In this document: positions 1-64,000 of the stretch, one piece after another | Layout of the letters: each line of letters opens with the position of its first letter | How positions within the stretch are numbered: position 1 is the first letter of the stretch | Assembly (NCBI RefSeq): GCF_009914755.1 | Contig: NC_060929.1 | Reading direction: 5' to 3' (one strand) | Source of the DNA: the human T2T-CHM13v2.0 reference genome, Homo sapiens | Length of the DNA stretch: 64,000 bases | Notes under the pieces: model-generated | Told to the model about the DNA's origin: nothing | Databases searched by the model: none | Seen by the model: the letters and a program-made list of their open reading frames with translations, nothing else | Position numbers and translations under genes: made by a program

Positions 1-785
1 ATTACAACTCTGTACCTTGGTTTCCTCATCTATAAAATGGAGACAATAAACTTATCTATATCTCACAGATTAAATGAGATGATGCATATTAAGCATTGAG
101 AAGTGCCAGGAATATAATAACCATCCAATAAATATTATCATGATTATTATTAGCTATTCTTCTTGTTGGTTTTCTCTATAGTGGCCACTTCAGTGAGGAA
201 GCTTTCTCTCTCTGCTCAGTTACTCTTTCTCTATCTTCTCTCATCCAAAAATGTGTTGCAATTTTTTTTTCCTACTGATGTTTCTTCTTTGACTTTCCAT
301 GTCCTTCTTTTTTAATTGCTTTGGTTGTTTGGGGTAGAAAAGGTAATTAATGCACTCTTAATGCACTGTTAAGCATTTTCTACCAGTTTTTAGTATTTGG
401 TAATTAAACATTTTCCTAATCTTGTTTTATTTAACTTATGACATTTCTAAAAGACTCACAGTTCATTGTGTGAGCTTTTTCTTCCTCTTCAGTAATTTTG
501 AATAATCACATATAATCTCCAGCATGGTGTCTGGAACATAGGAAAGGCTAAATGAATATTTGTTCTGCACCTCCCTACCTTTATCTTTATCTTCTTAATA
601 CATCTTATGATTTTAGTGCATCTTATGATCATCTTATGATCTTAATACATCTCATGATTTCTGGCTCTAGGTAGCCACTAAATAAGCTTCATTCTGAACT
701 GGGCAACGTGATGGAAGCAGTGCATCTCCTCTTAGCCCCCCAGAAAGGCACTAGGGAACAGGTGGCATTTCACAAGGGTTTAAAC

Positions 786-1001
786 TAAGTTTGTCCAACT
801 CATGGCCCATGGGCCACAATGGCTTGGAATGCGGCCTAACACAAATTCATAAACTTTCTTAAACATTATGAGATTTTTTTTTTTGCAATTTTGTTTTTAG
901 CTCATGAGCTATCGTTAGTGTTAGTATATTTTATGTGTGGCCCAAGACAATTCTTCTTCTCCCAATGTGGCCCAGGGAAGCCAAAAGTTTGGACACCCCT
1001 G
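786..1001. mobile_element. MER30-type hAT MITE
   Basis: terminal ...ttggacacccctg, MER30-like core; near-perfect 8-bp TSD gtttaaac/gtttaagc. Confidence 0.8.
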
Positions 1002-1764
1002 GTTTAAGCCATGGGGCAGAGACCACTGGTGGGGCTGTGTGTAAGGGCATTCTGTCATATGGTGCAGCATTAAACCATAGGTGAAAGCAGGAGGGAGCTG
1101 AGTGAACCAAAGGACTCTTTGTTAGTGCATTGTCCTAGAAAGGGTAGGTCACATCATGACCTGATAATGTCAACAATGAGTTTCCCAGGGATCTTGTCAT
1201 TGACTCACTCATTCATTCAATCAGCAAATATTTATTGAGTGACTGCAACGTGCCAGGAGCTGGACAGTCAGCAAGACAGATGAAGTCTGTGCATTCCATG
1301 GTATAGGGTAAAAAAGCTTTGCGTGACATGGGGAATTTTATTCAGTATCATATAAATGTTATATCAACCCAACAACTCTTCCTAACTCCCTTCTCTATTG
1401 CCAGCTTCCGCCCCCACCTACCACCATGGAGCCTGAAAAAGCTAAATGCTGCTTTTTCATCTTCCCTTGCAGCCCGAATAGTCACATGATACCATTCTGT
1501 GTAATGTTACTTAATCAGTTGTCTGCTGAGGGCTTTTGGGAAGGAATTTGCTCTATCTGATGGAAGGATGCATGTAGCCAATGCTGACTCTTCCCCTTCT
1601 TCCTTCCCTGGCTTCAACAGCCATCATGTTGGAAGGACCAAGAGTCACAGGGTTGAAAAGCAGGAGCAACGCCAGAATGCCTGCCTCTTGACTTTCTGTG
1701 ACCTGAAACCCATATTTGTTTATCCACCTTAATTTAAGTTTGTTGTTAGTCATAGCTGAAAATG

Positions 1765-2179
<415 letters not shown>

Positions 2180-2632
2180 CTAAAAATGTAAATTGTCATT
2201 GACTTGTCATTTACTTAATATTTTTGGCAGAGCAATAAACTTCTCTCACCTAGGGGTCATTATAGAGAAGAAAGCCAGTCTGGCAGCAATTAACAAAACA
2301 TCCTTTAAAGTTCTTCAAAATAGGAATATTCAACCTTAGATGCCAAAATAGGGCTTTGACAACTTTGAGAATTGACTATGGCTGCTGTCTTGAGCAAAGG
2401 TATAGGGATGCTAACTCTAACATAAAGGTTGAAAAAGAGGAAGATCCTATAAGCATCTCAGTAAAAGGAAGCACAAATCCAGAGGAGACACAGACATCAT
2501 AAACAACCCCCAAGTCCATGAGGCTTGCTGAAAAACCATGCCAGATTTCCTGTTGGAGACTCAACCCAGAAGGTCATGGAAATTTGAAATGCAGTGATGG
2601 CTGATACAATGAGACATCCTTGTAGTATAGAA

Positions 2633-3172
<540 letters not shown>

Positions 3173-3776
3173 TATAGCATTTAGGGGCTGAACAAAGACC
3201 CACTTCACAAGATACAATAGTGTATCAAATCTTAACTGTTACTCAGTGAAAAGGGTCAAACCAGAGGAGGCAGGATTCTCTACAACACAGCAAAGTTCCC
3301 ACAGTTTCTTAGGGGACAGCGCATTAAAATAACATTTAAAAATTAGGCCAGTAGTAAATAATTTGGGAAAGTTTGGAAAATGCTGAAAAGTACGCAGAAG
3401 AAAGCAAAAGTAGCCTTTTACCCCATTACCCATAGATAATAATTAATATTTAGGGGCTTATTCTTCCAAGTTTTTTTGTACAGAAATATTTTTGTATGAA
3501 ATTTGTCTGCTCACACTATATTAGTATTATGTCAGTTGCAACTGAAAGAGTAATACTGCTTCAGGTATGGCTAAATCCAGGAGCTCAAACAATGTACCAA
3601 GGCCATTTCCCCATCTCTTGTTTCTACTTCCTCCATGCACATTTCCTCATTAGGCAGACTCTTTTCCTCATAATGACCAAAGGCTGCAGAAGTCCCTGTT
3701 GTTTACACAGCAGCAATACTAATGGAAGAAAATAGCATTTCTTCTTAAAAGGAAACAAACAAAATGTCTTTCCAAT

Positions 3777-4150
3777 GTGTCTCAGTCTGTTCAGGCTGCT
3801 ATAACAAAATACCTCAGATGGGGCAATTTATAAATAATAGGAAAATATCTCTCACAGTTCTGGAGGCTGGGAAGTCCAAGATCAAGGTGTTAGTAGATTT
3901 GGTGTCCAGTGAAGGCCCACTCTCTGCTTCATAGATAGAGCCTTGTTGCTGTGTCCTCACATGGCAAAAAGGGCTGAAGGGACTAGGCCACTCTCTTCAA
4001 CCTCTTAAAGACTGAGTCCCACTCATGAGGGCAGAGCGCTTATGACCTAATCATTTCCCAAATACCCCACCCCTTAACACTATTGCATTGGAGATGAAGT
4101 TTCAACATATGAATTACGGGAGCGAGGACACCAATGTTCAGACCATAGCA
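3777..4150 (-). mobile_element. MaLR LTR (MLT1A-like)
   Basis: tgtctcagtctgttcaggctgctataacaaaatacc...gaccatagca termini. Confidence 0.75.
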
Positions 4151-4537
4151 CAGTGTTACTCAATATTTTTGAGACTATGAGTTTTCATTGTTGCTTGGTA
4201 CTTATTCATTTAAATGCACCACAAGTTTTTAAAGCAACCTGTTTGAGAAAATGTTCATCTCAGAATCGTAATTGTTGGATTAGACGGAGTCTGAGAAATC
4301 ATCCAGGACATTCTATTCTTTTTACAGATAAAGAAATGGAGGCCCCCATAGGATAAGTGATTTTCCACTGTCCTTCAAGTAGTTGATGGTGGAGGGCCAG
4401 AACTAATCGTTTCCAAGATTTACTCTCCTCAGCCAGCTGTCTTTCACAGATCAAACCTGAAGCAAAATTTTAGACTAGAAAAGCAGTCAACTAATGAAGA
4501 GTGCCAGCCCCTGGGATCCTCAAAAATAAATGAGTTT

Positions 4538-5179
<642 letters not shown>

Positions 5180-5551
5180 TTAGAGATTGTATCTCTCCAT
5201 GTATTTTTACTTAGTTGTCAGATTATTTGGCAAAATTGTCTTTTCATTTGTACATTTCATTTGGCAAGGGTCCTGCTGTCCCTGAAATCTTAACAAGCTT
5301 ACCAAGCATGAAAGAGGAAGTGTCATCCTTCAGAAGGCGAATTTGTTGACAAGGATGTCTGTATACCGAGTCCACTTGTAAAGGAAGCCAAGGAATGTAT
5401 TTGCAGACTCAAGAGCACGGTGAGGAGGAGGAAAGTGGGCAGTGGGACCTTGAAGAGACCTCATTCCTGGTTCAGCAAGCACTCATTAAATGGCTACCAA
5501 GCATTGTGCAGAACACCCAGGGAGGCTGAGATCTTTGTCCTTGCCCTCTAG

Positions 5552-5884
<333 letters not shown>

Positions 5885-6527
5885 AAGAATTTGAACAAGT
5901 TATGTCTCAGAGTACTAGGTGCAGGGCACTAGGTGCAGTGAGAATAGTGGGCAGAGCTGGGAGGGCAGAGAAGCCAGCTTGTGAACTCCAGCTTGTCTTG
6001 GGTGGTCCAGAATTGCCTCCCCAAGGAGAGCAGGTTGAGGAAGGACCAATGGGAGCCAGCCAGGTAAGCGGAGAGAAAAGCACAGCCCAGGCAGTGCAAA
6101 CACAAGGTCAAAAGTCAGAGGTGGTGAGTGAGCACAGCTCTATGCAAACTGCAGGTGGTATAGGTGTCAAGAATGTGAGAAGGAGCGAAGCCATCTAATT
6201 TGCTAAAATTATTTTTGAAAAATTAAGGAAATGCTAAGTTCTGGTCTGGACCTACTCAAAATCATGAAGTTCTTTTCCACACACACCACCCCCACATCTT
6301 TCAGTTCCCTTTATGGCTCTAAGCTGACCTCCTCAATCCCTCTGGCAGCTCCTAAGCCCTCTTGGCACTCCTCCAGTCAACATCTGCTCTTAGAAAGTGC
6401 CAAGGTTGGGTGGCACTGAGGTGTGAATGACTAAGAGGACAGTGTTGTAATTTAGTTGACTAAGATTATGGTACACATTCAAAACACATTTTACAGTTAT
6501 TTTATTATAATAAAATTCAAAGCATAT

Positions 6528-7379
6528 TTATTTATTTGTTTGTTTGTTTGAGACAGAGTCTCCCTCTGTCGCCCAGGCTGGAGTACCAGATCATATGGTT
6601 ATTCTACATTTAACTTTTTGAGGAGCCACTATACTGGTTTTCACAGTGGAAAACATTCTCAATCTATGAGTGAGGGTTCCAATTTGTCCACATCCTCTCT
6701 AACACTTGCCATTTTCTTTATTGTTGTTGTTTTTTGTTTTTATAGTAGCCATTCTAATGGGTGTGAAGTGGTATCTCATTGTGGTTTTAACTTGCATTTC
6801 TTTAATGATTAGAGGTGTTGAACATCTTTTTATGTGCTCCTTATCAATTTACATAATTTCTTTAGAAAAATGTCTTAATTTTTTATTATTATTTTTACTT
6901 TTAGAGACAAGGTCTTAGTCTATTGCCCAGACCAGAGTGCAGTGGCATGATCATAGCTCACTGCAGCCTCAAACTCCTGGGCTCAAGTAATCCTTCTGCC
7001 TCAGCCTTCTGAGTAGCTGGTACTACAGGTCCCTGCTACCATGCCTATTTAAGGTTTTTTAGTTTCCATAGAGACAGGGTCTTGCTATGTTGACCAGGCT
7101 GCTGGCTAGTTTTTAAATTCTTGTTTAGGGATAGGACCTGGCTGTATTGCACAAGCTGGTCTCAAACTCTTGGCTTCAAGTGATCCTCCTATCTGAGCTT
7201 TCCAAGTACCTAGGACTACAGATGCATGCCACCATGCCTGGATAATTTTAATTTTTTTTTTTGGAGATAGGGTCTGACTGTACCACCCAAGGTGACCTCG
7301 AACTCCTGGACTCAAGTGATCCTCCTGTGGCAGACTTCTGAGTAGCTGGGATTACAGGTTTGAGCCACCTTGCCCAGCT
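6528..7379 (-). mobile_element. cluster: Alu fragment, L1 3' fragment (~6585-6875) and old Alu/monomer array (~6880-7379)
   Basis: Alu motifs; L1 3'-end motif gtgaagtggtatctcattgtggtttt. Confidence 0.75.
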
Positions 7380-7868
7380 ATGCAGGGTATTTGACCATCC
7401 ATTGTCTTTAAAACATTACGCCATCATTGTCGATATCCATAAAAGTTAGAATTTGAGAAATCCTTATCTTTCCACTTCCTTCTTGCATTGTATCTAAGCA
7501 TACACTGCTGCTTATTCACACGAAGCCCCTGAATAACTACAAAAACGTTAATACCAAAATCAGTCAGCGTCAACTTTTCTAATAGAGGACAGTATATAGA
7601 CGTCAATAGGTGCCAATGACAGCACTTAACTGAGCACTTAAAAAGGGCCAGCCTCTACATGTTGTCATTGAATCAACTCTACAAGCCCCATTTTAGGTAA
7701 GTACTATTATTATTCCTAATATATAAGTAAGGACATGGAAGCAAAAAGGGTTTAAAGTATCTTGCTCCAGGTCATCCAGCTAATAAATGACATTCTACGA
7801 TTTGAACCCAGCTTCCAGGGCCACTTGGAAACCAACCCCTAAAAAAAATCACCGCCCAGGAACTCTGA

Positions 7869-8111
7869 TTTTTTGTTTTTCTTTTTCTGAGACAGGGTCT
7901 CACTGTGTCGCCCAGGCTGGAGTGCAGTGGCACAGCTTGGCTCACTGCAACCTCTGCCTCCCAGGTTCAAGCAATTCTTGTGCTTCTGCCTCCAGAATAG
8001 CTGGGATTCACCATGCTGGCCAGGCTGGTCTTAAACTCCTGACTTCAGGTGATCCGCACACCTTGGCCTCCCAAAGTGCTGGGATTATAGGCGTGAACCA
8101 CTGTGCCCAGC
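7869..8111 (-). mobile_element. AluS with central deletion
   Basis: gctgggatt joins directly to caccatgctggccagg; A-rich linker missing. Confidence 0.85.
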
Positions 8112-8143
8112 TAGAACCCAGCGATTTTTGAAAGGCCACGTAT

Positions 8144-9709
8144 TGAGAGGTGACAGCGTGCCAGCAGCCTTCCCTCGCTCTCGGCGCCTCCTCAGCCTTG
8201 GTGCCCACTCTGGCCGCGCTTGAGGAGGCCTTCAGCCTGCCGCTGCACTGTGGGAGTCCCTCTCTGGGCTGGCAGAGGCCGGAGCTGACTCCTTCTGCTT
8301 GCCGGAGGTGTGGAGGGAGAGGCACCAGCGGGAACTGGGGCTGCACGCTAGTTCCGGGTGGATGCGGGCTCAGCGGCCCCACACTCGGAGCGGCCGGCCA
8401 GCGCCACCAGCCCCGCCAGCCCTGGCAGTGAGGGGCTTAGCACCAGCAGCTGCGGAGGGTGCACGGGGTCCCCCAGCACTGCGGGCCGCCCACGCTGCGC
8501 TTGAATTCCCGGGGGGACCTCAGCCGCCTACCCACGGGGGCAGGGCTTGGGACCTGCAGCCCACCATGCCCCAACCCTGCCCCACACATGGGCTCCCCAG
8601 CGGCTGGAGCCTCCCACAAGGGGCGCCGTCCCCTGTCCGTGGCGCCGGGTCCCATCGACTGCTCAAGAGCTGAGGACTGCCGGCTCGCTACTTGGGACTG
8701 GCAGGCAGCTCCGCCCACGGCCAGAGCTCAGGATTCACTCACTAGGGAAGCCAACTAGGCTCCTCAGTCTGCTGGAGACTTGGAGAACTTTTATATCTGG
8801 AGGATTGTCTATGCACCAATCAGCACTCTGTGTCTAGCTCAGGGGTTGTAAATGCACTAATCAGCACTCTGTGTCCAGCTCAAGGTTGGTAAACGCACCA
8901 ATCAGTGTTCTCTGTCTAGCTAACCTAGTGGGGACTTGGAGAGCTTTTGCGTCTAGCTAAAGGATTGTAAACACACCAATCAGCACCCTGTGTGTAGCTC
9001 AAGGTTTCTAAACACACCAATCAGTGCTCTGTGTCTAGTTAATATAGTGGGGATTTGGCGAACTTTTAGGTCTAGCTAGAGAATTGTAAATACACCAATC
9101 AGCATTCTGTGTCTAGCTCAGGGGTTGTAAATGCACCAATTAGCACCCTGTCAAAACAGACCAATCAGCTCTCTGTAAAACGGACCAATCAGTGCTCTAT
9201 AAAATGGACCAATCAGCTCTCTGTAAAATGGGCCAATCAGCAGGATGTGGGTGGAGTCCGATAAGGGAATAAAAGCAGGCTGCCCAAGCTGTAGTGGTAA
9301 GCTGCTTGGGTCGTGTTCAGCAGTGTGGAAGTGTTGTTCTTTTGCTTTTTGCAGTAAATCTTGTTGTTCACTCTTTAGGTCCACACTGCTTTTATGAGTT
9401 GTAACAGTTACTGGGAAGGTCTGTAGCCTCACTCCTGAGGCCAGTGAAATCAAGAACCCCCCAGAAGAAATGGATAACTCTGGATGCAGTGCCTTAAGAG
9501 CTGCAACAATCGCTACAAAGATCTGCAGCTTGACTCCTGAAACCAGGGGGACCACGAACCCACCAGAAGAAAGAAACTCTGAATGCGTCAAACATCAGAA
9601 GGAACAAATTCCAGACACACCATCTTTAAAAACTGTAACAGTCACTGCGAAGGTCCGTGGCTTCATTCTTGAAGTCAGTGAAACCAAGAACCCGCCAATT
9701 CTGGACACA
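8144..9709 (+). mobile_element. solo LTR12 (ERV9 LTR, LTR12C-like)
   Basis: starts TGAGAGGTGACAGCGTG, ends GGACACA; 4-bp TSD GTAT on both sides; GC-rich 5' part, tandem CCAAT enhancer repeats 8810-9245, AATAAAA TATA-like box at 9268. Confidence 0.95.
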
Positions 9710-10100
9710 GTATGATCTTTTTCTTGGATGAGCAGAGTCTGTAGAAGTGTGGACCACCCTGCTACATGCCAGTCCAGGGCATGGGTGAGATGCCACACTT
9801 ACAGCATCCCATTGTGAAGGTGAACAAATGCTGCAAGTGGCGTGAGGCTAAGATAAGTTGACATTTCACAGGCAATGCTAAGAAATTAAGTGGGACAAGG
9901 CTGGAATGGTTAGGGGCAAGGTGTGAAGCCTCAACAGGGAGAAACAGGAGAACCCTGAAGAAGGGGGCTGGCACAGCAGGCACAGAAGTAGCGCAAAGAG
10001 CCCTGAAGCTTCCAGCGGGCACTGGCAGGGGCTTCTGTCTATCCCCACACTGGGACCTTCAGGCTGCCACTAAACTGTACTTTAAAAAATGGTTAAAATG

Positions 10101-10393
10101 GGCTGGGCATGGTGGCTTACACCTGTAACCCTAGCACTTTGGGAGGCCGAGGTGGGCAGATCACCTGAGTTCAGGAGTTCGAGACCAGCCTGGCCAACAT
10201 GGTGAAACCCTGCCTCTACTAAAAATACAAAAATTAGCTGGGCATGGTGGTAGAAACCTGTAATTCCGGCTGCTCTGGAGGCTGAGACAGGAGAACCGCT
10301 TGAACCTGGGGCGGAGGTTGCAGTGAGCTGAGATAGTGCTACTGTACTCCAGCCTGGGCGACAGAGCAAGACTCTGTACCCCTCCAAAAAAAA
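10101..10393 (+). mobile_element. AluS
   Basis: full dimeric Alu. Confidence 0.9.
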
Positions 10394-12399
10394 TGCATTT
10401 TGCAATGTGAACCTTAAAAGGCTCTGAATGTTCACGTTCCATTTTCAGAGTTCAAATGGTCAAGAAAACCTCATAAAAACAAAAACTCCAATTAAATACT
10501 TGCTGGGAACTACTGGCCAGTTTTTCTTTCTTCTGATTTGGGTCATACCACAACCCTCATGCAACTAGCTGGAGTAACCCTTGTCCGTAGTTTAAATCAC
10601 TCTGAGCTTTCCAGAGTCGCAATCAGGTGGCTTTTGGGCACAACGCTAGGCACTGCCTGTTTCTGGTAGTTCTAAGGTGGATGTTTTGGCAAGTGTGATG
10701 ATTTGCGTCCACATTTCAGCTGAGACTGTTGCTGCAGGGGTCTTTGTTCAGCATGACTTTCAGCTGGCATCACACCACACTCTCAAGTTACCCATTCATA
10801 CATATTTAAGCTCTGAGCTAGGTTCTAGGGATTCTAGGTCAGAGTTCCTGCCCTCAAAGAGCTCATGAACTAGGTATTTTTAAAAAATAACTTCGTAATT
10901 GTGCAGACATGTAATCACTCATGTAATCACCAGAAAGCCAATTAGAAATCTCCATGTATATACGTCTTTATATGATGCTTATGTGCCAAGTATTGTAAGA
11001 GTTTTGCACATATTTAGTAATTTAACCCCCATAAAAATCCCATGGGGTAGATACTCTTAGGCGCTCCATTTTACAGATAAGGAAACAGGAACAAAAAGGT
11101 TAACTAACTTATGTAAGACCATGTGGCTTGTATGAAGGCACACTAGGCAGTCTGGCTCCAAGGTTTGGTCACTAAGTACCACACTAAGAGGCCTCTCATT
11201 CAGCTTTTGGAGTAACAATGAACATTACAGGCAACCAAAATCCTAAATGTGAATTAATTGACAGGATTTTAGGCCAAGAACAAACAGCTGTATTCATAAA
11301 TATTGTCTTGTGGGAGGAGGGAAGGGGAACTGGCTAATTTGTTTTGTGGTTAAAGGACTAAGTAAATTTTGTTTTATTATACCGCAAGAAATTAGTCCTG
11401 GTATTTCTAGTTTGTAGAATAGACAATTTGTACTTGTCACTGCTCATACCCTTGTTTAGGTTAATTAGGCGCAACAATTTTAAGTCATTTATTTTGTATG
11501 AGTAACGTGGCTCTATACACGCAAGCGATGGTTTATGGTTGTAGAAAACTACCCATCAATGTCAAAGATCTGATTTAGATAAAAGGGATTATTTTCTAAA
11601 CATGCAGTAGAGTTTGGGAACATTTTTATTATCTTCTGTGAATCATGCATTGAAGAATGGTTGGGTGGTTGAGGGTTCAGACTTAGGTTCAAACTATGCA
11701 CTAGCACTTCCTGAACCTCAGTCTCCTGGTCTGTAAATTGGAGATAATAACAGTGCCTACCTCATGGGCAAGTGAGGATTAAATGAAGCAATGCATGTAA
11801 AAGACATATATCAAAGCATGTGGCTGGATGCCAGCTGTCAGTAAATGCTTGGCATTAAGTTAACTGTTGTTGCTGGGATAAAGAATCTCACTGGAGTGGC
11901 CAAAGACCTGTGTTCTGAGACTAGGCGAAGGGAGGAAAGCGATCCAATTACTTGTGGACATTGCCCTCAGGCTACTGAAGCCACACAAGATTCCAGGCTG
12001 TTTCTCACATCTTTTTTTAGTTATGGAACTTCTCTTTCAAAAGATGCCAAAACATTTCCCATGCAGTCAGTTTGTCTCTGGAACTGTGTATATTGGAGAA
12101 AAAGGAAGTGTTCAACAGGATTTTCATTTTCTTCATTTTTCTTCTGGAAAAGGCCCATCTGACCGGCAGAGTGCGGGGGAGAACAACAAGGTGAGCGCCT
12201 TTTCATTTTTGGGCTGTTTATTCTACTGTAAACTACTCCCCATATTTTTTCCTTTGGATAAATCATTCTATAAGAGGACAGTTTTGTCAATAATGCACAT
12301 ATTTGCGCTCCCAAAGTAAACTGTGAGTTCTCAGTAAGTGTAACCCCGTTCTGCTGACCCAGCGGGGGAAGAAAAATTAGAAAATCTCCCCAGTCAAGT

Positions 12400-13560
12400 G
12401 AACAGGTCCTGGGCCGACAGCTGCATCTGGACTCCAGGCTCGCCCACCCCGGCAGTAACAGAGCAGCATCGCGCAGCAACCTGCCCGCGGGGGGAAACAG
12501 CACTGGTTCCTCGCCCTCATCAGCCGGCCCTCCGCGATTGTGCTTCCCAATCAACGGGCCTTCGATGAAAAGTGCCAAGGAGGTCGCCGGATCCGCCCAA
12601 GTGGAATTCCCAAGATGTTTCCCGGGGAGCAGCCTCAGGAACGCGCCTGGACCCCAGGAGTAGCTTCCCGCCCCGCTGCCGAGCCTCGGAGGTCTCCGCA
12701 GTTCTGGGGCCCGCGACCCCGACAGCGCGCGGAGGCCCCGCCCCTCTAGGGCCCGCTCCTCCCCTGCCCGGCCTCTGATTGGCTGCCCGGCGCGTCAGTC
12801 GGTACCCATCCCCGCCCTACGCCTCCCCCGCCCTCCCCAGCCCGCCTCAGGGAAGCGAGCCCGGGCGCCGGCGGGCGGCCGTCGCGTCTGACAGACCACT
12901 GCAGACCACGGGCCGAGGCCCAGCGCCCGTCCGCAGCGCGGCCGGCATGGCGGCGACAAGGAGCCCCACGCGGGCAAGGGAGCGGGAGCGGTCTGGCGCT
13001 CCCGCCGCAGGTGAGCCTGGGGCCGGGCGGGGCGGGGCGGGGGGCGCGAGCAGGGACCGTCAAGGCGGGCGGGGTCGCAGGCAGCCAGGGACGCGCCCTC
13101 CTCGGCGGCCACCTTCGCTGCCTGTTGGGGGCTGGGAATCCTGGAGCCCGGGAGCTGGAGCGCGCCCCTGAGCCGGGCGGGAGTGGGGCGGGGCTGCACC
13201 CCCACTCGGGGTCGAGCCGCTGTCGGGGACGGGGTAGCACTTGAATAAGGGAGGCCAAGCTGCTTAGGTCGCCTGCCCGGGCAGGAAACGCAGGTTCCTG
13301 GAAGAAAGCCGGTCTTTGGGGTCGGGGTCCCCTCAGAGCCGCGCGGGGAGCCCAGGCAGCGGCGGAGGTCGCGCCCTGCGCCTGGGAGCGAGCCCGGGGC
13401 GCGTGGACCCGCGGGGCCCCGTGTCCTCTCGGGGAGCTCGACTCGCTGACGGAGGGAGTTGCGTTTCGCGCCCTGCTGGCAGAGGATGTGGCGCACACCT
13501 TCGCGGCAGTCGAGACTTGCTAACAACACAGAATACTCTGGCTGAAAAAAAATTCACCCA
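12400..13560. promoter_or_regulatory. CpG-island promoter of OTULINL
   Basis: very high GC and CpG density around exon 1; GC boxes (ccccgccc ~12736), reverse CCAAT (ctgattggctg ~12775), no obvious TATA. Confidence 0.9.
12947..13010 (+). CDS. OTULINL: OTULINL/FAM105A coding exon 1 (MAATRSPTRARERERSGAPAA, phase 1)
   Basis: ATG in good Kozak context (ggcATGg) in CpG island; donor CAG|gtgagc at 13011; joins exon 2 in frame; N-terminus recognised as FAM105A. Confidence 0.95.
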
Positions 13561-13565
13561 GACGG

Positions 13566-13893
<328 letters not shown>

Positions 13894-16800
13894 TCACCCG
13901 ACAAGGGCAGCAGCACAGCCTGGGAGTTCAGTCAGGTGCTGGGTCTCGACGTCTCCACCCGCTGGCTCGGTAGCGGGGTCCTCTCCTAACCAGCCCCGAG
14001 AAAGATGAGCATAGCTGCTGCTTGGTTTTGAAGGAACACATTCCTGTGTCTATATTTGTCTGGAGCCCACTAGTGGATTTTGGGAGGATTCCGTTTCCCA
14101 AACACACAGTTTGGGCTGCAGGAACTGCAGTGATTATGGCAAATTGGCAGGTGCGGGGATTGTTTATGAATTGCTGTTTTTGGTCCCAGCTTGAGCTTTT
14201 AATTCACAGAGCAAACTGTTGGGTGCAGTGGAAACAGCACCTTTCTGGGAGTCAGAGGACATCATTCTGATGTGTCCTCATCCATAAAATGAGAGCCTCC
14301 AGTTAGCTGATCCAGGCAGCCCCTCCCAGTGGAGAAGAACTCTGTCCTACCTCCCACTCTCAAAAGTTTGGAGAATGAACTCATTTTTTTCAACCTTTCT
14401 GCACCTTGGGTTATTATAAAATTAGCCACATATTTCCTATGGGTGTATTCATTTGAACTTTTTATTATGTTATTTTCTTTTCTCCTCCCTGCCTTAGTTT
14501 GGCAGAGAAACAAAAATTGGAAATAGAGGCAGGAGCACAGCTGGAAAGGCTGGTTTAGGAGGCAGAAAGGTGCCTTCTCCAGGCTTAACATCATCACCCG
14601 GAATTTTTCCTTTCTTTGCACCAAATTCAATGCATGCCAGCGCTGCGAGCCCAGGGAGAGATTCTTTCCTCTGCTCCAATTGTGGGATCTGCAGTTGGTG
14701 TGCAGCAGAGGAAGAATGTGATTCAAGGATCAGATTATGGAAAACTTTTTTCTCCAAAACATAACTTCTGATGACTTACAAGCATAGTTTCCCTTCTTTG
14801 CCAGTGGTGTTTGGCAAAACAAAAATAAAACCAGTTTTAAAATCAGTTGTCAAAGCTAGTATAGGGACAACTTTTTTAGCATTCGAAATAACAGCAAGTA
14901 ACACTTGACAGTAAAACCAGACAACAGAAGAAAACCCACAGAAGAGGTTTTTTTTTGTTTGATTTTTACTATTTCTTCTTTAAAGTGTTAGGGTATGTTA
15001 GGATATTGAAAATCATGGACTAAGCATCTCTGCATAATATTATCGGAAAGACTGTCTGAATCAGAATGTTAGATGCATCGAAGAAACATTGGAAGATCAC
15101 TTAGTGGAGTGCCCAGAGAAGATGCTGTCATCTATTAGGAAGGCAGGGAGAAGTGGTCATAGAGTGGAATAAGCTCACAGTCGCCAGCACACCTTAGGCA
15201 AACCACTGTGTTTGCAGGGAGAATGTGTGCACCCCACACTCTTCCTTGCTCTTCCCACATCTGGCCAGACTCGGGCCATTAACTGTCTTTATTGGCTCAG
15301 CTCTGCTGTGGTTCTCTCCACCACTGTCCATCTGTTCAGTGGTAACATTCACATTTCAGCCATGATTTCAGGAACCACAGGACTCATTGGAGGTTCTTAG
15401 GGGCCGGTGTTGGGGGAATAGGAATGCCCAGTGTGGAACGGCGCACCCACTCCAGCTATACTTGGAGTTGCTCTGCTTTTTTTGTTTCTGTATACTTTTA
15501 TGTTTGTTTTGTTGTTTTTTGCTGTTCTAGGTGAGGTTTTGTTTGGAGGAAAGTGTTTAATGCTAAATCAGAAATGTAAAAATAATGGTAATGGCTAATG
15601 TTTTTTGGTGCTTCTTGTGTCTTCGTTCATTTATTACACAGAAAATGCTTAGAACTGGTTGGTTGTGGTTCTGAGTAAGCACTCAAATGTTAGCTGCCAC
15701 TACTATTATTAATATTACCTTCTACTATGAAGTAGCTGTTATTTTTTAACCTTATTTGAAGAAACCAAGTCACACACAAACTTGTACAAGGTTACCCACC
15801 TCCTATGTAGATGTGTCTGCTAAATGAAAGATATATTCCTCGATATCCTGGATTTTGTTAATCCAAAGCCATTCAAGTAGGCACAACTGTATGTATGAAG
15901 CAGATGTTTCTGAGCCACCATAAGCAGGCTTTGTTGTGTTCCCATGGGCAGTGGCAGGTAATCACTAGGCAGGCAGGTGAATTTACCTGGTGGAACTTCT
16001 GTGATCAAAAGGTGAGTAGGCAGATGGAACTGTTAATAACCCAGTGATTGGTCGGGTGGCAAAAGGAGCGATGAGAAGTGTGGGCGCAAACATTCCCTCC
16101 GCATGCACTGCCAAAAGTGTGCTGAGAATCGTGACCTTATTCTAGAACAAGTGCCTTCAAGGTCTTTACTCTCTAGGAGGAGAAGGAGGAGTAGAGGGGG
16201 CGCTGGTGGTAGAAAGTGTGTGCCAAGGAAAAGAGGCCTGAGAGCTGCTAGTTACAACTAGCAGCTGCTAGTTGTAACTGTCGAGAGAAATATTTCCCTT
16301 CTTTAAAAAATAGTTTGAGGGCTGTGGGGGAAAAAAAGCATTGCAGTTAAAGGCACCCACAATAGAATGCTTAAAACCAAATGGTCCATAGTTGATTTTG
16401 TTGTTGTTGTTGTTTTGCCACCCATTTGTCCTATTGTACTTCTACTCTTACATTTCTATGAGATGAATAAATATCAAATAGAATGTAACTTTTTTGGTAC
16501 CAAGTATTTTATCTCAGTAGAAAGTCTTGACTGGGTATAATTATTAACTTGAAAATGACCTTTTCTCTGGCTCGGGTCTCAAGGTAGACTTAGCTTCATC
16601 TGGGAGGCCTTGGCTGGCTCCCTGGCCTGGAGTGGTGTGCTCTCCTGTGTGCCTGTAGCACCCAGTGCTTGTCCCTGTCACAAAAACAGTTGGCATTTGG
16701 ATTTTCTTTAGGGTGCTAGATGCGGAGACACTGACCATAGATAATGTTATATAATCTTTACAATCACCACTCTGTGACGCTCACAACGGCTGCAGAATTT

Positions 16801-17686
16801 GCTCAAGGCTTCCGCTAGTAAGTGGTGGCCAGGGTAAGCCCTGGCATGGGACTCCACTCATAACAGATTCTTAACAATCTGTCTGCTTCTGTCACGTGAA
16901 ACAGAGTTCTAGCTTCTACCTGAGAGCTCGCCATAGTTTCCAAGGTTACCTTATTACATTTAAGCTGTTCTGAATTAAGATTGGGTTAACATTTGTATAC
17001 TGTTGTTATTGTTTGAGACAACTCTTGCAGGTCTGGGTACAGGAGGAGAGAGATTATGAAAAAGTTTTTATTACTGGGCTAAAACCTCCTAGCTTAGTGG
17101 TTCCCCATACATGGCTATTAAAGTCTCTACTTAATTTTTAGAGGAATTATTGGATTAATATGTTTGGTTAGTAAATCCTTCCATTCTCTTCTGTCCATGT
17201 GTGTCCTCTGGTACATGTTCAGCTACTTGGTAAGACAATCTGTTTTCAAAATGAGGTTGCATACACATTTATCTGATTTGTAATTAATTTAATGGAAGAA
17301 CATTTAAATGGTGCTTCTAAATAAATCAACAGAAAGTTTTTGTATATGTTCTCATTTTTCCAGTAACTTTTTATGCTAGTAATAGTCCATTTTTCTACTT
17401 TCCCATTTAGTTGGAGCCAGAATAGACAGGTGGCCTCATGTTTAAATTAAGAGGATGATAAAATGCTTATGTTCATTTCTAGGAGACAAAAGCCTGTTGC
17501 CTGTTAGTACTGTTGCTGGGATTCCTAGGTAATAAACAAAAATCCCAGAAACTGTAGCACATAAAATGCTATGCTTGATGAATCTCTAAATTAAGAATTT
17601 AATAGTAAATCTTTTGTTGTTGATTTAACCATGTTACTATGACATCAAGTCTGTAGAATTATTGGATAGACACAAAGTTACCTAAA

Positions 17687-17850
17687 ATACCTCAGCTCTT
17701 TCTCCTCTTGCCATATTATTGGTTATTAATGAATATTAGGGTGAGTCTTCTAACAGTGGGAGTGATAAATACCTCAGCTCTTTCTCCTCTTGCCATATTA
17801 TTGGTTGTTAATGAATATTAGGGTTAGTCTTCTAGGAGAGGGAGTGATAA
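17687..17850. repeat. 82-bp tandem duplication (2 copies)
   Basis: 17687-17768 vs 17769-17850, 5 mismatches by eye. Confidence 0.9.
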
Positions 17851-20560
17851 TGTAGTTGGAAGTCATTCTCAAGAGAGTCTTCCCTCAAATCGGAAGTGAA
17901 AATCTCATTAAACATCAAGCGTTCACTGTTTCAAAAAAAAAAAAAGAAGCATACCTCCCTGTCCTGTACCCACGACAGTGGAGATGAGCTCTCATCTCTT
18001 TCTAGGCTTGGGACAGCCTCGGTGGGTACAAACCAGTTCCAAATGGCTCAGGAATGGAGGTGGGCAGTGGAGCTGATGATGGTGGAAGCTCATCGGAGCG
18101 TGTACTTTGAACAGTCTGTGTCTGTCCTCTAAGCCAGGGCATAGACTGTTCTCTGTAGCATTTAGTCTCCAAGTTTAAGAGAAGTGAACTAAATTCCTTC
18201 TTGCCTGGTAATGAGAGAATCGGTCCCTAGGTCTTAGAATAACACCTGATACTTTGGGGTTGTATTTTTTGACCTGTGACGAGAAGGCCTCAACTTGCTT
18301 GTGAACTCTCTAGAGTTAAGAAAGACTGGGTGCTGTGTGTCTTCCGAATGCACCACGTGGACAGGTCGAAATGCTGCGGAGCAAGCAGAATGGCTGATAG
18401 GAAGGGGAAGTGGAAGAGATGGCAAGCCAGTGCCAGCATGGGCTGAATGTAACCAGTCACTGTCTAGATAGGAAGGGCTGGTGGCACTCATGTCAGTGGA
18501 TGAGATCAGCAATTTGTCATTTTACTTGGCATTTACAAAATGAACTTGGAGTTTGGTTTGTAGCTAAAGTTAGGTTGGCTGCTCAGCTTGAAATGGAAAC
18601 ATAGCCAATGAAATGATTAATATACATGTTGGGTCCCACAGTTTTGTACCTGAAGCAGTGCAAGGCTTGGGCATATTGATTCCTTCCTAGGAGATCTAAA
18701 GAAAAATCCCTTGAATCAAGAGAGAGCTTATTAGATCAGTTTTATCCATGGTATATCCCTCTATTTTTGTTTTTTAAGTATTAAATATTTGTTAGACTCA
18801 ATTTTGGTTTGTTGACTGTCATGATAGAGGACTTGCAGAGTCTGTGCTTGGTGACCTACCTTGTACTGTCTTGTTCTTCACACTTTGCTGCATCTTCTCC
18901 CATATGTAATTGATTCATTTGTTTGAATTTTGAATTTTGGAGCCTATTACATCTCCCTTTCCCTCCCAGTCTCCTTGATATTCCCTTTTCCTCCCCATTT
19001 AGCAGCCTTTTTGAAGCTGATTACCACCATGGAGGCCCTTGTGGAAAAGGCTCTTTATTAGAACTAGCCTTTGGGTCGACAGGTTTAATAGATCTGTAGG
19101 ACCCAGCATGAACTTCCAAGGGTCGGGGTATTTGCTGGCATTTGTCAAGATCTTATGTATCTTCCATACACACTTAGGGCATCTTTTCTGTGGTGCAAGC
19201 TTTGAGTAATGTTTTGAGTTTAGTTGAATGTCAGTTATTTCACAACTATTTCCAATCCTGGCCCCAACGTGACTATTCCTCCAACATAACTCTGAAACAT
19301 ATTAAAATAAGGAGGCCTTTGGAGAATGAAGGGAAATGGCAGTTAATGGCCTGGCTTCCTTATGTTTGCTCACAGGGGAGGAAGCTGAGGTCCAGATGGC
19401 TCAGCTGTCTAGGACCGGACCCTGAGTTCCTGACTCCCTCAGTTCCCTCCTCATTTCACTACCTTGAAACCATCCTACTAGATGACCACTTCACATTCTC
19501 ACTTCCTGCTTTATATTTACATGGTGTAATTAAGGGAAGAGAAAACACACTGGTGGTTCATTATTTCTGACATACATATTAAAAGTCAGAAGGGACCACC
19601 AGGATAGAGGCTCTTAGTTAGCATAAGTGTGGTGGAGTAACAGAACAGCCCCAAATAGGTGAATACATTTATTTCTCTCACATCAAAGAGAGGTAGCTCC
19701 CCAGGGCTGGGATGATCTCCATGGTGTCAGGGCCCCAGGCTCCTTCCACTTTGTTTCTCCACTATGCCTGGCTTCAATGCTCACTGTCTCTTTTGGGTAC
19801 AAGATGGCTGCTGGAGCATCAGCCATCACATTTACATTCCAGCTAATAGGGAGGAAAAAGGGCAAGGAACACACCCCTCTTAACAAGCCCTTCTGAAAGT
19901 TGCACATTCAACAACTTCTTGGCCAGAATTCACTCACACAGCAGTACCCAGCACCCAGGGACGATGGAATGAGCCTTTATCTGAGTAGCCATGTGCCCAG
20001 CCCAAAGTCAGGGCTTAATCTCGATGGGAGGAGAGAACGGACCCTGGGGGAAGCTGGCAGTCTCTCTCATGGAGACACATGGACGGGATCCTGATTACAT
20101 GATACATTTCGTTCATTCAAGAAATATGTATTAACTGTCTATTGTGTACTTAGGCACTCAGAAAGCAGAGTGAAAACAGTCAGTCCCAGTCCTTAAGGCA
20201 TTTACTGTCTACGCAGGGAGACAGACGCTAATCAAACACAAACACAATTGTGTAAACTGTGACAAGTGCTGTGAAAAGGACACCGTGTGCTATGAGAGAG
20301 GAAAACAGGGATTTGCTCAAGCCTGGAGGTTGGAAACAGAGAAGTGATGTTTGAGCTGAGAGCTGGAGAATGAGTGGAATGAACTAGGGCATGGTTAGAA
20401 GGAAGAATGTTTCAGACAGAGGGAAGAGTACAGGCAAAGCAAGGTAGGGAGGCAGGCGTGAGCTCTAGGAGGAAGTGAAGGCACTCCTCCTATTGGAGCA
20501 AGGGGAGGAGGTGAGAGAAGAGGGAGGGGTCAGGGTCAGACCATGAGGGGGACTGGGCGT

Positions 20561-20669
20561 GGGTGACCAACTGTCCCAGCTTGCCTGGACTGAGAGATGT
20601 GCCAGTATGTGGGGCTTTCAGTGCTAAAACTGGGAGAGTCCCAGGCAAACCAGGAGGAGTTGGCCACCT
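20561..20669. mobile_element. short hAT-Blackjack-type MITE (MER81/MER94-like)
   Basis: imperfect TIRs gggtgaccaact...agttggccacct. Confidence 0.55.
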
Positions 20670-20725
20670 TCCCTGGAGGCCAGGGTAATGGTCAGGTTCC
20701 TTTCTTTATTAATTTCAGAGAAGTT

Positions 20726-21009
20726 GGCCAAGCACGGTGGCTCATGCCTGTCATCCCAGCACTTTGGGAGGCCGAGGTGGGTGGATCACTTGAAGTCAGG
20801 GGTTCGAGACCAGCCTGGCCAACATGGTAAAACCCCTATTTCTACTGAAAATACAAAAATTAGCCAGGTGTGGTGGCAGGTGCCTGCAATCCCAACTATT
20901 GGGGGGCTGAGGCAGGAGACTCACTTGAACTTTGGAGGCAGAGGTTGCGGATCATGCCACTGCACTCCAGCCTGGGCGACAGAGTGAGAATCAATCTGAA
21001 AAAAAAAAA
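20726..21009 (+). mobile_element. AluS
   Basis: Alu consensus; TSD tttcaga(g/a)aagtt. Confidence 0.9.
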
Positions 21010-22855
21010 TTTTTTTTCAGAAAAGTTCCTTTTTAGATAGGCATAGCTTCCAGCCATAGAAAAACAACAGCTGTGACTAGTAAAAGTAACCGCTTACTTT
21101 GGCCAAAGGGAAATGGGCACAAAACAGACACACAAAACAGACACAACACTTACTTTTAGTTGGATTACTTGACCAGTAAGATTTTTCTTTATCTGGACTG
21201 ATTTCTCCTAATGGTAACTTTGGAAATTGATTGGCATCTGATGATGTATTTGAGATAACAGAAGCAGCTAAGGGTAGGGGATGCTATTACTCTACAGCAG
21301 GATTTCTCAACACTGGCAATGTTGGAATTACTGGGGAGCTTAAAAAAGATACCTGGGCCCCAGCCTAATAAATCTGAAAATCCACTGGAGCCAGGGCCAG
21401 GGTCCTGGGGGTCTTGATGGAATGCAGATTATGTTTCCAAGGGGTTTGAGAATCTATAGTTCTAAGAAGTCCCAGATGGTATTGATGTTGCTGTCCTGTG
21501 GACTTTGAGTAGCAATGTTCTATAAAGTTTGATGAGGTTATTTTTGAAGCCACTGGTCTCCCTTTAGGAGAGCAGATCTATAGGCCCATGTAAAGGTATA
21601 TGAGTCCATGATAGGAGACAGGGGTTAAAGACTTAGGGCGGGGAGGTGGCCAAGGAGGCTTCTGCAGTGTGGTCCCATCAGCAAGATCACACTGAACCCA
21701 GGGGGACAAATCTTGACTTCTCAGTTGGTCCCAGGGGATGGGTGAGAGGTTATGGGTTGAGTTGTGGCTTTATAAGCCACTGACTGTCACTACTATTCTT
21801 GGTTACAGAAGAACCAGCTCCTGAGGTCTCTGGCTAGGATGCTACTATAGGTAATGACCATTTTTTACCTTTCTGACAATTTGTTAGGGTCCTTTCCAGC
21901 TGACATCAGGGGCTAGCAGGATGTGGGTCTTTCCTACAAATGAGAAAAGCCGTGGAAAGAGTTTTACATTGTAAAGAGTTTTGCATTGTAAAGAGTTTTG
22001 CACAGGAGATGATACATCCATCGAATGTTTAAAAAACAAACCCACACTGGCTGTGGAGTAGAAAACAGAACTGGGGAAGGGAGACCAATCAAAAGGATTA
22101 GTAACTATTAGTGATGGTGCCCAAATGATTCTGAGTAATGGAAAAGTCACCCCCAGGGCAAAAGGCCTGAGAGTTGAACCAGACCACGTGCCACCAAAGC
22201 CCTGGCAGGTCAAAGCAGTGAGCCAAATCAGTAATGAAATCTAGCAGAGATAAATGTCAGGTCCTGCCTGGGTCTAAAGATCCCAGAACTGGCCCACATG
22301 ATCTGGATAATCCTTTGTTTCCCTTCCCATGTTCTGGACTGAAAGGTAGATACAGATGTCAGAGATTAAAAATATATTTTTCTAAGTCAGCTCAGTGACA
22401 TAAAATCCACGTGTCTTAGTTGTGTGGCCAGTTGGGCTTGCTAGCAGTGCCCAAGCTGAACTCCATCCTAAAGTTCTAGGCCTCCCTCCCAAGGAGAGGG
22501 CAGGCCCAAGGATTCCTTCTGTGCGGGCAGGTCTGTGGGGTGAAAGGGGCTGAGCTGGGCATGCCATTTTAAAAAAATCTGCCACTCAGATCAATCTCTC
22601 ACCTTCAGGAAGGAGTAAAGGCGGTAGTAGGGGAGCCAGAACCCCACCTCCAGGAAGGCCTCTCCACCGGGAAACTTGAGAGTGAGTGAAACCCCTGGCC
22701 CTCTCTTCCCTTCAGAAGATGGGGAAACACACCCCAGCACAGGTCCAAAGGGCTTTAAGCTGACAGCAGGTTGAATGTGAGTCAGTAGCTTTTGGGTTGT
22801 TTGTAGCTGTGCAGTACAATCACAGGCTGCATTGCTGTGAATGTATCATCTAAAA

Positions 22856-23176
22856 CAGGGTCAGCAAGCCACAGCCCATGGGTCATATCTGGCCTGCTGT
22901 TTGTTTTTACATGGCCTATGACCTCAGAGTGGTTTTTCCATTTTTAAATGGTTGGGAAAAAAATAAAAAGAATACCACTTCCTGACATGTGAAAATTAGA
23001 TGGAATATAAATTTCAATGTCCATACATAAAGCTTTATTGGATTGGAGCCCTGTGTGTATTGTCTGTGGCTGCTTTCCCTGTGTAAGGGCAGAGCTGAGT
23101 AGTTGAGACAGAGACCACATGGCCGATGAGACCTAAAATATGTACTCTCTGACCCTTTTCAGAAGACTTACCCCTG
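22856..23176. mobile_element. MER58-type hAT element
   Basis: cagggtcagcaag...acccctg termini, MER58 core motifs. Confidence 0.7.
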
Positions 23177-26100
23177 ATGTAGAATGAAGAATGTGGTCAC
23201 CTTGTTGAATTCTGTCCTGGGGATCACACCCAGGACATTGTGTTTGACCTGGGGTCTCACATTAAGTGTGGAATGAGTTTAGAGAAGACTGACCAGGACC
23301 ACGAAGAGACTCCCCAAAGATATCATGTAGGGACTGGTTGAGAAAACAGGAGCTGTCTAAACTATAAGAGAGAAAGATGCAGAGTGGAAATGATGGAAAT
23401 GATAGAACTTCGAAGAGAATTACTCAGGGGAAGGCAGTAATGTACAGTGGTTAGTTCAGAGGGCACAGCTCTACATCAAAACCTGGGTGTTCAAGTTCAG
23501 ACTTCTACTTCTTTTCTGTGCTTCAGTTTCTTCACCTCAAAAAGTGAAGCATTCCTGTTAGAGCTCATCAGATGACCAGATCCACAGTGAATTAAGATTC
23601 AGCATTTGCCTTAGAGGTGTTAGTGGGAAACAGTCATGAATACACTGAACTAGCCTGCAGTGTGGACATATTGCTGAGGGAGCACTCTGGGAAGCCTAAA
23701 AAACAAGTAGAATTCTGCCTTTAGCCCAAAGCATTCTGCAATCCCATGAAAAATGTAAAAGGTCGTCATATGGAAGAGGAATCAGACTGGTTCTTCATAA
23801 CCCCAAGCAATAGATTCCAGGGTGGTTACAGATCTGAACACCTCAATCTCTTGCTTAAAACTCTCAGAGCCTTCCCTTGCTCTTCAGTTAAACATCAGCC
23901 TCTTGAACGGGACCTTCAGGCTTCTCCAGCCTCCCCTCACTTTCCTTGCCTTGCAAGCCCCTGTCCAACCTTGGATCTCAGCTCAGTCTCATGTCCTAGG
24001 GAAGCATTCTCCAACTTCGTTTAGCTCAGATTCCCTTCTTACAGTGCTTGTGGACCTGCATTCCTTTCCTCTGGAGCGTTGCCTCAGTGGTGCTCTGTTC
24101 CCACTAGGAGTCTGTCTGTTAGTCCCTGCCAGGAGAATCCAGTCGGTTGCATTTATAATTGTAGCATCAGCTCTTGACACTGTGCCTGGCCTGCGGGAGG
24201 AGCTTAATCTATGTTCGTAGAATAATGATCAAAGTTGATCAATAAAGAGAGAAACATTCCAAAAAAGGGAAAAAGGAAATGGACTCCCACAGGATGGAGC
24301 GAGTTGCCAGCCGAGAGGTATGTAAGCAGTGGTTGGATGACAGATGGTGGGAGATGGTAGCCAAATGGTTTATATTCAGATAGTGCTTTTTTGTTTAATT
24401 TTGTTCCAACCCTGTGCTATCACCACTTTTTGGCCATTGGAGTACCTTCTTGGGGTCATCAAGGCTAAGTGATTAGTCCTCTAGCTAGAAAATGACAGAA
24501 TGAAGACAAGAGTCCTTTGCTCATTTTTGTCGAATGAGTTGTCTCTCCCAGGCTGAGGAGGCCTGTGTGGTTGGATAAAGCAGTGGCAGTGCTGGAGTTC
24601 TGTGACTCCACGGGGAAGGAATTACAACTTCCTCTTTAGTAGTAGCCTATCCCATCTATAGCTTTTGTGGTTTTATAGTTGGGTGGATTTTTAAAATGCA
24701 ATGATTAGAAAATGAAACTTACCTTTAAAATGATGGGTTGCATTCAACATCTCTAGAAGATGTGCCCAGTCAAGAGATGTGCCCGACTCTCAGCTGTGAT
24801 GTTACTAAAGAAAACACACACACAATCCTCTCAGTGTTTGGCCAGGAGCAGCTTCCTGTCATATTTATTGATACTTTCAGTTTAGTGGGCGCCTTGGGGG
24901 CAGTGTGCCCCATCCTGGGGGGATGGTGCTGATAGCATAAGTGGGTTGCATGACAGCCTACAGTTGAATGTCTTAGTGGTCATGACTTTCAAGATAAAAT
25001 CCTCCCACTTGGTGGTTCTCTTTCTCAGTGATATTGATCTTGTAGTTGTTGGTTATTGTATTCTACTAAGTGGAAGACTGTCATTTCTTATTGAGCAGAA
25101 TTAATAACTGAAATACAAAAGTTCAGATGGTCCTTTGAGTTTAAGGATTTATTAAGAGGGTGTTTTTTTTCTGAATATCTCCCCCGTAACTGGTAGAAAA
25201 ACAACCAACTAATCTATGATTTTGCAAGAACCAACACAATTTAAACTTACTCTTTCACACTGCTGTGCTAACTTCTAGAAATCTCTTGAATCTCCATGTG
25301 CTCCAAATTATTTAGAAAACTTGATGGCCTAACAGGATTTGTTCTGTGTGTTTTTCCTTCTGTTTGTGTAGTGCTTAATTTATTTGTTTAGACTAATGTA
25401 CAATATTTTGCTTTATTCTGGAGCTGAGTTTCTCAGAATTAAACAATCAGTTCCCACACTGAAGGCTCCCAGCTTTTCCCTGCAGTCACACTGAGGCCTA
25501 AGGAGAAACTAAAAGCCTATGAGAGAGGTGACCTACTGGGGAATGGAGGTGCTCACCCAACCAGCTGACAGGAGGACACTGTGTCCCCAGGCCAGGGGGT
25601 CCCTGTGGGCAGGGACCGTGTCTTGCACTTCACTGCCTCCCTGCCTGGCATCCAGCCCAGGGGGGAAGAAGTGTGAGGAATTGGTGAGGGGTCTGGGGAA
25701 GGGAGCGGGCAGCCCTTCCCAGCCCGTCCCTGTCTGCCTGTTCCATTGGCTTCAGTTTATTCCTCTGTACAGCACTTCCTGCCCTTGATTACAAATGACC
25801 TAAAAGCCATATTCACCTTTTCAAAGGGAGCAGGGTTCCATGGCACAGCTCAGAAAAGTGTGAAGTTTCCCCAGCACCTCAGGAGTCTCTGTGTCCTCTG
25901 CTTGCTCACCCACCCCCATCTTCCTACCTCTCTTGCCACAGAGTGTCCTTTCTCACCCCTCCCTTGAGTTCCTTCCTATTCCATCAGCCTCTCTTCACCA
26001 CTCTCTCTTCCATCGTCTGCTAACTAACCATAATAGGACATTGAAGCAGATAGAAATACCTGTTGTGTTTATTAAATGTAGTACTTCTACCTTAAGTTCT

Positions 26101-27729
26101 TTTAGCCAGGTGATTTCACTGTATGTATATTTCTTCACTTTCTCTGCGACCTCAGACATCTAAATTAAATTGCCTTTATGTCCTCCCAGCTCAGAGTTGA
26201 TGTCCCTGCTCCCTGGCCTGCTCAGTAGCCCTTGAAAGACCACCTCTGCTTCAGGAGAAAGTCAGTGGGCTAGATGCAGGTGACAGAGTCTGTGTGTAGA
26301 GAGAAAGTGTGGAGGTACTGATATTGTATATACCATGAATAAGATCAGGAGAGGAAGTAGACAAGGTTGAGGACTATGCAGCTGGCCCATGAGGAAGTAG
26401 AGATAGTACAGATTCTGGAAGTTTGAGGCAAACCAGACGCTGCTGAGTTTCCATGAGATAGAGAGACTGTGATGTCCAGGACAGTAGGAGCCTCAGGCTC
26501 CTGGGGTAGAACTGCTGTTTGCACGATCACTTGGTTTCCGGCTCTTCAGTGTCTTTTAGTTTTGTTTTCAGGGTTTTGGGGTATGTGTGTGTGTATTTGG
26601 TTTCCTGTTTTAATGTTTGAATTACTTCAGCTTTGGTATATTGTAGAGAATGGAAAAAAAAAAACACTAAGTAGAATTTTACCACCAAAAACGGTGCTTT
26701 TTTTTTTTTTTTTTTTTTTTTTTTGTGTAGTTCTGACCAACAGTCTCATCTGCCATATATCGTTTGAGTGATCACAGATCAGATTTTAGTTTCTGATATT
26801 CACTTTGTTGATTTCAGGAGGTCCTGGTATAATTCCTCTAGGACATGTTCACTGCTGAAGCATTACTTCTGCTTGTGTGGGTCGGGGTCCCAACATGCAT
26901 TAATGCTGATGACTAGGGGGATGTATGAGACCTAGGTAATACACTTTGCAATATAACAGACATGCATTGTGCTGTATGTATGGTCTCATTTCAGCCACCA
27001 CCCAAGTGGTTCAGCCCAAAAATATTGAAAAGAAATTTCATGTTTTTGTGTATCTTCACAGGCATTAAAGAGGATCAAATCCATAATTTCTGGCAACACT
27101 GCTCTTTTCCACTTCCCCTTGCAACTTCCTTGTGGACTTGTGAAACTTCACTGTGGACCTGAGGCTCCTACTGTCCTGGAAGTCCCCTTGTGGACTTTCT
27201 GGAGATTTTTTTTGCCAAAACTTGTCCCCTCCCAACACACTCCTTTTTGTTCTTTTTTTATGTAGAATGACTGAATTCGTGGAGGTGAAACCTTTTCTCC
27301 CTTCCTGTTTCTCTGAGTCCCAATCACCAAGCCTTCCACAGGCATCCCTCTCCAGGGATGAGGCGGGAAAGCTGGGCCAGGGACTGCAGAATTCTCCTTG
27401 GCAGGCTGGTGGAAGGGGGACCCCTATGAACCTTCTGATATCCACAATTTTATCTCAGTTGTATTTGGGGAAATGAGATTTGATGCTGGAGGTCATCAGA
27501 ACTGTCATTATGACACTGTTTTGCAAGATGTCTCATTACGGTGTTTTCTTCTGTATCATTTTTTAGTTGTAATTCAGTTATTAGCCCAGGAAGGATAATT
27601 TTTTTTAAATTTTCCTTTTAAAGAGTCTTAATTTACTTGCTATAGCAATATTAATTTGAAGATTTCCTTGGTTCCCTAATTCAGAAGCAGGACCTAGCCA
27701 AGTGGTAAAGGAGGCAACTTCTGGCATCA

Positions 27730-28088
27730 TGTTTTTGTTCATTTTCTGTTGTTATAACAGAATACCACAGACTGGGTGATTTATAAGGAAAACAAGTTTA
27801 TTCCTGCAGTTCTGGGGACTGGGGAGTCCAAGAGCACAGCAGGCACCAGATCTGGTGAGGGCCTTCTTGCTGCATTGTAATGTGGTGGAGGGCGTCACGT
27901 GGTGAGAGGGTATTAGCATGCAGGTCAGCCACCAGTCCTGTCATGGGGGCCCCATGCTGATGGCCTTATCTAATCCTAATTATTTCCCAAAGGCCCCACC
28001 TCCAATCATCATATGAATTTTGTGATTAAGTTTCCAACACATAAAACTAACATGTAGGACACATTGGGGACACATTCATACCATAGTA
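27730..28088 (-). mobile_element. MaLR LTR (MST/MLT1A-like)
   Basis: ataacagaataccacagactgggtgattta...cattcataccatag. Confidence 0.65.
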
Positions 28089-30265
28089 TATCACATTGCT
28101 CCTGTTTTTGAATTCTGGCTCTTCTACTTACTGGCCGAGTCCCATTGGGCAATTATTTAATGTTTTCCCCCTCAAAGTTTTCTCTGCAAAATAAGGGTTA
28201 CTAGAGTAATAACAATAAAAACAATAATTCGTGTTTATTGGGTACTTATGGTGTGTGTCAGGTATGGTGCCAGGTGCTTTCCCAACATTTACTTTCAGTC
28301 TCACAGCAGCCCTGAGAGGTGGATCCTGCTGTGCCTCCTGTGTTGTGATGCAGTGATGATAGTAAGAGTGACCATGCACTGAGCACTCACTGTGCACCAG
28401 GCTCTACTATGTGCTGTCTTCATTCCTAGGTTCAGAAACTGAGGCTTAGGGAGGGGAAATCACTTGCCCCATATCACATGCTGCAGTATGCAGGGCCAGC
28501 ATGGGGACCATGTTGTTAGACTCTAGAGACTTCTTACTGCCTGCTCCATGGCATGGTCATAGGAGTAAATGAATTAATTCCTGTAGAACACTTAACATAG
28601 GGGCTGGCACATAATAAAAGCTTAAACTGTAGCTATTGTAGCTATTGGTGAAGTCATACTCTTTCCTACTAAAACGCATTTCTCCTTTGATAGAGAAGGC
28701 TCACTCCTAATGTCATCAGTGAACAGCTCGTATAGATCCTATACATGGCTATACGGCCATGGCCTGCTTCCATGTGACTTCACAAGTCCAACAGAGTACC
28801 CTTCCATCCACCTCCAGATGGTTCTCTGGTACCCACACCAGCACCCCCATGAATAGGCTCCCTGGCCCTTCTTGGCTGCAGTTACTTGACAAAACAATGT
28901 GGACACATTGGGTAGAGGGAGACCAGGAGTACAGGCATGTGTTCTAGGTTTTTTTTTCTGACGGGTTGATCATATCACAATCTCTTGGATTGTAGGTGGG
29001 GTTGAGATTTGAGGGTAAGGGCATGTGGTAGGAAGAGTATATGTGAGTGGGGAGAGCCATGGTCTGTAGCGGGTCCCCATGGAGGCCTGGGAGCTACAAG
29101 AGAGGCCCTGTGCTCAAGAGAGATGGCCCAGCTTCAGGGTCTCACCTCAAATTCCACAGGGGCTAGTTGGTAACTGCCAACTAGTAGGTTCCTGGGTTGT
29201 AACTGCAGCAGGTTGGGTGGAGCCTGCGACAGACGAGAGCATGTGTCCGTGGAGGGGGCAGCAGCCATCCCCACTTCAGTGACTGCAAGCCCTTCACATC
29301 CACCCACAAGTGAGCACCACCCTGTGGGAAATAGGCAGATGCTTTCAAAAGGCCTTCAGAGAAGAAGAGATGTGAACAGCCAGTATGTACAGGAGAGCTT
29401 TCCTTGTAAATGGAGCCTAAAGTGAGAAATCACACCAGTACTGGGGTTTAGGGAAGTAGGTGCTCTCGTGTATGTGATGAGAGTCTGTGGTAGTGTCTGT
29501 CAAAACTGAAAATGTGCACACCCTGTGACCTAGAATTTTCTTTTCTTGAAATTATCCTATTAAAAATCTACCACAAGGACTGTTAGAAAAGCATATTTGC
29601 CACAGCATTGTTTGTAAAAGTGAGAAATGGGAAATGATCCAAGTGTTTATCAATAAGGCAGTGTTAGGCTGAGGCGGGAGGATGGCTTGAATCTAAGAGT
29701 TTGAGGTTGCAGTGAGCTGTGATCATGCCACTGTGCTCCATGCTCCAGCCTGGGCAACGGCACAAGACCCTGTCTCAAAAAAAGGCAATGCTTACATTTA
29801 GGACAGTTTATACTGAAATATTATGCATCATTAAAAAGAATAATGTAGATTTATGTGTGCTGATATGAAAAGATGTCCAACTTTTATAATGAGGAAAAAA
29901 CTAAAATCATGTTATAGTCCATTTTTCTAAAAAACATTTGTACCTACAGTAAAAGAAAGTATGTATCACCTGTGTAAAATTCTAGTTCTTCCATGAATTT
30001 AAAGCTTCACTAAAAATATTTGCTTGTGTCAGAATTTTTAAAGTTGAAAAATCAAGCTAAATTAATAAAAATCTAAATTATAGATGTAAAAGGCAATATA
30101 GCATTACATTTTTAAGCTTTCATAAAAAGTTTTACTAAATGTCTAGGTAAGAATAAATATATAATGATTTGAATAGCTAATTAACTGTTCTAAACAGATA
30201 AGCACTTGTTTTTGAAAATATCCTTTTAAGTAATTGTAAATGTATCTTTAAAATTTGCTATTGTT

Positions 30266-30623
<358 letters not shown>

Positions 30624-31098
30624 TCAAATATCCAGATGATAAAAACTGTCAAAATTTTAGATTCTACATTGATGAGTCTTTTACTGGAGTTAATCACTGG
30701 AATTTTACTAAATTATGTACTGTGGAGGAAATTATTTTGCAATGAACCCCAGAGGTTTGGTCATTATTCAAAGTCCTCTTTCTCATTTGTACTTCAGCAT
30801 TTTATGTGCTCAAACATAATAAGGAATCTACTGAACATAGCAAAATATTACAAGTGCACTGTTTGAACTCTCTAGTCCTGTTAGTTTTCTCTTTTGTCAA
30901 ATCAGGAATCACAGTGTATATCATATGCAGCATCACTAAATAGATCTCATGACTCCTTTTAAGTGGTCTACTTTCTGGAAATGATATCTATGTGCCTGCT
31001 GTCTGAGTTACTTGCTCTGTGCTGCTAAAGTGATGCCATATGTTATGGCATGCAATGTTTCAAAAATATATAAATGGGCAGAAGTGGATATTGGAGAC

Positions 31099-31464
31099 TG
31101 ATATGGTTTGGCTCTGTCCCTACACAAATCTCATCTTGAATTATATAATCCCCAAGTGTCATGGGAGGGACCCAGTGGGAGGTAATTGAATCATGGGGGT
31201 GGTTACCCTCATGTTGTTCTCATGCTAGTGAGTTCTCACGAGATCTGATGGGTTTTATAAGGGGCTTTCCCCCCTTTTGCTTGACACTTCTCCTACCTGC
31301 TGCCATATGAAGAAGGATGTGTTTGCTTCCCCTTCTGCCATGATTGTAAGTTTCCTGAGACATCCTCAGCCATGCTGAACTGTGAGTCAATTAAACCTCT
31401 TTCCTTTATAAATTACCCAGTCTCGGGTATGTCTTTATTAGCAGCATGAGAATGGACGAACACA
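31099..31464 (+). mobile_element. solo THE1 LTR (THE1B-like), sense, in intron 1
   Basis: TGATATGGTTTGGCTCTGTCC...GAACACA; 5-bp TSD gagac/gaggc. Confidence 0.88.
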
Positions 31465-32022
31465 GAGGCGTCTCTGGAGGCATCGCTAGACGTCACCTGG
31501 TTTGACTGCCTGCAGTGTATTTGGGTCTGGATTGAATCCCTGTAATTGTGTATGGGATCCAATTCAGATATTCAGCAAGAACCAAGTGTGTGGCAGGCAT
31601 TGTGCTAGTGCTTAAAAATTTTGTTCCACCTTTCCCTAGCCAAGTCAGTGTTTTCACACTCATTGTACAGTCAAGAAAATTCAGAAGAGGAGTTAGGTTG
31701 CCATAGTCACACATCAAATAGTAGAGGCAGGTTTTGAGTTCAAGTCTGAGAGATTCTGAAGCCCATACTCTTTATTCTTCTTAATTTTGTGGAACAAAGA
31801 TGGTCTTGTATATGGTGCTGATTATGGGAGAACCATAAAGAAATTAAAAATTTCTTTAATTTTTGGATTGAATTTTTAAATACTTTAAAAATATTTATGT
31901 AAATCAGTGATAGATACTTTGCAGGTAAAATTATGCAATCTCTCTCTGCATTTTTTTTCTCTTAAAGCAAACTTGTGTAATTGTGATGTGCTTTTTTTTT
32001 TTTTTTTTTGTAATTTTCATAG

Positions 32023-32182
32023 GAAGTGACCAAGTTCACTCCTGGATGCTAGCTACAAGCCAAGCCTTAGACACTGTCTGGAGAATGGCAAAAGGCTTTG
32101 TGATGTTGGCAGTTTCATTTCTGGTGGCTGCCATCTGCTACTTCCGGAGGCTACATTTATATTCAGGGCACAAGCTGAAATG
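32023..32182 (+). CDS. OTULINL: OTULINL exon 2 (GSDQVHSWMLATSQ...HKLKW), includes hydrophobic membrane-anchor segment GFVMLAVSFLVAAICYF
   Basis: poly-T tract + catag acceptor; donor TG|gtaggt; 160 nt, phase 1 to 2. Confidence 0.95.
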
Positions 32183-32270
32183 GTAGGTCACTGTATCATC
32201 CTTAAATTTCAAATGTATCTTTACTATTCAAAGCAGAATTCTGATATTATTGTTCCCTTTTATCTTTCAG

Positions 32271-32302
32271 GTGGATTGGATATCTGCAGAGAAAATTCAA
32301 AA
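32271..32302 (+). CDS. OTULINL: OTULINL exon 3 (32-nt microexon, WIGYLQRKFK)
   Basis: tttcag acceptor, A|gtaaat donor; phases 2 to 1 fit neighbours. Confidence 0.92.
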
Positions 32303-32408
32303 GTAAATATTTTCATTCATTTATTTCTTTATTTTTAAGGTGCAGAGAGGGTTCAAGAAGGGAGAAGAAAGGGAGAATTAACAGCTTTTTATTTTTTATT
32401 TGGTCCAG

Positions 32409-32500
32409 GGAACCTCAGTGTGGAGGCAGAGGTTGATTTACTCAGTTATTGTGCAAGAGAATGGAAAGGAGAGACACCCCGTAACAAGCTGATGAGGAAG
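32409..32500 (+). CDS. OTULINL: OTULINL exon 4 (RNLSVEAEVDLLSYCAREWKGETPRNKLMRK)
   Basis: tccag acceptor, AAG|gtgtgt donor; 92 nt, phase 1 to 0. Confidence 0.95.
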
Positions 32501-33240
32501 GTGTGTCTGTTTTTAGAGGGTATGGGAGAAATAGAGTTTGTCTGTCAAAATCAGGAAACAAACATTCCCTTCTGCTTTACTAAATCCAGATATCCATCAG
32601 TACCAAAATGTGAGTCAAGTAACAACTGTGGCTCTAACTCAAAAGCCAAATGGCTGTTAGACCTTGGCTTTGGGCTTTTACCTGGAGCTCGTGCCCTCAA
32701 GGGCTCAGGTCGATGAGGTCTGTAATTCCAGGAAACTCAGGCATTGTGCCTTTTCAGCACCCTCCTGGCCAGGCCTATTAAACATCCGCATGTGCAGTGG
32801 AGACTGTCTTTGAAAAGATCAGGCACCCTGATGTAAAATATTTTGAGGATTTTTAGAATTTTTATTGGACCAATCTTGGTAAATATCCCCAGCAGTGCTG
32901 CCCAATCTTGCCACTAGCAAAAGCAAAAAAGGGTGGAGGGAGTACATATAAAGTACTTAGCATGGTCCTAAAAGTATACAGAGTTTTTCACTGTGGTTAG
33001 GTCGCATCCCTTATCTGCCCAAGGTGACCTTCCCTGGCTCTGCTTCCAGGATTTATCATCTAAAATACACTTGTACAAATGAGAGTCACTTTAAAATTAC
33101 ATGCGGTCATATTCGTAATTTATCATTGTTTCTGTTGTCCACTTTAGTTGGGAGGAACACCTCACTGAAAATACAGTGAATTCACTTTATTTTCTTGTCC
33201 AGTGGAATTAATAAACAACTTTCTCTTTTTATTTTATTAG

Positions 33241-33390
33241 GCTTATGAGGAGCTATTTTGGCGGCATCACATTAAATGTGTTCGACAAGTAAGGAGAGAT
33301 AACTATGATGCTCTCAGATCAGTGTTATTTCAGATATTCAGCCAGGGCATCTCTTTTCCATCATGGATGAAAGAAAAGGACATTGTTAAG
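33241..33390 (+). CDS. OTULINL: OTULINL exon 5 (AYEELFW...RRDNYDALRS...KDIVK), degenerate OTU catalytic-Cys loop
   Basis: ttattag acceptor, AAG|gtatgt donor; 150 nt; DNYDALR parallels OTULIN DNYCALR. Confidence 0.96.
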
Positions 33391-33498
33391 GTATGTCTTC
33401 CCCCTGGAAATGTGGGAAATGTCATGTTGACAATAACTGCAACTCAGACTCCTAGTCTTTGGGGGCTTTGTACTCAGATGACCATGAGATTGAAGAGA

Positions 33499-33793
33499 TT
33501 TTTTTGTTTTTTTGAGACAAGATCTCACTGTCACCCAGGATTGAGTGTAGTGGGGTGATCATGGCTCAATGCAGCCTTGACCTTCTGGGCTCAAGTGATT
33601 CTCCTATCTCAGCCTCCTGAGTAGCTGGGACCACAGGTGCATGCCACCACGCCCATGTAATTTCTGTATTTTTTTGTAGAGACAGGGTTTTCCGTGTTGC
33701 CCAGGCTGGTCTTGAACTTCTGGGCTCAAGCAGTCTGTCCACTTCCTCCTCCTAGAGTGCTTGGATTATAGGTGTGAGCCATCATGTCTGGCC
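33499..33793 (-). mobile_element. AluJ
   Basis: reverse Alu about 110 bp after exon 5. Confidence 0.88.
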
Positions 33794-33929
33794 AGAGGAA
33801 TTTTAAGAGGCCATTTAATCCAGTCCTCTGTCTCTCATGTCAGTTGCAAATAAACCATCTCAGAAGATAGTCATTATCTGTGTTTGTTTTTAATGCCACC
33901 ATCTTTTCTTGAGGGGCATCTGTTCTTTT

Positions 33930-34840
33930 ATAAGTAAGGTGATCAAGCAAAATTCACTTTTTTACTCTATAGTTAATGAGAGTTTTAATAAATGCATAGT
34001 TTGTGACCACCCCAAAGATTCTCTTGTATACTTTGGTAGTCCATCCTCCTCCTACCCCAGCCCCTGAAAACCACTGATCTATTTTCTGTCCCTATAGTTT
34101 TGCTTTTTCCAGAATGTCATATAAATGGAATCATTCAGTATGTAGCTTTTTGAATCTGGTTTCTTTCACTTAGCACAATGCATGTTCAATTGAATGTGTC
34201 TGTGAATTTGTATTTCATCCTTTTTTATTGTTGAGTGGTATTCCTTTACATGAATGTACTACAGTTTGTTTATCCATTCACCAGTTGAAGGACATCTGGA
34301 TTGTTTTTAGTTTGGGGCAACTATAAATAAAGTGGTTATAAATAGTCTCATACAGGATGTTGTATGAACAATAGGTTTCATATTGAGGGGATAAGTAGCT
34401 AGGAGTGAGACTGCCTGCTTGTATGCTAGGTGCATGTTTAACTTCATAAGAAACTGCCAAGCTGCGTTCCAAAGTGGCCCAGCCATTTTGTATTCCCACC
34501 AACAATGTATAAGCAATGTTTCAGTTGTTTCACATTCTCACCAGCACTTGATATTGTCAGGTTTTTGTTTTTAGCCATTCTAATAGTTGTGAATTGGTAT
34601 CATTGTGCTTTTAGTGTGCATTCCCCAATGAGTAATGATGTTGAGCATTTTTCATGTGCTTATTTGTCATCCCTGTTATCTTCTTGGAGAAATGGCTATT
34701 CAAATCTTTTGCTCATTTTTTATGTTTTTTTTTAAATTATTGAGTCTTGAGAGTTCTTTATTCTGAATACAGTGCTTTGTCAGATATATGATTTACATAT
34801 ATTTTCTCCAGTCTGTGGCTTCTGATTTTCTTAACAATGT
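33930..34840 (-). mobile_element. old L1 (L1M) 3' fragment
   Basis: typical antisense L1 3' motifs (tatccattcaccagttgaaggacat; tttagccattctaatag). Confidence 0.8.
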
Positions 34841-35107
34841 AAGGCAGTGCATTCTTGATAAGTAACCTGAGTTTTTATTTTAAATGCAGTATGTCTAATA
34901 TAGGAACTACATTTAAGGATAGAGGTGCAAAGAAATATAAAATATGTGTGTGTGTGCGCACGTGTGTGTGTGTTCAATTTTCTTAATATCTTTTATTTAA
35001 ACTTGTTTCTATTAGTTCCATTTCATCTAGCAAATGCTTGTCAAATATATGCAATGTGCTAGCCCAGTTGCTAATTGCTGAGGACAAAGATATAAAAATA
35101 CAACAGA

Positions 35108-37490
35108 GGCCAGGAGCCGTGGCTTATGCCTGTAATCCCAGCACTTTGGGAGGCCAAGTTGGGAGTATCTCTGGAGGCCAGTAGTTTAAGACCAACCTGG
35201 GCAACAGAGCAAGACTCCATCTTGCCAAAAAATAAAAAAATGTAGCCAGACATGGTGGTCATGCCTATGGTCATAGTTACTTTTGGGAGACTATGATGGG
35301 AGGATTGCTTGACCCTAGGAGTTTAAGGTTACACTGAGCTATGATTGCACCACTGTACTCCAGCCTGGGTGATAGAGTGTGTATTAGTCTGTTTTCATGC
35401 TGCTGATAAAGACAATCAAGATGATATTTGGGTGGGGACACGGCCAAACCATATTATTCCACCCCTGGCCCCTCCCAAATCTCACATCTTCACATTTCAA
35501 AACCAATCATGCCTTCCCAGCAGTCCCCCAAAGTCTTAAATCATTTCAGCATTAACTCAAAAGTTCACAGTACAAAGTCTCATCCAAAACAAGGCAAGTC
35601 CCTTCTTAAGGTATGTCTTCCCCCTGGAAATGTGGGAAATGTCATGTTGACAATAACTGCAACTGTAATCAAAAGCAGTTTAGTTACTACCTAGATGCAG
35701 TGGGGATACTGGGTAAATACAGCCATTCCAAATGGGAGAAATTGGCCTAAACAAAGGGACTACAGGCCATGCAAGTCCAAAATCCAGCAGGGCAGTCAAA
35801 TCTTAAAGCTCCAAAATGATCTCCTTCGATTCTGTCTCATATCCAGGTCACACTGATGCAAGAGGTGGGTTCCCATGGTCTTGGGCAGCTCCGCCCCTGT
35901 GGCTTTGCAGGGTACAGCCTCCCTCCTGGCTGCTTTCACAGGCTAGTGTCAAGTGCCTGTGGCTTTCCCAGGTGCATGGTGCAAGGTGTTGGTGGTTCTA
36001 CCATTCTGGGGTCTGGGGAACGGTGGCCCTCTTCTCACAGCTCCACTAGGCAGCACCCCAGTGGGGATGGGGTCTCAGTGTGGGGGCTCCCACCCCACAT
36101 TTCCCTTTCACGCTGCCCTAGCAGAGGTTCTCCATGAGTGCCCTTCCCCTGCAGCAAACTTCTGCCTGGACATCAAGGCATTTCTGTATATCCTCTGAAA
36201 CCTGGGTGGAGGTTCCCAACCCTCAGTTCTTGACTTCTGTGTACCCACAGGCCCAACACCACGTGGAAGCTGTTAAGGCTTGGGGCTTGCACCCTCTGAA
36301 GGCATGGCCCTAGCTATACCTTGCTTGGCCCCTTTTAGTCATGGCTGGAGTGGCCGAGATGCAGAGCACCAAGTCCCCAGACTGTACACAGCAGAGGGAC
36401 CCTGGACCTGGCCCATGGAACTGCTTTTTGCTCCTAGGTGTCTGGGCCTGTAATGGGGCGGGTGGGGGGGCGTGGTGCGGGTGCTGCTGTAAAGGTTTCT
36501 GACGTGTCCTGGAGACATTTTCCTCATTGTCTTGGTGATTAACATTTGGCTTCTCATTAGTTACGCAAATATCTGCAGCCAGCTTGTATTTCTCCTCAGA
36601 AAATGAGATTTTCTTTCCTATAGCATTGTGAGGCTGCACATTTTCTGAACTTTTACGCTCTCTCTTTCAAAACTGAATGCCTTTAACAGCATCCAAGTCA
36701 CTTCTGAATGCTTTGCTGCTTAGAAATTTCTTTCACCAGATACTCTAAATCATCTCTCTCAAGTTCAGAGTTCCGTAAATCTCTAGGGCAGGGGCAAAAT
36801 GCCACCAGTCTCTTCGTTAAAACATAACAAGAGTCATCTTTGCTCCAGTTTCCAAGTTCCTCATCTCCACCTGAGACTACCTCAGCCTGGATTTCATTAT
36901 CCATATCATTATCAGCATTTTGGTCAAAGCCATTCAACAAGTCTCTAGGGTCTTCCAAACTTTTCCACGTTTTCCTGTCCTCTTCTGAGCACTCCAAATT
37001 GTTCCAACCTCTGCTTGTTACCCAATTCCAAAGTCGCTTTCATGTTTTCGGGTATCTTTTCAGCAGCACCCCAGTCCTGGTACCAGTTTACTGTATTAGT
37101 CTGTTTTCACACTGCTGATAAAGACATAACTGAGACTGAGCAATTTACAAAAGAAAGAGGTTTAACTGGACTTAGAGACAGTTCCATGTGGCTGGGGAAG
37201 CCTCACAATCATGGCGGAAGTCAGAGGAGCAAGTCACATTTTATGTGGTTGGTGGCAGGCAAAAAGAGAGAGCCTGTGCATGGGAACGCTTCTTTTTAAA
37301 ACCATCAGATCTTGTGAGACTTATTGACTATCATGAGACCAGCACAGGAAAAAGACTTGCCCCCACGATTCAGTCACCTCCCACCAGGTCCCTCCCACAA
37401 CACATGGGAATTCAAGATGAGATTTGGGTGGGGACACAGTCAAACCATATTAAGTGAGACCTTGTCTTTAAAAAAGAAAACAAAACAAAA
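35108..37490 (+). mobile_element. AluJ split by THE1 insertion (Alu parts ~35108-35379 and ~37453-37490)
   Basis: Alu stops at ...gatagagtg and resumes agtgagaccttgtc + A tail after the THE1. Confidence 0.85.
35380..37452 (-). mobile_element. THE1 provirus (THE1A-like): internally deleted LTR 35380-35456, internal region, full LTR 37092-37452
   Basis: tgtattagtctgttttca...caaaccatat termini twice; THE1-int motifs between. Confidence 0.9.
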
Positions 37491-38004
37491 CAACCACAAC
37501 AGAGATTCCCAGGCTCAGCAAACTGAGTAGGATGGGAAAATGTATTGGATACCTATGATGGATTAGACTCTTACATACACCATAATCTTATTTAATCCTA
37601 ACAAGAGTCCTATAAAATGCACAGTATTATTGGTATGTTACAATGGAGGATGAGGCTAAGAAGTTAAGTAATCCATGCCGGTTAAGTAATCTCTCAGCTG
37701 GTGAGTGACAGCCAGGTGTGAGCCACAGAGTGCATCATTCTAAAATCCACCTGTTCCCTGATGTAATATACTGCCCTAACATCATTTGGCTAAAAATAAT
37801 TTCTAAAGGGCTACATATAGTAAGTTTGGTAACTATTTTAACAAAAAAGATTGTTTCTATGGACACAATTCTATGTTTTCATCACTTGTGAAATTGTAAG
37901 AATATGATGTAAAAATAACCTAAGGCACAAATCTAAAAGAAGGCAATATACTTAACTGTTGCTATAGTCTTTTAAAATAAAGATTGCTAAATGAGGTAAG
38001 TTTG

Positions 38005-38299
38005 GGCCGGGTGCTGTGGCTCACACCTGTAATTCCAGCACTTTGGGAGGCCAAGGCGGGCAGATTGCTTCAGGTCAGGAGTTCGAGACCAGCCTGACCA
38101 ACATGGTGCAACCCCGTCTCTACTAAAAATACAAAAATTTAGCTGGGCGTGGTGGCTCATGCCTGTAGTCCTAGCTACTCAGGAGGCTGAGGCAGCAGAA
38201 ACGCTTGGACCTGGGAGGTGGAGGTTGCGGTAAGCCGAGATCACGCCACTGCACTCCAGCCTGGGCAACAGAGTGAGATTCCATCTCGAAAAAAAAAAA
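38005..38299 (+). mobile_element. AluS
   Basis: full Alu ending about 90 bp before exon 6. Confidence 0.9.
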
Positions 38300-38387
38300 G
38301 ATAAGGTTGTGTGCTGTGCTATACAGCAAATTGTGTGTAATAAACGTTCATATGCTAATCATAGTTGGCATCTACTTCCTTTTCAAG

Positions 38388-38516
38388 CTTCCTGAAAAAC
38401 TGCTGTTTTCACAAGGTTGTAATTGGATTCAGCAGTACAGTTTTGGTCCTGAGAAGTATACAGGCTCGAATGTGTTTGGAAAACTACGGAAATATGTGGA
38501 ATTATTGAAAACACAG
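38388..38516 (+). CDS. OTULINL: OTULINL exon 6 (LPEKLLFSQGCNWIQQY...VELLKTQ)
   Basis: ttttcaag acceptor, CAG|gtaagt donor; 129 nt, phase 0-0. Confidence 0.95.
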
Positions 38517-39277
38517 GTAAGTGTTTGCGGGGGAAATAAAAAGACTAGGAATAAAAGCACATATCCCAGATAGAGCCAGTTTTCTCTGATGTCAGGGACA
38601 TTGCTTCATGTTAGGAAAGTAAGAAGTGCAAGCAGAAATGCTTCTAGTAACTGATGATTTCCCTCCTTATTCTTCCTTCTCCTTCAAGAAGTGAATGAGA
38701 GCAACATTGTTCTACACGATAATTAGGCCCTATAGGGTCGGGGGCTTCTATGGGCCGGCCTTTAAACCTTACCAATCATGTACCTTTGTTTCCCCAGAAA
38801 AATGTGGTGCAAGTCCAGGCAAGGTGCTCAGAAATGCTCTCCTGGAATGCACCCCATTCATAACTTGGTAATGGCACAGATGTAATAATTTGACTAAGAC
38901 TTCTTCCTGTCTTTCAATAATGACACAGATTTTGGATGATTGAAATGAATCCTGAGCCTACCACTAGCTTGGTTACCTTGGGAAATAACCTTTCTGGTCC
39001 ATAGTTTTCTTATGTATTAAAGAGAAACATCAATAGTGTATATCCTGTACCATTATTGTGAGGATTCAATGACGTAATACACAGAGAGCTTTAAACTGTG
39101 CAGAATACACAGTGAATGTTAAAGCACACTAGCACTATTCTGTGGAATATCCTTTGTGTAACCCATCCATCCTAAGCAGTTTTGGAAAACTGACTTGCTT
39201 TGTATTTAACTAGTAGGTGATACTTTTTGAAAAAAATATTTTATCTAAACTAATTTCTTATTGTAAACATTTTATGG

Positions 39278-39629
39278 TCAGCTTAGGCTTCTATAACAAA
39301 ATACCATAAATTGGGTGGCTTAACCCATAAAGATTGATTTTTCACAGTTCTGGAGATTGGAAGTCAGAGATCAGGGTGCCAGCACAGTGGGGTTTTTGGT
39401 GAGAGCCCTCTTCCTGTTTTATAGACAGCTGTCTTCTTGGTGTGTCTTCACATAGTGGAAGGAGAACTAGCTAGCTCTTTGGCCTCTTCTTATAAGAGTA
39501 GCAGGTCCATTCATGAGGGCTCCACCGTCAGGACCTAATCACGTCCCAAAGGACACACCCTCTAATACCATCACCCTGGGATTAGGGTTTCAACATAGGA
39601 AGTTGAGGGAGACATGTTCAGTCCACTGC
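39278..39629 (-). mobile_element. MaLR LTR (MLT1A0-like)
   Basis: ggcttctataacaaaataccataaattgggtggctt...ttcagtccactgca. Confidence 0.7.
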
Positions 39630-39805
39630 AGTATACTTTTATGGTTAAAAAAAATCAAACAGTGCCGAAAGATAGAAAGTGAAGAGTTAAAGTTCCACTT
39701 TTTTCTATTAATCTTTGGTTTATTTTATAAATACATTAAAAGTTATGGAATGGTATATGTCTTCACCTTTATCCTTCTGAATTTCACTTTTACATCTGTT
39801 TTTAG

Positions 39806-40075
39806 TGGACTGAATTTAATGGCATTAGAGATTATCACAAGAGAGGAAGTATGTGCAACACCCTTTTTTCAGATGCCATTCTGGAATATAAACTTTATGA
39901 AGCTTTAAAGTTCATCATGCTGTATCAAGTCACTGAAGTTTATGAACAAATGAAGACTAAAAAGGTCATTCCCAGTCTTTTTAGACTCCTGTTTTCCAGG
40001 GAGACATCCTCTGATCCTTTGAGCTTCATGATGAATCACCTGAATTCTGTAGGCGACACATGTGGACTAGAGCAG
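39806..40075 (+). CDS. OTULINL: OTULINL exon 7 (WTEFNGIRDY...GDTCGLEQ)
   Basis: tttttag acceptor, CAG|gtaacc donor; 270 nt, phase 0-0; LYEALKF and HLNSVGDTCGLEQ motifs of the OTULIN family. Confidence 0.96.
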
Positions 40076-40666
40076 GTAACCGGGGAGGAAGAACTGCTTG
40101 TATTTGATTAAGGATGCTGTGGCACTATTTGAACACAGAGGTGTCTGGGGTGACTTTTCAGTGGTGACATAAGCGATTGCACAGAGGTGGTTGATTGATA
40201 TTATCGCCCCTCAAATGAGGAAAAGAAGACTAATAAATGCATTATTCTGTGCTGGCTGCTTTGTGTCTCCTCAGACCTCTAGCCAGAGAGCACCAATTCT
40301 GGGGGCCTTTCTGACCTCTCACGCTGCTTCCCAGATGCCAACAGGTTCTCTCACATAGACGTTCACCAGGAAAAAGTCCAGGTGGAAAATGAGATAATTT
40401 TGGGAAAGCGTTTGGTTACCTATTGCAGATAAATAGAAATTAATTGAAACTTTCTAAAGCCAGAAAATGAAAATGCTTTTATCCCTCTAGAAAAGAGTTT
40501 CTTTTTTGTTTTGCTTTCCTAGAGGGCGAACAAAATTATCTGACATTTTTAAACAAATGGATATAAAATGATATAAAACTGATTGAATGATATAAAACTG
40601 ATTGGAAAATAATGTAGTTTTTATCATGAGTGTTCTTTTATTTTTTCACTAATTTTTTTCAAGTAG

Positions 40667-40965
<299 letters not shown>

Positions 40966-41188
40966 GTGATTTTTACATGCTAGTCTACAGAGTTGTTCCT
41001 ATGCTCGTCCCCTTCCTTCCACACAATGAGCATTTGTTCTGAACTCTGTGCCCACTCAGTGGTGTATGGGTGGGTCTGTCAACAAGCAGATTATTTCATA
41101 AACTGCAGAGGAACACTTCCCCGCACCGTGGCGGGAGGCAGGAATTTGCAAGTGTGTATCTGTGACCTGTCTTTCATCTCATCCACAG

Positions 41189-41362
41189 ATTGATATGTTT
41201 ATACTTGGATACTCCCTTGAAGTAAAGATAAAAGTGTTCAGACTGTTCAAGTTTAACTCCAGAGACTTTGAAGTCTGCTACCCAGAGGAGCCTCTCAGGG
41301 ACTGGCCGGAGATCTCCCTGCTGACCGAGAACGACCGCCACTACCACATTCCAGTCTTTTAA
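41189..41362 (+). CDS. OTULINL: OTULINL exon 8, coding part (IDMFILGY...ENDRHYHIPVF*)
   Basis: ccacag acceptor; TAA at 41360-41362; summed CDS 1071 nt = 356 aa + stop. Confidence 0.96.
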   Translation: MDMFILGYSLEVKIKVFRLFKFNSRDFEVCYPEEPLRDWPEISLLTENDRHYHIPVF

Positions 41363-41414
41363 GTCCGCTGGGGGCCGAACAGCAGTGCTCACCAGTGACG
41401 GTGGTCACAGTTGC

Positions 41415-41420
41415 AATAAA
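41415..41420 (+). terminator. proximal poly(A) signal candidate AATAAA
   Basis: canonical hexamer 53 nt after the stop codon; further candidates at 42119 (ATTAAA), 42927 and 46032 (AATAAA). Confidence 0.5.
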
Positions 41421-41876
41421 GTCTCTCTCTGAAACCAAAGCTAGCATTTCAGCATGGAAGGAATTAGGACCTTTTCTTCAGGATTACAGGTACACTGGAT
41501 GCAGCCATGCATGGATGGTTTTTCTTTATTTTTCAGTGATTTCCTCTGAAGCAGCTGCACTGATACATTTGGGAGTTGGTGGCTTGACTTTGTCCATAAG
41601 GGGCGTGGCCACTTCACATGATGGCGGGCCTTTAAGAGCACAAAGAAGTTTAATATGGACAACAACAGGAAAAAGCAAGAAGAAAACAAGTAGGGAAAAA
41701 CAGCTAACCTGGAGAGAAAGAATTTCTTTAACCTTTATGTTCTTCATTAAAAATCTTATCTTGGACTGATTTGAGGGATTTTTAGAAACATGGCCTTATT
41801 TTATATAAGCATTACCTTCCCAGGAATCTTTGTTGTATATTAATTTTTGATAACCATTTGATTAACTTTAAAATTA

Positions 41877-41965
41877 AGTATATGTGTGTATATATACATA
41901 TGTATGTTTATATACACACATGTATCTGTATAGTTTTATATATACATATATACACATAGACATAC
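41877..41965. repeat. (TA)/(TG)/(CA)-rich degenerate microsatellite in the 3' UTR region
   Basis: direct reading. Confidence 0.8.
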
Positions 41966-42166
41966 AGAGAACCACTACTTTGTAATAGTGTACAGTTTGT
42001 TTTATATCTCTTTACTTTTTTTGTTACTATTTTATCTGGCCAGCGTAATAGTTTTATTTAGATTTTTTAAAATTCTGTAGATTAAAGCAAATGACAGTTA
42101 TTGAACTATCACAAAACTATTAAACTGTGGTACATTTAATGTGTATTTAATGTGTGGAATCTCATT

Positions 42167-42692
42167 ATGGTAGGCAGAATAATGCCCTATGCTCCCCAAA
42201 GATGTCTGTGTCTGAATCCTCAGAGCCGTAAAGGGCTAAATGGGTTAAATGGGAAAGGAGAATTAAGGTTGCAGGTGGAACTGAGATGCTAATCCAATGA
42301 TGCTGAAATAGGGAGATTTTTCTAGATTCTCCAGGTGGACGCAGTGTAATCAGAATGGTTCTTAAAAGTGGAAGAGGGAATTGGAAGAGTGTCAGAGTCA
42401 GAGGGGAATGTGAAATATGGAAGAACGGTTAGAGAGAGATGCACCATTGCTGGCTTTGAAGATGGAGGAAGGGGCCATAAGCCAGGGAGTTGCAGGCAGC
42501 CTGTAGAATTGAGACTGGAAAGGAAACAGAAACTTCCCCATAGCCTCCAGAAGGAACGCAGCCCTGCCAACACCTTGATTTTAGCCCAGTGAAGCCTGTG
42601 TTGGACCTCTAATCTGCAGAACTGTAAGATAATAGATTTGTGTTTAAGCCACTAAGTTTGTGGTAATGTGTTGTAGCAACAGAAAACTAGTA
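42167..42692 (+). mobile_element. MaLR LTR (MLT1D/E-like)
   Basis: ggtaggcagaataatgccc...gaactgtaagataata...aagccactaagtttgtggtaat. Confidence 0.75.
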
Positions 42693-43975
42693 TTCTCAGG
42701 CTAGTTTTTGGTCGTCTTTATTTTGGAAATACTTTTCTAGTTTAATTTGATAGTTTTTTTTTTGGAGGTACTTTGCTAGTCTGTTTTGAGTTTCAGTACA
42801 TAAGAATAATTTTTAAAATCTTGCTAATTATATATTACTTCAAAGTCACAAATCCCTTTCTAAGAATGACTTACTTCACGAGATATTTAGCACTATCATT
42901 TTCCCAGATGTTCATATTATTTCTGCAATAAATTAAAAGGGAGTGTGTCAAATGCTGTCATGTCTGAAATTAGCATTCATATTCTTTTGCAATGGGGATG
43001 ATCAGTCGTGTGTACTACATGAACCATGTCTGATGGTAGCTTGTTCCCACTGTCATTTTGTTTTCTGGTTGAAGATTAATGAGCTCAGCCACACAAACAA
43101 GAGTTCTTCATTGACCTCTACAGTCCCTGCCTGTTTGGAAACATCTATGGTTTTGTATAACCCCTGTCATTTAACTGACAGTGTTAGAAGATATCCCCCT
43201 GATGTGTTACTGTAACCAAGAAAGCATGAACGTTACCCTTTCTGGTGACAGCCTGCCATGGGCTGCTGTGGCTGATACTTATAGAATTGTTGCTCCAAAA
43301 TTTTGGCTCCACTTGAGCTGTCCAGAAGTGTACCTGACATTTGTGTATTACCACTCACCTTGGATCTCCTTACTAGTGTAATTATTTCCACATCAATCCA
43401 GGACTGAAAGGAAAAATTTTTTCACCAGGATTGGCAGCCTGTAGCTCTGTGACCTCAGTCAACCCATCATGTTGTGTTGTGGGCGGGGGGCAAGAATTCT
43501 TTAGAGAACCAAGTTGCGAGAAAGATTTCAATCCAGTGAAAGTAAAAAGTAAGAAGACATTTAGATAGTTGCTATATTTTGGGAAGATGTCAAAACAGGT
43601 TTTTAGGGAGGAGGTATGAGGTGTTGTGTTGTTTTGTTTGTTTTTATTCAGTTGTATAATGAATATAACAAATTAAGTAGCCAGAAGGAGCTGCATGTAA
43701 ATTAGCACCACTTTTAAATGTCAACAATAAATTTGAGGTGAGCTTCCTGGGTGATGCCAACATTTAAATGTCTTTCTAACCGTATATGTTTTAAATGGTG
43801 AGAGAACTATAGCAAAAATGGAAACATAATGCCCTCGTCGTTTTTTGATTTTAGGATAAGTTTCTCTCTCAAATTTTGGCCTTACGTGTCCATACTGAGG
43901 GGTTGTATGCATATTAGTACAAGGCTGACTTTTACTGTGGTAAAATACACATAACATATAGTTTATATTTTAACA

Positions 43976-44268
<293 letters not shown>

Positions 44269-47200
44269 CTAACAATTTTTAAGTGACAGTGACATTAAGC
44301 ATATTCACATTGTTGTGCAACCCTCACCACCATCCACCCTCAGAACTTTTTAAAATCTCCAAGACTGACTTTTTTTCAAAGCAGGCAACTTTAATTCCCT
44401 ACCTGGTATCTGGATTCCTTTTCCTTTTCATGCTATCTTTTCATCATACCTCTTCTAATCTGAGTATTTCCTCTGGGCTTAAAAGAGCCTCAGTGGAGAA
44501 GTACAACCTAAGAGGGAGTTAGGTACAACCTAGGAGGGAGTCAGGAGGAGAGAGTTAGGTTAGTTAGTACAACCTAAGAGGGAGTTAAATGGATCAGGAA
44601 AATCGTGTTTTATCTCCAAAGTAAAATGATAACTATGGGTGGCTTCTGGGCTCAATTTAGAATATTATCATTGAAAAGTCCCCAAGAAACTATTAATTCA
44701 GAGCCACCCTGGTGAGTTGAATTTCTTGAATGTCTTCATGGTCTTGAACCAAAGTCATTTCCACCCAAGGGAGAGTCAGGTGAAAGTCCCCAGGGCCCTC
44801 TCTAGGGGACCGGAGACCTCCAGACTAAGCTGGTGGAGGATGGGCTCAACCTCCATGAGAGAAGAGCAGCCAGGATCAGGGGGCATTAACGTTAATTTTC
44901 CCAGGACTTTTCTGCAAATGGGTATTGGATGGAAATATTTGTTCTCAGTCAGATGAGTTTCTCCTATTTTAGTGAGACCAAAGAAAGACAATTTTAATTC
45001 TGTCCAAGCTGACTTTTTTGAATGCTCTGGAAATGTTGGAATTCCACATCAAAGTACGTAACTGTTTTAAACTGATAACTAACCCAATATGTGAAAATAT
45101 ATGCAAGCATGAATAAAGGGTTGACTAATTCCAGAATTAGCAATAATTTTCTCTTAAATAGCAAATTTCTAAAGCTGTATGATTCTCTTTGCAAGAATGT
45201 TTTTCACACTGCTTAATAAGACCAGTTAATGTGTAAAACAGAAAAAAGTATATATATATATCATATGTCTTTTCATGCATCTGAAACTTTAACTGTCTAT
45301 AGGGTTGCTTGTCATAGTTGAACATTATTTAATTAACTTATTGACTATATATGGGTATACTTTTCTCTATAGCCATTCACTTTTTTAAAGTTTTAATTAT
45401 TTAATTGACAAATTAGCTATTCATTTTCCTTCAAATCCTGTTTTTATCACAATGTCCATTTTACAGCTAGACACAAAATTTAGTGGGTCCAAATTGTTCA
45501 ATCACTTCTATGTTATTTGTTCAGAATAGTGGATCTTTGCTTAATTCACTTCTGTTTTAATCCCATCATATTCCTTTAGGCCAAGAAAAGGAAAGCTGAT
45601 TTGGATTATATTTATGCTTAATATCAACATGGTTTATAAGTGGACAGAAAAACACTCACTCACGTATTCAGCCACGTATGGTCTGGAGTGCTCTGTAGAA
45701 CAGCCCGAAGTGTACACCATGTCTCTGCACTTGAAGCTCATGGAATGTGTTGGAGGAGACTCAAGCTCCATGTGGGAACAGTGTGGCCCAAGAGCCAGCA
45801 TGGAGGAGGGCTGTGTGAGCAGACTGCTATAGAATGCTAAAGTTATAATCCTAGCTGGTGTCTCGTTCTGTTTAAAAAAATCAAATTTCTGTATGTAATT
45901 GACGTATTGGTCCTTATAGTCAGTACCATCAGGTCTTAGATTGTTAAGTCATTTTGCTGCCACCAGACCAGTGAGAGTCACTCACTTATTTGTAATGATT
46001 CTTGGGAAGTTTAGTCAAGAGAATATCCTTGAATAAAGAAGTACATGTTTTAAGTATTTTCATCGTAGTCTAGATGGGCTGTAAAACCCATTTCCACACG
46101 AGTATAAATTTAAAACAGAAACATCAAGGTGTCAGCAATCATGATTTTGTTTTGCTTGTTCACAAGTTTGAAAAGGTGCATGAGGCACCAATCAGTGACA
46201 CTGGAATGCTTTAAGGATGGTTTGTGACTTTACCCCATTGTGCCTTATCATTTGTCAGCAAACTTACTGGGCCAAACACAAATGGCTGAGACACTCCTGG
46301 CCCATTTCTTGTCATCGCTGCCATCCCCAAAGACAGACTCTGGGAAACAACTTGGGAACTGCTTCAAGTCCATGCCAGGTCATGGCTTCGTCCGCCTCCC
46401 AGCATGTACCTGGACTTCCTTTGGGTGCCGGCTTTTCTGCTGGACTAAGAGATTCATGGAAAGAACCCCAGGGCAAGGTGAGGAGAAGCAGCTGGTACAG
46501 ACTGATGACGAAGGAGAGGACCAGAAAAGCTGCTTGGGTGTGGTGGAAGTTTCAGTGTAATGTGATTCCTAGTAGGCACATCTGTGACTCCCTTAAATAA
46601 AAAGGGCCAGAGATGAGGGGACGCCTGGTGAAAATGGTGTTTGTTGTAACATCTTGGTATCATTGTGGGTAAGTAGAACAAATATTTACATCTGTTATGA
46701 AAAGCTACCTTTAGCCGTAGATAAACATTAAAAGGAAGACTCAGCCCCAGAGTATATTTGATCTATTGGTTAACTCATCTGTCAGCAAATGGTTAAGTAA
46801 GTAAAATTAATTTTTCCATTTGGTGTGTATTTCACAGGGTAACAATGAAGTGCTCCAATCTGCTTGTGAGACCAGTTAGATTAGTAGTTGCAGTTGAGAC
46901 CATTCCTCCTGTATGTCTTTACAAGCAAATTGAAACGACATGCTCTTCTTTGTACTATACAGAAGGACACACCACAGATCCTCTTTTTAAAGCAGGTAAT
47001 AAAGTAGCTTTTTCCTTTTGAAACATCATTGTAAAACAGTGCTTTTTAAACTATCCATGGTAAAGGATGAGTTTTAAAAATTCTAATCCTTTGCAGGTTG
47101 GTAGTTTTATAAATACGATAAAAATATAGCACCAAGATTAGATTGTTATAAAAGTTTCTAAACACTTTCAGTTTCTGTACTTAATCTTGCAGTGTGGTAA

Positions 47201-48168
47201 TAAAGACTTCTACACTTTAGTAGCACTAAAATACGAGTTTCAGGCAAGATTCAACAGATTCTGTTATTTGGTGGCTGAGATTTTGCCTAGAGCAGGAGGG
47301 CAGTGATTTTGGGTTTTCGCTATTATTGTTGGAACTAGGGCCACCATATGGGCTTCTGCACACGCATCTTGCTTAGTGGTCCTCGACTGAGGAGAGGTGA
47401 ATGAAGCTGAGATCTTCTCTCCAAGCCATGGAGGGCTTGAGGTATCAACTGCCCCAAGGGAAGGATTGTCTTTTTCTACCAATAAGGCTCAGCCTACTGG
47501 CCAAGCCCTGCGCCAGTGGGGATGCCTTTTCCTGATTTTCATAAAGGGCTGTATTGGCAGGAGGTCCCTGGATCAGCCAGATAGTCCCACTGCCGAGGTG
47601 CACATTGCAGGAAGAGGATACTGTTTTGAGAAGACATTCATGGATTACTCCAGTCCCTCAGAAAAAATCGGCAAGAACCTACCTGAGTTCACATTTCTTT
47701 GTGCTTCAGAAAAAGCATCACATTTTATTTCTTTACTGGATTTCAAGTTCCTTGTGGGAACGGATGTGGGTATCATATCATTATGACCAGAACATTGCTC
47801 GTATAAATGTCAGAGGAATTCCAAATTGCAAGTTGATGATGAGAGCCAAGCTCAGCTGTTATTTCTCAAAGAGGCAAAGAATCTAACTGTGATTATGTTC
47901 CCTGGAAATTTCTTTTTATTGATCCAGGAATTTTTAGATGTAGTCAGGGGACAGAAGCATATGCTGACATATTCATCAAGTCAGGGTGGCCTATAGAATG
48001 GACACGAGTCAAACCAAGTTTTGCTAACAATGTATCCCTAGTGAGGTTGAAATTAACCAGGGCCATCAAGTTCACCTAGAAACAGGTTGTTGGACTGATA
48101 TGCCTGTGAAAGAATGTTATTTAGTGGGATCACAGATCCTAAGAATGGAGAACCTTGAGATGTCCTGG

Positions 48169-48479
48169 GGCCTGGGTGTGGTGGCTCACACTTGTAATCC
48201 CAGCACACTGGGAGGCCGAGGCGGGCAGATCACTTGAGGTGAGGTGTTTGAAACCAGCCTGGCCAACATGGTGAAACCTCATCTCTACTAAAAATACAGA
48301 AAATTAGCCGGGCATGGTGGCAGGTGCTTGTAATCACAGCTACTTGGGAGGCTGAGGCAGAAGAATTGCTTGACCCCAGAGGCGAAGGTTGCAGTGAGCT
48401 GCGATTACGCCACTGCACTCCAGCCTGCCAACAGAGTGAGACTCCGTCTCAATTGAAGAAAAAAAAAAAAAAAAAAAAA
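48169..48479 (+). mobile_element. AluS
   Basis: TSD agatgtcctggg. Confidence 0.9.
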
Positions 48480-49114
48480 GATGTCCTGGGAATGCACACA
48501 CCGTGTTCCACTGCCTGTGGAAGAGGCCTCACCCTGACCTGCCAGCTGCCCTTTCTGGGCTCAGTGGAGCCTCCATGCAGATTCCAGGTTGGAGGCGCAA
48601 TGTACAGTTGAGCTGGTGTGGCAAATAGGAAGCAAGAGCAGAGACATGGGTGGCCTGGATTAGCAGAGCCATGGCAGGGACACTCAAGTCCATTCAAATA
48701 ATTATCATATTGGAAACACAGGCACGCGGCCAACATGCACAACTGAAACCAGAAAAAATTGAGGGCCTAGGGGCATACCACTAACAGAGAGGAAACTTCC
48801 TTTTGATGCCAAGTGGGATTGGAGGGAGTTCTTAAACAGCAGGAGGCATTGGATGGTCTCTTCTCCACCAAACTCTGTATTAACCTGGACATATCCAGGT
48901 TGTTGGTTTCCTAACAGTTTTGACACTCTCTAAAAGACAAACAGCTTGCTTGGCATTTGCAGGCCTCAAGTATGGTGTGGCTGAAGAGGAGGCCCAGGTT
49001 AAATGTCTGCACTAAGAAGAGCTTTGAGCAAATTCATGAATTCCAATTCTGTGTGTATTTTTATTGTGAATGACAAATGTTTATGAGCTTAAGTTTGTTT
49101 TATTAATGTAATTA

Positions 49115-49717
<603 letters not shown>

Positions 49718-52329
49718 CTAATATTCTTTGGGTTCTGTTGAAGCACTTTAGGTTGTGAGGGTAGAAAACTTCTTAAGTGAGTTGGATAGGGAGAATCCCA
49801 CACACCGCCAGGGCAGGAAGTATAGCCAGTCCTCACTGGAAGTTGCCTGAAACCTGTAAAGTCAAGAATTAAGGTTACCAGCTGCATTTCTGCTGATCCA
49901 TGAGGTCTCACATCTCAAGATTGCTATGCCTTATGCTGTACATTTATCTCTTCTTCCTCCTCACTTTGTGTTTCTTTGTCTTTCTCTGTCTTTCTCTACC
50001 TCTGTCCCCACTCCTCATCCCTGGAATGTGAAGTTGCTCCTACTACTGAGCAGAACTGCACCTTAGTTCACTAGTTCAGATTCCTGAGAAGCAAAATCTG
50101 ATTGGCTAAGATTCTATGGCACTATGGCCCTTGCACTACCTGCCCATCTCTAGACAATCGTCTGTAGCCACAGTGTGGGGAAAGGGAGCCCCCAGAGCAG
50201 AACCACAGTTTCTGGAAAATGCCCGAGCAGGACCACATCTGAAACCATATCTAATACATGTTAGGCTTCTCACCTTTCCCCTTTCATGATGGCAGATGAA
50301 GCCTGTTCAGATCAGTGCATAACTAAAATTGGCAGTTATCCAACTAGAATCCTCATTCATAAAAATCTTAATCAGTTCATTTGAGAGGAACAAAGACAAC
50401 TGCTTGGTGACACAAATCTTAGGGTAGCAGTCATGCCAGGTTGCTCGTATGAAGTAGTAGAAGATAGAACAAAAAGTTACAGATACCCAGAATAATTCCC
50501 TTCATGGGCAGGTTTGTTGTTTTTGGTTTGTTTAAATAGCTGAAAACATACTCGTTCCTGTGCTGTTTTTAAAATTCAGAAAAAAAAGCTCTGTGAGCAT
50601 TACTCCAGTATTTTGATGGAAATGGTTTACAGTTCCTTTTGTCCTCTAAACCTGAAACTAGGTACATTTTCAGCCCCACTTTTAGCGGCAGCTGGTTAGC
50701 TCTGTTTGCAAAGCATTCTGGCTCCAGTACCTGAACTTAATGGTGCAGATGCTGGATCTGTCATTGTTAGCTTCCTTTGAGTTCCATGATGACTTCCTTA
50801 ATTTGTTGTTCTCTTTGTGCCATGAGTAGTAAATTCTTACCGGCAGTGAGAAATTAGCTCCTCCGCTCTTAAGCATAAGCACGAAGGTCAAATCTCATGG
50901 TCTGAAGCTACATGCACAGAATTCCCAGCAGCTCTATCATGGCTAGTTTTATGTTTACTGTAATGAAATATTTCCCCCCAATCCTATTATGACTTCTACA
51001 GGATACTATATTTGTTAAGGTACATCCTGGGGCCAGGGAACAGAACAGAGTGCCCAGACCCTTAAAAAGGTAAACCTGGTGGCTGTTCTTACTAGTCAGA
51101 GTTGCATTTGTGGCTTTCTAGACATTGAAGTAAATAAAAACAAGAAATCTTAGTAGGGCTTCATAGTGAATATCAGAAAAGGTAGTTTGGTATTATAAAT
51201 GGATAATGCTACAAAATATATTTCTGGATCAATGTGTGTTGGAGACATTAAATTTATCTACATTCCAAAGGTTAACAATGGCACTAAACCAAGCCAAGGG
51301 GAGAGTTCTAGTTTTTTTGTTTTACTTTGTTTTAAAAATAAATTCAGAAAAGAGAAAATATTTCTTACAAGCTAATGATCAGCAATACCTAGTGGAACGA
51401 GTAATGTTGAACAATGCTATGGAAAGACAGTATCAAAAGCAGACGGACTTGCAGTTTCATTCTAATAACCTCAGTCTCCACATTAAATAACTGTGGGAAG
51501 GAGCAAGTACCTTATAGGACAGATACTGTTGGTGCTGTACCCATAGTTACTCTAGCTCAGGAAAAAGGAAGTAAATAAATATGGTGAAGTAATTTCAAAT
51601 GGTTCCAAAGCCATTTCCTTACCTTACTCCTAAACTATCTGTAGATAATTGGACTTTCAAAGTCAGTTATTGTGTTAAACAAGGGGCAGTGATGAAAAAC
51701 TGTAACCAGACATTTTCAGATGGATGAAACAAAGTAGGCATTTTCAAATATGAACTGGAAAGGGACCTCTCCACATAATGCACTTAAAGAGGTTTATAAA
51801 GTCCCAGAATGTAAGCAAAGACACATAATGATGAGGGACAACCTCTTAAAAATTCTAACAAACTGTTCATTGTTTCCCACAGTTCCTCTGTGTAGGCTGA
51901 TGGTCCTACGGAGGTAAATAGTTAGATTAATCTGATCTTTGGTATCACTGTATCCCAACAGGGACCAGGAAGATCATCATCATCTATGTGGCAGACTAAA
52001 AGGCTGTTAAATATTTGTATATAGAGAGAATTAAGTATCATACTAAAATACAAACTTTGTGATTAATGAGTGACCCTCTGATAGCTACTTTACAGGAGCA
52101 TCCTAAACATTTCTCAGCATTCATCTCATCACACTTTCGTTCATTCTATGTAACTGCAGCCAATCTTATATTCCACAGTCCTTTACAACAACTCTTTGTT
52201 TTGAGCTTTATTATAGTGGAGGTAGACTTTTATGAGTATTTTGTCAAGAGCGAGCCAGGGAACTTCCATATTATCCTTTCAAGAGAATTGGCTTCCAAAG
52301 TGACTTTTCAAGAGAACCAGAAGGGTCAT

Positions 52330-55300
<2,971 letters not shown>

Positions 55301-58011
55301 TGAATTTGATCCAGCTGACCGGCGAGAATTTTATAATGTATTATGAAGTGAAAAAAGCAATATGCAGTTATGTATAGAGTATGATTCCATTTTGATTCAA
55401 TGTTTAGAAAGCAACAACTAAAACTTAAGCATACCTATATATCTCTGTATATATGTATGTGTGTACATATATATACATATGTACATATATACATACACAA
55501 TAGCTTGAGAATGGAGAAAGTGTAGAAGGAGAAACATTGGACTGCTAGCATTATCTATGGGTGGTGGGATAGGGAGGGGAAGGAAAAAATAAAGGAGACT
55601 GGCAAAATGGAAACATGCATGAGAAAATGTTACCCAAAAGTGTTAACTATAATATCTCTGTGACAATATGGCTAATACTAAAAATGAGTTCAGAACATAG
55701 ACCAGGAGTAGAACTTGACATGAACATGTGAAAACATTGAATTGACTTAGGATGGGGTTGTGGCTAATTTTAGTCTTATATTCTAGAACTTCAGAATAGT
55801 TTCAATAATATTTTATTAAAATTAAAACTAAAAATATGAGGTTTGAAGATACAGAAAATTATGACCCAAATTCCTTTTATGTAGTGTTTTATAGTGTTCT
55901 TTGAATCTCTTAGTTTTCTGGAGAGAAGGCAGAGACTCTTTGTGTAATAATTCTCCTAAGAGAGTGTTTCTGGCCTGTTAAAAATGCTTTAGCATTTTAG
56001 CTGCTATTGGCACACAACACTGGCTCCTATAAGTGGTCATTAAACATGGCGAGATACTCCACTGGAAGTGAGAAATGAATTGGTCAGGGCTCTTTGGTTG
56101 TAAGCAGCAGGAACTGACTTTGACTGACTGAAAAAAAAAAAATTATTGGGAAGATGAATTCAGGCAACTCCAGCAGGGAAGCAGCAACTCCAGGAATGGC
56201 CTATTGCTGGAGAATTCTGGGCAGGTTGCTGCCACTGGCATGAATGAATTCCAGTCTTCCAAATTTACAATGGCTCAGATGTCAAAGCTCTGGAAGACGG
56301 CACTGGACTCATCACATGTTCATTCTGTAGATAGGCCAGGACCTACTGGGAGGTGCTCAGGACCCCTTAGGGTTTCAGTAGCAGGAGGGCTGCTACCTGT
56401 AAGTACAGTCCCACCAAGATTGCAGAGGGGGAAAGTTATTTCCCGAAAAGAAAAATCTGAGTGTGCCCAAGATACACCTTTCTTAGTACTGCAAAGCAGA
56501 AGAGAAACCACAGAGAAAAATGTGCACAGAGCTGAGTGTCTACCTGCAGCACACGATCCAGTTGCATTCCTGAGTCTGGATCCCAAATTGAAGAAGGCAT
56601 GGCTTGCAAATGCTTTCATGCTATGAATCTGTGGGAATTGAATTTATGGTCCTAAGTCCAATGTAATAGACATATTATGGTTTGTTTTTATCTTGAAGGA
56701 AGTTGATATAGTAATTTGTGTTGATGGCTTATATATAGATAGTTTTAGGTATTAGGTAGTTTTTAAATAAATTCTCATTTCATTTTCCATCTCTCAAGTG
56801 TTACTATAGTATAAAATAATTGTTTTCTGATGTGGGCCTAAAACCAGAAAAAAAAATTAATACATTAGTAAAATTGGGAAATTTTACTAACATATAATAA
56901 ATGTTGCTGAGTGATGTGAGATGAAATGGCATGTTTAAGCCTCAGAGGAAGATATAGCAAATGGGCAAGTTGGGGGAAGTCATTAAAGGAAAGATGTGCA
57001 GACTGCTGAGATTCTGTGCACTGCAAAAGGAGAATAGCGATCTTTCAGATAGGCTTAGAGTTTAAGAAAATAATAAATTCATCACTGAAATAAAAGGTAA
57101 GGATTAAAAAATTGGTATGGAGTGGAAATGGAAAGCCTTGCTTTTTGAAACATTTGGACTCAAGATCCATCTTCCAGCCTTCCAAAATGTTAAGGGCTCC
57201 TGTTTGCACCTTCTCAGAATGATGTGCTTGCTTTCTTCAGAAAGACAAGTGTTATTTACTACTGTTTACAGCTTTTGTGATACTGAATCCCAGGACTCCC
57301 ACGGACGTGTGCTCTGACTTCTTACGCAGTGTTCTTTCTTAAGCCACAGCAAAGGAAATAATGGACATTGAGAGGTCAAGTGTGTGCCTTTCACCCTGTG
57401 CCCTTTAAATATCAATAATTATTGTTTTTCTTCCTGAAGAAGCAGCATCTGGTTGTATGGAATTTGGCAGAAGTGGGCATCCTGTGCTAGTTCTTTTGAT
57501 ATTTAAATATGAGCAAGATAGGTAAATGGCAACTAAATCTGAGCCATCTGAGGAGGAATGAGAGTAATAAAAACAACGAAACTGAACCACACGCATTGAG
57601 TTAGATGTTTGTAGATTGTCTTGTTGACCTGCCTACCCCAGTCACATGGAGGAGAATGTGAGGATCGAAGAGACTACATGATTTGACACAATTTCACTGT
57701 TCAAACACTTCTGGGACTTTTCTATACAATTTCTTGTTTTGAAGAAATACATAATTATTTTACAACAGTGTTATGTGGGGAATCCTCCTTACAGACAAAT
57801 CCTGTTATGACAAGACTGATCATATAGAAATATATGTAGGGACATGTATCTGCAATTTTGTGTTGAACTTCAACATTGGACTGAATTTAGGAAGGTGATG
57901 GATTAGATACATAGCTTGCAATTCTTTCATCATCCTTAAAAATGGGCCCATTTCCAGGCCAGATCCACAGCTATCTCGGGAATTTGCACCCATCTGAAGC
58001 ATGCTCAAGAA

Positions 58012-58638
58012 GGGCAGGTATACGAAAAGATGCTCAGCATCACCAATCATCAGGGAAATGCAAATCAAATCACTATGAAATATCACCTCATACTTATTAG
58101 GATGGCTGTTATCAAAAAGGCAAGAGATAAATGTTGGAGAAAATGCAGAGAGAAGGGACCCCTGGTACAATGGTGGTGGGAATATAGATTGATGAAGCCA
58201 CTGTGGAAAATAGTATGGAGGTTCCTAAATTAAAAATAGAACTATCATATAACCGAACAATTCCTCTTCTGGATATATACCCAAAGGAGATGAACTCACC
58301 ACCTCATAAATATATCTGCACTGTTGTGTTCATTGCAGCATTAGTTAAGTTTTCATGGTAAGAATGGCCTTCTAAAAAATAAATTTTATTGCATATATTT
58401 AAGGTGTACAACATGTTCTGAGACAAATACAGTAAAATAGTTACTACAGTCAAGCAAATTAACATATGAATCATCTCATATAGTTACCCCAACCCCATCC
58501 CCCATTTTTTCTGGCAAGAGTTCAGTTAAGTTTATATATCTGCACTGTTGTGTTCATTGCAGCATTAGTCACAATAGCCAAGATAAGGAAACAACCAAGG
58601 TGTCCATTGATAGGTGAGCAAATAAATCACACACACAG

Positions 58639-58670
<32 letters not shown>

Positions 58671-59120
58671 ATTATTCAGCCTTAAAAAAGGAAATCCTGG
58701 CATTTGCCACAACATGGATGAATCTGGAGGACATTATGCTAAGTGAAATAAGCCAGACACAGAAAAATACTGCATGATCTCATACGTGAAATCTTAAAAA
58801 ACCAGTCAAATACACAGCAAATAAAATGGCAGTTATCAGGGGTGTGGTGGAGTACAAATGGGGAGATGTAGGTCACAGGCTAAAAAGTACCAGATATGTA
58901 GGATGTACAATAGGACCGTCGTTAATAATACTGTAATTAGGATTTTTGCTTAAAGTGTAGATTTCAGGAACTCTTGCCAGAAAAAATGGGGGGGTGGGGT
59001 GGCGGGTAACTATATGAGATGATTCATATGTTAATTTGTTTGACTATAGTAACTATTTTACTATATGTATCTTAGAACATGTTGTACACCTTAAATATAC
59101 GCAATAAAATTTATTTTTTA
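58012..59120 (+). mobile_element. L1MA-type 3' end with (CA)n and an internal rearrangement
   Basis: ORF2 C-terminal remnants (gaaatgcaaatcaaa, acatggatgaatctggaggacattatgctaagtgaaataagcc); terminal aataaaa at ~59103. Confidence 0.85.
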
Positions 59121-59779
59121 AAAGGCCATTCTTACTATGAAAACTTGAATGAATGAATCCTAAGCCTGAGTATATCCAGAACACTCATCTAGGCTTCTAA
59201 TGTAACAGGATGTTCTGTGTTCCCAGAATAAAATAAATTTCGTAATAATGCAATGGGATAATGTGTTCAAATGAATACAAGCGATATGGATTATTTCACA
59301 AATACTTTCCTAGTTTATCAAACATGTATAATGATCCACAAGTTTTGGGTAAGGAAATGAAGCTAATGGGGTAAGTGACTTGTCTAAGAGTATCTGGCAC
59401 ATAACAATGTATTTTATTGAATGAATGGATTAATGGGGTAGTGTAGCAGATTGATGATGTATCACAAAATGTACACAACGCAATAATGCATACCATTACA
59501 TATGACAGTGCTGAAAAGAAGAAATGTGTAATAGAAATGTCACTTTTAGAAAATCTGCAGAATCTCAGTAGCTGTCTTCTGTATGGTACCTTTTGAAAGG
59601 ATGGCATTTGCGAGGGAGCTGTCTGTGGTGCTGAACAGGATGCAACTGCTAGGTCTGGTGATGGCCTTCACCAATTTTTGTTCATATTTTCTCCTGGGCC
59701 TCTGTTACCAACGACAACAATATTAATAAAAATTAGTGTAATGTTATCAAGTTTTCCTTTTTAAGCATTCAAAGATTGA

Positions 59780-61760
<1,981 letters not shown>

Positions 61761-62470
61761 TGATTCTTCCCAATCCTTTCCTCAGCAACTCTTCAAGGGT
61801 TCGTTAATATTAACATAGTGAGAATTTCAGTATCTATGCTCTGAGTAGCTCATTATGAAACAGGGAAGTCATTTCACTACATAATCATTGGGAAATACCA
61901 TATGAAATAAAACTCTTAGTTTCTCTCTGGCAAAATACTTGTTTATGAAACTGGATGACACAGCATAAGTGACATCTGTACCTGCAGAAGAGCCATGCCC
62001 CCAGTGCTGCACCTGTCTCATTATCTTGAGCCTACTTTCTTCTCAATAAAACAAACTCTGCTTGGAAATGATAGCCAGAAAAAAAGTAAATGGAAGCACA
62101 GAACTGTTTCCTATCCTAACAGGTATTAAGCTCCTGTTTTCAAAATCTGTTACTTGGTAAGAAAATGTATTCCTTTCACATAGATAGAAATTAAATTATT
62201 TTTAAAATGTAAACTATTATCTTCTGCAAAAGCTTTTCCCCCTTAGTGAAAAGCAGAATTAAAAAAACACTAGTGAGTTAACCAAGATCAGATTTATTCT
62301 CTTAAAACGTTCCCATACAGTATTTACCCAGCACCTACATTAAGTTGAAAAATATCTTCTAATTCTCGTAGTGCTGAGTTGAAAATATATCTCCCCTATA
62401 CTGGCTGTTCTCTACTATGGGCTTAAGGGAATGTTCTTCCTGCTAAAAACAAAAATTGGTATCAATGTAA

Positions 62471-63500
<1,030 letters not shown>

Positions 63501-63749
63501 TGAAGGATTAAATAAAGCTGGCCTTGAGCTTTTCTCTGGTGGTATCACCAGAATCACAGTTTTTGCTTTTGTTTTGCTTTATGTGTTTTGTTAGTTTAAC
63601 CATTATTAACTGCTGGGTTATGAGAATTGACAATCTTCAACAAAAACCTTTATATAACAGGGTAAGAGAAAGGCAGGTTTAAAAGGTTTCTTTAGTTGCT
63701 ACTTTTGTCATTACCCTGCCATACATTATTTCAGATATGAGAGCATTTC

Positions 63750-63860
63750 AGAAACATGGGCTCTGCCAGCCTTCGTCTCTTATTTGTCAAAGATCTTAGA
63801 GCAGGCACACAGCTGACCATGTTTACCTGGACTTCACAAAGCTTTTGGGAAACTCACTAG
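63750..63860 (+). mobile_element. ancient L3/CR1-type reverse-transcriptase relic
   Basis: gtttacctggacttcacaaagcttttg resembles the CR1/L3 RT motif VYLDFSKAF (reads VYLDFTK then shifts frame). Confidence 0.45.
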
Positions 63861-64000
63861 CAATTATGATGACACCTGGGGAAAAAAAAAATTCCTATCA
63901 GCTGAGTGGTCTCCATAACTTCACACTGCTGGGATGTCTCCAAGGGAAATAGTCATAAAGACACTCTGAAATTTTTACAGAGCTAACTTTCATTGAAAGA

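What the first reader, a model, noticed from the sequence alone, without database searches (positions are those of the whole stretch)
35521..35664. Exact 59-bp copy of the OTULINL exon-5 splice donor pasted into a THE1 provirus, creating a potential in-frame cassette exon
Seen: 33386-33444 (TTAAG|GTATGTCTTCCCCCTGGAAATGTGGGAAATGTCATGTTGACAATAACTGCAACT, spanning the exon 5/intron 5 junction) recurs without mismatch at 35606-35664, inside the THE1 internal region, between THE1-like flanks aggcaagtcccttc and gtaatcaaaagc. Upstream is a tandem acceptor ttcccag|cag (35520/35523). 35521-35610 is 90 nt and stop-free in phase 0 (QSPKVLNHFSINSKVHSTKSHPKQGKSLLK), matching the phase-0 exon 5/exon 6 junction. 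Inference: a templated insertion during break repair, younger than the provirus because the copies are identical, delivered a working 5' splice site. It could exonise THE1 sequence, adding 30 aa to the pseudo-OTU domain, or act as a decoy donor.
Basis: partly seen in the sequence, partly recalled or inferred. Interest (0 to 1): 0.8.

Follow-up and report, generated by a model that had tools for sequence, protein, structure and literature searches.

The report
Splice-donor copy pasted into intronic THE1
A 59-base copy of the end of OTULINL exon 5 and the start of its intron was written into an old retroelement 2.2 kb further down the same intron, probably by a copying slip during DNA replication or repair, and nothing yet shows that cells use it as a new exon.

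Summary
Window 33386-33444 and 35606-35664 are identical. They are the only two copies in the 3.1-Gb assembly and the longest exact repeat in the window.

It is a replacement, not a pure insertion. All 26 other THE1-int copies examined carry 17-20 nt where this copy has the 59-mer plus GT. About 13 nt of THE1 were lost, with 0-1 nt (T) and 2 nt (CT) of junction microhomology, no target-site duplication and no poly(A).

Two new clues point to local template switching:
- The THE1 end left of the insert matches the end of exon 5 at 10 of 16 nt.
- A 26-pair stem joins 33447-33474 (2 nt past the source) to 35569-35600 (5 nt before the insert). It is the best or second-best partner among about 9,700 positions within 5 kb.

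The donor copy sits 90 nt downstream of a THE1 acceptor, in frame and free of stops. That acceptor is weaker than all seven real OTULINL acceptors, the intron holds other strong unused donors, and none of the five RefSeq transcripts uses the exon.

Verdict: a real templated replacement of a known kind. Exon use is untested and the age is only loosely bounded.

The parts
33386..33444 (+). Source of the copy: last 5 nt of OTULINL exon 5 plus the first 54 nt of intron 5, including the donor AAG|GTATGT
   Evidence: exon end 33390 from the hub annotation, phase
35606..35664 (+). Exact 59-nt copy, which replaces about 13 nt of THE1-int. The first T and the last CT could equally come from THE1 (microhomology).
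35611..35616 (+). Copied 5' splice site (GTATGT after AAG), identical to the exon 5 donor from -5 to +54
35521..35610 (+). Candidate 90-nt pseudo-exon (87 nt from the second AG), phase 0, free of stops. No transcript evidence.
   Evidence: no exon here among the five RefSeq transcripts in the hub's table
35518..35523 (+). Tandem acceptor CAG|CAG. The second AG is present in 26 of 26 other THE1-int copies. The first AG is an A-to-G change seen in 1 of 26.
35489..35493 (+). Possible branch point TTCAC, with its A at 35492, 28 nt before the first AG. There is no AG in between.
   Evidence: read; the motif rule yUnAy is recalled
35380..37450 (-). THE1-like LTR element. It has an LTR remnant with a large internal deletion (35380-35458), an internal region (35459 to about 37090) and a full LTR (about 37090-37450).
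   Evidence: The family name and the strand are recalled from the LTR termini and were not tested against a repeat library.
33447..33474 (+). 5' arm of a 26-pair long-range stem. It starts 2 nt after the end of the source.
35569..35600 (+). 3' arm of the stem (THE1-int sequence). It ends 5 nt before the insertion point.
33371..33386 (+). End of exon 5 that resembles the THE1 end 35591-35606 at 10 of 16 nt, including the last nt
33528..33781 (-). Alu that forms an inverted pair with the Alu at 35120-35375, inside the loop of the stem
35120..35375 (+). Second Alu of the inverted pair (188 of 247 aligned nt complementary)

Best explanation
This is a real germline templated replacement (delins). 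A DNA 3' end lying in the THE1 internal region, either a stalled nascent strand or a resected break end, came off its template. It re-annealed 2.2 kb upstream at the end of OTULINL exon 5 and copied 58-59 nt across the exon/intron junction. It then returned to THE1 about 13 nt beyond where it had left.

A long-range stem appears to have guided both jumps. In single-stranded DNA this stem places the end of the source and the insertion point at its base.
- The outward jump used a 10-of-16 resemblance between the THE1 end and the exon 5 end.
- The copying stopped 2 nt before the stem.
- The return landed on a CT dinucleotide.

The by-product is a second, identical copy of a working 5' splice site, 90 nt downstream of an acceptor-like site native to THE1 and in frame. 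Most likely this pseudo-exon is silent or spliced only at trace level, and the patch is neutral.

Shown: the copy, its uniqueness, the loss of THE1 bases, the junction anatomy, the stem and its rank, the frame. Inferred: the order of switches, DNA rather than RNA as template, and the lack of splicing effect.
For: Copy and direction:
- Two exact copies only in 3.1 Gb.
- 0 of 26 other THE1-int copies hold the 59-mer. All 26 have 17-20 nt at the site.
- In one search, the 44 matches other than the window's own two covered only the flanks.

Junctions:
- No duplicated target and no A-tract.
- 13 of 26 copies start the lost stretch with T.
- 22 of 26 copies end the lost stretch with CT.

Resemblance: the THE1 left end matches 33371-33386 at 10 of 16 nt. 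Only 41 of 19,941 sites within 5 kb on both strands do as well (0.2%). With probes of 12 and 20 nt the figures are 1.6% and 0.6%.

Stem: 26 pairs (11 GC, 13 AT, 2 GT), -27.3 kcal/mol with RNA parameters and -16.3 with DNA parameters.
- Among about 9,700-9,800 candidate positions within 5 kb, the true source end is the best or second-best locus with flanks of 40, 50 and 60 nt.
- Among 3,000 random pairs at the same spacing, 1.6% (RNA) and 0.3% (DNA) reach it at 40 nt.
- The other 26 THE1 copies give -19.6 to -31.1, so the complementarity predates this copy's private changes.
- In the fold of 33300-35760 the two sites are 20 steps apart against 2,162 along the chain.

Age: P(0 of 59 differences) is 0.02-0.03 at the LTR divergence.

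Known kinds that fit: class 2 templated sequence insertions show microdeletion and microhomology without target duplication or poly(A) (passages of PMC5110952). Germline MMBIR-type templated insertions occur, including insertions with replacement (passages of PMC8421209).

Against splicing use: and the RefSeq table.
Against: - The stem and the resemblance were found after looking, and the flank length was chosen afterwards. With 30-nt flanks, which cut the stem, the source ranks only in the top 4-5%. With 60-nt flanks and RNA parameters, 6.5% of random pairs reach it.
- Junction microhomology of 0-1 and 2 nt is no more than chance often gives.
- A further 2 nt (AA) are missing just right of the insert, and the model does not explain this.
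- One case cannot show that stems guide such events.
- No other human or primate assembly could be consulted, so fixation, age and even presence outside this assembly are untested. Scans for the junction in two other collections found nothing.
- Gain of a donor is the commonest cause of pathogenic pseudo-exons, at 210 of 359 catalogued mutations (passages of PMC8819188). Silence of this donor therefore cannot be assumed.
Confidence: 0.7

Rival explanations
1. RNA-templated patch. A double-strand break in the THE1 region was repaired using unspliced OTULINL pre-mRNA as template, as in a class 2 templated sequence insertion. The bottom-strand 3' end on the right of the break primed on the RNA at CU. 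It crossed the base of the RNA stem onto the exon 5/intron 5 junction and copied 59 nt leftwards. The product was then end-joined to the left break end.
For: - The source is transcribed, in the same orientation and in the same transcription unit.
- It spans an exon/intron junction, so only unspliced RNA or DNA could serve as template.
- The stem is stronger as RNA (-27.3 kcal/mol), and RNA is single-stranded by nature.
- The inverted Alus pair in the fold, at 217 of 814 pairs.
- The review of templated sequence insertions reports that experimental patches derive from RNA, include intronic sequence, and show microdeletion and microhomology (passages of PMC5110952).
Against: - It leaves the 10-of-16 resemblance at the left junction as coincidence (0.2-1.6%).
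- Nothing in the sequence requires RNA.
- OTULINL expression in germ cells was not examined.
- The described polymorphisms use distant templates, not one 2.2 kb away in cis.
Confidence: 0.15
2. The transplanted donor and the THE1 acceptor define a used in-frame cassette exon that adds 30 residues inside the pseudo-OTU domain. Alternatively, the donor acts as a decoy that changes exon 5-exon 6 splicing.
For: - The donor is identical to a constitutive one from -5 to +54.
- A YAG acceptor with a possible branch point lies 28 nt upstream and has no intervening AG.
- The exon is 90 nt, phase 0 and open.
- By crude criteria it is the only in-frame open candidate among 6 pseudo-exons in intron 5.
- Donor gain is the leading cause of pseudo-exon activation, at 210 of 359 (PMC8819188 passages).
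Against: - None of the five RefSeq transcripts has an exon here (hub annotation). An in-frame exon would escape nonsense-mediated decay and so should be visible if it were common.
- The acceptor is weaker than all seven real ones, at 12 against 14-16 of 18 pyrimidines.
- Three other intronic GT sites are comparably strong or stronger and are not annotated exon ends, for example an 8-of-9 match at 37996.
- The frame is open in 20 of 26 other THE1 copies as well, so openness is a family trait and not a sign of selection.
- Searches of papers on OTULINL/FAM105A together with cryptic-exon terms listed nothing relevant (listings only).
Confidence: 0.08
3. Assembly artefact, or a change private to the sequenced cell line rather than an inherited human allele.
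For: Only one assembly could be read. Scans for the junction elsewhere found nothing, although those collections hold almost no human DNA.
Against: The junctions have the anatomy of a biological repair event. There is a clean 59-nt tract, loss of 13 nt, microhomology, and a source chosen next to the best local complement. Two copies 2.2 kb apart lie within single long reads, so a collapse or mis-join is not expected (general knowledge of the assembly type, recalled).
Confidence: 0.03

Closest known systems
Class 2 templated sequence insertion polymorphisms (Onozawa et al.; review PMC5110952, passages read)
   Same: A short stretch copied from elsewhere in the genome fills a break. There is no target-site duplication and no poly(A). 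There is a microdeletion and microhomology at the junctions. Intronic sequence can serve as template.
   Different: Here the template lies 2.2 kb away in the same intron, not in a distant region. Whether it was RNA-derived and whether it is polymorphic are unknown. A stem joins source and target.
MMBIR/FoSTeS-type templated insertions (MMB-TI; PMC8421209, passages read)
   Same: A 3' end switches template at microhomology or imperfect homology and then returns. Insertions with replacement and direct-orientation copies exist as germline variants.
   Different: That survey searched for templates within 100 bp only. Here the template is 2,220 nt away along the chain, though about 20 steps away in the folded strand.
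Polymerase theta templated insertions (TINS; PMC7165422, passages read)
   Same: Templated insert at a repaired break, primed at very short microhomology.
   Different: TINS are described as 3-30 bp copied from DNA flanking the break, with single synthesis tracts rarely above 10 bp. Here one uninterrupted tract of 59 nt comes from 2.2 kb away.
Pseudo-exon activation by gain of a donor site (catalogue PMC8819188, passages read)
   Same: A new strong 5' splice site appears downstream of a latent acceptor deep in an intron.
   Different: There the donor arises mostly by a single-base change (202 of 210) and inclusion is shown in patients' RNA. Here a whole donor region was transplanted and no RNA evidence exists.
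Exonisation of transposable elements, such as antisense Alu (PMC3629564, listing and abstract only)
   Same: A repeat supplies a ready acceptor with a pyrimidine tract, and one further change completes an exon.
   Different: The element is a THE1-like LTR element, and the completing change is a templated patch, not a point mutation.
Template switching at quasi-palindromes and hairpins (Ripley model; short template switches in primate genomes; recalled, no paper read)
   Same: Secondary structure in single-stranded DNA brings a distant template next to a 3' end.
   Different: Those events copy the opposite arm and give inverted patches. Here the copy is direct and comes from outside the stem, across its base.

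Membership tests
Class 2 templated sequence insertion | Inserted stretch is templated from another place in the genome | tested here: met
   Exact 59-nt match to 33386-33444, absent from 26 of 26 other THE1-int copies
Class 2 templated sequence insertion | No target-site duplication of 5 bp or more, no poly(A) tract | tested here: met
   The flanks share no repeat, and the insert ends without an A-tract
Class 2 templated sequence insertion | End-joining marks: microdeletion, microhomology | tested here: met
   About 13 nt lost; 0-1 nt and 2 nt of microhomology
Class 2 templated sequence insertion | Template is distant and RNA-derived; insertion is polymorphic among people | not testable with these tools
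   The template is 2.2 kb away in cis. No population or RNA data were reachable.
MMBIR/FoSTeS templated insertion | Microhomology or imperfect homology at each template switch | tested here: met
   10 of 16 nt with the terminal nt paired at the first switch. CT at the return, present in 22 of 26 copies. Both are weak taken singly.
MMBIR/FoSTeS templated insertion | Template close to the 3' end in space | tested here: met
   A 26-pair stem puts source end and target at its base. It is the best or second-best partner within 5 kb. Found after looking.
Polymerase theta TINS | Insert of 3-30 bp copied from DNA next to the break | tested here: not met
   59 nt from 2,220 nt away
L1-mediated insertion (class 1) | Target-site duplication, poly(A), TTTT/A target | tested here: not met
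   None of the three is present at the junctions
Cassette exon | AG acceptor with pyrimidine tract and branch point, GT donor, frame kept | tested here: met
   The acceptor is weaker than the seven real ones (12 against 14-16 of 18).
Cassette exon | Spliced transcripts that contain it | not testable with these tools
   No RNA-seq was reachable. None of the five RefSeq transcripts has it (hub annotation).
THE1 (MaLR) LTR element | LTR-internal-LTR structure and many dispersed relatives | tested here: met
   There were 356 first-look candidates in the genome, and the internal region aligns over about 1.7 kb at 76-80% to six copies. The family name itself is recalled and was not checked against a repeat library.

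The most novel reading that the evidence does not exclude
Template switching guided by a stem transplanted a working 5' splice site next to a latent THE1 acceptor. This created a lineage-specific, in-frame 90-nt cassette exon of OTULINL that is spliced in some tissue. If so, templated patches would be a route of exon birth distinct from point mutation in a repeat.
Probability: 0.1. Interest if true: 0.7.

Novelty: new member of a known kind. Interest (0 to 1): 0.35.

Why it matters
As it stands, this is a clean, well-resolved example of a germline templated replacement. Its source appears to have been chosen by DNA or RNA secondary structure, which is useful as a worked case for people who study how such patches form.

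It is also a natural experiment in splicing. An exact copy of a constitutive donor, with 54 nt of its intron context, sits in the same intron beside a plausible acceptor. If RNA data show that it is ignored, that says how much context beyond the donor decides exon choice. If it is used, it would be an unusual way to make a new coding exon.

No medical or functional consequence is indicated.

Tried and rejected
- Reverse direction (THE1 as the source of the exon 5 donor): rejected. 0 of 26 other copies hold the 59-mer, the genome has only two copies, and the first 5 nt are coding.
- L1-mediated insertion: rejected. There is no target duplication and no poly(A).
- Classical polymerase theta insert: it does not fit in length or template distance.
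- Inverted Alus as the cause of proximity: the two Alus do pair in the fold (217 of 814 pairs). However, shuffling the second Alu left the source-target distance at 20 steps in 3 of 5 controls and 59 in the other 2. The small stem, not the Alus, makes the contact, although the Alus may help close the loop.
- A larger, decayed duplication: rejected. The 15 nt left of the copy are ordinary THE1 sequence, and flank identity is at chance.
- Independent assemblies: exact scans for the 28-nt left junction found 0 hits in genome contigs and 0 in viral contigs. This was expected, because these collections hold little human DNA.
- Papers: the searches for OTULINL/FAM105A alone (222 papers, 20 listed) and with cryptic-exon terms showed nothing on an exon in intron 5. 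The search for templated insertion with splice-donor terms gave 7 papers, none on this by title. All three were listings only, and supplementary junction tables were not searched.
- The place of the exon 5/6 junction in the solved OTULINL structure was not determined. Only its position between the pseudo-catalytic residues is known, from a review.
- No MaxEnt or SpliceAI score was computed. A 9-position consensus count and a pyrimidine count were used instead.
Full report
**1. The observation**

Reading the window shows the same 59 nt at 33386-33444 and at 35606-35664.
- The repeat finder reports them as one family at a spacing of 2,220 nt.
- A pattern search allowing 3 mismatches finds exactly these two sites, and 0 of 100 shuffles give two matches.
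- A search of the whole 3.1-Gb assembly with the 60 nt from 33386 finds these two places and no others at E<=10.
- In an all-against-all scan of the window this is the longest exact repeat, direct or inverted. Identity in the 40 nt on either side is 14 of 40 and 9 of 40, which is chance level.

The first copy covers the last 5 nt of OTULINL exon 5 and the first 54 nt of intron 5. The exon end at 33390 comes from the hub's annotation, and the donor reads AAG|GTATGT.

**2. What surrounds the second copy**

A 151-nt query across the second copy gave 46 matches in the genome. Only the window's own two places covered the middle of the query. The other 44 covered only the left 44-48 nt or the right 42-43 nt.

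I read 26 of those relatives: 6 loci and 20 stretches fetched. All 26 align up to window position 35605 and resume at the sequence that follows 35666. Between these points they carry 17-20 nt, mostly 17, where the window has the 59-mer plus GT. So about 13 nt of the element were replaced by the 59-mer. A further AA is missing from a short A-run just to the right.

Longer comparisons place the site in an LTR element of about 2.07 kb. It consists of:
- an LTR remnant with a large internal deletion at 35380-35458;
- an internal region to about 37090, which aligns over about 1.7 kb at 76-80% to six other copies;
- a full LTR to 37450.

The name THE1 and the minus-strand orientation rest on my recall of the LTR termini, not on a repeat library.

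**3. Junction anatomy**

There is no duplicated target and no A-tract.
- At the left junction the first base of the copy (T) is also the first base of the lost stretch in 13 of 26 relatives.
- At the right junction the last two bases (CT) are also the last two of the lost stretch in 22 of 26 relatives (my reading of the table).

Microhomology is therefore 0-1 and 2 nt, which is little more than chance.

The THE1 end left of the copy (35591-35606) resembles the end of exon 5 (33371-33386) at 10 of 16 nt, including the last one. Of 19,941 sites within 5 kb on both strands, 41 match as well (0.2%). With probes of 12 and 20 nt the figures are 1.6% and 0.6%. The probe length was chosen after seeing the alignment.

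**4. A stem between source and target**

Folding 33300-35760 as one strand put the end of the source and the insertion point 20 steps apart, against 2,162 along the chain. My first idea was that the inverted Alu pair in between was responsible. That pair is 33528-33781 and 35120-35375, with 188 of 247 nt complementary, and it accounts for 217 of 814 pairs in the fold. However, shuffling the second Alu left the distance at 20 in 3 of 5 controls.

The contact is a separate stem of 26 pairs (11 GC, 13 AT, 2 GT) between 33447-33474 and 35569-35600. It begins 2 nt after the source ends and stops 5 nt before the insertion point. Its energy is -27.3 kcal/mol with RNA parameters and -16.3 with DNA parameters.

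The corresponding 40 nt of the 26 other THE1 copies give -19.6 to -31.1, with a mean of -24.7. The complementarity therefore belongs to the family sequence and predates this copy's private changes.

Tests of the stem:

| Test | Flank | RNA parameters | DNA parameters |
|---|---|---|---|
| 3,000 random position pairs at the same spacing that reach the stem's energy | 40 nt | 1.6% | 0.3% |
| Same | 60 nt | 6.5% | 1.6% |
| Same (this flank cuts the stem) | 30 nt | 12% | 9% |
| Rank of the true source end among about 9,700-9,800 positions within 5 kb | 40 nt | one of two best loci | the single best locus |
| Same | 50 nt | the single best locus | one of two best loci |
| Same | 60 nt | one of two best loci | the single best locus |
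| Same | 30 nt | top 4.2% | top 5.0% |

This feature was found after looking and rests on one case. I treat it as good but not conclusive support.

**5. Mechanism**

The reading that uses all three clues runs as follows.
1. A top-strand 3' end ending in the THE1 left flank detaches, at a stalled fork or a resected break.
2. It anneals to the end of exon 5, helped by the 10-of-16 resemblance and by the proximity the stem creates.
3. It copies rightwards through the splice junction and stops where the folded template begins, 2 nt before the stem.
4. It crosses the base of the stem back to THE1 and lands on a CT 13 nt beyond its point of departure.

This is the logic of MMBIR or fork stalling and template switching. 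Germline templated insertions of that kind, including insertions with replacement and direct copies, are described (passages of PMC8421209). That survey looked only for templates within 100 bp.

The junction marks also fit class 2 templated sequence insertions: microdeletion, microhomology, no target duplication and no poly(A) (passages of PMC5110952). These are thought to be RNA-derived. An RNA-templated version, with unspliced OTULINL pre-mRNA as template, explains the stem equally well but leaves the left-junction resemblance as coincidence. I rank it second.

Classical polymerase theta inserts are described as 3-30 bp copied from the DNA next to the break, in tracts rarely above 10 bp (passages of PMC7165422). 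That does not fit one 59-nt tract from 2.2 kb away. An L1-mediated event is excluded by the junctions.

**6. Age**

The two LTR pieces that can be compared differ at 5 of 76 nt (33 of 35 and 38 of 41 identical). At that divergence 3.9 differences are expected between two 59-nt copies, and none is seen. P is 0.02, or 0.03 when the uncertainty of the LTR figure is integrated. The patch is therefore younger than the element.

The 95% upper bound on its age is still about 77% of the LTR-pair age. With an assumed rate of 1e-9 per site per year, that is 25 against 33 million years (the rate is an assumption). Identity alone does not make the patch recent or human-specific, and no other primate or human assembly could be reached.

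**7. The exon idea**

The coding sequence up to 33390 is 498 nt, so the exon 5/6 junction is phase 0. 35521-35610 is 90 nt and translates without a stop. From the second AG it is 87 nt, also in frame. The donor equals the real one from -5 to +54.

The acceptor is native to the element. The second AG is present in 26 of 26 relatives. The first AG comes from an A-to-G change shared with 1 of 26. A TTCAC lies 28 nt upstream, with no AG in between (the motif rule is recalled).

Against use:
- The tract has 12 of 18 pyrimidines, while the seven real OTULINL acceptors have 14-16.
- Of 313 GT sites in intron 5, 6 match the donor consensus at 7 or more of 9 positions. Four of these have G at both -1 and +5, including an 8-of-9 site at 37996, and none of the others is an annotated exon end (the consensus is recalled).
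- The same frame is open in 20 of 26 other THE1 copies, so openness is inherited from the family.
- The five RefSeq transcripts listed by the hub have no exon here, although an in-frame exon would not be removed by nonsense-mediated decay.

For use:
- Gain of a donor is the commonest cause of pathogenic pseudo-exons, at 210 of 359 (passages of PMC8819188).
- By my crude criteria this is the only in-frame open candidate among 6 in the intron.

If included, the 30 residues would enter after residue 166. That lies between the pseudo-catalytic Asp139 and His350 named in a review (passages of PMC7862380), so it is inside the pseudo-OTU domain. Where that falls in the solved structure was not determined. 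No RNA data could be consulted. Paper searches on the gene with cryptic-exon terms listed nothing relevant (listings only, supplements not searched).

**8. Verdict**

Two corrections apply: the patch replaced 13 nt, and its age is only loosely bounded.

New here are the replaced bases, the left-junction resemblance, and the stem that links the source end to the target. Together these favour local template switching over capture of a free fragment.

The splicing consequences remain a hypothesis. I put used exonisation or a decoy effect at about 8-10%. The event belongs to a known kind of mutation, and interest is moderate to low unless RNA data show use.

Noticed in passing
window 58310-58569 and 58968-59146: Inside an L1-like 3' region, 58346-58533 is an inverted copy of 58968-59146 (166 of 177 aligned nt identical). 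It is flanked by an exact 36-nt direct duplication (58310-58345 = 58534-58569). This is either an older local inverted templated duplication or an antisense 3'-end insertion with a long target duplication.
   Followed up: partly
window 35106-35460: The Alu at about 35106-35378 ends without its A-tail, directly against the first base of the THE1 LTR remnant. That remnant keeps only about 76 nt of the two LTR ends (35380-35414 and 35416-35458). This suggests an earlier deletion that removed the Alu tail and most of the LTR.
   Followed up: no
window 37996, 37701, 38074: Intron 5 holds other strong donor-like sites that are not annotated exon ends: GAG|GTAAGT at 37996 (8 of 9 consensus positions), CTG|GTGAGT at 37701 and CAG|GTCAGG at 38074.
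   Followed up: no
window 17685-17806: A 40-nt exact direct repeat 82 nt apart (17685-17724 and 17767-17806), with 35 of 40 identity continuing to the right. It is probably a short tandem duplication.
   Followed up: no
L003-L028 (THE1-int copies) and window 35524-35605: Read from the conserved AG, the strand that is sense to OTULINL stays free of stops over 27 codons in 20 of 26 other THE1-int copies. All 26 carry the acceptor-like CAG. Many intronic copies in this orientation could therefore become in-frame-capable exons on gaining a donor.
   Followed up: partly
window 34380-34384: A second place in the intron whose following 40-60 nt pair with the THE1 flank as well as the true source flank does under RNA parameters (-28.1 kcal/mol). 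It was not used as a template.
   Followed up: no
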